In this document: positions 1-64,000 of the stretch, piece after piece
Layout of the letters: every line of letters starts with the position of its first letter
Position numbering within the stretch: position 1 is the first letter of the stretch
From: Klebsormidium nitens
Lineage: Eukaryota; Plantae; Klebsormidiophyceae
DNA length: 64,000 bases
NCBI GenBank assembly: GCA_000708835.1
Contig: DF237053.1
Location: 138,023 to 202,022 of the forward strand
Reading direction: 5' to 3'
The notes under the pieces: model-generated
The model's database searches: none
What the model saw: the letters and a program-made list of their open reading frames with translations, nothing else
Told to the model about the DNA's origin: nothing
Program-made: the position numbers and the translations under genes

Positions 1-267
1 TGGCATTTTTAAAACATCAGATTGCACGCCGACACAATGTCAAAAGCGGCCAATTTCCAGTACACCAACCCATTGAGCGAGGACCCCCTACAGTGCTTCA
101 AAGACTGCTTATCAGAGTTCGCCCACCGTCGCAACTCCTGCCCAACGGACCCCTTCGCTTCTCCGCTTGTCTCCCCCGAAGTTTCCGACTCCAGCACCAA
201 CTCTAAGCTCCACAATCACGAGGAGTACCCCCCCCTCTCACCGCGATCGCACTCGCTAACTGCCCAG

Positions 268-3200
268 GTTAGGGCTAACCAGGTTTTTGCATTGCAAGAG
301 GGGCTGGAGAGCCAGGGGGCCAGGCGACGGCCGAGGGTTTATAAGGTCAAGTGTGACGAGATCAGGGGGTGGGGATTGGTGCTTGAGGAGAATGTGTCGC
401 TACTTGATCCTGCTTGTCACCTCGTGGCTGTGAAGAAGGTGGGTTGCATTGCCATTTGGTTGACGCTTATCATTCGAAAATGATTCTCTGCTTCTAGTTG
501 GGAGAAAGGCTGCTTTAGGGACAGCTTTGCCCGGCCAACTTCACTGTGTGGGGCGTTATCCGCGGTTTTGATCGTAATGACGTCTCTTTTCACCAACGAA
601 AATATGTGAACCCTTTTTCTGTTTCTTGATTGCCCACATTCAGCATTTGCCCTTTGAGCCGTCTTACGGCGCAGTATCTCTTGATGCCTTTGATAAAACT
701 GAGATTGTCCGTTGACACAGTGCCCGTGACTCGAGTTCTATAGTCGGTGTTACTTGGAATCTTTTGCATTTTAGGAGCAGAGAAACCACCGCCGTCAGCC
801 CCGTCAGCTGGTGAATGCACTATGAATGTTGGGGGATGTTGTAGGATACACCAAGTGGCAATTGCCCCCCAATGGCCTGAATCATAACACTAACCATCCG
901 GGTTTTGAAGGTACTTCCAGTCTGACCCTCAAGGACATTAGTTGTTGGGCACTTTTTACTTCGCCCAAAGCGAGCCCTTATAGAGTCCAAGGGCAGACAT
1001 CACACCTTCCAGAAGAAGCCAATGTATACTTATCTTTGCTCCTGCAAACATTCCTCCAAAGGCATGTTACGAGGTTGACAGGACTTTCAAGATCTAGAAA
1101 ATCCATTTGCGCAAGACTCTTATGTCTTTCATCTCCTTCAGGACGGAAGGCTAGGCTTGCGCAGTGGCCTGGCCCAGGGCCGTCTACTGCGGTGCAACCC
1201 GCAGCTCGAGCTGAGCTTCGTGCGCGGGAACCTGGAGAGTTGGGAGGTCAGTTTCTTCTCAACGTGGTGAAGATTTATTTTCGAGACCCAGAGTATTCTT
1301 ACCTCTTTTGTATGTTCAAAGGCCAGTCCTAATTGTTTGGAGTGTTGCTGGGTCCTTCGTAGGTTTGCAAGAAGTCTGGGAGCTGGAACGTAGCTCCTTG
1401 TTTGGTTACTTTGGGTTTTTCTTTGAGCAGGAGTTCTTCGATTTTGGAATGTCGGTCCGTTTCTGTTCCATTGATGCAGTCTTTACTTTGTGGGCAATCA
1501 GGATTAGTGGTCATCTTGCCTGACTCAGTTTCGGAAAAGGTACAAAGCGAGTGATCTCCAACGTATCACGACATGGGCACTTTCCTCTGAAATACTCGTA
1601 TTCGCAGGGAATGACTCTCTTGATCTACGAGCAATTTCGCGGCTTTTCTGGCCACTCGTACTTGCAGTGGATATCCTTCCACCAAGGGCAACTTTGATCC
1701 GCCGTTTCATTTGATTGTTAGAGTCTTTTGATACTTCTTTTCCGGTAGTAAACGCCATACTCAAAGGGGACATAGAACTTTAGCAATCGATTCTCTGGCA
1801 CGGCCAAAGAGCCTTGTAACCTACCTCTCTCGTCTGCAGGCTTGGAGCCTTCGAGGAGAGACTTTGTCCGATTGCCTGCTGAAGAATCGCCGCTTCAAGA
1901 AGGAGCTGAACGTAAGTGCATTGGTCCCTTTTATTCGTCATCTGATTAACGAGCAGTAGATTGGTTGATCATGTTCACACGTGAACTGTTATGGGAGCGT
2001 CTTATGCTAGTTGCAGCATGTAAAGTGCTTCGAGTCCCCATAGTGACGTCAGCTTCTCTCTTACATACATTCTTTCTCCTTGATGCCATGTTTTTTTTCA
2101 AGATTTGGCTGCCAGCAATCTTAACCCTTGATACTCCCACCTTGAGGCTATGTAGTTAGGTAAAAAGGGTTTCAAGTCACGAACTTACATTGTTGTCAAA
2201 TGTATTAAGCAGGTTTTGCAGAGTAATGTGTCTGGTCAGGTTTTTTCTGGTGTTGTAATTGAGCATCCCCGTTAGGAAGGGAGTTCAGCGGTTTCATCGA
2301 GCGGCCAACATGTCCCCTGCAACATGCAGATCAACTTAAGCACAAGTCAACCTTGAAGCAGGCTGCAATAAGCATACACTGTTATTTTTCCAAACGCAGG
2401 TTTCGATCATGACCATCGGCGAGGTGGTCGACTCCCCCGGGAACGTGCGGTTGACCCACGACGCCGTTCTCGCAGCGGAGGCGCTCGCATATCCGGGCCC
2501 GTACGTGTCTTCCTCAGCCAAAAAGAGCCCCTTCATTTCATCAGGGGGGCTCCAAAACGGGGAGCGGCAGGGGGGGGCTTCTGGGGTGAGCGAGAAGGTG
2601 CGCTTCTTTGATGGGCTGCCAAACGGAAGCGCTGAAGGGAAAAGTGTACACGGGAAAGTGAAAGTGGATAGGGATTTGGAGGAAGAGATGGATGCGGTGC
2701 GGGGAGAATTCGACGGTGCAGAGAGCGCTCTGAGGACGATCGACGGTGCAGAAAGCCTTCTGAGGGAGATCGACGGTGCAGAGAGCACTCTGAGGACGAT
2801 CGACGGTGAGGAGCGCGAGTCGAGGGCGATGAACGGCTGCAACGGAGACGAGGTGGGACAGAAAAGTGAGCGGGCGGTTGGGAACCTCGACGATAACGAA
2901 GGGGGCGAACTAGAGCGGGGCTTTGTGGCACGGGAGGAACGCCACGGGCGGAAAGGAAGTCCATATGGCAACGGATTGAGTCTGGACAGAGATGAACGGC
3001 TTCCGGACGGAAACGGACTGGATGCGGACGGAACGGAACGTCAGCCTGACGAAAAGGAACAGGACCCGGACGGAAGGCCACGGAAAATGGACGGAAACGG
3101 ACCCAAGGCGGACGGCTTCAGACCGCATTCGGACGCAATTCTGCGGTGTCCGGATGAGGGCGATGTCGTTCTTTCGGACGCTTACCAGCTGGACGGTACT

Positions 3201-5638
3201 GACAACGAGATTCTTGTGAAAACGGCGCTGGTAGATGGGCCGGTTAGGCGGGAACCGGATGGGATCGGTTCGGACGGCGGGGTTCAGACAGGGAGCGTTT
3301 CGGACAGCGGGGTTCGGACAGGGTTAGGGAGCGGTTTGGACGGTGCGGTTCGGATGGGGTTAGGGAGCGGTTCGGACGGCGGGGTCCGGACGGGGTTAGG
3401 GAATGATTCGGACGGCGGGGTTTGGACAGGGTTAGGGAGCGGTTCGGACGTCCAAACGGGGGGTCGTCGTGGGGAGGGAATGCGAGCGGGAGCGGAGGCC
3501 GTGGAGGAGGTGAGGACTGGAAGCAAAAGCTTTGCGCGAAAAAGTGAGGCTGTGGTGTTAAGGCGGTCGGACTTGCCGCATACGTGAGTGACAATCTTAA
3601 TGTCCCAACTTGACTTCGTCCTCACCCGCGGTACAGCGCCCTGCAAAGGAGAAAGTTTGCGGCTAGGGTTTGCTGAAGGTGACTACTCCGTCTCACACAC
3701 ATGTACTTCTGCCTGCTCTCCATCATCAGCCCGCACTTATGGAAACGTGCAAATAGACGGGGAAGTTGCGCGTCGGCAGGCTATCAGCGCCACACACATC
3801 TGAATCGGGTAACCGTGGATCAGTTTTTCAACTCCCAGTCTTTCACGCGCGCTTAAGGCGTGTTGCCTTTACAAATGAGCGCCCCAAGAAGTTCTGCTCG
3901 AGGTCAGACCGTGGCTGTTAGCGGTCGATCTATTCACGCACACATGTCAATATTCTCGAAGCTTGGTTAAGTCCCTAACCTCCACCCTCGATCCGCAACC
4001 AAGGCGCCTTGCAGCAAAGAGCGAGCGTCCGACTCCGTGCCGCCGCTTTTACCGGTCGAAGTGTCACTTACACACAACAAGAAAAGACATCACTGAGTAA
4101 CCCTCCTAAAATATGGTCTCACCCTCCACCGATACTCCGCAGTTGTGACGCCTTGGGGCAAAGAATGAGCGCCTGTGCCGCGAACTTGCGCTCGAGGCCG
4201 CGGCCAAAGTTTTTCAGCGTCATTCTCACACGATTTGTTCAAACTCTTATTTAACTTCCTAAACCTCATCATTAACCCGCAGTTACGGCGCCTTGCGGCC
4301 GAGAACGAGCGCCTGCGCCACGAGCTCGCGCTCGAGGTCGAGACCGCGGCATTCCAGCGGTCCGATCTGCTGCGCCAGCTGGAGAAGGAACGGCACCGGA
4401 CGGAGCAGCTGCAACTAGAGCTGCAGCAAGCCGGGTCCGGACGGTCCACACCGTCGTCCGCAAGGTACGAACCGTTCGAATCTAACTGTCAATTCTCCGT
4501 GACAAAACAACGTGTTGCTTTCTCACTGTCAGTCCGTCATGGATTGACACGCGGTTTTGCGGTCGCTGCAAACCAGCTGCCCACATGGGAATATTGATCT
4601 GGACCCTTTGGCGTTGATCGGAAAATAAATCGAATTGCCCCATAACTTGGAGAGTTTGTCCTGAATGTGCGTAGCTTGCGGCGGTCTCTGAGGCATACAA
4701 AAGGGCTGGATTAATTTCCGGCAATTGCCCCGCATATCAAGCGCTCTTTCAATTAAGTTTTACGAAAGCTCCTCAAGCCGTTGATAAGATGCGCACAATT
4801 TGGCAGCAAATTCCCTGGCGACGACCTCACGTTCATTCCGCCCCCACGTCTGTGCAGGAGGCGGCTCACCTTCCAGGAAGACCGGAATAACGCTGCGAGC
4901 GTGGCGGAACGGGTGGAGGGCCAGCTGGCGGACGCCGTCGCGAGGCTGAACGGCAGTCGAGAGGTAATTGCCTCTTCAAGCTGCCGTCAGAAACTTCATG
5001 AAAAATTGAATCCGTTCTGGTCGCAGCACGCCTACGGCAGGGAGCGTCCTTTCCGCCGCTTTTCTGCCCTGTCATTGTCTCCTTGATCCTAGGACAATCG
5101 GCTTCCGAACGTGTAATTGTTGACATAAGGGCACTTTTGTTTAGCTTTCCTGCCGTAACGACACCCTGTTCATGTAAGGACGTTTTTGGTGGTCGGTGGT
5201 CATTGTGTTCCCAGGAGCTGTCTGCTCATTCGGATAAAGCATTCTTGCATACAGCGCGTCGAAAGGTTTGTAGTGAAGTGCCTCAAAGCGGTCTGAGAGA
5301 GCTTCTTGTTGCTTATTGCCTCCCCAATCCGTCGGTACCAATTCCTCCCTTCGTTCTGTACATAGGCTGCAATGCTCTTGAGATTCCGCGACTGAGACGC
5401 CCCATCGTCTACCTCAATCACCGACTCCTTTTCGCAGGCTCTTTGCGCAAGGGCAGACAGGGCCACTCAAAGCACCGGCCAGGAGTCCGTTTCGCCGACG
5501 TTCTTGCAGCGCCTCGTAGCGTGGACACGTGTCACGCTCCGGACGTCCCGGACCGTACTGCCCTGGTTCGTCGCGTTCGGATTGGGCATCTGGCTGACGC
5601 GATTGAAAGCCAAGCGGAGACAACGTTTGAATGGCTAG
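268..5638 (+). CDS. Uncharacterised protein with repeat-rich linker, coiled coil and C-terminal transmembrane anchor (5' end uncertain)
   Basis: Hand-spliced exons 268-438, 1205-1246, 1840-1911, 2400-3509, 4283-4464, 4858-4963, 5438-5638. All are bounded by AG/GT and stay in one frame (1884 nt, ending TAG). Coiled coil LRRLAAENERLRHELALE...; hydrophobic tail VLPWFVAFGLGIWL followed by basic KAKRRQR. Family not recognised. The first three exons and the start (possibly ATG 37) are less certain. Confidence 0.6.
2713..2810 (+). repeat. Coding 30-bp tandem repeat (DGAESALRTI x~4)
   Basis: GACGGTGCAGAGAGCGCTCTGAGGACGATC-like units read directly from the sequence, in frame in exon 2400-3509. Confidence 0.85.
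3262..3460 (+). repeat. Coding 36-bp tandem repeat (GSGSDGGVRTGL x~5)
   Basis: TTCGGACGGCGGGGTTCGGACAGGGTTAGGGAGCGG-like units; the translation repeats with a 12-aa period. Confidence 0.85.
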
Positions 5639-6567
5639 ATAGCTGAAACCAGTGATTATATACGAAATTTTGAGTACGTGCAATACTTAGTCAAAGCTCT
5701 TGAGCGGATACAAGTCAGAAGTTAGTGGGTGCGGTTGTTGGTTGTCAATCGAGGAACCCGCATTACCACTGCTTAAAAAACTAAGTGATTGATAGAAGAA
5801 CGATTCGGGCTGGTGGCCCTTGTTTTACTTATACTAGTAGATGTACAGTTGATCTATGCGTAAAAGTGAGTAAGTGGAGCATTGAGCGGTTCACTCTTTG
5901 CAATACATATAGACTTTGTTCTGAACGCGATGTATGTACGAAACATGACAAAGAAGCACCTGTGGATGCACAATCGTCCACGTACACTGATGTACGACGG
6001 TGCGCATCAAAACTAGAGCTGTAGACAATGGACTGGCGCGGCGATGTCAATGAAGATCACTCAGTAAATCCGTATCGGGATTGAGTGGATGGCCGCGCAC
6101 CATCGGATGCAAGCGAGTTCTAGTTCGATGTCGTGCACGTACATTTTCGATTCGTTCAACAACTCGCACTGCATCACTTGCCCATGTGCAATGAGTCGCA
6201 ATGCAATTAACGCGACAGTTCCTAGATGCTGCACTTGTGCACTAGACAGATTTGCTGAATGGTCTCCCTGCCTGGCATCCGACCATATGCATGCACGCAA
6301 ACTCAACAGAAGCTCAAATGAACTTGCATCCGCATGCCAGTATGTGCCGTTGACCTAGCGTTGGGGCGGAAGGTCCGATCGTCCTGATGAGTGCCATGAT
6401 CGCGTTGAACTCTATTTGACGTCATGCGCTTCAATGAATTTGCATGTGAAGCGCTTCAAGTGTAGAACAGCTAGCTTTCCGATCGGCCTGGTCGAATTTG
6501 AAGGTTTACAAAGAGATTGATATGAGAATACAAAGTCGTGAAATCCCAAAGCTTCGTCCGCTCTACT

Positions 6568-9500
6568 CTACAAAACGTCATCCGGGAACACTGTTCCGCT
6601 AGGGAGCGGCTTGGTTCGTGGGTGCATCGCGGCTATACACAGGGAGTGAGGCAGAAAGAAAAAGAGTCCTAAGAAGACAAGAACGCCCAGATCGGCCTCT
6701 TCTCCGACCGCGGGTATTCGCGGTACGGACCAGTAGGTCCGCTGTATGCACCAGAGGCAATATAGACTAAGGACGGCTAAGAGAAAAAGGGCGGCGTGTC
6801 GAGTCGGGGGGGTAGGGTTCGTGTTAAAATGTGGGGGAAGTAAGGTCCCGGTGAAGCTTGACCTGCTAAAAGAGGAACGCTCAAGTCACGGGTCAGGAAA
6901 AGGGATGGCTCCCAATCTCGGCTGAAGGAAGAAGATGCGTAAGCCGGGCTTAGACGAGACGGGCGTCCTCGAAGAGAACGGAATCATGAGCTGACGGGTT
7001 GAGCGTCGCCAGAACTGAACCAATAAACTCGCATTGGATCGCGAAGAGAGGGCTCATGTATGGGAAGTTTCTGGCTCTTCATGCCTTTCCCAAAATGAGC
7101 CAACAGGACCATTCCCACTCATCCCCACCTCACCAATAGATCCGGGCGATTCCCCAAGCAATGCACAGGAGGGAACTCTGAGTACGCTCCACAACTTTCA
7201 ACGGTTGAGAATAACGTATTGAAGTCTTTGACGATCAAAGAGCTGAGAGAAGCGAGAGCAGTAACCTCACGAGAAGTCTGGAAACGAACAGGAAAAGCTC
7301 TAGCGCTGATGCTTCCCCTATAAGGAACGTCTAGAGAAGTATGCAAACTTTCAATCGGCCCCTCACCGGTAGATTCATGCAAATCCCCCGAGCAGTGCCC
7401 AGGAGAGAGCCTCGACTAGTCTTGCTAAAATTCAAAGGTTGACAACAAGGTGGCGAAGTTCTCAACGATCAGAGGGCTAAAAGAAGGAAGAACAGTATCC
7501 CTCACAAGAAGGCACGAGTACTCTGTCACGAACAGAAAAAGCTCTGGCGCAAGAGCTTCGCCCATAAGGAACGTCATTTCTCATAACGACGTTCATTAAG
7601 AAAACGATGCAATTCCTCAATCCGTCCCTCACCGGTAGATCCACGCGAATTCTTCGAGCAGTGCACAGGAGAGAGCCCCTGACTACGATCCAGAAATATC
7701 GATGGTCGAGAACCAAATTTAAATGCCTTCAAACGGTCAAAGGACTGAGAAATGCAGGGTCAGTATTCCTCACGAGAAGGCAGGACTACTGTCACGAACA
7801 GGAAAACCTCTGGCGCGTGATGCTTCCCCTAAAAGGATCTTCCAGAAAATTATGCTAATCCTTAACCCGCCCCTCACCGGTCAATCCACGCAAATCCCCC
7901 GCTGATTGCACAGGAGAGAGCCCTGACGACGCTTCCTAGAGGGTAACGGCTGACAACAAGGTGTTGGAGACTTTACCGGTCGAAGCAAGAAAAGTATCCC
8001 TCACCAGAAGGAGGGAATACAAGTCACGAACAAAACAGCTCTGGCGCGTAATGCTCACCGGTACATCCACGCGAATCCCCCGAGCAGTGCACAGGAGAGA
8101 GCCCCGACTACAAGCACAGCCGCGACATCGACCGGGGCGTCTGTCTCCCACCACCCGGTGCTTATCACCCACCGCATCATGGGGGTGCGGCCCTCCTCCT
8201 GCGAACAAACGGTGACGTCATAAGGCGGGCCCATGACGTCGTCTAACATATCTCGCATGGTGATATGTAAGTTCCGACCAAATTATCGATATGAAAAGTG
8301 TGATCATCCGCCGCATCATGGGAGTGCGGCCCTCCTCCTGCGGCCCTCCTCCTGCAAAGAGACCGTGCCTCTGGAACAGACGATCTGTACAACTGAGTAG
8401 AACCTATTGGACGGCTCACGGTTGGCCTCTTCAAGCCGCCCTCTGAATCCGGTCTCACTGGTGTGCTACTCACCCACCGCATCAAGGGAGTGCGGCCCTC
8501 CTCCTGCGGACCAGACATGACGTCACAAGGCGGGCCCATGACGTGGGGCGGTCTCGAAGCATACTCCCTGAGCCTTCTGCGTTCTTCGATTGTTGTGCGT
8601 TCTTCGATCCACCCCCGCCGCTTTTCGCCTGGCTTTCGCTCGACCGTTCCGCAGCGCACTCTCAATCGGTTTCCGGAACCCATATCATGTACAAATTCTG
8701 AGCGTTTCCAGGCCTCTTCCCAGACATCCGCGATCCGTCTCTCTGAGCTTCTTTCGACTCTAGCGTGCCGGTCCAAAGCTCTCCACAACGACACCGTAGC
8801 TTTGTTCCCAATGGAATTGGCTCCACTTTCTCCTTGATTTATCCCGGAATTTCTTCGATGGCAAAAGCAGTTGAATGCAAGCAATCATCCTCATGAGGGA
8901 AGTGATCATTATACCATTGACATGACATGCAATTCAAAAAGGTTGTAGTCCGCATGTGTCAGCATGACAGAAGCTCCACTCTTGCGATGTTGCCAAAGCG
9001 CTGCTTCGTGGCTTGCTTGGGAGTTTGTTGAGCGTTGCTGCATTTAGTTGCGCTGCTACCATCTGCTTATGAAATGAAGACTGTAGCTTATAGGTGCAGT
9101 AACGGGGGGGCGACCAGCTGGCAGGAACGCCGAGGATGACGGGGCAGGGAAGGGGGATTCGCAAAGGACGACAAAAGGGAGACAAGTTCGAAGTAGCAGA
9201 AGAATTGCATGGGAAAGAACAAATCAGGTTCCAAGAAAGCAGGTGCCCACCTCAAATAGGTTGTCTAAGAAAAAGTGGGAGATGCCCCCCGCCACGACCA
9301 GAAGGGAGCACTGTCGAAAATTGAGAGGAGCCTGCAACAATCAGTGAAAAATAGATTGTCTGAACCTGGACAGCGAGGCTGGCTTTAACCAGACGGAATT
9401 TTTTGGGCCACTGAAGATTCCCAATTGGGGAGACTGATGCCCCTCAACCGAAACCCAGCTGTGGACGATAGTAGTTGAGATACTTGAAGGTTCCGCTTTC

Positions 9501-10390
9501 AGAAACAGGTCAAGAAGGATATGATTGACTTCAAGGAGTGAGAGCCAGGTTTTGCATCACAGAAGTCGAGCTAAGACAGCCAATCAACAAAAGGGCTTTC
9601 GTCTACCAACCCAGAATCCACTAAAACATGGAAATTTTCGAAGGCAAGTGAGCACGACAGAAGAAGACCTGACCTTCTGAAATGATCGGCCAATCAAAGC
9701 AGGGAGACGAGCGGGATAAGAGAACGTCTCACGTTTTGAATAGATTAGCTAACCAAAGACAGGGCGTTTCTTCAGAGATCTGACCGGTGTCCAATCACCT
9801 CTCTCACAAGCTTCCGCACCACCGAACTCTTCAGAAATCCTAGCGGCGCCCCCAAAACAGTTGCATACCCCAGCGCACAATGAACTGACCGCATCAAATA
9901 GCTGCACAAATGAGGAGTTGTCTACTGTTTTGAAAATTGCAATGCTCACCTCTCTCACAAGCCCCCTGGTAACCCAACTTTACACAAACCCCAGCGGCGC
10001 TCTAATAGAATTGCCTACCCCAGCGGGTCATGAACCGAAGTCATCACGCGGCCGCACTTAGAAAAATTGGTCCAGCCTTTTGTAAACAGCAAAGCTTACC
10101 TCTCTTACAAGCCTCCACGTAACCCGACTGTACGCAAACCCCAGCGGAGCCCCCATAAGGATCGCATACCCCAGCGGATCGTGCACCAAACGCATCACAA
10201 CAGCTGCGGCCTTTTCTCCTGCCCCAGATGTCATTGCGAGCCACTCGCAAAAGGACCCAATGTCGGGCCCAAAGAAGCCATTCAGGGCGTATATAAGGGC
10301 ATGGGCGGGGGAGAACCTATGGTCGGACAGGTGCATAAGGCCGAGGGATGTGCCGAGGCAGTAGCCTAAATGGGCGCCCGGGCCGGGCAT
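6568..10390 (-). CDS. Conserved green-plant multi-pass membrane protein (MPGPGxH...FFGPDIGSF family), 268 aa
   Basis: Exons 10390-10100, 9331-9251, 8198-8059, 6862-6568 (807 nt, canonical GT-AG, in frame). Motifs MPGPGAHLGY, NGFFGPDIGSF, SHFFLDNLFEEEG, STGWWE and PAVGEEADLG match an uncharacterised land-plant family as I recall it. Confidence 0.85.
7255..8120 (-). repeat. Diverged ~250-bp tandem duplications spanning the exon 3 donor of the membrane-protein gene
   Basis: CTCACCGG-x-ATCCACGCxAATCCCCCG...GCACAGGAGAGAGCC recurs at ~7362, 7628, 7873 and 8054 (the real one), along with shared intronic blocks such as AGTATCCCTCAC and GTCACGAACA...CTCTGGCGCG. Confidence 0.85.
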
Positions 10391-11605
10391 CACTTTTTCA
10401 GGGGGTGAGGTGGGCTTAAGATCGGTTAAGATTTCTGGATCCTTCTATGGTAGAATATATGGTGAAGCTCTGACCGGAATGTGCTCAAGGGAATGTGCTT
10501 GGAGGAGAGCTGATTGACGGTTGAGGGCTCTCATGACGGGTCGAAAAGTGCTCAGTTTTTGAAGCCTCTTGATCCAAAAGTGGTTCTAGGTTTGCAGAAC
10601 TGGGGCACTAGTACTAGATAAATGCATGTGGGTAGGAGCTGAATGTGTGCGCATCCAGACTACGGCGCCTTGATTGTGACTTCATTTTCAAAGGTGCATT
10701 GTTTTGCCACTACTTCCAAGAATCCTTGTAAAGTCATTCGGCAATCTCTGTCCTTTTTGGGTTCAATAGAATGGTGGATTGTGCCTCAGGAGCCCACCAT
10801 TTCTCCTCTGATTTCATGACCGGCAGCATTTTGTAGCTCAAGCCTGAGAGTGCTCCACACCACTGTTCCATCATGCGGTTTTGCTCACAATACCTGATCA
10901 TGCTTTTACATACTCATTCGCCTTCCACTCCCGTGTCGTGACGTAAAAGTTACTTCTACCGGTGCCCATTTTTTATACCACCACTTTTATCAAGCCTGCA
11001 ATCAAGTTCAGGTGGCCTGTCTGGCCGAATGTGCTGCAATCAGCTTTTGTTCGCAATCCTTCCCCGTATTGATGCTGGTTTTTCAGCCTCGCTGCTTGCA
11101 TCCCCTAAGTGAGTCAGAATTTTGTGAATGCGGCCCATGGCGCCAACTGCTTGAACGGGCGTCGCCCTGTTCCAGTATGCGCCAATTGATGCGAATGAAG
11201 GACTAATTGAAGTGGCCTTCTGAAGGATGAAGATGGCACCAAGGAGAGGGGGATCCCTGAACAGGTTAGTAGGAGCTATTTTGGGTTAATATCTTTCCAA
11301 GGTCTGTTCCCGAGTCGATCCCCGCGCTAGGTTAAATAACACTAACCATTAGCCGCGTATGATCAACACTGGCAGACTGCATACTGTTCCAGCTTGGACA
11401 TCCCTGAACATGCACAATCTGGGGCACAATCCAGAGGCTGAGAAGGGGGATGGCCGCTGCGACTGTAAGCGTCTTCTGACATAGCGGTGCATCGAGGGGA
11501 GACCTAGCTGGCCCCTCTTGCTTGTAGCAGAGAAGCATCCTGCATCGTCAGAAACATTTTGAACAGCGGCGGACGTTAGTCTATTCTGGTGCCAGCCAAG
11601 TAAAC

Positions 11606-14600
11606 ATGGGAGGCTTTTGGGCAGAGGCGGTTCGCCGCGACCCTGAACCCTCTGCGCCAGCCAAAGCCACAATGAGGAACGAAACCCACAGCCAGATTAA
11701 TGGGAACCCCGTTTCCGAGGATGGTAACAACCCGTCCGTGTCATCAGCGGTGGTTACGGCAGAAGCGGACAGCGGGCGAGCATCGGACACAGAGAAGAGT
11801 GGACCAATGTCTGAAGACGTTGGGGCTAGAGTGCATGTGAAGGGGAAGGATGGAGGGCATCTAATGACTCTAGTGGTGGACACAAACGCGATCATCACTG
11901 GAACTAGACTGGACAACATTGCGGAGAGCCTGGTAACCATTACCGAGGTGTTTGAGGAGATCCGGGACAAGCAGACGCGGCAGCTGCTGGCGAGGCTACC
12001 GTACGAGATCGAGACGAGGGAGCCGTCGGATGCAGCCCTGAAAGAAGGTAGGTGGTCGCATGAGACGATCCTGACAAATGCTGGTGCAAACAATTGGTGG
12101 TGGTTTGTATTCGTTTAATGATGGTGCGTGAAGAAGTCGAGTTTGACATGATAGAGTAGGCCTCTATTTCTCAATTGGGTTGGGCAGCTTTTGATGCCAT
12201 GCCATTCTTAGGTGTTCCACGACGTCAGGATGGTAAGACTCCAGGGTTTGTTTCTCGCTTAATAATCCTGAGCAGTATTCATCGTGGGCAGTCTTCTCGG
12301 GTGCGATGAGGCCAAAATCAAGGCTTACCAGCTCATATTGCCATACCCCTAATTTCGATGGTCGCGTGATGTGGAATTTCTCTTTGGCCAATTCCTGCTC
12401 CTATTTTCCAACGCCATTTTTGACACCCCCATGGCAATATCTTTGTTTCTGCAGTGGTGCGCTTCGCCCGTGCGACTGGCGACCTCCACTCCCTCTCCCC
12501 CCCTGACATCAAGCTCATCGCTCTGACCTACACCCTCGAGGCCGAGCTCTACGGCACCGCTCACATTCGCCGTGAGCCCCCCCCAATCGCAGTGGCCAAA
12601 AAGTCTCAGGCCCGTATGAAGGACCCCCCCGGATGGGGAAAGGTCGCAAACCCGGCTGATTGGGCGGGGATTGACGAGGTGGGCGATGATGGGAAACGGC
12701 CCGGATCGAGCAGCGGTTTCGGAAAGGGGGGGTCGAGAATTTTTGGGGTGAAGCCTTTGGAGGGGGATAGTGTGAGTGTGGTAAGTTCGAGCGGGGCGGG
12801 GGAGGTTTTGAAAGGTGCGGCTGGGTTAGGGCTGGAGGAGGTATCAACCAGCTTGTCAAAAATCGGGTTGGAGGGAGGGTTAATGCCCAAAGAAGGTTCA
12901 GCGGGTCTGCCGGAGGTTAGCTTAGAGGAGCAAGGAGTGGGGACAGAGGAGCAGAAAGGGGAGTCGGTCTCAGAATCGAACATCGAAGAAGGTGTGAAGT
13001 CGGAAGGGAAGGGGGTTCCAAGTGGTTCAGAGGGCGCTGCGGCGTGGGGGGGCTTCATGGTGGCGCCACCTGTCGCAGTCCCGTTGGCCAGCAACTCCCT
13101 TCTCTCTACCAAGCCTGCAAATGACAGCAGCGCTCCTCAAGCCGTCGGAACCGCGAGCTTCGCAGAAGCGGCGCCTCAAAAGAACGCCCGCCAAAGCTTC
13201 AAACAAGGGGGGGGCAGAGGGGGGGGCCGAGGGAGAGGCCGAGGGAGGGGGAGAGGAGCAAAAATGGCGGCGCTCACAAAGCCGATTGTGGTGGATGGGG
13301 TTCATGCAGTGTTAGTGGAAGAGCAGGCGATCGAGCACGCAGAGGGGGGGGACGAGTGGGAGCGTAACGTGAGCCGTAGCACGCGGAGGAAACATCAACG
13401 GCGGGCCGAGAGGGCGGCGGGGCTCGAGACACCAGGGGGTGTGAATACAGGGGCCGCAAATATGGGGGCTGTAGAGGTTGGGGCGAACTCTGGGGACGGT
13501 CCCTCTGCTACTGCCGAGGGTCACGTAGAGACAGAAAGCAACGCTGAGACTCATGCAGAAAAAGGGGGAGAAGAGAAAGCGGAAATTGGGGCTGCAGTGG
13601 TGTCGAAAGGAGTGGGCTTGGTGGAGAACGATCAGAAAAGCGAAGCGGCGGCGGAAAGTGTGCGGCAGTCCGAGGGGCCGGCGAGCGCAGAGGGGCCGTC
13701 TGGTGCGGAAGCCGAATCGGGAGGCCAGTTTTCGGATGCAGAAGAAGACGAAGAAGCGAGCGGTGCCGAGGAAGACGAGCCGGAGGTAGAGTCTCCGGCC
13801 GCTGACGTCGACGACACCCCAGCTGACGTCAGCACGCGCGCAGAGCCAGAGGACAGTGGCGAGCCTTCGGGAGCAGCGGAGTATGAGTACGTTTACAGCG
13901 ATCAGGAAAAGGCCCCGGAATCGATTCAGGTGGCTTTGCCCCAAGCTTCGCAGGCTGCTTCGGAAGTTGGGTCGGGCTGGGATGGGGCCTCCTCGGCCGC
14001 GGGGCCCGAACGGGAATCGGAGGTGGCGTGCATGACCTCAGACTTCGCGATGCAGAACGTGCTGCTGCAGATGGGGCTGCGGCTACTGTCGGTGGACGGG
14101 CTGGCCATCTCGCAGGTGCACCGGTGAGGATGTTTACGCTTTTTTTCCTTGTTCTTCTCACCCCCCTCGCTTCCACATGTCTTTTTGGAAGCGTTCTTTA
14201 TCAGTGCTCAGTCGTCTTCTCGAAGTGCAACAGCGGCCGCGGAGGGGCCATCTCGCAGGTGCATCGGTTAGGAGAAAGTTGTAAATAGTTTCGTTTTTCC
14301 TGACACTAAATGCCTGCTCAAAAGCCGGAATGTCGAGCAGGCATTTTGCCAATTACAACAGCAGCTGACAGCTTGGTCATCTGGCAGGTGCACCGGCGAG
14401 CAGGCCGCCGCAAATTTCGATCTCCTATGCAGCCGTCTAAGCCCTTTTCTGGGCACAGAATGCCGTTTGCACGGCACTCGATTCCGCATGTCGTCTATTC
14501 TCGGTTTCATGCGCGTTATTGGAAGCTTGCCATCTAGCAGTGCTCGGTTTCCTTCAAGTGCTCAGGTGACGTGATTGAGTTCTGGGATCATGGTCCTGGT

Positions 14601-16623
14601 TGGCCCTGTGTTCGACACTACAGGAACTGGCGGCTTGATTTGTCGACGATCACATTCGAACAAAGGCAGAGACCTTGGACTGAGGACTCGCCAGTCGTTA
14701 AGTTTACACGTTAAGGTTGGTTTAGCTCTGCCTCCCAATACTAAATTTGCTTTTCTTTCTCCTTCGACCGAGTACTCAACGTTCTTCAGACCCCCGTCGA
14801 ATTTTCTTGCTTAAGGACCTCATATCAAACTCAGAGTCCAACTTGTGTAAACATCTGCAGATTTGTATATGACACTCATCTGACGGCCAGCTCTTTTATT
14901 GCCTCAGGTGGGCGCTCCGGTGTCAAGCGTGCGGGCAAGTGACCCACGAGATGGGCCGCATCTTCTGCCCCAAGTGCGGTAACGGCGGCACGCTCCACAA
15001 GGTGACGGTAATGGTCGGAGAGGACGGGGCGCTCGTGGCGGGCGTCAGGAAGCGCTTCAGCCTACGTGGCACGCGGGTAAGCGTTCACTGGGACTTTTTT
15101 GGCCGTTTATCATGGATGGTTATGGGCTGGTCAGAAGGTGGTTATATTCCCAATAATCAGACGTCGGCGACAACCAGGCATGGAAAGATGATAAATAACA
15201 GTTTGTTTTTCGATAATCCTGAGACTCAAGTCCGGTGATAAGCCTGGTTAGCAACCAAACCGTACTGTGGTTGTCACAGAAGTTGGGTTCTTCTGCACTT
15301 CGTGCTTCTCGGAAAATTTTCTGGTATGCCGACACTCTTACGATGTCGATCTTGCTTCGAGATGCTTTTTCAATGTTTGCCATGCTCTTAAATGCACATC
15401 ATTCCGGCCTGCAAGTCTCCTGCAGCCCATCCCGTCTCGCCTTGCGAAAGCTGAGTCGTCCCACAGGGCGCTTGAAACCCGGTCATCCACAAGGAATTTT
15501 CTTTCCATCCACTCTTCGGCTCGCGCATTTTTCGATTCGGTCAACAAACCTCCGTTCTTTCGTCGCTTCATGCGCTCTCCGATTCCCTCACCAACCTCTC
15601 GTTCTTCGCCCCGTGCACCAGCCGTTCCATCACCATTTGTCGTCCTGCGTTTGCCCCGTGTACTGTCCCCTTCCCTCACCAAATCTACTTTCTTTCTTTG
15701 CTTTGTGTGTTAGCTCCTCACTCAAACATACCTTCTTTCTTCGCTTTGTTCATTAGCCGATTTCTTAACCAATTGACGTTTCTTTCCGTCCTTGTGCAGT
15801 ATCCCATCCCCCTGCCTAAGGGCGGCCGCGAGGGCAAGCAAAGCGACCCGATCCTGCGGGAGGACCAGCTGCCGTCGCGGATTCGGCACGGCCTGGGGCC
15901 TCGGAAGAAAAAGGGGGTGAGCTCACAGACAAGCTCACAGACAGACTCTCAGAAAGTGCAACAGGAGCATACATTGCCGGAATGTGTTCGTTTTGGCTCT
16001 CCCTGTGTCCGTTGGATGTTGCAGCTCGTTGATTGCTCGTTTAGAATCGAAGACCGTGTCTGTCTCTGTTTCGGGAACGGCGACTGGTTTGGTGGTTCTT
16101 GCTCTGGTCTCTTGTGAACGGCCTTTAGTATCTTCCAAGTGGCTGGCTGACTTGATGCGCTTCCCATACCGATTAATTCAGCAAGAGCATGGATAACTGG
16201 ATATGAGTCCGCGAGAACGCGTTCTTCGACGAGGACGAAGGTTTTGAAGCTCTTCGCGCCTGCTGGTCATACCCCTCGAGCAGAGTGTGCGGCGTCTCGT
16301 GCCGTTCGTCTCCCTCTAGAGGCGGGCCTTGAGCTAATCGTTCTGGAAATTTCCGGCGGAAAATGTTGACAATTTTCAGTTCGAGTCGCTGGTGTTTATT
16401 TGAGACAAAAGTTTGAGGGTAGCTTTAAAGAGAAGTCCTAAGCTCCGGGTGTAACCCCTTGCAGGAAGTCGACGTCTTCGGCGCAGAGTACGGCCCCGAG
16501 ACGTGGTTCCAAGCGGTGCCCACGAAGGGAGTGTCTCACAACGCGGTCCACGTCAAGAACGCCACCGCCGCGTTTAACTCGCGGAAGAATCCGAACGAGC
16601 GCAGAGTGGCCCGGAAGAAATAA
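11606..16623 (+). CDS. NOB1: 20S pre-rRNA D-site endonuclease NOB1 (PIN domain + Zn ribbon), ~851 aa
   Basis: Exons 11606-12047, 12455-14123, 14908-15076, 15800-15916, 16465-16623 (2556 nt, in frame). PIN motifs LVVDTNAII, FARATGDLHSLSPPDIKLIALTYTLE and TSDFAMQNVLLQMGL; Zn ribbon WALRCQAC...FCPKCGNGGTL; LREDQLP; C-terminal RKNPNER. Confidence 0.95.
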
Positions 16624-18182
16624 ACTTGTCTCCGCTTAAGCCTGTAATTCTGTCATGCACCCTAGCCCTGATAGCCGGTGAAAGGGTGCTACTACTTTGA
16701 ATGAGCAGCATGCGGCACAGGGATAGGAGACGCTTGGAACCATAATGTCATGCGATTTTAGTGTTGAAATTATCCGTACAACCAAATCATGCACCTAGTG
16801 ACGTTTGACATTGGCTACGTACGTGACCTTATGGTCGCTCCCGTATCGAAATACTGCATGCTCCGGGATGGGCTGGTTTGAAGCAGACGTCAAGTCGAGC
16901 AAATTTGCACATGCTTGCGAATGCACTTAATGTACCTAAACATGGCATGTGTTCGTATGGGCTATATACGCCTCTTGATTGAGTTGTGTGTTGGATCTAT
17001 GTTAACGCGATTTGATCATCAAATCTTAAATTTCAATATGTGGATTGATTGCCTGGTACAGGAAGTTCATGAGTCTCATCTACATGCTGGCCCTAGCTAG
17101 CTAAAGCAGCCGTTCTATATCTTGCAAATGATCGATGGCACATATGTTGTCAAAATTGTGCCCGCGGTGTTTGAAGATGCCGAACCACAGACTGAAAAGA
17201 GTTTCTGGGCCGCATGCAGCCAGCGTTCCTTCTTGTCGTTGACGCCTTGTTGAGCGCAAAGAGTTGGCTCAGTGATGCACAGCTTGAGAAAGAGAAACGA
17301 AATCTATTCTTTCGAGTCTGAGATACAGCTGTCCGAATTGACATGCCATCAAGAGCCATTTTTCGAAAAAGGAGGTAACGTTTCTCTTACTTCGACAAGT
17401 CCAAATCGTTGCTTTTGGTCTGAAGAGCAAGGACACGAAGTTCAAAAGTGGGAAGGAACGTGTTGACCGTTTCCGAACTGAAAGCCAAGGCATACGAATG
17501 GACGATTCTTATCCTAGCCGGAATCTACTGCAGAGGCATCTGTTCCTTCACTTCATAGACGGTTTTGAGACCCTCGATGAGGATTTGATTGAAAGTACCT
17601 AATTCATGACAAGTTTCATGCTGGTTAGACACGTGTCAGTGCGGAAGTGCTTCTTTATTTCGAGTGGGACGTCCAGAGACTCCAGACGGAGCTCCGGAGT
17701 CCGTCGGCACCTTCCATTCCGCGGCCGAGCCAGGAGCCTGCGCAGTGCGGAATGCGGATGCCTAGCCGCGGAAATCGACGAACTCTACCTTCAGTACGTC
17801 ATTATGGCTGACGCCATCGTTCAAGTGGTGTCATGCTTTCGTACTGAAAAGAGAAAGCGAGCTGCATGTGGCCGAAGTTGAACGAACTCCACAACGATGC
17901 GCCGTACTATCGAAAAGTCAAACTTTGAATGATTCACGCAAAAGGGTCGTCGTCTTCGAGTGCCACGTTCACATTGCACAGCATCAGCAACACAGTCCAA
18001 AATGTACGGTCTAAATATTTAGAAATTTCAATCATGCAAGTCAATCATGTAACACGACCATGCATGAGTCATGACAATTGTGGAATTGATGGCGAGTCTG
18101 CGACCCTCTGATGCCGACACGTCTCTTACCGATGCCTACGCGCCTGCCAGACGAGAATTTAGACAAGAGAATCAAACGCAGG

Positions 18183-18632
18183 ATAGGTCTCGTTTTCATG
18201 TTGACAAAGGGCAAGGGAAAGCACCCGGGGGACGGGTAGGGTTGGTATGGGGGTTAGGTGTGTGTACGGTGCAGAGCGGGTGACATTTAGTCGGTTTAGG
18301 TTTTTAGGTTTGTTCGTGCCCCCGAGCACGATCCTTAGTCAACATGCGCTTAGTCAACATGGAATCGAGAAGTATAAACGCAGGTCGACCTTCTGACCGC
18401 CGTTCAAGCAGTAGCCCACAAGCCGCAATTTGGATACTTCTCGATTTCATGTTGACTAAGAGCATGTTGACTAAGGATAGTGCTCGGGGGAACCAGCAAA
18501 ACTAAAAACCTAAACCTGGGAATGACGCGCTCCGCACCCGTACCCACCCTAACCCCCAAACAAACCCTAACTGTCCCCCGGGCACTTTCCTTAGTCAACA
18601 TGGCCCTTAGTCAACATGAAATCGAGACCTAT
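18183..18632. mobile_element. Head-to-head pair of ~190-bp MITE-like elements with TIRs and TA flanks
   Basis: 18183-18375 is the near reverse complement of 18434-18632. Each copy has its own TIRs (xxTCTCGATTTCATGTTGACTAAGG...) and is flanked by TA on both sides. No ORF. Confidence 0.75.
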
Positions 18633-19605
18633 GCAAATTGGGCTGCAAATGTTGTTGTAGTGTCTCTGGAAAGTGGGGGGGTACAGGGGGGAATTGGTCA
18701 AACGACTCGGATAGAACATGGAGAGATTGGTCCCTCCGAGCACGACAAAAGGTCGAAGGCCCGCTTTTGCGTCTCTGATAACTTCGTAGTACATTTCTCA
18801 AGCGCCAGCGCCCGTCAGACACCAGACGGCCATTCGTCAGCTGCAAAGCTTATCTTGTCACACGCCTGCCAAGAGGGAGCTTAAGCTGAGAGGGAAATAT
18901 CGTCGAAGGTCTGCTGTACCTAGTCGCTCCGAGTAGATTCTCGATCCAGGATGGCAACCACCAGGTGAGCTCCTGTAGTTGTACCAACGGTTTCTGCTTC
19001 TTGTTCCGACTTCTTTTCCTTTCATACATGGATGAGTGCTGGACCAGTTCAGGGTAAGACCGCGTTCAGAGACCTGTTGAGACTCTCATTGCGAAAGTTA
19101 GTATATATCCGGGATCCAGGGCCTTAGAACCCAATTGCAGTTTGGCTTCTGCTCATACTGAGCAAAGCTGACCTTGTGGCAAGTTTTTCTCTGCTTGATG
19201 CTCATCGCAGGAGTGACCTTTTGTGGGGCAATTGGTTTCTTGGTTGCACTCACTTGACCCTCCAATATTGCTGTTTGCTAATGTCCTGCTTCAGTTAAGG
19301 AACACTCATGATCGAGGGTCTCAATGATTGCGCAAAACCGATATCATTCAGCCAGCCAAGTTCGCCTCGTCGCCTCTGCACTTGAAAGTATGTTGTGCTA
19401 ATCAAACCTTGAGAATACTTGTACATGACACCTTAAGGTATTCTTCGTGTCCACCAACCAAGACTCCCCATCTAAATTATGCCAGAAGGCCACAATTACT
19501 GTTCAAAGCCTGATGCTGAGGAACAAATCCTCGTACTAAACCCCACAAAATCTCTTTTGCATAATTCAGATCGTCCCTTCATTGACAAGGCCTTCGGCGC
19601 CCAAA

Positions 19606-22189
19606 ATGGACATCAAGGGGGACCATCTTTCCATCCAGGACATCATCGATGTCAGCCTCTTGGGCCGCCACGTGCCGCTCAGCCATGACGTGGACGACCA
19701 CGTGGCAGCAGCCCACCAGCTGATTCTCGACCGTCTGAAGGCGGGTCAACCCATGTATGGGGTCAACACCAATTTCGGGGGGCTGGCAACCAAACAGCTC
19801 ACGGCAAACGAAGCCTCTGCTCTTCAGGAGAACCTCATCTGGGGCCTCAAGAGCGGGGCGGGTCGCAAGCTGCCCCCCTATCTAGTTCGTGCAGCCATGC
19901 TCATCCGCGCAAACGCGCTGGCCAGGGGGGCTTCGGGCGCCCGCAGGATCCTCATCGAACGGTTGCTGGCGTTCCTGAATGAGGGTGTGACACCTGTCGT
20001 ACACGAGCTGGGCTCTATTGGCGCGAGCGGCGACCTTATTCCGCTGGCGGAAATTGTCGGCTGTGTCATTGGCCTCAGTAAGGCCTACCGGGTTGTGGAC
20101 CAGAATGGGAGAGAGCTCGACGCCCTGGCAGCGCTTGCTGAGATGGGCCTTGAACCACTTAGGCTGGAGGTATGTGACTTTCTCCAGTAATTCTCAGGTT
20201 GGCTGCAAAAGCAAGCCATCTCAATCCTACAGTAGCTCAAGTGTTTTGAAGTGCGTGCTGATCACGAGGTTTCGTTGCGGTTTCCGAGACTCTTGATTGA
20301 GATGAAGCTTTTCGGACAAGAGAACTTATCATCCAGAGTATCATTGTGAACTTTAGGCAGACCTGTCAAAGCTTCGAAGATTGTCAACAGTCTCTTTCTG
20401 ATTTAACGTTGCTGTCCTCGAGGAAGCAGCTTCAATTTCAAATTTTTCAAGACATCAATTAGTGAAAGCTGCACCATCTTTTTCGCAGCGGAAAGAAGGC
20501 CTCGCGCTCGTGAACGGCACCTCCATGATGAACGGCATCGCGTGCCACGTCATCACCGACGCTCGCAAGCTGCTGCGCCTCTCGCTGTACTTGCACGCCT
20601 TCTACATCCAGGCGCTCGAGGGATCCCCCGAACCCTTCTCCGCGTTTCTGCACCAGTGCAAGCCGCATCCGGGGCAGGTTGAAGCTGCCAGACTCATGCG
20701 CGAGCTGCTAAAGGGCGGGAAGGTCCTTCCGAACGCCGAGCAAATGCTCGAATCGGATAAGGCGCTGATTCAAGACCGGTACTCTATTCGCTGCCTACCG
20801 CAGTACATGGGACCGATCCTGGATGCGTTCGCTCTCATTGAGAAGCAGGTATGGCGTTGCACGTAGTGAAGGTGCAAGGCGGTGAGGTTTGCTGGGTTGC
20901 CTCATTAGTGGCGTTGTGCTCTGGTCATAGTTGTTGGGTGGTGTTTGATGCTTCAATGCGCTTCATCTGAATAGCTTGCATTGGTCAGCGGCAGTCTCTT
21001 CGTGCAAAAGTAACTTTTGAGCATATTCCCACGTGTTCGCATTCTGAGCTGTCTTCCCATTTTTGTTGCTGTAAGGCCTCGAGCACTTTTTGTGTTCATC
21101 CTTTGTCTCCAGATTACAGAGATATTAAATAGGCCTTTGGCTCATATGCAGGTTGAGATGGAGGCGAACTGCGTGGACGACAATCCGCTGGTGGACGTGT
21201 CCGCCGGAATGGTGCTAAACGGGGGCAACTTTCTGGGGCAGTACATCGGAACCGGAATGGACCTGTTACGATATCACGTCGCCTTACTTACGAAGCATCT
21301 TGACACACAGATTGCAATGCTAGTTACGCCCAGCATGAACAACGGGCTGCCTGCGTCGCTAGTTGGCACACGAGCTGACGATACGGGAATCAAGCTCGGC
21401 TTGAAAGCATTGCAGATCTTCGCCAACTCTGTCCTACCCCGGTTGATGCACCTCGCTTCCCCGATAACGCACCTCTTCCCGACGCATGCGGAGGAGTATA
21501 ATCAGAACATCAATTCGCAGGTTTGTCACTTATTGGCTGGCTCATATGAGCCCTCATTTCACCTTGATCGTGCAACACGGGGGCTCGCAGGAGCATGCCT
21601 TGTAAAGAGATGGTATTTGCCTGCTCGATATAGATGGGAAGTGATGAGATTCGTGGCCACAAAACTCAGTAAGCAACTCAATAACGTCCGAGCACAATTG
21701 GATCTGATCGCAATGCATACTCTCAGACTGTTGTATTCTGAACCCCTCACCTTGCTCGTTTCCAACTGTGACTCGAACTTTCAAGAAATATTGATCGCGC
21801 CTCTCTCATCCTTAGCTCGCAGCTCTGGCTCTGTGTCTAGAAGGCCGTGTTTCAATGATTATTCTGCAGGGTTCAACTCTGCCAACCTGGCAAGAGAGTC
21901 TGTTGGTCTTCTAAGAACCTACCTTTCGGCTGGGGTGATTTTTCCGATTCAGTCAATAGAGCTACGCGCTTTCGCTAGGGAGGGGCACTAACATGGCGAG
22001 GCATTTTTGTCGCCTGCGTGTCGCCCTCTGTATAACGCCTTTTACAAGGCATTTGGGCAGCCCAATCAAACGACGAAGCCGTTCGTCGAAAAGAATGGCG
22101 ACCAGGATCTTGCAGACTTGATTTCGAGATTGGAGATTGACCTTGCCAGCGTGGACAGCAGGTTGTTAGACAGCGTCTGTGAAGGTTGA
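19606..22189 (+). CDS. PAL: Cyanobacterial-type MIO-dependent aromatic amino-acid ammonia-lyase (PAL-like), possibly disabled at the 3' end
   Basis: Exons 19606-20169, 20489-20848, 21152-21520, 21870-22189. Motifs: GQPMYGVNTNFGG (catalytic Tyr loop), GSIGASGDLIPL (MIO Ala-Ser-Gly), KEGLALVNGTS, KPHPGQ, QDRYSIRCLPQYMGP, DNPLVD, GGNFLGQY and HAEEYNQNINSQ. These are colinear with Anabaena/Nostoc PAL as recalled. The last junction is off by 1 nt and there is an in-frame TAA at 21989-21991. The start may lie upstream (acceptor at 19569). Confidence 0.88.
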
Positions 22190-22804
22190 AGTACAAAATT
22201 TGATTCAAACGCGTAAGATTACAACATAGGACATATACGACGGTACAGGCTTTCGTGCATGTAGCGAACAAGGAAGCCCATATATACATGTGTGCATGCA
22301 CACGAGTCACCGTCCAGTGCGCTGTAGGCCGCCTGGGGCCACATTGCAGTAGACCTGACCCTCTTGTATTTAGTACAGGATCCAGATGTCAGAGCACCCC
22401 GCGAGCATGGCCATACGTTGTGGACTCGAGCTTGCTTCAATGAAACTAGATCATGCAACACGTGGCTGTGATCTCATTCAATCATGACCGAAGGTCAATA
22501 TCTGGTCTTCGAAGTGTATAATTCATATATCTCAGCAGCCCGATCAGCATGGCCATCTTGTGAACCCGGGCTTGCTTCAATAAAGCTGGACTGCAACATG
22601 TAGCGGTCCCACGCAATTATGAAGGTCAATTTTTGGTCTTCGAGCTCATGCTCAACGATCAGTGTCCCGACATACCAAATTTATAAGAGGCTTACTTCAA
22701 GCCGTCCTTCCGTAGCCTTTCGCTCAAATTGCTCTACAAGAGCGCAAGTTGTTAATATGTCTATCTAAACCATACCGCAAGGTGTTGAACACGCAAAAAC
22801 ACTG

Positions 22805-25800
22805 TCACCTTTTCGGTGCGTTTTGTGGGTTACTAGATTGGCTTCCCGCGCTGGCACCACTCCCGTGCCCACTCGCCTTTTCTTCGACAAAAGCCCCCAG
22901 CTTCTTCAACCCCGTTCCCACGTTCCCGGCAAACCGTTTCCCCATTGCAAGCGCCTTGTCAGCCGCCGTAGATTCGGGGGGGTGGTTTCCGCTTGCTCCT
23001 GCACCCCCCGTTTCCTTGCCATAAGGTCCATGCACTTGGTCATATGATACATAGCCGGGGGGAGGGGGCGGAGCCACGAGCCCGGGCCCCAGACCCCCCT
23101 GATTCGAAGCCGGAGGACTCGCATAAGGAGGTGGCTGGCTTTTATAAGCAGACGACGAGCTCCCATAAGGCTGGCTTTGATAAGCTGGCTGCGGACTTGC
23201 ATAGGCCGGCGGGCTGGGGCCTTCGAAGCCTGGTCTAGGAGGAGGCGCGGCATAAGCGCTCTGAACTGGATAACCCATCTGAACCGGGGGGCTATGACTC
23301 GGGGGGAAAGCGTATCCTGGAGGGGGGGCAGGTCGAACCATGTCCGCAATTGGGGGGGGAGGAGCGGTCTGCGGGTAACCCTGGTTGTAACCCGGGGGGG
23401 CGGACTGAATCATTTGAGGCCTTTGCTGGGGGAAGAATAGGCGCCCGATGATTGTTTGGGGGGTGCTGTTTGGCCGGCCGTTTGGGGGGGGCCTGTTGCT
23501 TAGGAGGGGGGCGCGGCGGCAGCATTCCAGTAGGAGACTGAGGACGATCATAAACAGGCTGGCGATGACGTAGACTAGGAGCAGAGCTGCGCAGATGGCG
23601 GCGGCTCTCGGGAGGTAGTGACCTTTGACGGGGGACTCGCCCTGCAAAAAGCGAAGCTTATCGGGTTGACTTGCATGCTAAGCCTTTCGACCGTGCAGAG
23701 GGTTTTTGGAAGAGTTTCCTGCGCATTGAAGCATTTGCAATTTTCTGAGGCAGCATCCGGAGGACCTGAGACCTGACAAGCCGCCTACGACTTTTGAGGC
23801 AAGTGCACAACTATGCGCTGCGATACTCAAGGGGTTTGGCTGCGCCTCTGAAAATCGATATCTCAGAAGTTTCCCCAGCGGAAACGCTTCTTGTCCTTTC
23901 ACAGGAGCAAGTAACACAACAAGTCGAAACAGGCATCAACAAGTACCGAACACAATACGACATGTCGGGAGCGTAGACGGCTGCAATATTTCTGACACCC
24001 GGAGGCAACTCGATCACACAAAAGAATCTTTTTGTCCACGGGCATGTATTGCTCCTGAAACATAATCGAGGGGTGAAAGCAACAATCAGAGCTACCTGAT
24101 TCACTAAGCAACAAAAGAGCACCCTGGAGACGAGATGAAACTCAAGAAAGATATAGTAAGCCAGAATAATAAGCTCCGACAAAGACTTAAAACCCCAACC
24201 CAAAAAGATACCTGCTCCGCACCCCTACCCACCCTAACCACCAAACTAACCCTACCCGTCTCAGTGCAGTCAACTTCTTATTATCTCGGCGTATCATTCA
24301 TTTAGTGAGTTCGATGGAGACGAGTACTTACGCAGTGGGCAGATGCAAAAGCTTGGAACCCAGCAATCGCCCAGGCAAATCCTCCAATGAAGAAGAGAAC
24401 GAAGAAGGCTACCCAGGGGTCGTTCCAGAACACGTGGCAGGCTCTGCAGAGGGGCAACGTCTCAGTACCAGAATATACTTTTCCACAGCAACGAGACTAG
24501 CAGAATCATTGGTCTCGTACAAACGTCCTATGCCTATGGGGCTCAGCAAAAGATAGTCATCTCGGTCTGCAAGCAATTGTTGCGATGGTCGCAAGATCTT
24601 TGTGTCTCGAAGTTCAATACGTTGGATCAGGATCAGTCAGAGGACCACAGTCAACTGAAATTTTAAGGCCCCAGACAATTTGAGCTTAGTGTCCCTGACC
24701 AAGTGTAAAGTCGACTGACTTTGAGATTGGCATAGCTGAGATTGATAAGAATTTGAGGCTCTTTGACACAAATCAAGGCATCAGGACCAGTTGCTACCAT
24801 GTGCCTCAAGAACCTTGAAGCGCTCAGTAACTTGTGAAGCTGCTGAGATAAAGCCCCTGTGGAGTGGCTTGATTTGTTGCAGAAATTCGACAGATAATGT
24901 AAAGTGACAAGTAATCAAGCCTTCTACAGTAAATTGACATGACCGATTGTTTGAAGGGTGACAGCCTCCAAATCAATTTCAAAAGGCACCATAACCACCT
25001 CATTACAGAAGCTCCCAGCTAGGCCTCCCCTTCGTAAGCTTGTACTCGGTTCACCCACCTTGCCATAGGCCCTGCATCTGCTTCCACCCTTGCATCGTAG
25101 GGCCGGGAGAAGTACGTGTATATGTGGACTGCAAACCCGACGAAAAACAGGTTGATCGCCGCAGTGACGTAGAAGAAGGCGGGGACATATGTGTCGCAGT
25201 GGTTGTGGATGTTAAGCAGCCCCAGAACGATGAAGACGACCCCAGGGATTGCGTTCATTAGGACGGTGAACCCCAAGAATAGAGGGGACGGCCTGGAAAA
25301 GGAAGAGGAGTTTTGCATTGGGGCGGGGGGGGGGGTATCAAGCACCGAATAGTTGCTCAGAAGTGTCACCCTTGAACCTCCGTTACTTCGAGCTAACCTC
25401 TGAGAACTGAGGAACCCCAGGAACATTGGAACCATGACACTTCTTGGGTTGCGCTCATGCTCCTTAAGCAGCACACGCCAAGAGAAGCAAACTTGAACGG
25501 GACAGTGTGGCGAGCATGTATGTTCCCCAACATTGAAGGAAAGTTTCTTGTCTCAGCTCCTTGCGATAGCTGCTATGATCCTCAAGGGACATGCTTTGCA
25601 GAGTCAGTCCTTGCCAGCAGCTTATGATCCTCGAATGGAATATGCTTTGAACAACCAGTCCTGCCACCATCTTATGGTGCTAATATAGAACATGCTTTGC
25701 ACAATCAGTCCTGCCACCACCTTATGGTGCTAATATAGAACATGCTTTGCACAATCAGTCCTGCCACCAGCTCATGATGCTGATAGAAGTTTGACTAGTC

Positions 25801-26283
25801 CTGCCACCAGCTCATGATGCGAATAGAGCTCTGACGAGTCCTGCCACCAGCTTATGAACCAATTAGACCTTTGATAAGTACAACCACCAGCTTATGATCC
25901 TGATAGACCTTGATAAGTCCGGCCACCAGCTTATGATCCTGATAGACCTTGATAAGTCCGGCCACCAGCTTATGATCCTAATTGACCTTTGATAAGTCCA
26001 GCCACCAGCTTATGATCCTAATAGACCTTGGATCAGTCCTGCCACCAGCTTATCATCCTGACAGACCTTTAATAAGTCCCGCCACCAGCTTAATATGATA
26101 AAAGACCTTCAGATTGAGGATCTGCAGCTGTGGAAGGGGCGCTGACTAGGCTCACCTGTCCTCCGGGCAGCAGCAACCCCCGCATGTCAGGCACTCCTCG
26201 CAGCACCTCCCGCAACCCGCACACAGAGCGCCCCAACACTTTGCATTGCAGGGGGCGCAGACAACTTTGGCCACATAGTACAT
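22805..26283 (-). CDS. Uncharacterised protein: Cys-rich N-terminus, four TM helices, Pro/Tyr-rich C-terminal tail (436 aa)
   Basis: Exons 26283-26156, 25292-25059, 24443-24332, 23641-22805 (1311 nt, canonical and in frame). N-terminus MYYVAKVVCAPCNAKCWGALCAGCGRCCEECLTCGGCCCPEDR; hydrophobic segments; tail rich in PPGY/PPAY/PPPY. Confidence 0.8.
24160..24290. mobile_element. Short MITE-like element in an intron, sharing the core of the 18.2-18.6 kb elements
   Basis: GCCAGAATAATAAG (24160-24173) pairs imperfectly with CTTATTATCTCGGC (24277-24290). The core GCTCCGCACCCCTACCCACCCTAACC...ACCCTA resembles 18527-18575. Confidence 0.55.
25560..26095 (+). repeat. Intronic minisatellite, ~12-13 units of 38-49 bp
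   Basis: Conserved core GTCCTGCCACCAGCTTATGATCCT with related linkers (ATAGACCTTGATAAGT, or AATATAGAACATGCTTTGCACAATCA). Lies in intron 1 of the minus-strand TM gene. Confidence 0.9.
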
Positions 26284-27965
26284 GGCAGCGCCTCAGCCTC
26301 GATCAAGTAGAGTGGATGACTCGTGCGGTGTCAAGAGAGGACAAGCCTCTCGACCTCGATCCAAGACTGATAGTGGAGAAATCCCGCGAGTGACAAGATA
26401 GGATGAACTTGAAAGTGCGGGACGTTTTTTGAAACCCTAATTTGCCCTGTGGGCCCTCTGATGGACGCGTAGACGAGGTCAGCAACGGATTGACTGAATG
26501 AGGTCCTTATTCACTGCAGTAGAGGAGTAATTGTGTCAGCGCCACCTTCCGAAGCAGCGGATTCCATCAGGGTTCACTTTTGTCATGAGCACTGTCACTT
26601 CCCAAGCTACCCTTGTGTCCTACGGTTGGCAGGAAGATGCTTTGCAGAAAGCTGCTTGCTGCACATTCCTGCCATGCTAGACTTGTAGTGCCAGCAACAC
26701 GGATCCAGCAACACTTGTCAACAGAACCATGCGGCAGCGCAATGCGCATGAGCGCCCTTCCCCACAGAGACTGCCACTTGAGTCCAGATTCCAGGCAGCT
26801 AGTCTTCCAATATCATTGTCGCAAACAGGTCAAAGAACGGAGTTGTAAAAGTGTTCACATGCTACTTTTACGCACCAGGTGCGTCAGCATTTTTGAGCCA
26901 ATTTGACATCCCGGGCACTATGCTTTCCGCGGTGACGACCTACAACGTTGTGGTTAAGGGCTAGGTACGACAGGCCTAGGTGGTTTATGAGGGTCAGCTC
27001 GATCACGGGTTAAATCTTCCGAGCTGATATGGGTATACCAGTACTGAGCTTCGGCCTGGGGCTGGCCCGTGCTGTTGCTTCAACTTGCTTGTTCAGACCC
27101 CGGTTTGGTACCTAGTTGACTTGAGAAAAGGTTACGGTTTCGGTCATGTAGGAATGGCCAAGGCTGGCTGTTGTAGATAGGTAGTTAGTCTCTGCCCGGT
27201 AGAGAAAAGGAGTAGCATGGATCGCTCGGTACTTTTGTAAGGTGTGTCGGGTGACGCCCTACCACACGCGCGACGACGGGATCGTCGGATCAATCGGGCG
27301 GCTGAGAGCAATGGCCTAGGTAACACTCGGCCGGTAACACTTTTACAACTCCGTTCTATGTACTACTTGCATCATTGTCGTCTCCCCGAGTCCAGGCATG
27401 GCATTAGCCTGGTGTATTCTGGGCACCAAAAAAGTGGCCGTTTCCCAAGCATCGTTTTCATCTTGCCGTCAAAACTTCTCAGCTTTGAGCATCGGACGAT
27501 TCAGAAGCCCTCCCCAGCTTCCACCTTGGCCACGTAATAAAAATTGCCGCCAATTGACGATCCCCAATTGCTCCAAGCTGGACAATCATGGACTTCTTCA
27601 GGGCCAGATTCAAGCAGACAGAGAGGAGGGAAACGCATTCGCGAGCGCTTTGAATTCAGCTAGCTGCGCCTCTGCATGCAGATGCTTCTTTAAAGCTGAC
27701 GCCCGGGGGTGCCATAGCGCTGAGGAGCAAAGGAACGGGTTGGTTCTATTGCTGAGAGCACTGGCAGTGGCGGAGATTTTGGGAGGAAAAAGTAGTTGCT
27801 TGAAGCAGAGAGAGCCCCTTTGTTGCTTTGTTCAAGCAGGCGGCGTGGATTCAAGAAGAAAGCGGCCTCTGGCTGCGGATGCCGGATGGTGTGGGAAGCG
27901 GGGGGGTGTAAGATGAGGTGACAGGGGTTTGGCTGGCCGGCAGCCTCGAGGGGAGGAGGGGAGGA

Positions 27966-30900
27966 ATGGCGGTGACCGCTGTCCAGGCTGCGGCTGGCAC
28001 ATTACCATCGAGCACCGTGAGATTCGACGAGTGCTGCTCGCTCCTCAGCAGTCTGCCGGGGCCACATTTGCAAGGGAGCTTCACTGCAGCCATCGGATCT
28101 GGTTTGGCGCCATCTGAGGGTCCAGATTCCAGATGGAGGCTAAGGTGGCGGGAGCGGATCGGGGGGTACCTGGAGAGAAGACCCGTGCGGAGCCCTGTTT
28201 CGTGCTCCGCAGATCGGCAATGGGGGGCAGCAGTGGGCGAGAGCTTGTATCAATCGAGCCTGATTCTACCCAATGCCGGCACGCTCACTTTGGCAGTACC
28301 TCAGGTAGAGTGCCTGGAGGTCACGGGGGGCCACGCTTTAGAAGGCCGGGTACGCATCAGCGGGGCCAAGAACTCGGCTCTTGCAGTTCTTGCTGGCGCT
28401 CTCTGCTGCGAAGAACCGGTCGTGCTTCGCATGGTCCCAGATCTGCACGACATCAAGCGGATGAAGCAGGTGCTAGAATCTGTAGGAGCGACGGTCAAGC
28501 GCGGTCACGACGGCTCCGATAGTTGCGTCCTGGTGGACGCATCAGAACTGACGTCCGTGGAGCCGTGTCCGGACGTGGTCCGGAAACTGAGAGCGAGCTT
28601 CTTTGTGCTGGGGCCATTGCTGGCGAGGATGGGAAAGGCGGTTGTGCCGCTCCCGGGGGGGTGCAACATCGGCGCGAGGCCGATTGACTTGCACACGAAT
28701 GGGTTGAGGGCGCTGGGGGCGGAAGTCGAGCGGAAGTGAGCATTTTCCCCTGAAAAGGTGCTGTGTGTCTAGTCAGAGGCATTGTCACCAATTGCGCACA
28801 ATTTGAATGCGTGGCAGGTGAAAATTTGAAGTCTTGTTTGTTCAGCCAGATCTAGGAGGATTCACGCTGAAACGTCCAGAGCAGTACAAGCGATGAAGAG
28901 AGCAGGACAAGCAAAATGAACAATTGGAAATGCAGAATTCTCTCTCATCCAAGGTGCGACCTTGCTTCCGCTGACTCGAGTGTACAAATGCAGGCATGGG
29001 AAGATTTACGCGTACGCCAAGAACGGGCGGCGATTGGTGGGAGGCCATGTGCATATGGACTTTCCCAGCGTGGGCGCCACAGAGACGATCATCATGGGGG
29101 CCGTTTTAGCAGACGGGGATACAACCATCACAAACTGCGCGCAGGTAGGAATGTAATCTGCTCAAGCAATGTCATGAGGATCTCGAGTAAATTCAGGTGG
29201 TTGCAATCCCAGCAGGTTCGCGAGGCTTGTGCAGTAAGCCTGGGAAAACGACCAGCAGTCATACATTGCATCTGACAAAGCGCCCCTTGTCTGCTTGTTC
29301 AACGGTCTGGACAAGCTACCCTTCAGCCGCACCCTCTGCGGAACTGAAAGAGCAGCGGTTTTGTTCAAAGAGGAGAACTAGATGCAGAGTGAAACGAAGG
29401 GAGGGCTTAACTCAACCCTCAACTCTCAAGTATTAAGGGGAAGTGTGAGGCGGAAGGGGTCTCAGATTCCGCTGACCTCTGGAGCGGCTCATTATAAAGG
29501 GACCAATTATATGGAAGAGATACGTCCAGTGGTCTGCCTCCTTATGGTAGGAATCAGCATCAGTGGGACCAAGCAGGCTGTTCTTTTCAATTTAGTCATA
29601 CCTGCCCGAATCTATCACGCTGTCTTCCACTGTCTGCTGTAGTCACCCAAGTTTTAGAGCGGAGTGCCAAAGACAGTTGTCTTCCCATCGGTCCCTTCTC
29701 AGATACTTCCTCTTCAACTTTCTACCTTAATGACCCATGTTTTTGTTGTGACGCCCTCACGCACTTTAGCTGACTGCACCCCCTGCTCGATAATTCGTCA
29801 TCCATACGCAGAAGACCAGGTCCTAAGCTTCCTCTCCGTCATATCTTTGCTCATTGTGGTGTTGGCCAGGGTCACCCAGTAGCTTATGCTTCCCCCCATC
29901 TCCTACACCCATAGCTTATCCCCAGTGCCCCATCTCCTATGCCAGGAGCCCGAGGTCCGGGACCTCGCCGACTTCCTCAACGCGTGCGGCGCTCGCATCC
30001 GCTTCGCCTCCAACAACACCATCTGCATACAAGGCGTGAAACGCCTGCACTCCGCCGAGTTCACCGTCATTCCGGACCGAATCGAGGCGGGCACTTTCCT
30101 CACCGCGGCTGCGATCACGCGCTCGACGATCTCGATGTCCCCCGTCTATCCCACGCACCTTGCGGCGGTCATCAGTAAACTGCAGGCGATCGGGTGCCGC
30201 ATCGGGCCCGACATGGAGCTCGGACCGCATAGTGTCAAGGTGAGTGTTCTGTTTCTGCTCTTTTTCCCCTCACTTCATTCCTAAACTGGAAGCGACCTTT
30301 TGCACTAACGGAGAGCTTAGTGTTATGCCCTGGTTTTGCAACGTCTCCAAGCCGCTTGTTCATATCCAATGTCAGCTGGAGTCTACTGACGCCAGTGTTC
30401 GACGTAACTTTAGAAAGTCAGTTGAAAGGGACCGTAACGTGAACACCTCTGGAAATGAGATTTTTGTAGAGCCTTGTTGCAGAGCCTGAGCTTGGGAGCT
30501 GACGGATTGCAAGGATATGTGGTACTTTTTTTGGGTGGTGCTGACATCAGACTACCGAAGCTTCCCCAACAACCTTGTCTTGCTTTTGCATTAGATCGAG
30601 CCTGCCGGTGGCGAACCGCCTCACAAGTGGAGCTTGATTCCCTCTCGACCTTATATCCAACTGGTCAAATATGTTTCTAATCTATCAAGCAGCTCATTAG
30701 CCAGCTGTTCAACTGAATTTCCCCCCCCTCGTTTTGCCAGATTGAGTGCCCCCCCAACCTGCGGAGCTCAGAGATCAACACGCTGCCCTTCCCCGGCTTC
30801 CCCACCGACATGCAGCCCCAATTAATGGCCCTACTAACTACATGTTCTGGGACCAGTCATATCACCGAAAATGTGTTTGAGAGCAGAATGCGCCATGGTG

Positions 30901-32378
30901 AGAATTCCCCATATCTTCTTTTTCTGCTTCGGATTGAAGATCTTTGTACTCTGGCTCTGAAGTTGACATCAAAGCAATTATTTTGGCCAGCAAACACGAC
31001 GGGAATAGGGCTTGGGCTCTTGTTGTTGGCATCTCTTAGTAGCTAAAACATTTGTTGTCGGTGCCTGAGTTTGCAAGGTGCACAGAAGAGTGAATTGGAG
31101 GATTTCGCAAACGAAGATTGGATACGTTGCAGGATTTGAGCATGTTGGCACCGGCACCCTTTGAGTGGCGATCAAAGAAGGCTTCTCAAGTGGGACGTTT
31201 CGAGTGCAGTCGTCCTTTTGCAGAGCAGGAAACAATGTCCTGTTGTGCATTTCCAATTTGCAGAAACCAGGCAGGCGGCCAACTTGATGAGGTGACCGCT
31301 TGTGGCTTGGACTACTGCAATTGCACAAAGGAAAGGAAGATTCGGAAAACAGGAGCTACGTTTCCTTTCTAAATGCAGCGGAGGAGCTGCAAAAGCTGGG
31401 CGCAAAGATCATCGTCAAAGGAAAGGAGGCCCGGGTGTACGGCCAGGATGGCGGAAGGTGAGGCTAGACACGTGGCAGGCTGTGCAAGGACTTGCCTGGA
31501 CTTTTGTGCTGCATCATATTTTGGGCGAAGAGCAAGAGCAAGAGAAATCTCAAGGAGGGCGTTGGAGGACGGTAAAATACCAGGCGACCAGCTTAGCTCC
31601 CCGCGGGGCTAGCTTGGTCGCCGAAGCCAATTCACACTGTGAAATGTGGGCCGCATGACGAAGTTTCTGTCTCAGACCTCGGACCATTGCCCCTTGTCGA
31701 ACGGACGCTTTTTTCAGATCCCGTGACTAGTCCAACGTTTGACAATTGAGCTCGCTGTCTGTCACCGACGTCCGACCCATGGACAGCCCTGACGTTCTAA
31801 GCTCGACTTTTGCAGCTCGCTGTACGGTGTGGAGGTCGAGGCGACAGACTTGCGCGCGGGCGCGGCGCTCGTGCTGGCGGGGCTGGCGGCCGAGGGGCGG
31901 ACGCACATACAGGTGGGTCATCGATGGGTTTTCATTGGGTTATTGGTAGGTTACTGGTTGTCTTCATCGGTTGGTTACGGGTGAGTGATTTGGTGGATGA
32001 TTGGCTTTGAAATACGGTTCCAAGTGCTGAAAATGTAGCCACACGGATTCGAGGGAGTATTCTAGGCCGTCCAGTCTTGTCGCACCGCACTTGAGGCAGG
32101 GTACAAAAATCTCTATCTCGCAACTAATCTAGACTGCTTGGCGGGCAAGCAATTGTGGAACGCACTTCACTTGTGCATCGCCGGTTCTGTGCGCCTAAGC
32201 CAAAGCCCCAGAGTAACGTCAATTTTTCCGAAAAAACTGAAACGCCTAAGCTTTTCTACAGGGTCTCCACCACGTGGATCGCGGCTATGAGCAGTTTGAT
32301 AAGAAGCTGCGCGGGCTTGGGGCGCACATCCGGCGCCTCCCGTGCACGCCGGTCGAGCTGCAGGACGTCCTGGTCTAG
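27966..32378 (+). CDS. murA: Plastid-targeted UDP-N-acetylglucosamine 1-carboxyvinyltransferase (MurA), ~554 aa
   Basis: Exons 27966-28735, 28994-29144, 29946-30239, 30741-30897, 31379-31457, 31816-31912, 32262-32378 (1665 nt, in frame). Motifs [82 protein letters not shown] and RGYE. About 110 aa of N-terminal extension resembles a transit peptide; the exact start is uncertain. Confidence 0.95.
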
Positions 32379-34198
32379 GCGGCGGGTTAGCGCACGGGTT
32401 TGGGCGTGGTTCCGGGGGGTTTGGGCGAGGGTTTCGGGGGTTTTGGTCGGTTGGGGCGGTTGTTTAAGCGGGTTCTGTGAGACATCGTCGAGGTTGGCGG
32501 CCGGGTCGAGCGGGAACCAAGGGAGGGTCGGGCGAGGTTGAGCAACCGCGGGGGGAGGTTAGTGTGAGGGTTTGGCGGAAGATTCTGGCCTCGGTGTGCT
32601 GTGTACTTCAGTGCAGGTTTGGGCTAGGTGTGAGCCATAGTCTGAGCAAGGGCCGTGGGCAGAAGGTGTGGGGATGTGGGGCGAGGGAGTTTGGGCGGAG
32701 TGGTCAAGAACGATTGTCGATGGTGGTCTTGCTTTGGTTTGGGAGGGGGGAGACGTGTGCGCGTGAACAAGCAGGGGCGACGAGAGGGCGCATTGCTTTT
32801 GGAGGGCCGCAGAGAGCGATGAGAAGCAGAGGTCTGGCATGCGGACTTAGGCGGAATAAAGGGTAGGGACTGCTAGGAGTTGTTTCCACCGTGCAATCCG
32901 TTTCCCCGGTGGGATCCTCGCACCCCTCCAATAAAAGTTGCAAGGCACCATCACATCGGGCGCAAGTCTGGGGTGCCGTCAGCTCGGCAGCTAAAGCGTA
33001 GCTGTAGCTTTTCTCTTTGCTGGTTCGCAGCGGGAAGGATCACCCGTCGCTGGTTGGTGCGACCTTTGGAGCTTTTTCGTGTCTGAGCTCTCGAGTTCCA
33101 ATGACTGGCACATGCGGAGCAGCATTATGCTGCTTTCGAATGCTCTTTGCTCGTTTTACCTAGGTACAAGCGGTCTTTGTCTTTAGCAGAGGTTGTAGCG
33201 AGTAGCATCGACTTTACTTCTTTTTTTGTGCTTTCGACTTAAATTTACTTTCATTGACATACAAAACATCGTTGAGGAGATATCACTCCGGCTTGCTTTC
33301 ACTCCACCTGAAAGCTTGGAACTTGTGCTGGAGCGCGGTGCCTTGCTGCAAATAAACGTACTCGGCTATTTGTTACCTCGAATGTAAGCTGCAATGGAGA
33401 AGAAACAACGATTCAACATGCATACAGCAGCTTTTGAATAGTCAACAAGCAAGCATCGCATTCGTTGTCATGCAATCGCAACTCACGGACTCGTATAAGT
33501 GTTGGCATGGATCTGGATCCATGCCAAACTTCACATAAACTTTGCATATTCTATCACAGAGTGCCGCCATGCAAAGTGCCTGCACATGTAAATTGACATC
33601 GCGGTCGGATGGGAATGCAATATTCCAGATCCGACCTAGGGGGCGCATAAATGAATATAAGCTTTTAGACAGTGCCGCTAATTGCAATAGTTGACCACAT
33701 GCGTCACTGCATATCCATGGGCTCAGCTTCCTGCGTCAAACATTCATATATGAGCCGCAATTGATATGGCATATGCCGACGTCGTCAACATGAAGATGCA
33801 ATCTTGCCTTGAATCTTATGCAATTTATGGCCTCTCAAGCTGGGGCACATGCACCAACCACGTTCTAGAATCGATCAAAGGTGTACCGAAAATACCAGGT
33901 AACAGGTCTACAACAGATTGCCACTCCTGCCCACGCTTTGGGAAAGGGTTGGTTCCCGGACTTGCTAAACCGTTCAAAGGATTCTGGTCGCCACCGTTTC
34001 TGCTCCTAAATCTCTAGGCTTGTTTGCAAGCTGACGCCCCTGCTAAGTGCGCCCTCGAGGACCTCTCATGCGGGTCCCCGATCTCCCCTCGGCCGAAGAA
34101 TGAATGTTAATTGCAGAACGTAATTGGACTGGCCTACTCTCTTAACTTGACATGTGTCCGCACGTTATATGTAATGCACGTGTGCTGCCAGCGGTAAC

Positions 34199-37100
34199 CT
34201 AATCTCGCACACTCGTGCGGAGAATCTTCACGTCTTGCACCGGTCTAGAAGTGACGCAAGAAAACAAGGGAATCAGGATGCTGTAGAAATCCACCGGCAA
34301 CGACTTACACTGCTCCGATAACATAGCGCTTTGAGACAACCGCGAGCAGGTAATTGTCCGAAAGGCATGGATCCAACGCAGAGAATAACCTTCGAACGAG
34401 AAAGGAGGAGATATGCTTGTTGTGAGAATCGCTGCAGTACGACCTACCAAACGATTCTTCGACAGCAAAATGCGAAGTGCCTTGAGTTGAGAACATACCT
34501 ATCGTTTCTGTCCGTTTGCACCGTCCCCAGCTTCTTCACGTTCTCCATGCCTACATAGAAGTACTAGCAACGTCAGTAAGGTGTGGACACCGGACGAGGA
34601 CATCAGCTGCGTGTTCTGACGCTGACGAACGGAGCTACTGCCCAAGCCCAGCGCCCCAAGCACTTCAGGCAACTCGGATGGGAAGGAAGACATCCATTTT
34701 CGACCAAGAAAAGCGACCAAAAAGCATGATGGTCAGTCTTCTATCTTTCAATCCTGGCCACGACACATTCTTAAGTTGCATGCTGGAGTAGGGTTCCAGA
34801 TGTATTTGCGTGGTTAGAAGAGCGGGAGATTGGACGGGCAAGAGAGCTCCAAATTTCCTCGTAAGAACACGAGGCTTGCTACACACACGCGCTACGTCGG
34901 CAAGTGCCAAATGCCGCTGGAATGAAAGACGTGAGTTCGTAGCGACCGCCACAACCGAACATCGAACAACAAGAGCAAAGACAAAAGGGCGAGGGGAATG
35001 CATCTCACCTTGACTGACTCTCCCAAAGATTGTGTGCTTCCCTGCAGGTAAGCCAAGTTCGCGGTCACTAATTTGACTTGAAATTGACGTACATATGACC
35101 TCACAACGTCACGAGACCCAGCGCCGGTGCCAGCAGCGCGTGGGCGTCGAAACAAGCCGAAAAAGGGCGAGCCTTTAGAACATCTAACATCAATTCGAGT
35201 TTTGGACTCTGGGGGCAGGCCTGAGAAGAACTGGAAGTTCGTGTTGGGTCCCGCACTCGCCATGCTCGAACCTCAATCCAACATCCTGACGTCAGCGAAG
35301 GGTGGAACAACGTCAGCCAGGGGCTCACCGTCGAGCCAGGGCGTGGGGGCGAGCGTGATGAACCGTTGGTGTTGGGTTCTGCGTTCGAAATCCTCAAAAT
35401 GCTTCAATCAAACCTCTGACGTCAGCAAAGGGGCGAAGTGACGTCAGCAAGGGGCTCACCGTCGAGCCAGGGCGTGGGGGCGAGCGTGATGAAGAATTGT
35501 GAGCCGTTCGTGTTGGGCCCCGCGTTGGCCATGCTCAGGATTCCTGCGCCCGTGTGCTTCAGCTCTGGACTAATCTCGTCCTCGAACTTGGCCCTGGAAG
35601 CAGGGTCACCAATTGCGTTGAATTAGGAGCAAGTGTTGCAGGGTTTTAGAATCTGGTCGGAGGCCAGCGGAAAACAAGGTCGAGAATGGATTACTTTCCA
35701 ACGGTAGGCGGCGTGCTTCAGCTCCGGGCTAATCTCGTCCTCGAACTTGGCCCTGGAAGAAGGGTTTAAAGTTTTATGCAATTGCGAATCAGGACGGTCG
35801 GAAGTCGGAGGACGGAAACGAGGCCAAGGACGGACTCAGTTCTGAGAGCGAGTCGTTGTGCTATCAGCTCCTTGTTGTGAACGCCTTTGAAATAAAAGAA
35901 GAGGCAGGACTCATTAATGCATCCTCAGCCCCGGACTGATCTTGTTCGCTAAAAATGCCATGACGCAACCAAAGCAATTGGATGTAGGCTTAGTATGGAA
36001 CTGGAAGTTCGGGTCAGATGTCAGTGGCAAAACTGCGCTGTGACCTACACGGATTTCAAAGCGAGATGGTGTATCCGGCTGATTGATCGCCCCAGAACTT
36101 GGCTTTTAAGAGGCAAAATCAGAATGCAATATGGTGGCTAGGATGGTTGAGGGAAAGAAAGCGTGCCAACTGTGTTGTGGATCCAGAGGGTAACTCTGTT
36201 TCTGAATGCCAAGCGCCGTGCTTCACGATAAGATAAGTGTCCTCCGACAAGAGCACAAGTGAGTCTGCACTCTGACGGAAGGGCGCGCAATTGGTTCAAG
36301 AGAGTGAAAAGCGCGTTGCAATCTGCACGTTGTTTGGTCTCAACATCGGACGTTTGCCTGCCCTATGTGACGTTTTGTTCTCCATGAGCAACATATGGCG
36401 TCCATCCAATCAGACGGCCTTAAATGGCACCCGATGGAAAGAAATTCTTTCGAAAGCCCGCCCAGCCTTTCTTCAATTCAAGGAAAGGGGTCATCGCCCG
36501 AATGCAGACAAATCAAGGTCCAAATTTTTCAGGGAGACCAAAAGACCTCATAAGTATCTTACCCATAGACACATTGAATGTGGTTTAGGCAAGGCTTAAG
36601 TATGCGGCTCAACAACAGCGCATGCTTTGTTGAACAAGGTCGTGCTTGAGGAGGAAGTAACACGATGGGCAGAAGAGAGAACGAAAGATGATAGGAGGGC
36701 TTATCTAAAGGCGAATTGATCAGTCAACAAGCTTAACGGACGCGTCGCCTCAGAGAGAAGATTAGGATTTTGCAGTCATGGCTCCGAGGAGCTACTCTGA
36801 CACACACAATGATGTCATCACAGGCGACGCGTGCATCCAACAAGTAACGGGTAGTGTATCTGCAGTCTCTGAAGCGGGTTTCAAGCAACGTTCACGCCGA
36901 GAATGAATCACCAGGCATAGGCACCAAGACAGACACCAGCGATGCTAAGAGAGGACACATTGCCTAGAATTCTATGATGGATTACTCGCTTCGTTAAAGA
37001 GGAACAGTAAAGGAAGGTTCAATTTGAGCTGAAGCTCGAGCTCAAAGGAACAAGGAGGCTGCAAGATTGCTTTGGCAGGCCAGAATATGATTGAACTTTC

Positions 37101-38345
37101 TCCGGGAAAGTTTCTAGATCACCAGAATTCAGTCAGCAATTGTCTTGGTTGACCAACCGTTTATCCATCCATCGCTTTCAGGCAGCAGAGAAACGCTGCT
37201 AATCACTGCATCTTGTCTTGGCAGCGTATAATCCCAAACAATTATGACAATGGACATAGACGATCACAGTCAAAACCCTTCTCATTGCTTGTTGGTGATT
37301 TTAATAACGACGGCAGGCCAAGATCACTCACCCGTAGATTGACTCTCCCCCTCTGCCTGTGCCCGTTGGATCACCCCCCTGGATCATAAAGTTCTGCAAA
37401 GGGACGGGATACGAGTGCACAGTTAGCACTGGCATACAGTTCCAAAGACAAGCCCAACTAACACACGGTCAAAAGATTCAGATACGGAGAATGCTCATGA
37501 AAATATCAAATGAACTCAGATGTTCTGACAGAATAGACTTTGGATACCGAAATAGGAAGGATGATGCCACCGAGAGTGGTGGTGCAATTACCAGGGAGAG
37601 TGCAGATTGCAGTGTTCAATTCTTCCGAGATGCTGGACAATGATCACGCTCAGAACCATGTGACGTCCTCTCTTAGGGTGGGACCTCTCCAATGCTGAGA
37701 GGCCTAATAAGCATGTGTGCCTAACTAACATAGAGTTGACCATGCGCAATCTTTTGTGCTGAACGCACTATGTACGCCCCAACTCAATCCACCGTTAAGT
37801 AAGCCGAGTCCCTCGCTGATTGTGTTCCAACTTGCTGTTCCAACTAGCGCAAAATGCCAGTTTAGAGGAACACCACCTCTCAATCACTGTGGGCATGATG
37901 ATGTGATCCAGACGCAAATGACTATGCTGATTTGTTCAAATGTATGAGCAAATCGTGCATGCCTATCAGAAAAAAGGGTGGTGTAGCATTTTCAAGTCCA
38001 TGTAGGTGCAACAACAGTCCCTGCTCCATTCACTGAGGACATTGCCCGATAGCTGCGATTTGTTCTGAAATGGATCTTACATACTCGGCAGATGTGAAGC
38101 GGACCTTGCCTGAAGGTGGCAGGGTTTATTGCTGGTGGTCGTGTCAGAAGAAGAAGCTGTCCTAACAAGCCGATTGCTGAAAGACTTACTGGTATGATCC
38201 TGTGGAACTTCACATCATCGTAGTAGCCCTTCCGCGACAGCTCCACGAAGTTCCGCACCGTCTTCGGGGCATGCTTGTCATACAGCTCTATCGTGATAGG
38301 CCCCACAGATGTCTCCAGGGTGACCTCGGGCGAACTGCTAGCCAT
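34199..38345 (-). CDS. PPIL1: Spliceosomal cyclophilin, PPIL1/CYP18-2 type, 160 aa
   Basis: Exons 38345-38190, 37393-37332, 35593-35460, 35041-35009, 34550-34499, 34244-34199 (483 nt, in frame). Motifs [86 protein letters not shown] and DRPVQDVKI. Confidence 0.95.
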
Positions 38346-38703
38346 TGGCGCGGAGGGAATTGCAAAGGTGGTGCAAGGTGTGCTAGACGATGATGCAGTG
38401 GTGCAATCAAAGCAGGGTAATAGAGAGGAGAAAGAAGGGAGAGAGAAGGATTTATGGCGCCCAAGAGCGAACTGACAATTTGAAAGAGTCAATGTGGCAT
38501 GCACGAATTCCGTTTTCACACAGGAGCCTCCTGAGGAGGTTGTGTGAGGTTGTGAAAAACTACAGACCCTTCTGCGGCCACTACAGCCGGGGGGTGTGAA
38601 TAGGCATCTGTCAATCCCTCGAAGGCTTTGAATTAGTCAAATCGTGCATGGGCTGGGACAAACTTGGTTTTCAGATCAGCTGCTCTTCAACGTTTGGGCA
38701 ACC

Positions 38704-41700
38704 ATGGCGACTTTCTTCCCCCAGAGAGCTGCCTCTTTGCAATCTCTGCACCACAACGTTTCGGCTCTGAGCCAGCCACTGCAACAAACAGCAGGTTCGT
38801 CAACCACAACAGCTGCTTCCCTTTCCTTCCAAACCTGCCACGCCTGCAAGCGAAGCTTTCTGACACCACAATTTCTTAGTGTGTTTTCATTAGATTCTCG
38901 GAGAAACAGGACGAAATTTGGGGTGCCAAAGTTAGCAGGTCATGGGGCTAGGCGAAAGGAACATAATCAATTGGGATTGGCTGTTCGTGCACTTCAAAAC
39001 GAAGGAGAAGCGTTGGAGAAAGTGCGGAGCCAGCTTGAGGAGCAACTCAGCAAAAGCAGTCCGACAGTGGGAGCAGAAGCAGGAAAAGCAGGTAAGAGCC
39101 GGAGCATTGTGAAGGGTGGCGTGGAGAAGCTGATAAACTTCGAGTGAAGGATGAGCGTATCCTTGCAAAACAGGGGCACGTCTGGCATGCAAATGATCCA
39201 AAGATGTAGATTATGCTGTAACTTGTTTTCAAGGAGTTTCTACTACTAGCGTTTAGCTACAGAATAGGATTGTAGAAGCTTATCCTATTGAACAAGCTGA
39301 GACGCTCCTTCTGCCCCAGGCCCCAGATGCATCAATCACGTAATTCACAGCGCATGCGTTTAGAAAAGGTCGCATATGCCCCTGAGTTGTTGCCTCTTTC
39401 TTGGAATTGCCCCTGAACTACATATTCTTGCCAGCAGCCGTCCTGTGCGAAATCTTCAAGTGCAATTAGCACCGAGATTGCCATCTAACATCTTTCTGCG
39501 GAGGTTGCAGGGTTTGACAAGTGGCCACAGCTGCTCCTCATTCTGTTTGCAATCGGCACCGTTTCGGGCCCTCTGCTAGATGGTATCCACAGCGTCACGG
39601 GGCTCCAGGTCTATGACGATGGGGCCATTGAGTTGGGGAGCGGGAAGTATCTGCTGAAAACAGACATCTGGGTACGCAATTTAGGTCCTTCTTCTCTGCG
39701 CAGCTTTGGGCCCTTGCGAGTTGCTTTATTGAGTACGTTTTAGATATGGACTCAGACTCAAGCTTAGAAAGCAATTAAGGATAAACTTGAGCTGTAACAA
39801 CTTCAGATTTCATTATCAATCTGGAAATTCAGTGTACCAAAAGGTACTCATGCTCTCTTGAGGCACATGTCTGACTCGTTTTCAAATTTTCTTTGAGGCT
39901 TTGGCCTTAGAGAGGGCTAAAAAAAGCTGTGGCAAGTCTTGCCTCACATCAGATTACCAGGAAATGAACTGTGAAGGTTTTCTTTTTTTCAGTTCTCCCT
40001 ACGCTCTCAATAAAGTCGAATTCCCTTCTTCTGAACTCTGCCTTCTCGTTGAAACAAGATTGGTCGTTGGACAGCCAAAAACCCCTTCTCTTCTCTGCTT
40101 AACCATCAGTAAAGTTTGGCTGACATCAAGTTGGCATAGTAGTCCTACCTATCTGCGACTCTCAGTCTGGCAACCCCTGTCAGGTGTACCATCCCCGCTA
40201 GAATGTCAACACTTTTCTCCCCCTTGTCAATCCAGGTTTTTCCCTTGCTCGGAGTTTTCTACGCAGTTGTCGGCGGACTATACCCCCTCCTAGACGACAT
40301 ATTCACACCAAAGGCCCTGGAGAAAACTGATGCGCCAGACGAAGAGCCTGATGTGTCGGGATACGGTGCAGACTGGGGTTTGAAGGGGGATCCGAAAGCC
40401 AAGGAGCTGCCGCCCTGGCTAGAAGTGGCCCCCCCTTTTCAATTCATGTGAGACCTGGGGCCTTTTTTGGTGTGTTCAATCTACTGGGGGTGAGAAGATT
40501 GGTCCTTTATTTCGCAAGCCTTGTTTGGGAGGCTGAAAGTGTGAAGCTTGTCATGGATTCAGTCGTCGTCGTAAGGGTTCAACCCGTGTTGGGAGGGTAT
40601 GATTGCAGAAATCCTCATATTGTCCAGTGGTTGTTGTATCCATTTGACCTGTGTCACAGTCCTTAAGATCATGGAACGTTCCAGAGCGGAAAGGTAGAGT
40701 CCCATGGAAGGAAAAGGCAAGGAAGAGCGATTGGCAGAACCGACAATTGATCAGGCAAGCGTTATGCACGGTTAGGATAGAACCAGGGCCGAACTTGTTA
40801 CGCACCCCGACGGCAGGGTCCTCGTGAGAGAGTTTTTGGCGGTTTGCTATTCTGCAGTTCAAAACATGTATGGAGAAAAGACCAGTGCAGAAAACTGACC
40901 TTGCAGGAATTGCCTGCGTATGTACTCCCGCTGTCTGATGCTCTTTCAAAAGCCTGGCCCCGGGTTCGGGCCCTTCTGAATCATAACATCGTTTTGAACA
41001 GTGTCGAGGCCAGGCGAAGACAAAAACGAGTCGGAAGCATCGAACCACCAGAACAGATGAAACCAAGGACTATTCTTGCACAGAAGAAGTGGAAAGGAGG
41101 AGTTTTCTCTTATGCTCTGACGTTGAATTAAACCAGTGGGCTCACGTGAGCGCGCTCATGCCGCGTTAGTTAGCACCCCCAAATCACAACTGATCAAAGA
41201 TGATGTCAGCCTGACGTTGCACGCCTCCAATTCCTCTGCCTCCGCCCCGTTTGCAGGTTCCTCGCCTTCCTCCTCTCAGGCAGCGCCTTCCTGTACCGCA
41301 CTGACATCAGCTATGACGTCATCTGGCTGGTCTTGGCGGGTTCCTGCGTCGGCTGCTGGGCCGCCCTGGATTCCACGTGGTGGGGCTTCCTGCTCGCGGC
41401 CGCGTGCGCGGTCGTGGCGCCTGGAGCGGAGCTGGTTCTGAACAAGTGAGCAGGATAGTATTCTTCTGAATGAAGCAGTAAAAGTCGCATGTTTCATAGT
41501 TGTCCAATCATGCAACGGTCGCGACGCACGGGGCGGAGGAGGTTTTAAACAGGCGAGCGCGTGGTTTGGGGAAGCAGCGGAAAGTGTTCAGTGTTCGCGT
41601 TCGTGTAATTCAACGATTGCACGAGGAAAGAGGGAGGGGCTCGAGGGAAGCAGTCCCTCCGTCGCCCATCAGGAGACAGGTGCACTTCTTTGAGAATATT

Positions 41701-43263
41701 AAAGCTCTTACTTGTATCTCTTCGAGCATGCGGGGCTGTCGATTGTTGGTTGGATCACCGGGACTGTTTTGTGGACATAACGAAGACGACACGAAGGGCG
41801 AGCGAATCAGGTTGAATTAGTTTGCTCTAGTCGGAACGTCGTCGTTAGATATTGACTGGTCCTAGATCTCCGTGACTGTCCATTCCGGGCCAGCTCCCGT
41901 CGCTTTTGCGGCAAAGGTCGGTTTAAATAAATGCTTACACTTTGTGGTTCGACCCGATCTGATGTGGCTTCCCGCATTGAATACGTTCGAAAGAGTGCCC
42001 ATCCAGGAGATTTGTGTCTAGAAAGAACACTCTCAAAAAACAATGTCAATTTTCACTTTACAAGAAAGGCTCGACTGAGGCTGAGCGTCAATCTACCTCT
42101 GATAGTAGCTTCTTTACGGAAAAGGCGCATGACAATCTCTGAGGACGGGAGCCGGAGAACCTGTCTAGAGCTTCGGTTGCACGCTTCCACTTCCGCCGAA
42201 AGTCATCTTGTTGGATATACCGATAGCTTGGGGTCATCGTTCCGGTCAACGTTCTACTTTCGTCTCGCTCTGGTTCAACTCGGCTCGATGTACCGACTCT
42301 TCGACGAAACACCGTTGTCGTCATCAACACGTCTTATCAATGCTCGATACCACCATTCAAACAAGCTCGCAAGACAGACGCCAGCTCTTTTCTCCTTGGT
42401 CAAGCTCTTCCCGCCTGCCGTGCTGACACCCTCCTCTGCACACGCGCAGTTTCTTCCATTTGTGGCACTACCCCCGAGCCGACGTCTTCATCGCAGGCCA
42501 GGTGCGCGGAACGGCGAACTTTTGATTAATCATTATTCTGTTAATGACGCTTGCAGCGCGGCACGGATGCTGATGCTTCCCCTTTGAACGTCTGCTGCTC
42601 TGGTCGGGACGGTTGTCGAAGTGAGATCAGAACTCGAAAACTGTGTTAGAACTCGAGACTCCGTGGTTGAACCCGGAATCGTGGTAGAATTTGAAACTTG
42701 TGGTAGAACTCGGACGGACGTCCGGTCGGCCTTTACAATTGAACGCAGACCTTCGCAATGCTGGGCCACGTTCAGCCCCTTGACGTGACCGGAAGACCAA
42801 CGCCGTTACTGCAACTCCCGATCAGCAGAACGCTCATACGCCTTGTGCGTGTCATGGTGCACCTTCTGAATTCTCAGTGGCTATTTGGGTATTAGCTACA
42901 CTCTTTGCCCGCTATGTGGGGCGCTGCGAGCAGACTTCTTTCTCACAGGCTGTAGAGTCCATTGTCAATAGCATACAGGTACTCGTCGGAGCTGAGCTTA
43001 CGTGGACAGGTCCTTTTAAATATTGGCACGTTTCCAGTGCACAACGCGGAAATTCTTGTCGAATGTTGAGGCTGCTGTTCGGTGCTTGATCCGCAGACAT
43101 GCTGAAGTTGCTTGTTTCACTTGGAGACGGAGCTTTCTCGCCAATGTTGCAGGGGGTGGTGTCCTGGGTTGCTCTGTGCTACTTCTTCTATTGCCCTCCG
43201 CTAGGCAACCTTGGAAGGTTCTTGAAAGCACACCTTCAAGGTCAGCTTCCTTTGAAAAGATAG
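38704..43263 (+). CDS. Conserved plastid-type multi-pass membrane protein (GPLLDGIHS...HLWxYP family), ~370 aa
   Basis: Exons 38704-39091, 39511-39671, 40236-40447, 41257-41445, 42450-42501, 43153-43263 (1113 nt, in frame). Ser/Thr-rich transit-like N-terminus; motifs GPLLDGIHS, KTDIWVFPLLG, LDSTWWGF, PGAEL, HLWHYP and WVALCYFFY. The exon 3 donor is the least certain junction. Confidence 0.8.
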
Positions 43264-44181
43264 GTCGAAAAGATACTTAGCATACCGCTACTCATTAAGA
43301 ACCATTCACAGTATTGACTTCTTTGCCGCTTTGCAATCACGTCCTGTGAAAACCTGGAGACGGCCGCTGAAACAGGATTAGTGGGCACCAACGTTATGAT
43401 TATTTGGCTGCCGGCATCGGCATGAGGAATCGAAATTTGTCACCAACGTTGTGCAAACCGCAAGGTTCTTTCAATGGCACTTTGTTGCGACTGCGCGCTA
43501 GAGCTGAATGCTGCGTCGCTTTGTTCACATCATGGTGGCCCCATGGAACATTTAGTGTGAATTGAGAAAGGAACTCAACGAAAAAGTTAATTGGTTTGGC
43601 CAGCACACTTAGGTCAGCAGGCTTATCTTCGATCGCCTTTCACTCGTCAAATGTAAGCGGCATGTATGAACATTAGAGCGCTTTCTTCCACGGCCCGGCT
43701 GCGCACGGGCAGCCTAAGCTGAGATTGAGATTCATGCTCTTCTGCATTCCCTTGTGAATGCATACTAAAGTTTGGACTAATAAGGATGCAGCTTGGAATC
43801 GAGCTTTTTGAATGATCAAAATCACGTACTTCATTTGAGAACACCTGCTGATTACAAATCGAACGCGATCGTATTGAATGGGTGGGCGGATCCTCAGCAT
43901 CGTGCAAACCTATAATTGTTGAGTACTTTCGCAATAGTCAGCTGCGCAAATGTCAAATTAAAACCCCGAATCTCTTCCGCATCTTCAAATCGATCCATTT
44001 AGTAAAGCATCTCACTTTCAAAAGCATGTGACTATCTACCTATAGCTACTGTAGGTACCTACCCCCGAATGTGCAATAGATGCGATTATTCGGAACTTCC
44101 TCGATGCCATGCAAACTTCCACTTTGCCATTTTCCAATTTTCATGATTGCTCGAGGGCTCATGACTAATTACGGTATGCAG

Positions 44182-44351
44182 AACGGGCCCGAGATGTACG
44201 GCGCCCGAGATTGGCGGCGCCGCTAGGCGGCGTACCCGCGTTCGGATTTGAACGGCGGCTGGTTAGCAATCCGGCCGTTCGATGAGATCTTCCAAGTGTA
44301 CGGTTGGACCTATCTGCGCCGCACCTTGAGATCTTCTGAGCATCCAACGGT
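44182..44351. promoter_or_regulatory. Cluster of MSA-like AACGG elements upstream of CKS1
   Basis: AACGG at 44182 and 44251, CCGTT at 44275, and TCCAACGGT at 44343. A candidate 5'UTR donor GTGAGT follows at 44434. Confidence 0.4.
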
Positions 44352-45005
44352 ACAGAAGACATGTAGCGTGCTGCCTGGGGTAGGAAACAACAGAACCCAA
44401 ATGGCTCGAGTTCCCAAAGAAAGTCACAAGTTGGTGAGTGCTTCCTACATCGATTAAAGGTGTCGAGACGCACCAAACCGCAAACTTGACCAGGTTTGAA
44501 AGAAAGGACGCGAAATTTGAAACTTCGACAATGAACGTTCCAGATGGTGAGCAGGGACCACCTTTCACATCTCGAGCTGACAACATGCAACAGGTTGGCA
44601 GGCAAGAGTCAGTTGGGAGAAAGCGACTTTTGAGAAGCATCCTCTGCTCTTTGAAGTTTGAGCAGGGTGGCCCTTTGACTTTGGCAACAGGCTGGCAGCA
44701 TTGAAAACAGCAACCTCAAGAGAGCCGTTTGCTTTACAGCAGCATCGCTTTAAACAAATAAGAGGAGAGATTGTGCAGAAGGAGTCCCTAGCTCTGGCTC
44801 TTTGTTCCGGAAGACCTATAGAACTTCCACCTTGGTATTAGTGCAATGCTTCAGATGCTTGGCCATGACAGGGAGCAAACATCAGTTTAGCGCAATCACT
44901 TGAAACTGAGGTTTCACGTTTCGAAAGAAGCCTTCCTGTGGCATAAGAAAGGGGGGCTTTGCTTCTCTGAGAAAGCATCCTGGTCGGAGGCAACAAGGAG
45001 GCGGC

Positions 45006-48000
45006 ATGTCGGCCCAAATACAGTACTCTGAGAAATATGCGGATGACTGTTACGAATATCGGCAAGTTTCCGTCGCCTTTCCATCCCTTTGTGAAGCTCT
45101 GTGCTGGTAATGTCTTGTTCCAGCTGGTAAGCTGGCGGTAAAATGGTGCTCAAGCTGGTAAAGTGAAGCAGGGCGTCTTGATGCATTTTAATAGTGTACT
45201 TGGGCTTCTCTTGGTTTGGGTGCATGAGCCTTGTCTTTGACAAGAATCTTCTGCTCAGTATTCAGCCTCATGTATTTGGGGAGCTTCAAGATCTGCAATG
45301 CTGTGCTCTGGCCGGGCCTGAAGTCATGCGAAAGAAGATTTGGTAGCTCATAAGCAGACTCATCATTCCACTGGCATGCTAAGACGACTCCACACATCTT
45401 GTATCCAGACTTCATTGAAGCTGGTTGAGTGACAACCTTGGCTGTTGATTGATGGGTCAGGTCGAATCCAAGCATCCTGTAACTTCCATCTCCTATGGTT
45501 ACTGAGGGTTCACAGCTGTCACGCATACGCGTAGGCTTCATTTGTGATTGCTTTAGGGGGGCCCATGCATCCCATGAATTGGTCACCAAGCGTTCTGGGT
45601 GCACCTGATTCCTTACATGGATTCGTTGAAGTTGAGGCTGTTCCTGACACTAAGCTTGCAATGCTGCTAAGAAGAGGTGGATTTTTGGTGGGTGCATGAA
45701 GCATGCATGCTGTACAGACAGCTGGCGCCGGGTCCTGTTTTTGATTGCCATCCTTTTGTTCTTATTAGAAGTGAACAACGCTTCGTTCTCTTTTCAGTTG
45801 TGATACAAGTGAAGCCTGTCCTAGAACTGCTCTTGGCAGTCAAGCCTTTGAGGACTCTGGTCGAATGAGAGCCTCGACCACCACCGTATTTTCTACTGCA
45901 GAGGATTGAAGTTATGATGGTCAGTGTTGTGGCTTTTTGTAGGATACACGATCTTGGCGGGTTGATGAAGTCAAGGAGTCTCTCCTGGGGCTTTTCGTAG
46001 GATACACGATCTTGGCGGGTTGATGAAGTCAAGGAGTCTCTCCTGGGGCTTTTCGTAGGATACACGATCTTGGCGGTTGATGAAGTCAAGGAGTCTCTCC
46101 TGGGGCTTTTCGTAGGATACACGATCTTGGCGGTTGATGAAGTCAAGGAGTCTCTCCGAGGGTGCTCTAGAATACTTGCATTGCCTTTGCATTGCCAATA
46201 TGTGTTTGCAGGTGTCCCTTTTTTGGCTTTCATTGAATCTTGGCAAGAGAGTGTGTTGGTGCATGGTCGTCTTTAAAAAGCCCAATTGAGTCGAGGGGGG
46301 AGTTTCTCCGCTTGATGTTCGCTGTCAAGATTGCCTCTCTCCTTGACTGTTGCTTGGCCTTTGCTTGATTGATCGTGGTTCTCAACAGATTGGACTCGAT
46401 CAAGGTGTCCATCACTGCTCTTAGACCTTTCTCACTACTTTCTTGTGAGCTACCTACCTTATGGCTTGGTCTTTCTTCAGTTGCCCCTTCATCGTGGGTT
46501 AGCTGGCATTCAACTCAGCGTCTTGACTTGACAAGTTTTGATTATCTGTTCCTTCAGCAAGCAATCACGAGTGGCCCATTGTAACCAATCTGGGAAAGCT
46601 TAGCCCCGAGTGAAGAGCAGTCAGGAAACATTCTGAGCACAATAAGTTCCAAATCGAGCGTGGTTGACAACAAAAGCAAGTGCGATTAACGACAGAGGCG
46701 CGTAAGGTATAGGGAGCCAAATAGGGTCAAAAGCAAGCGTGGTTAAAAGCAACTTATCCTGTGGACGTAGGCATTGATCCTGCCGACGTCATACATGAAG
46801 GGATTTAGTGGTTCAAAACAAAGGCAAGGTCTAAGACCAAACTTCAACGTGGTTACACCATAGAGCCAAGCATTTTAAACAGGATCAAAATTAAGCGCCA
46901 TTAACAGAACTTTATCTTGTGTCGGCGCAGGCACGTGATTCTGCCGACGTCGTACGTGAAGGAGCTGCCGAAGAACCGGCTGCTGAGCGAGGACGAGTGG
47001 CGGGCGCTCGGGGTGCAGCAGTCGCGCGGGTGGGAGCACTACGCAGTACACAGGTGAAATACTGCTTCACGCCTTCAACTTTTCTGTTCATTTCTAACTG
47101 GTTTTTAAGCCGTCAATCTTTCTGTTCGTTTCTTCTGATTATCTGTTCTACCCTCCTAACCTACTTCTGGATCCTGCTAACCTTTGTCTGGGTCGTTCTA
47201 ATCTCTGCTAGAGTCTCCTAATCCGATTTATAGATACCCTAACAGTTTTCTCGACCACCTGACCCCTTTTTGGACTCTCTTGACTCTTTACTCGAATCTC
47301 CTAACCTTGTCCTCTAATCCTCCTAATCCACCTCTAGACACCTCCTAACCTTCGACTGGACCCTCCTAACTTCTGTATCCTCCTGTTCTCTTTTTGGACC
47401 TTGGTCAGGTTTCTGAATCATCTTACCCTTTTTTTCTTCCTCTTCTCTTCCTCTTTTTCGGATGTAGAGAGTTCAGTGCATGCGACATCCTTGCTAGACT
47501 TGCTCGCTTCGGTGTTGCTTTCGTTTCAGTACTTCTTTCGGCATTCTTATTTCCCCCCGGGTTTTGGACACGGCAGTGGGGACAAGTTGCGTGGGCAGAG
47601 TACCACACCCCTGCAGTATTTCCTCTTTCTCCCGGATCTTTGTTCCCTGCTTTGCTTTGTCGTTGCACGCCTTCCTTGGCTTTGTTCTTCTCCTCTCCTC
47701 TTGTCGTTGCAGTCTTTTCTTCCCTCTGCTTTTCCGGTCTTCACTCCGTATAGTCTTTTTGGGGCCTATCCTTATGGCCAGTCAATCTTCTTTGCTTCAG
47801 CGAAAAGAGTCCTGTCGTGTTCTTGGGGATGCGCTTTTATTTGCGACTGGTTGATCAGCAGTCCAGCGTCAGTGAGGGCGTCTGCATCTGCAGGAGCCGC
47901 AGTGCGCAACATTATTCAGTTGGGTGCTGTAGTAGATCGAGACAGGTTGACCCACTGAAAGCCTTGGCCAACGGTCCAGCATGGTCTCTTAGCGTCCGAA

Positions 48001-48569
48001 TGAAATCACGTTGTGCTGGTTGAAAACCAAGCATTTGCAAGGTTTCGAAATGATTGCGTAGTGAGTTATCCTCGTGATTTACGTCGCAAAACGCTGTAAA
48101 CGAACATAATACGTGGTTGTAAGGGACTTTAGAAGGGAAAAGCGACAGCCTATGCAACGAACAAAACAGGTCATTTGGTACTTCTTCCGTGTCCTTCCGA
48201 AGAGGCATTTCATGTTGCTGAAAAAGGTGTCTCGTAGGAGGTTTCCGAAGTCGCAGCCTGACTCCAAATCAGACCCGTGGTCGGCTCACAGTGCATACCT
48301 AGCACGAATTTGCGTTGATTGGGTTAAGGTGTCGATCGTCCGTACTCTGGTCTTCATAGCAACCTCCGAGTCCGCTCTTAACGCAACTTCGTTCCGTTCA
48401 CAGGCCGGAACCCCACGTGCTGCTCTTCCGGCGACCACTAGGCTACGGCACGGCAGCCCAAGTCATGCAAGGTACAACGAACGACGCATCCGGTCGACGT
48501 GCGCAGCCCCGCCAAAGCCAAAACGAGCTGCAAGAACATACGGACACGTCATTTACTGGTGAAAGCTAG
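45006..48569 (+). CDS. CKS1: Cyclin-dependent kinase regulatory subunit CKS, ~114 aa
   Basis: Exons 45006-45061 (GC donor), 46931-47053, 48404-48569 (345 nt, in frame): [57 protein letters not shown]. The C-terminal tail could be alternatively spliced. Confidence 0.93.
45939..46157 (+). repeat. Near-perfect 57/58-bp tandem repeat, ~3.8 copies, in CKS1 intron 1
   Basis: Unit GTAGGATACACGATCTTGGCGG(G)TTGATGAAGTCAAGGAGTCTCTCCTGGGGCTTTTC; the copies differ by a single G indel. Confidence 0.95.
47090..47375 (+). repeat. Degenerate ~21-bp period CTAA(C/T) array in CKS1 intron 2
   Basis: About 11 CTAAC/CTAAT motifs in a pyrimidine-rich background, directly downstream of the exon 2 donor. Confidence 0.65.
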
Positions 48570-50181
48570 AAAGGACTCGATGCTGGTGAGTAGCTAGAGA
48601 AGAAGAGAAGGATTGCTCTTTCTCTTGTAAGCGTGCTGCTCGGATTACTGACAGGGACTGCAGTTGTACATACACGGTTAGGCAGCCTAGCGAGTCAGTT
48701 GCGCAAGGTGATTTCTAAGTGGCGCCCGGCCTAATCGGATCCTAGTAGTAAGAACCTTGACATAACATGTAGAGCTTGACAATGCACAAAAGCGTCCACC
48801 GTTAGGTACATAGTGGGCATACATGGTCACTTGAGGCCATTCACTTTCCCATTAAAGTCAGCCGTACACCTCAGAAAGAAAGCAAACGGGTAATAACACG
48901 AGCACTCGACCATCAGAATGGCTTAACAGCGCGTGCCTGACATTTTCGCAATAAAATGTACAACTGTTGGGTCAAGAAGTTAATTACAAAGAATGATCCA
49001 CGAGGTTTGCTACGCACTGCTTTGAAAGCAATCGAAAATCTTCCTAACGGTAAGTTCCAAGAAATGCACCGTCCTTTCCAAACTGACGAGTGTGTCTTCA
49101 TAGGCATTGCAACGTCCCCTATGGTCACCGCACTCTTTTCATGCACCTAAAGCAAGCATGGTGGACACAATGCTAAAACCTATCGTAGAACGAAACTGAC
49201 TGGGCTAGAATATGTGGCCCATACGCGCTCTCGATTCCCTCTCGATTATGCTAAGTAAGGCGTGGCACGAGCTTCTTAGAGGAGAGTCGGGGTATAGTAT
49301 CACAGGATCCGACACATATTGGCCTTTGCTATGCATCATCGATCGGATTTGAAATACTGGCGTGCGGCATGCACAAAATCATGGCGGGAAGAATGTAAAG
49401 CATATACTAGCAGTGTGCCAATACTCAATTGCGGCTGCCGGAGCTAACTAATCGACTTGGAGTTTGTTTTAGCAGCGTAGCGTTGACGTTAAGGAAACGC
49501 TCTTCACAGTTGAGCACCTTGACTCCTGAGCGCTTGCTTTAGGGCTACGGCAAGCCGCTCTGCTGAGCCGCTTGATATTGATATTGAGAGCTAGTTATAG
49601 GTAGTCCAGCTGGTCCTGTGCAGCATGTGTGATTCTGCTAGTCGCACAAATTATCATGCCTCAGTTCCCCAATATGTGAAAAGTCTCGATGGTCACTTCG
49701 TATGAACGCGTGCACACCCCTCAGTGCACACCCAGATGCATACCTATATACCGGGTATATACCTAGCGCATAAAACATCAGAACAACGTTCAAGTTCGTA
49801 GTACCCAACTACCCCTTCGATAAGGGGGTGATGTATAATTTGTCGTTGGAATGTGCAAGTTGGGGTTAGATCGTCGATAACGCTCGCGAGGAAGACGATA
49901 CACCGTTGGCCATGAGTTACCTTACGTTCCGAACCCGTCGACTGCCAAGGCCGGACCGTGATCGGTACCAAGGTATCCTATTTCCACCTAGGTACGGTAC
50001 CTGGTATCTATCCTGTGCCCTGGAGGAGCGGTACCGTACCGCGGATCCCAAGAACATCGCCCCGACTCGTCCCCCGTCGCGCCATCTGAACCGCACGTTC
50101 CGGATAGAAAGTGAGATCTCGACGGCTTCCAAGATCTGCCTTCCGCAGGCGAAGTGGTGCGCGGACCAGCACCGGCTTCTG

Positions 50182-50219
50182 ATTGGCTGACGCGAGATAG
50201 TGCGCCACAGAGGGCCAAT
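50182..50219. promoter_or_regulatory. Paired CCAAT boxes with a GATA motif upstream of LHCB5
   Basis: ATTGG at 50182-50186, GATA at ~50196 and CCAAT at 50215-50219, about 270-310 bp upstream of the ATG. CCAAT and GATA motifs are typical of Lhcb promoters. Confidence 0.4.
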
Positions 50220-50490
50220 CCAGACCCTCCAGGACTGCTATGGCGTTTCGAAAACACCGTACACTACTCCGGCTTGATCACTTTCTGATCAGTGAGACGG
50301 CTACAGTGCATTTGATTTCCCCCGAAGGTCTGACTCGGACTGAGTTGCGGCTTGTTCTGTCTGCTTGGTGAATGCGTGATTGGCAATTGCTCTGCGGACG
50401 AAAACAGATTGCGAGAACGTTGTCGAAGAAGTTTGAGGAAGGTCGCCTGCAGGGGCGCATTGATCTGGAAGCTTGATCCTCTGCATCACA

Positions 50491-53400
50491 ATGGCTTCCT
50501 CCCTGGTTTCCAAGGTCAATGTGGCCTCCAAGGCCTTCCTGGGTCAGGCGGTGACGTCTGCGGAGACGGTCGCGACCACCAGCGCTAGGTCTTTCAAGGT
50601 TGTTGCTAGGACCACGCAGCAGAAGGCAGCTGGCACTGCGAAGAAGGCGTTTGGCACTGCCAAGCAGGCTGTGGGGACCGCCAAGAAGGCTGTCGGCACC
50701 GTCAGGAAGCAGGCTCCCCTTGCTAAGGTTTCTGCGCCTATCAAGAAGGCCGCTCCTGCTGTCAAGAAGGCTGCTCCCGCTGCTGCGAGGACTGTAAAGA
50801 GGGCCGCCAGGAAGGCTACCGGAAACGCTAGCGATGACGAGCTGTCCAAGTGGTATGGTGAGGTTGCTGGAACAGGAGTCAGTCTGCAGGATTGCCATGA
50901 TCTGGTTGTCACTGTGCAAAAGATTATGGGTGATTCAACGACGACAAGTGTATGCGAATGCTGCATTAAGATGGTGAAACCGACTGACAGACATTGACGT
51001 CTACAAACCTGTGTCTGGTTTGCAACAGACTAGATTCAGCGGGACGACATAACTCTTTGCCTGTGAAGATATTTGCCCTCTATTCTTCTTTTCCACGGGT
51101 GCCTATTCTGGTCCTGAACGTGCTTGGGGGTTATGCACCAAGTCGAGCTTGTTGCTTCCAGTGTTGTTCCTGCAGCAAACCACCCACGGATATCAATTGG
51201 GAAACCAGATGGAAACAGAGAGGGGTCTGAATCTAGGTGCCACACGGAGAAGACCTGAATCCATATGCAGCATAAAGATACCAAGCATATCATGAAACCT
51301 GGTGATCAGCTTTCGGGACATGACACCTACACTCAAAAGGAAAGAGAGTGCTAGGCGAGACCTCTGCTGATGCGTAGGTCGTCACCAATGCAGGGCCTAA
51401 CAGGAGGCTGTTCCTGCCTGAGGGCCTCCTCGATAGGGAGGAGGTGCCATCATACCTCACCGGAGAAATCCCCGGAGAGTGAGTACAAAAAATTTGCACT
51501 GTTCCATGGGTTCTGTTGAGTACTCCTCAGCAGCAATGTGACCTGCAACTACTGGCCCTCATCCTGCGAATAGATGGACGGGCGGAGGATAGACTTTGCA
51601 AGGGTGTGCATCATCATGAATTCAGGGTTGAAGATTGTACTGCATTGGCAGTGGCCATACTTTGAGGACTATACTCCATACTCGGGTCTGTTTCCACATC
51701 GATCCCACGGGGAAAGAAGGCACCCAGTGGCACTCATTGGAAAACTCTTCAAAAGGCTGTTCCAGAATAAGTACCTTGGGAGCGGAAGACTGAGGTATGG
51801 TGTACCAGAATACTCTGTACAGCAGAGGAACTTTCTCCATGGTCATACTCTAATATCCTTTCGGCCACCGTACAGCTACGGATACGACCCTCTTGGCCTC
51901 GGAAAGAAGGAGAAGGACTTCGACCAGTACCGCGCTGCTGAGCTGATCCACGCAAGATGGGCGGTGAGTAGCGCTGCTAGAGAAGTTTTGCTACACATTT
52001 CTTTCACAGGGTTTGAGACTATGTGGTCCAATGCTCACAAGATGGTGTGTTTTTGAACAGAAGATCCCGCATCCGGTCAGCATTCGGAAAATAACTGGAT
52101 ACTAGGTTTCTTAACATTGATGTTTGCTCTCGCAGATGCTCGGAGCTGCCGGTATTGTCATCCCTGAGGCCTTCAACAGGTCTGGCCTGCCCTGCGGCCC
52201 TGAGGCCGTCTGGTGGAAGGTGAGGAGAACAATGGTCGCCTGACTAGACTGCATTCATCAAGGGTCGCACATTATTAGATACACATTACCGTACTGTAAG
52301 GGAATTCAACAAAGAAATTTTTTGGGGTCAGTGTGAAAAAATAAAACTAAATGTGACCTTGACTGTGAAAAGGTGAATCTGTGAATCAATGTCAGTCGTA
52401 GCTGTTTCCAGTGTGGAAAAGGCAACAAAAGCTCTTGTATGAAATCAAAAATATTTACTCATCGCGCCCGGTGAAACCTTAGGATGAACGAAGTGAAGTT
52501 GTCACACCAAGAAGTGTGAAGTCCTTGGCCGGTACGCAAAGGCTGCTGACACACAGCAGGACACCAGTATCACAACTGGCCGAAATTGCCTGTGCTTGAT
52601 TCTTATTGTATCTCATTCTCCAGCAATTGCAGTCAGCAAGATTCAACGCTGAGACTTTTGCTGCAGATGTCAGGCTAGGGTGTTGCGGCGTGATAAGGGC
52701 TTGTCATTTGATATTTTTGGTTTTTCCCTTGCAGACCGGCGCCCAGCTCCTGGAGGGAGAGTCCCTGCAGTGGTGCGGCATCACTATCCCCCTCAACCTG
52801 GCTGCCGCCACCAGTGAGTCACATCACCAATTGTTGCACCAGTGACTGCCATCCTCTGCTAACGAATGTCTGTTCTTACACCTCGCTCGCTCGCCTAGAA
52901 AAACGGCACCCTCACGGAAATCCTCTCTCCAAAATAACTGAAAGCTTGCCAGCTTGAGACCAATTGAGCACGGAAGCGGATGCATGATCTCGGCCAGTAT
53001 CAGCAATAAGTGCACGATTATCATAAGCGGCTAGCTGGGGAATTGGCCACCTGCAGAGACCTTACGCAATTTTATTGTTGCATTCAGTTGCTGAGATCGT
53101 CCTTGTCGGTGGAGCCGAGTACTACCGGTCCGCAAACAAGAGCCCCCTCGGATCGGTGAGTTGCGTTTTCTGACGCGCATTGATGCAACAGTTCGAAGTT
53201 GCACCAGTGAGAATGTGTAACCGTCCATTTAGAACGAAAGAGAGCTAGCAGTTCGTTTACAATCATCCTTGCAAAGCGATCGTCACAGCCGTTGTTATTC
53301 AAACCTTGATCTTTGCTTCTACAGGACCTTGACCCCCTCCACCCCGGTGGTGCCTTCGACCCCTTGGGTCTGGCTGGTAAGTTTGGAAGCGCTTGCAAAA

Positions 53401-53964
53401 GTTCTCTCCTCTCTGACATGACATCAGTGGAAAGCTGGCCAGTTCTGTACTGCACGAGCAGTTGAAGCCTTCACCGAATTCTATTGCAGCCCCTGGTTGC
53501 AACTTCCAGATCTTTGATTCGTTCCGAGATGTTAGTTGCATGCCTTTATACACGGCAAGCCTGCAAATGCCAGAAAATTAGAGATTGCAGATTCTGGTTG
53601 GTGATTGTGTCGTGGAAGATTGGCTGCACATCTCTAGGATGAGGGCAGGCTTTGTCAAGGAATCAAACTAGATTCACAATTTCACAGAACGGCTCAACTT
53701 GCTTTCAATGCGTCTTTGTCTGTTGCTAAAGTGTTCTTAACCTTTTGTCTGATTGCAGACGACCCGGACCAGTTCGCTCTCCTCAAGGTGAAGGAGATCA
53801 AGAACGGACGCCTTGCCCTCTTCTCCCTGCTCGGATTCTTCGTACAAGCGTACGTCACGCAAGATGGCCCCGTGGCCAACTTGGCTGCCCATTTGGATGA
53901 CCCCTTCGCCAACAACATCATCTCTGTTATCGGCGGAAACATCGAGAGGTCGCCAGTGTTGTAA
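50491..53964 (+). CDS. LHCB5: Minor PSII antenna protein CP26, 342 aa
   Basis: Exons 50491-50857, 51394-51478, 51876-51963, 52136-52219, 52735-52813, 53088-53155, 53325-53376, 53759-53964 (1029 nt, in frame). [59 protein letters not shown] and the C-terminal ERSPVL are diagnostic of Lhcb5. Confidence 0.95.
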
Positions 53965-54783
53965 AACAGCCGACTCTACTGACTGTTTTGTGTATGATTT
54001 CGAGTTCGCCCTCATAAAATCTGCAGAGCTATTCAAAGAGACGAGTTGGCAAAGTTGATTCCTCTGCGGAGCCAGAAAGTTCTTTACAAGCCGTAGATAC
54101 GCAGAATGGAGGTCTGTACCGCCAAAATGGATTCTCAAGTGTTATTCATGTAACGAGCTTAAGAGCAAGCCTTGCAGATCCCGGTCTGATCTGCAAGTTT
54201 TCGTTAAATTTGAGGTTCGGCTGCAGATCGAGAATTCTTTCAGCCATCCTCGAGCAAAGCTCAAGTCATTCAGTTGTTTGCAGTGACGGCGGTAGCCCTT
54301 TGGTTTGCTTGCACATGCTGCGGTTCGTGATATGACCACTTATGGATATGAAAAATTCAAATTTGGCGGGCATTCACTCGATAAACATTATAGCATATCA
54401 GTTCCAAATGGAGTCACGGACTAAGCTTCACGAATGGTGGACTCGTATACTATTTCTTTGCACTCTGGGCTACACCGAAAGAAACCAAAACGCAAGTGCC
54501 AAGCTGGATGCATCATGCGCCATGGGATCCACAATGCCTTGCATGAGACATATGTCTCCGCCAACATTTTCCTGTGCCATGCAAACATGTATCAGACGGT
54601 GCAGGCCCCATGGACCATGGCGGCCTGTGTATATGAAGAACAACATAAGAAATTGAATGCCGCGCATGTTCTATTTCGACCAGCTAGCAATCATGACGAA
54701 TCATTTACGTCCCCAGAACCTAGCTGAAACAATTGATTGGCCAGCTCAGCTCAGACCATTATCAACAGTGGGTTTGAAGAGTT

Positions 54784-54929
54784 TGGCAACGCTAGCTAGC
54801 ACTAAGATAAGCACCCGGGGGAGAGTGGGGTTAGTTTGGGTGCGGGTGCGGAGCGCGTGATTTGTATGGTTAGGGTTTTTAGTTTGGGTGCCCGGGAGTT
54901 ATGTATCTTAGTGCAAGCGAGCGTTGCCA
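54784..54929. mobile_element. MITE-like element with ~26-bp TIRs and the shared G/T-rich core
   Basis: GGCAACGCTAGCTAGCACTAAGATA pairs imperfectly with TATCTTAGTGCAAGCGAGCGTTGCC. The core GCACCCGGGGG...GGTGCGGAGCGCGTGA...TTAGGGTTTTTAG resembles 18222-18320. Confidence 0.65.
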
Positions 54930-55052
54930 GTATGGTTTGAATTCCATGATTGTCTCCAGCCTCTACTGGATTGTTCATTGCGCTTATATGTAAAATGTGC
55001 AAGCTTCATGAGTGGTGGATGGGCTTGCATGAGGGAATAGCCTGGATCCAGT

Positions 55053-58000
55053 TCACAGTACTTCCGCTACAAGCGCTGCGCTTGGATACATTGCCAATTC
55101 TGAGAGGAGGACCCTTTGTCCGTCCCCACCTTCGAGCTTCTCTAAGACTTGTCTTGGAAAAGTTGTTACAAGCTGGTACTCGCCTGGATGGACGCTCATC
55201 TCTTCCAAGGAGTCAACCTGGGAAGTAGAAACCGCAGGAGGTCAAAACTTACATAACCTTGTATGCCATAACAGCTCAAGCTCAAAGCGGGGCTGCCGCC
55301 CGTGAATCTCGCAGTATTCTGTGGAGCACCCCTGCTTGGTGCGCATCTACAGACAAGAGGGTAATCCGAAACAGGTTTGTAAAGGAGTTGTATGGACGTC
55401 ATACACTCTCGTCAGCATATTACGTCCAGCCCTGTGTCTGCTGTCTTTCCCAACCGTGCGTGCCCAATCCGGCAACATTTGCACGCCACACAGCAGAGTC
55501 TTGTACATCAGAACGTACGTATGTGAGCACAAATTTGGACGACGAGAGACTTGCAAAGAGGCCCATGGAGAGCTGACTCAAACGGGCACGTGTCGCTCTC
55601 TCACCCAAACATAGACCTCGGCCAGGGGAGAGTCAGGCGACCAAGCGCGCCGGAAGGAGCTGTTATTCGGCAGCCGCACAGAGAGCGCGATGCGGCCAGG
55701 GGTGCCTGGAGGCGGCTCAATCGGGAGGGACTCTCGCAACTTCCGTTTGCGCTCCTGCATACAACGATCTGAACGTTAAGAGTCACGTGTACATGCTGTA
55801 GCTGCAAAGGCTTCGGAAAGATGGAGGGCCGTGGTTGAGGGCTTCGACCTCCTCGCCCTTATGAAGCAGTCTTCCCGACCGATGGGTTTTTGAGGCACCT
55901 CACTGAGGTTGAGTTAAAATACGGAGCCGCAAGCGAATATCTGCGAAAGGCTGGCTAGATGCGCTGCAGGCGCGCTTGATAAAGGGGAGAACCGATGTTC
56001 TTCTGGCCCGGTTGGACCAGCCACCAGGGCTTCAGCAGGGAGACAAGAACGGCACCGTTCTTGTCTCCCAGAACTGCACCGTGGACTGTCTTTGACCATT
56101 CGCTGTTGAGCAGTGCCGATAATACGGTACTGACTTCTGAGGTTCTGAATCCAAGCTATGTCGAAGTAGGGCTACCTCAGCGCGATCCCAAACTGAAAGT
56201 TCAGAATTACACATCGACAAAGAACGTCAGGACCGCACTCCAACGGACGATTCGTAGGTACGGACGGCTGAAACCCGAGGACCTGAGCAGATGGACGATT
56301 GCACTCAACATGCCAGACGTCTGAGATACGAATCAGCAACGGAGCAGAAATTATCAACGGGCCACCTGGATCGTTTAGAGAGCTTACAAACCAAGACAAA
56401 TGGAACACGTTGGTCCAGTAAGATACACATAAGGCATGTCCCTCGGCATCCAATCAATTAACACAATCCTTTGCACGTGGATCAAGGTTAAGGTGCTCGA
56501 ACTTCCTCAGAACAGGTCGTTCCGGGCACGCACCTCCCAGGCCGCCCGTTCCTTCCGTTTCCGTTCCGCCAGTGCAGCCGCGCCCTTTTCGACACGTTCC
56601 CGCTCGTCGGCAATCCTTTTCAGCTCCGCGTCCCTCGCGCGGTCCGCCGCGAGCGCCGCCTGGAACGCGGCGTCCTGCACGGCTGGACGGACGGCCGCAG
56701 TTGTGGGGGGGTCTGAACAAGCAGCAAAAGTCGAGAAACATGGCCCCCCCGTTCTGAAAACAAAGGAACTTTTACCAAAAGGGTCTAGATGCGCGCTCCG
56801 GGTTGTCAAATGTGAGAAGGGCGAGAGTCAAACCTTCGAACAGAACGCAGGTCGTTGGTTAACAAACGATTCAAAAATTTGTTCCCGATCCTTAACAGCA
56901 AATAAGTTTTAGCAAATTGACAAGCTGACCTGCGTTACGCCCCAAGGACGCTTGGTTATCGTGTGATACTTGCAAAGTTCGATCGATGCATTGGACGGAG
57001 GGTTTTCCTTTTCTTACCTGCCGGTGTCTCAGCTCATTCTCTTTGCCCCGTGCCTCTTCGAGCCTTTGTCCAAAAAATGTGCGATACTTTCAAATTCAAT
57101 TGTTCTAAGAAACAGAAGGCATCGCTTCTCTTACCTGCCGATGTCTCAGCTCCCTCTCTTTGCTCCGTGCTTCTTCGAACTCTTGTCCCGGGCGGCTGGG
57201 GTTCCCCGGGGCCTCCAACCGGGCCGCCTTGGCCTGCAGCACCTCCTGTTCTCTCTCTCTCAATTCCTCCAGCTTCTTCAACCGGGCCTGCACATGGTGC
57301 CAGAGTGACTTTCTCTGAAGTGCGCTGCGTTTCGGAGTAGCCTGTTCACTGCGGCTAATGAAGCTAGGGCTAAAGTTGGCAGAACTGATCTATGAACTTC
57401 GACAAAGGAAGGCTCGTCAGCGATTCGACCTTCTGATTGCGACGCCTTGTTTGTAGTACCACCTTCGTGCCACTCAAAGCGCCACCACTACCTTCGCTAG
57501 ATTTTCCGTCACAGCTTTCGACCTTTTTGGGGCAGGTTGATGGAGGACGTTACGTGGTTGTTTGGTCCACGCACATGATGTCTTGACCTGTGCCTTCCGA
57601 ACCATACTCGTAAGTGCAGCTCACCATTGATCTTTTCATCCGAATTCTAAAAAGCAGCTACTATATGAACCAAAGTGGTACCAAAGGAAATATCATAAGA
57701 ACTCTGCCCCTGAAGCAGGAAAGGTGTCCACCCTACCTCCTCAGCTTTCCGGGCCGCCTCTGCCTTCTGCCTCTCCTGCTGACTCTCGCGCGCTTGATGC
57801 AAACGTACCGTCAGGTCTGTCTCCCTACGTGCAGCGGTCTCTGCTTCTGCAATTGCTCGGACCTCCCGCGCCCTTCTCTGCACTCAGGGGGTCAAAAAAT
57901 TGGTTAGAAGGTGAGCAGTGGTTTAACTTCGCAACAGTCCGCACTGCTTTCAACGAGTTGGTCACTTACTCGAACAAGAAGAATTTGCCAGGTCATAAGC

Positions 58001-58988
58001 TGAACATCACCGATGTTTTCTCTGACTCTGCAACAAGGGGGCGCCGGTCAACACATGCCGGATGATGTTGTATTGCGAGGATCTTTTTCGAATTCTGTGC
58101 ATTCCACGGCATCTGTGCAAAATCTAGACCATATACAAAGGCGTCCTTTCCCCCTGTGCCTCACAAGAAAATGCCCTTTGTTGCACCTTGATCAGAAGTG
58201 AAGACGCAAATCCGAAACCTCCCAGCCTGGAGCTCAGCAAGCGTACCTTTCTCTCTTCTTCCGCAGCCAGCTCCTGTTTAATTTCCAGGTGAGCTTGGCT
58301 TGCTTGCAACGAAGTTTGAGCTGGGCTACCTACAGGGAGAGAAGCTCAAAGATTGAGGAGACTTAGTAAGTTTCCAGATTGTCTTTCAAACCTGCGGAGG
58401 TTTCTTATTGCGAGTAGGCTGCACAGTCCAAGCTGAGTTGATGCTTCAAAGATTAGAGAAAACTTTTAGTCCCTCAGTATCCTGAACAGTATGCGTCAGA
58501 TGAGCTTGAATTGACAGAGTATATTGGTATTAGACAGCGTTCCTGGGTGCCGTTGCTTTTTGTACTGTCTCTCATATTGCATCAATTCCTCAGGATAGTA
58601 AGGGACTTGGACAACCCCGAGAATCAATGCCTATATGTTTCTATTTGTACCACCACCGTCTGCAACTTCCGTCGTAGGTCCAAACTTGTCAACTTGAAGC
58701 TCAAATGCATCCCACCACACATACAAGCATACATCGATCTGGCTGGATGCTACTTGAAATGCTGAGCAGCAGCTGAGCTCGCTCAAAATCAACAGAACAC
58801 AGGAACTTACCGGTGCTCTCGCTTCCTGAGATCGCTTCTCCCACTTCGTCATTAGAGCGCTCCAGCTTTCGCTGTCGCCATGCCGATCTTACAAACTCTA
58901 CTGAAGCTGCCAGCACGACCAGCAAGAAGGCCGCCTGCAAAGCGTATGTGAGGAGCACCGGCAGCCACGCAAGCACAACTTCTTGCAT
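55053..58988 (-). CDS. Membrane-anchored UBX-domain protein (N-terminal TM, coiled coil, C-terminal UBX), 336 aa
   Basis: Exons 58988-58811, 58329-58247, 57877-57737, 57287-57135, 56674-56534, 55754-55605, 55217-55053 (1011 nt, in frame). UBX signature LSVRLPNNSSFRRAW..LAEVYVWVDS..YQLVTTFPRQ..LSELAMYPSAALV; N-terminal hydrophobic helix. Confidence 0.88.
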
Positions 58989-59435
58989 CTTGCAGAGCTT
59001 TTTAAGGCTTGACCCCCAAATGGCGATGCGTCCTCTGGAAAAAGCAGCCGCCGGAATCCTTTGAACTTCACCCCAAAATAAGTAACCTAATCCTAGGTTG
59101 AGCTTCTTTCTCCTCCTACAAGTGCAATTCCCTAGTGGACTTTGTGATCAGTTTGGCACTTTATGGAGGAGGGCTCCTTTGGTCGAAGCTAGACGATCTT
59201 GCAAAGCAAGCGAGCTATGCTGCCAAATGCATGCAAGCGCATGCATGTTGCCAAGTCCAGACTCCGAAACTTGCACATCGCCAAACTTGAGAAGAGGTGC
59301 ATTTGAAGTGCAGGCAGAGAGTGGGCGTTGCATTCTGCACTCGCATTCGCCCAGCTCTCGCCCAACAAAGAAGATCAGCATTCCTTTCTCCTCTCAGCTT
59401 CACGCTTAGCCTGAGGCGCACGGTTGGAGCTCAAG

Positions 59436-62400
59436 ATGCAGGTCGCAACAGTAGCAGCTCCATGCGGGACTGCTGCTGTCCTGTGCTCTGGGTGTGGGCT
59501 TCCTCAGCAATCGACGAGAAGAGGGCCCGCATGGGCTGGCGCTAGCAAACCGTATGCGGGTTCTGCACTTCAGAATACGGCTGCTGGATCCAGAAAGAAG
59601 AAGAGTGTGCGATTGGTGGTGAGCAGCTCTGCTTGGGTGACTTTCTGTGCGGACGATAAGATCAGAGCGAATGCAGAGGCTTGAAAGCTGCAAGAGTTGG
59701 TTAGCCTGGAGTGTGACAGCATTGGCTGGGAGCTGGCAAAAGAAGAGCAAATCAGGCCTTATGAAGGCCAATTTGCATTCTTGAAGAAGTGGGGCATGTT
59801 CTTTACGAAAACATAGCATGTTTGGGACTTTTGAGCTTTTATGGTTGGCCTATCCTTGAATAAAAGGTGGTAATCTGGTGAGCCCAGATTACGTTTGCTT
59901 TTTGCCCCCACCATCAAGTGGACAGCGTCAGAGCTGAACTTCTCTACAACAGATTCGTCTTTAACCCCTCGTTGAATGACTCAAGTGAAGTGCTTTCAGA
60001 AGCACTTTTCAGTAAACAAGATTGCAAAGGTGGGTATGTCGGCGAATGATTGATTTGGCTCTAAGAAAAGTCGAAGAAGGCCATCAATACCACAAAATGT
60101 GGAAGTTGGACCTATCACTTCCGTTAGACTGCCATATTTTTCTACTTCAACAACGCCACTAGGTGTCTCCTTCATATTGATGGTTGCTTTTGCAGAGCTC
60201 GCTCCATGGGAAGTTACTGCGTCTCCAGTCCCAGGTCTATACTGGGATCAAAACACATGTGCGTAAAGAACCAATCACAGCTGACTGGAAGGAGGTGAGG
60301 TGAACAGTCCGCCATCATTCTCGTCATCACTCGGAACATGACAGGTCATCTGGTGGTGCGGGTCTATGGTTTGGTGACTTCTCTCATATGTGAATTGCTT
60401 TCTTTCATGCTTCCCGTCGTAAACTTCAGAATTCGAAGCCATGCTTCATTAGTTGACATGGAAGTACAAGCATTGGACTAATAGTAAAATCACTCAGTTC
60501 CTTCCTACTTAATTGTTTGCTGATTACCAAGTCTGCAGAAACTGAGTCAGCAGACTCAGTAATCAGCGAACAATCTGAGAAGTTGGGCGGTGAAGAGAGG
60601 CAGCTCAATCTTGAGAGGCTTCCCTGCGCTTGCAGCTTACAGGCGTCTTGGTGCTGTCAGCCTTCCCCTTCCTCTTTGTCAAGTACCTGGCCGAGGGGCC
60701 CACAGGCGATAGGCTGATGGAGAATGCGCAGAAAACAAAGGCGGAGAAGGAGCCCCAAAAGCAAGAGTTTCAAGAGAAGCAGACGGAGGCGCGCCAGAGA
60801 AGGTGAGGCGTCCGAGCCCAGAAAGTTCTCAGGGAGTTTCGAGGCGGAAGCTCAACTATGTAGAGATCGTCAAGAGCACATTGGGGCGACAATAGTGATA
60901 TTGGAAGGGGTGAACCTGCTCGAAGTCGCCTCCCTAAGCGTCGGAACTTGGTATTCGGGATTTGATTTTGAAAGCGAGTCTACGGATATGGAACGGAATA
61001 TACCCAACCTCCAAGATCCTCTGTACAAGAGCTGCGTGTTTGGCTGGAAGACGATTTGAACGTCTGTCAGGATTGCCCTCCTCAGGAACAGATCATCAAG
61101 GGCAGAGCTGCTCATTGTGATCTCCCTCATCGATCGTCAGTGCCCTCATTCTTACCCTTGCAATTTGAACCGAAAGACGTCTTATATATTGTCTGTTGAT
61201 ATCGCTTGAGAAGCGCTAATGCTTTGCCAAATCCATCCTGTCTAACCCGTGAATATCTTTGCAGTCGGTGGTACGGCCCTGAACGGCCGAAGTGGCTGGG
61301 TCCCCTTCCGTACGAATATCCGGGGCATCTCAGCGGAGAATACCCCGCAGACTACGGTTTCGACATTCTAAACCTCGGCGTGGACCCGAGCAACTTCCAA
61401 AAGTACTTCAAGTGAGTGCTTGACCGCTGATGTCACCGAGACACGCCCTTTCGGTCGTTAAAAAGGTGATGTAACGGAATCCTGATTCCCTTAAGCTGAA
61501 CTGCACCTTCCATGAGGTGCGTCCTGAAGCAAGCGTCGACTTCCCGAACGGAACAAAAGTTGACGGAAGCGTCCGTCGGTCTGCACATAGACCCCTCTCT
61601 GAATCCTTCTTAGTCTCTGGAAATGCCACCCGTTTTCCTTGTTCCACGTCGCTCTCTTTTCGATCTCACCGGATCTTAGTATCCTTCCACCACTTCGGTT
61701 TTTGAAATTCTTCGTTCACGTGTTCATCTCGTTCTGGTACTTTAAAGCACGCGGCGCCCTCATTGGTCCAGTCAAGAGACTTGATGGGGCTCGTCTGTTG
61801 CAACGATTTCTTCCTTTCCTGTCGTTCTGTCTTTACTCTTACTTTCACCCCCTGCTCAATCAGAGCCAGCTCAATTTTGAAGCCCCAGTTTACTTGCCCC
61901 GGATCTCAACTTCGCCTCCGCCTTCCTCCATTTCGAGGCCCTTGCAACGGGCTACGCAGTGCGCTCATTTCCGCACCATACCCTGATACCATTTCTTTCA
62001 TGTCTGCATTTATCCAACGCCATCATCGTCCCCTCCCCCCCCCTCTTTCTATATTCTGCACGTCTGGTGGGCCATGCCGGGAGCTGCCAATCGTGGGGAC
62101 TTCCGATAAGCAGAAAGATTTCCATGTAGCCGCTGAACGTCTACTTCCCAGACCCTCATGTTCTCTGCCCACCCCCTCGCTTGGAGATCCTCCGCATTTG
62201 ATGGATCATGCTGAGCGCTCATCCCGGGGGTACCTCCAATGATCCGGGAACTACCCCATTTGAAAAGGACGTTTCGCCTTCCCTGGTTCTGACAGCCGTT
62301 TGATACTCCCCCCACTTTCGAGATCCTGCACGCCCGGTGGGCCATGCTGGGGGCTGTTTCCTCAAACGTCCAAATACACCTCAATCTTTAAACCTCCCTG

Positions 62401-63463
62401 TCCCCTTCCCCCGGGCATAACAACCGTCCGAGCCTCCCTGCAGTTTCGAGATCCTGCACGCCCGGTGGGCCATGCTGGGCGCGCTCGGCGCGCTCATCCC
62501 CGAAGTCCTCCAGTACTTCAGCGCGCTGGACTTCACGGAGCCGGTGTGGTGGAAGGTGGGCTACGCCAAGCTGCAGGGCGAGGACCTCGACTACTTCGGC
62601 ATCCCCGGGCTGCACATTGCGGGCGGGCAGGGGATTCTGATCATTGCGTTCTGCCAAGCCATACTCATGGTGAGTGCTGAGACTCGAGCCAAGGGGTCAA
62701 ATCTGATAGTTGCCTTCTGCCGGGCAGATCCTCATGACAACCAGAAACTGGCAGAAGAACCTTGTATTAACGGTTCGTACAGAGGTTGTTTGAGAAACGG
62801 TCTGAGGGTCGCACGCAATGAAATTGTGTTGCGTGATGGAAAGTGGCTCTCGTGGTGTCGCTGAAAGTCTTGGAGTTCGAAACAAGCGAAAGACTGGAGA
62901 GTCGCATCTCTTCAGAAGGTGAACTCCAGCTTCCGTATTACCCTTGCAACCTCGTCATCATCGGTGAATGTCCAGGACGTAGGCCACCTTTCGCGATGAG
63001 CAAAATCACGTTCTTGCTGGACGCTTGCCGCTATGAAAAGCAGTCATAAGAAATCAGCACAGCAAGCTGGCACTTGCGTATGAAAACTCCACGTGACTCG
63101 TACGTCAAGCACGTCCCAATTTATCTAAGTAACTGACTTCGTTTTGTTTCGATCTGGCAGCTCGGCCCCGAGTATGCGCGCGCAACTGGCATCGCTGCCC
63201 TTGAGCCGGTCGGGTTGTACCTCCCGGGAGACGAGAACTTTCCTGGGGGAGCGTTGTTTGATCCCCTTGGTTTGGCGGACGACCCGGAAGCTTTTGAGGA
63301 CCTGAAAGTGAAGGAGATGAAAAACGGGCGGCTTGCAATGGTGGCGTGGCTCGGGTTCTACATCCAAGCTCTAGTAACCCAAAAGGGCCCGTTGCAAAAT
63401 CTGCTAGACTTCGCTTCAGATCCTGCCCATAACAACATATTTACTGCCTTCAATTCGTCGTGA
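59436..63463 (+). CDS. LHCB7: Light-harvesting protein Lhcb7, 347 aa
   Basis: Exons 59436-59636, 60636-60802, 61265-61411, 62444-62669, 63161-63463 (1044 nt, in frame). [62 protein letters not shown] and [12 protein letters not shown] match Lhcb7, including its GVLVxSAxPF N-terminal extension. Confidence 0.93.
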
Positions 63464-64000
63464 AGCCGACATTCGACTCTGCCGCTTCCATGTAAGTTGT
63501 ATATTTTCATAGATCAACAAATTACTTTAGAAATGTTCCTTGCTCGGATCCATTGTCTGCATTTTGATGACGTGCGTGCTGCCCGGTTTTGAAAACTGGT
63601 GTTCCAGAAGTTTGCCTTTACAACGGCTGCAAGTTTGTCACATTGTGCCATTGAATGCTCATGAACGTCTTCAATATTCCGACGACCGGTTTGCCATGCT
63701 AGCCATGCGCCAAGCTCCGAGTCTCATATCTGAACCGTTGTACGTGCTTGGAGGAGCGGGAGCCGACACATCATGCAGTCAGCTTTGTGCAGCATGATGC
63801 ATGCCTTTATCCAAGCAATCAAAACAGCTTGCCAAAGTCAACACGCAGGATATGCACATGCGCGCAATGGCGAAAACTTGTAGATTCTCAGTGCGCGCAG
63901 CGCGCTGAGAATCGCGGTTCTCTTGGCGCGAACCGCGTCTGAAATTTGCAATTTCCCGCGCCGCGCCGCGGCCGCGTCGCCGCGCAGCGGCGTATAAAGT

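Follow-up and report, generated by a model that had tools for sequence, protein, structure and literature searches.

A glycine at the PAL/TAL selectivity switch suggests that the Klebsormidium nitens PAL candidate kfl00104_0290 belongs to a bacterial-type MIO-lyase subfamily, with its last exon broken

The gene kfl00104_0290 of Klebsormidium nitens, which carries the motif ENLIWGLKSG, has a glycine where the substrate selectivity of aromatic ammonia-lyases is set, and our preferred reading, to which we assign a probability of roughly 55%, is that this glycine is inherited and selected rather than a product of decay. The gene would then be a member of a distinct subfamily of bacterial-type MIO aromatic amino-acid ammonia-lyases that supply an aryl-acrylate starter unit, and would have been acquired by horizontal transfer; its last exon is broken in the sequenced K. 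nitens strain. Because the glycine also marks a bacterial subfamily of its own, linked to polyketide gene clusters, the K. nitens enzyme may not be an ordinary PAL.

The window analyzed here comprises 64,000 nucleotides of contig DF237053.1. Its transcript structure was derived from cDNA-like contigs of four studies and, together with the open reading frames, Pfam matches and alignments, yields the following features (window coordinates):

18932..18964, + strand: 3'-terminal part of a non-coding exon in the 5' UTR, with a donor GT at 18965
19570..20169, + strand: start-codon exon (exon 1), ATG at 19606, residues 1-188; from contig joints, ORF and Pfam
19756..19773, + strand: Tyr-loop YGVNTN, with the Tyr (AvPAL Tyr78) at 19756-19758 and the Asn (AvPAL Gly83) at 19771-19773
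19843..19848, + strand: switch pair Gly-Leu (AvPAL Phe107-Leu108 positions); from translation and alignments
20023..20031, + strand: Ala-Ser-Gly triad forming the MIO cofactor; from sequence and alignment
20170..20488, + strand: intron 1, 319 nt, GT..AG; joint in four of four runs, position common to the relatives L004 and L093
20489..20848, + strand: exon 2, 120 codons; from contigs and Pfam
20849..21151, + strand: intron 2, 303 nt, GT..AG; from contigs, position common to L004 and L093
21152..21520, + strand: exon 3, 123 codons, its 3' end being the active-site motif NQNINSQ; from contigs and Pfam
21521..21869, + strand: intron 3, 349 nt, GT..AG; joint in four of four runs, missing from L004 and L093
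21870..21914, + strand: start of the last exon in the spliced reading, 14 out-of-frame codons (GSTLPTWQESLLVF) and a TAA at 21912-21914
21869..22189, + strand: relic of the C-terminus (about 105 residues) when read in the homologous frame; in-frame TAA at 21989-21991, ancestral stop TGA at 22187-22189

Loose contig ends in all four runs match 18932-18961, and upstream of the start codon an in-frame TGA (18887-18889) is followed by no in-frame ATG until 19606. All three landmarks, Tyr-loop, selectivity switch and MIO triad, lie in the coding part of exon 1. Three cues identify the switch stretch as coding: it lies inside an exon of a spliced, transcribed gene, this exon matches Pfam PF00221, and it contains the Ala-Ser-Gly triad. 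With 179.5 bits for exon 1 (1.3e-52), 127.1 bits for exon 2 (1e-36) and 87.6 bits for exon 3 (9.9e-25) at a cut-off of 27.3, all three exons match the MIO superfamily.

Translation of window:19825-19866 (+) gives QENLIWGLKSGAGR, in which ENLIWGLKSG occupies the ten codons 19828-19857 and the glycine codon GGC lies at 19843-19845. The best matches among solved structures, found by phmmer with exon 1 against PDB sequences (E = 1.4e-42 to 2.6e-40), are the PALs of Anabaena variabilis (AvPAL; 2nyn, 3czo, 5ltm) and Nostoc punctiforme (NpPAL; 2nyf): ENLIWGLKSGAG aligns gap-free with TNLVWFLKTGAG of the former (2nyn, 3czo) and with TNLIWFLKSGAG of the latter. Tyr78 and Phe107 fall where expected by count on chain 2nyn_A, which assigns the glycine to the Phe107 position, as the initial annotation had proposed. 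Its background on this site also agrees with the literature: Phe107 lines the AvPAL pocket (preprint 10.1101/2021.06.06.447205), replacement of the equivalent Phe137 of PcPAL by small residues admits bulky aryl-alanines (PMC6055856), and the switch residue is Phe in PALs, His in TALs and Ser in HALs (preprint 10.64898/2026.09.15.751672). The Gly-Leu pair of K. nitens corresponds to none of these signatures, being neither the Phe-Leu of AvPAL and NpPAL (107-108) nor the TAL-typical His (RsTAL His89) nor the Ser-His of HALs. Among the solved structures matched, none has glycine at the switch; in 9eq5, which ranks fifth, this residue is Phe (…NLLAFLS…).

The glycine is no isolated feature. Among 263 database relatives, 33 combine Asn83 with Gly107 (AvPAL numbering), two have Asn83 alone (both with Ala107), none has Gly107 alone, and 228 have neither; in a motif comparison all 26 subfamily members, and no other relative, have Asn83. 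The positions peculiar to this subfamily are 83, 107, 110 and 416, and its signature is Asn83 with Gly107-Leu108, usually accompanied by Cys110 and Phe416, where AvPAL has Gly83, Phe107 and Met416. K. nitens carries Asn83, Gly107 and Leu108 together with Ser110 and Leu416 in place of the usual Cys and Phe. Two intact metagenome relatives, L004 and L093, read N, G and H at 83, 107 and 108, and L004 has Cys110 and Leu416. The coupling of 83, 107 and 416 had, in essence, a single origin in the tree and thus reflects conservation within a clade rather than repeated co-evolution. In other respects the subfamily resembles AvPAL and NpPAL: they share a length class of about 560 aa (full-length relatives have 531-607 aa) without the plant-type shielding domain, the MIO triad, and the catalytic and most pocket residues, and a bacterial member aligns end to end with the cyanobacterial PAL structures (1.4e-176). 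Identical to PAL-type relatives are the pocket and catalytic positions L104, L108, L171, L219, N223, I423, E448, N451 and Q452, and K. nitens retains the Ala-Ser-Gly triad as well as the catalytic Tyr78, Asn223, Tyr314, Arg317, Glu448, Asn451 and Gln452. We found no characterized or crystallized subfamily member among solved structures or in the literature on the gene identifier, the glycine switch, F137G/F107 variants and myxobacterial PALs. In a scan of one genome per species, the best 80 loci included a single subfamily member, in a Polyangiaceae MAG.

Phylogenetic analysis supports the separation of this group. For the trees, the exon translations of L004 were concatenated. All Gly-Leu sequences and K. 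nitens form one clade with an SH-aLRT of 100 in a quick tree and support of 99/99 in a careful mixture-model tree, so that W-G-L, about which the initial annotation had asked, does define a clade, with Gly107 coupled to Asn83. K. nitens lies inside this Asn83/Gly107 clade and outside that of the characterized cyanobacterial PALs; an AU test on a group that was defined post hoc, from the tree, rejects its joining with the Nostoc/Anabaena PALs (delta lnL 192, p = 5e-5). Within the clade, K. nitens and L004 are nested in a bacterial subclade (100/98). The gene would have passed from bacteria to an ancestor of the Klebsormidiales and gained its introns thereafter. A bacterial origin of PAL-like genes in the Klebsormidiales has been proposed before, as stated in passages of Bierenbroodspot et al. 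2024 (PMC10849092).

What the enzymes of this subfamily do is suggested by their bacterial neighbors: in 8 of 11 contexts the lyase adjoins or is fused to acyl-CoA ligases, KAS III or PKS/NRPS loading modules. From these neighbors and fusions, deamination of an aromatic L-amino acid would be the most likely reaction; the resulting aryl-acrylate would then be CoA- or AMP-activated to serve as a starter unit, and the contexts fit a lyase in this role. One context contains an aromatic amino-acid hydroxylase and a methyltransferase, and NCBIfam typing of this hydroxylase did not separate 4- from 3-hydroxylation; another contains an O-methyltransferase and an FAD oxidase. NRPS modules occur in some contexts, and an enoate-reductase-like flavoprotein is also present among them. 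A Polyangiaceae locus (L014) combines KAS III, a ligase-lyase fusion, a FadB-like hydratase/dehydrogenase and a thiolase, a layout that we take to be that of the β-oxidative cinnamate-to-benzoyl-CoA routes, e.g., enterocin EncP/H/I/J. The same logic of lyase, CoA ligase and KAS III/PKS is found with bacterial lyases that provide starter units for polyketides and aryl polyenes, such as EncP (enterocin), StlA (stilbene) and FlxA (flexirubin TAL). None of these lyases is known to have glycine at the switch.

Phe107 normally shuts the ring pocket at its far (para) side, and its replacement by glycine next to the polar Asn83 should alter the accepted ring, for example toward para- or meta-substituted or larger ones. 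It is conceivable, and we propose it tentatively, that the Asn83/Gly107 enzymes constitute a substrate class of their own among MIO lyases, new to date, whose substrates might be, for example, ring-substituted aryl-alanines such as O-methyl-tyrosine, m-tyrosine or a DOPA derivative, or a larger ring. An enzyme that remains an ordinary PAL or PAL/TAL despite its glycine, its pocket being re-packed by Phe416 and Asn83 so that ancestry differs and chemistry does not, is a rather doubtful alternative. It draws on the identity of the remaining pocket and catalytic residues to those of PAL-type relatives, on the possibility that Phe416 and Asn83 refill the space of Phe107 and keep Phe as substrate, on the status of the gene as a PAL candidate in the literature, and on the Polyangiaceae locus, which resembles the known route from Phe to benzoyl-CoA and thereby makes plain PAL or TAL activity possible. 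The curated models speak on both sides: TIGR01226 (PAL) is the highest-scoring model for the K. nitens protein, yet its score of 343 is far under the cut-off of 519, a weak test since the model is geared to plant PALs, leaving even a Nostoc-type PAL relative under its cut-off (409). TIGR01225 (hutH) reaches 323 of 539, and the TAL models FlxA (265 of 700) and BagA (259 of 1000) leave K. nitens far under their cut-offs as well. Against ordinary PAL activity stand the direct contact of Phe107 with the substrate ring at a position held to set specificity, the shift of preference to bulky para-substituted substrates in variants engineered to small residues at this site, and the ring-modifying enzymes of the two contexts described above.

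Considerably less probable is that the enzyme is a MIO 2,3-aminomutase, rather than a lyase, which makes a β-aryl-amino acid for a non-ribosomal peptide: according to one source, the Phe107 position of aminomutases is occupied by small polar residues (Cys, Ser), and the NRPS modules of some contexts could take a β-amino acid, but most contexts hold acyl-CoA ligases, KAS III, β-oxidation enzymes or the enoate-reductase-like flavoprotein, which act on the acrylate and not on β-amino acids, and the aminomutase equivalogs score far under their cut-offs (TIGR03832, 246 vs 501; TIGR04475, 285 vs 800; TIGR04473, 222 vs 1250). A degenerative origin of the glycine, private to a K. nitens pseudogene in decay, as the disrupted last exon and a terminal branch about twice that of an intact relative (0.43 vs 0.22, quick tree) might suggest, is highly improbable and was refuted by the homologue survey, since Gly107 occurs in the 33 database relatives, intact bacterial genes included, and in both intact algal relatives, and 105 of the 108 family-invariant residues are preserved in exons 1-3 of K. 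nitens. The intact relative departs in two of these columns and K. nitens in three; judged from these residues, exons 1-3 are free of decay.

The 3' end of the gene differs in this respect. Intron 3 has a length of 349 nt, which is not a multiple of three, and its splicing shifts the frame, so that the reading stops after the 14 out-of-frame codons; the public model P0001 ends at this point too. In some contigs the intron is retained (X1 record 7, X5 record 14), and it leaves the frame of exon 3 open. The homologous frame is itself interrupted at 21989-21991, where K. nitens has TAA and its relatives have a Tyr codon (TAC). Owing to this frame shift and this TAA, some 105 residues are missing from the C-terminus of the K. 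nitens product, the equivalent of roughly AvPAL residues 453-567, and a complete MIO polypeptide, with about 100 residues past NQNINSQG, was not encountered in K. nitens. GC3 amounts to 0.53-0.62 in the C-terminal relic vs 0.70-0.79 in exons 1-3. Two ways around the lesions were set aside: splicing from a different donor at 21525 would restore the frame and is used by no contig, and reading the TAA as sense through an alternative genetic code fails because the spliced frame is already shifted upstream and the relatives have TAC. Consequently, the truncated product is probably impaired; the well-transcribed mRNA would yield a protein that is inactive or crippled. The two related algal genes, with their Gly-His switch, have neither lesion and are intact. 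The four read sets may stem from one laboratory strain, and the lesions could therefore be strain-specific. Two metagenome scans, one with the public protein and one with an alignment of exon 3 of K. nitens and L004, revealed no closer algal relatives, and a tblastx comparison of L004 with the window revealed no neighboring genes in common. Taken as a whole, the interpretation of the initial annotation is partly supported: a new specificity of the K. nitens enzyme would be plausible, and the postulated uncharacterized algal pathway is weakened because the K. nitens product is C-terminally short.

Part of this picture is already on record. In passages of de Vries et al. 2021 (10.1101/2021.05.27.445924) and of PMC10849092, kfl00104_0290 is the "promising PAL candidate" of Klebsormidium, its short product of 480 aa and the remaining similarity of the 3' part of the locus to the missing C-terminus are reported, the gene is placed among 'bacterial PALs' including NpPAL, and its grouping with bacterial sequences is accompanied by the proposal of a transfer from soil bacteria. 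The retrieved passages of both papers contain no mention of the switch residue, the Asn83/Gly107 signature, a separate subfamily, PKS-linked contexts or the exact lesions. A precedent for our reasoning is Arabidopsis PAL3, which was long filed as a PAL and is a 3-carboxy-tyrosine ammonia-lyase without PAL/TAL activity (10.64898/2026.09.15.751672). In PAL3, too, the residue at this specificity site is non-canonical, but the protein is no relative of the K. nitens one: PAL3 is a plant-type paralogue with Tyr at the site and a Glu-to-Ser exchange, whereas the bacterial-type protein of K. nitens has Gly and keeps Glu448. As PAL3 shows, an unusual switch residue can conceal a natural substrate other than the assumed one.

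Little evidence has been put forward that algae entered phenylpropanoid metabolism before land plants arose, and kfl00104_0290 is part of it. The gene has been cited repeatedly as the streptophyte-alga PAL candidate in the debate on the age of this pathway. The non-PAL switch residue, the affiliation with a bacterial polyketide-starter subfamily and the truncated product in strain NIES-2285 change the weight of this citation. For biocatalysis, a natural Gly107 scaffold with compensating residues may be useful because engineered small residues open PALs to bulky aryl-alanines. If the Asn83/Gly107 enzymes do form a new substrate class, the only 'PAL' found in the Klebsormidiales would not be a PAL but a starter-unit enzyme obtained from bacteria by horizontal transfer and already broken in the reference strain.

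A word search returned the public protein P0001 (479 aa; "Aromatic amino acid lyase [Klebsormidium nitens]"), which matches the window with 100% identity; the gene is kfl00104_0290. Window positions 19825-19866 (+) translate to QENLIWGLKSGAGR, in which the codons of the initial annotation occupy 19828-19857 and the glycine codon GGC lies at 19843-19845. In a phmmer search against PDB sequences, the best matches to the first coding exon (exon 1) were the PALs of Anabaena (AvPAL; 2nyn, 3czo, 5ltm) and Nostoc punctiforme (NpPAL; 2nyf), with E-values from 1.4e-42 to 2.6e-40, and ENLIWGLKSGAG aligned without gaps to TNLVWFLKTGAG and TNLIWFLKSGAG of the Anabaena and Nostoc enzymes. Since a residue count along chain 2nyn_A places Tyr78 and Phe107 at their literature positions, the K. 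nitens glycine occupies the position of Phe107 (AvPAL numbering throughout). Translation and alignment therefore confirm the earlier claim of a glycine at the PAL/TAL selectivity switch (positions 107-108), a residue found there in no solved structure. Exons 1-3 match Pfam PF00221, and the Ala-Ser-Gly triad at 20023-20031 is preserved.

An exhaustive HMMER search (exon 1) and a word search (P0001) provided 266 relatives, in each of which the switch and the catalytic loop carrying Tyr78 (Tyr-loop) were read. Gly107 is invariably paired with Asn83, so that YG-x-x-T-N-F-G-G replaces ...T/S-G-F-G-G: Among the 263 proteins spanning both sites, 33 combine Asn83 and Gly107, two have Asn83 alone (both with Ala107), none has Gly107 alone, and 228 have neither. 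The glycine is thus not private to K. nitens, and the W-G-L motif, for which a survey of homologues had been proposed, marks a clade. A comparison of 26 subfamily members with the remaining relatives identified four specific positions, namely G83N and F107G (26/26 each), S/A110C (24/26) and M416F (25/26), while L104, L108, L171, L219, N223, I423, E448, N451 and Q452 are the same in both groups. K. nitens itself has N83, G107, L108, S110 and L416. Besides Phe-Leu, further switch pairs recur in the bacterial 'cyanobacterial-type' MIO family, including Phe-Met, Pro-His, Ala-His, Ser-His and, in Nostoc, Microcoleus and Herpetosiphon, Tyr-His; several of these form subclades of their own, mostly annotated as plain PAL or HAL.

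In a tree of 138 rows, a single clade (SH-aLRT 100) unites all Gly-Leu rows, K. nitens, the eukaryotic metagenome locus L004, Gigaspora rosea (Asp-His) and two divergent rows. A 70-row tree (LG+C20+F+G4; L004 entered, as in the first tree, as concatenated exon translations) recovers the subfamily at 99/99 and K. nitens plus L004 at 100/99, nested in a 13-row, otherwise bacterial, subclade at 100/98. Forcing the pair to join the Nostoc/Anabaena-type PALs, a group named after the tree was seen, lowers the log-likelihood by 192 units (AU p = 5e-5). The coupling of the subfamily residues goes back to essentially one origin on the tree. Neither K. nitens nor the bacterial members score up to the cut-off of any curated NCBIfam function model (PAL, HAL, TAL, TAM, PAM). 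The protein of the arbuscular mycorrhizal fungus G. rosea (P0201, 601 aa), annotated as histidine ammonia-lyase, has Cys at 83 and Asp-His at the switch; its place inside the Asn83/Gly107 clade suggests that the bacterial subfamily was transferred to a eukaryote on a second, independent occasion.

We examined 11 bacterial genomic contexts, labeled by locus or protein.

Neighborhoods of bacterial subfamily lyases
L001: lyase with acyl-CoA synthetase, aromatic amino-acid hydroxylase, methyltransferase and NRPS-PKS
L002/L003: lyase, KAS III-like gene, then giant PKS
L005: KAS III, then ligase-lyase fusion
L014 (Polyangiaceae MAG): KAS III, ligase-lyase fusion, then hydratase/dehydrogenase and thiolase
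L007: PKS about 6 kb from lyase
L008: lyase immediately upstream of PKS with initial adenylation-ACP loading pair
L095: KAS III, ligase, ACP, lyase, PKS
L096: beta-branching cassette, lyase, then PKS
P0211 contig: FAD oxidase and O-methyltransferase near lyase
L009: enoate-reductase-like flavoprotein near lyase
L094: no informative neighbors in the context read

Eight of the 11 fit activation of an aryl-acrylate product of the lyase to a starter unit, which supports lyase over mutase chemistry in the subfamily without singling out a ring. At L009:6901-10641, a member with TNY in its Tyr-loop lies beside a 667-aa Fe-S flavoenzyme of the enoate-reductase / BaiCD / bilirubin-reductase type, a neighbor that hints at catabolic or respiratory, not biosynthetic, use of the aryl-acrylate.

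For the K. nitens transcript, contigs from four runs of four studies were placed on 19450-22350; these runs lack an RNA label on record, and all read sets may derive from one strain. The contigs show zero base differences and three GT..AG joints.

Transcript structure from contigs
18964 (end), +, upstream non-coding exon
19570-20169, +, exon with start codon (ATG 19606)
20170-20488, +, intron 1 (GT..AG joint)
20489-20848, +, exon 2
20849-21151, +, intron 2 (GT..AG joint)
21152-21520, +, exon 3
21521-21869, +, intron 3 (349 nt; GT..AG joint)
from 21870, +, last exon

Contigs devoid of any intron are best explained as cDNA, while a processed DNA copy may also account for them. ATG 19606 is the likely start, given an in-frame TGA at 18887-18889 within the upstream exon. 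The first 13 residues of P0001, MLTKGKGKHPGDG, are read from within a cluster of nested inverted and direct repeats (18180-18640; arms up to 83 nt, 92% complementary) that resembles miniature transposable elements and immediately precedes the 5' UTR exon; because the contigs continue colinear with the genome upstream of that model's junction to its first exon, and given the TGA, this N-terminal extension is doubtful. Nearby lie a proline-rich 280-aa ORF without Pfam match (22805-23647, -), convergent with the lyase 3' end, and a feature at 27918-28739 (+) whose nearness may be coincidence.

In the genome, exon 3 is in frame with the homologous reading frame of the last exon; with the 349-nt intron 3 removed, the spliced mRNA consequently translates as NINSQ-GSTLPTWQESLLVF up to a stop at 21912-21914, the same end as in P0001. 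A second lesion, TAA at 21989-21991, interrupts the homologous frame. A product cut off after NQNINSQ is missing roughly the final 105 residues of a family whose full-length members have 531-607 aa, and is probably impaired; the truncation places any pathway in K. nitens itself in doubt. Orthologues with introns and a G107-H108 switch lie on two eukaryotic contigs, L004 and L093, from a single JGI metagenome (68% protein identity to K. nitens for L004; 69% for the L093 fragment P0005, exon 1 only). Their introns 1 and 2 sit where those of K. nitens do, their last exons (89% identical to each other in DNA) run unbroken across the intron-3 site, and their C-terminus coincides with that of the K. 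nitens homologous frame. Both read CAG GGT TTT AAT at a site where the K. nitens sequence lacks one base, and TAC (Tyr) in place of its TAA; on this sequence comparison, K. nitens carries the derived state at both lesions. Exons 1-3 show no decay: Every catalytic residue is retained, and 3/108 family-invariant columns deviate (2/108 in L004). Together with the GC3 values (exons 1-3, 0.70-0.79; introns, 0.46-0.48; C-terminal relic, 0.53-0.62), this makes the disruption look recent. Intron 3, retained in some contigs of two of the four runs, has an intron-like composition (GC3 0.46), and its exon-3 frame contains zero stops over 116 codons (21521-21868), as in 71/20,000 composition-matched shuffles, against 6 and 9 in the other frames; it may represent a recent intron gain or an insertion.

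Passages of De Vries et al. (10.1101/2021.05.27.445924) describe kfl00104_0290 as a "promising PAL candidate", group it with PALs of bacteria, NpPAL among them, and remark that similarity to the lost C-terminus persists in the 3' part of the locus. Earlier publications already cover the gene and its short product, the bacterial affinity and the idea of horizontal transfer. Term-searched passages of papers on the gene leave the switch residue unmentioned; the Asn83/Gly107 signature, the separation from characterized PALs, the genomic link to PKS genes and the precise form of the lesions appear to be new.

What the glycine means for catalysis had been cast in the initial annotation as a possible new substrate specificity. 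A serious rival holds that the pocket is re-packed and the enzyme an ordinary PAL or TAL. The beta-oxidative set of L014 would suit plain Phe, and hydroxylase and methyltransferase neighbors hint at substituted rings. Phe107 contacts the substrate ring (10.1101/2021.06.06.447205), small residues in its place let PALs accept bulky para-substituted substrates (PMC6055856), and an Arabidopsis "PAL" with Tyr at the switch site is a carboxy-tyrosine lyase (10.64898/2026.09.15.751672). On these grounds, a new specificity of the Gly107 enzyme is a reasonable hypothesis.
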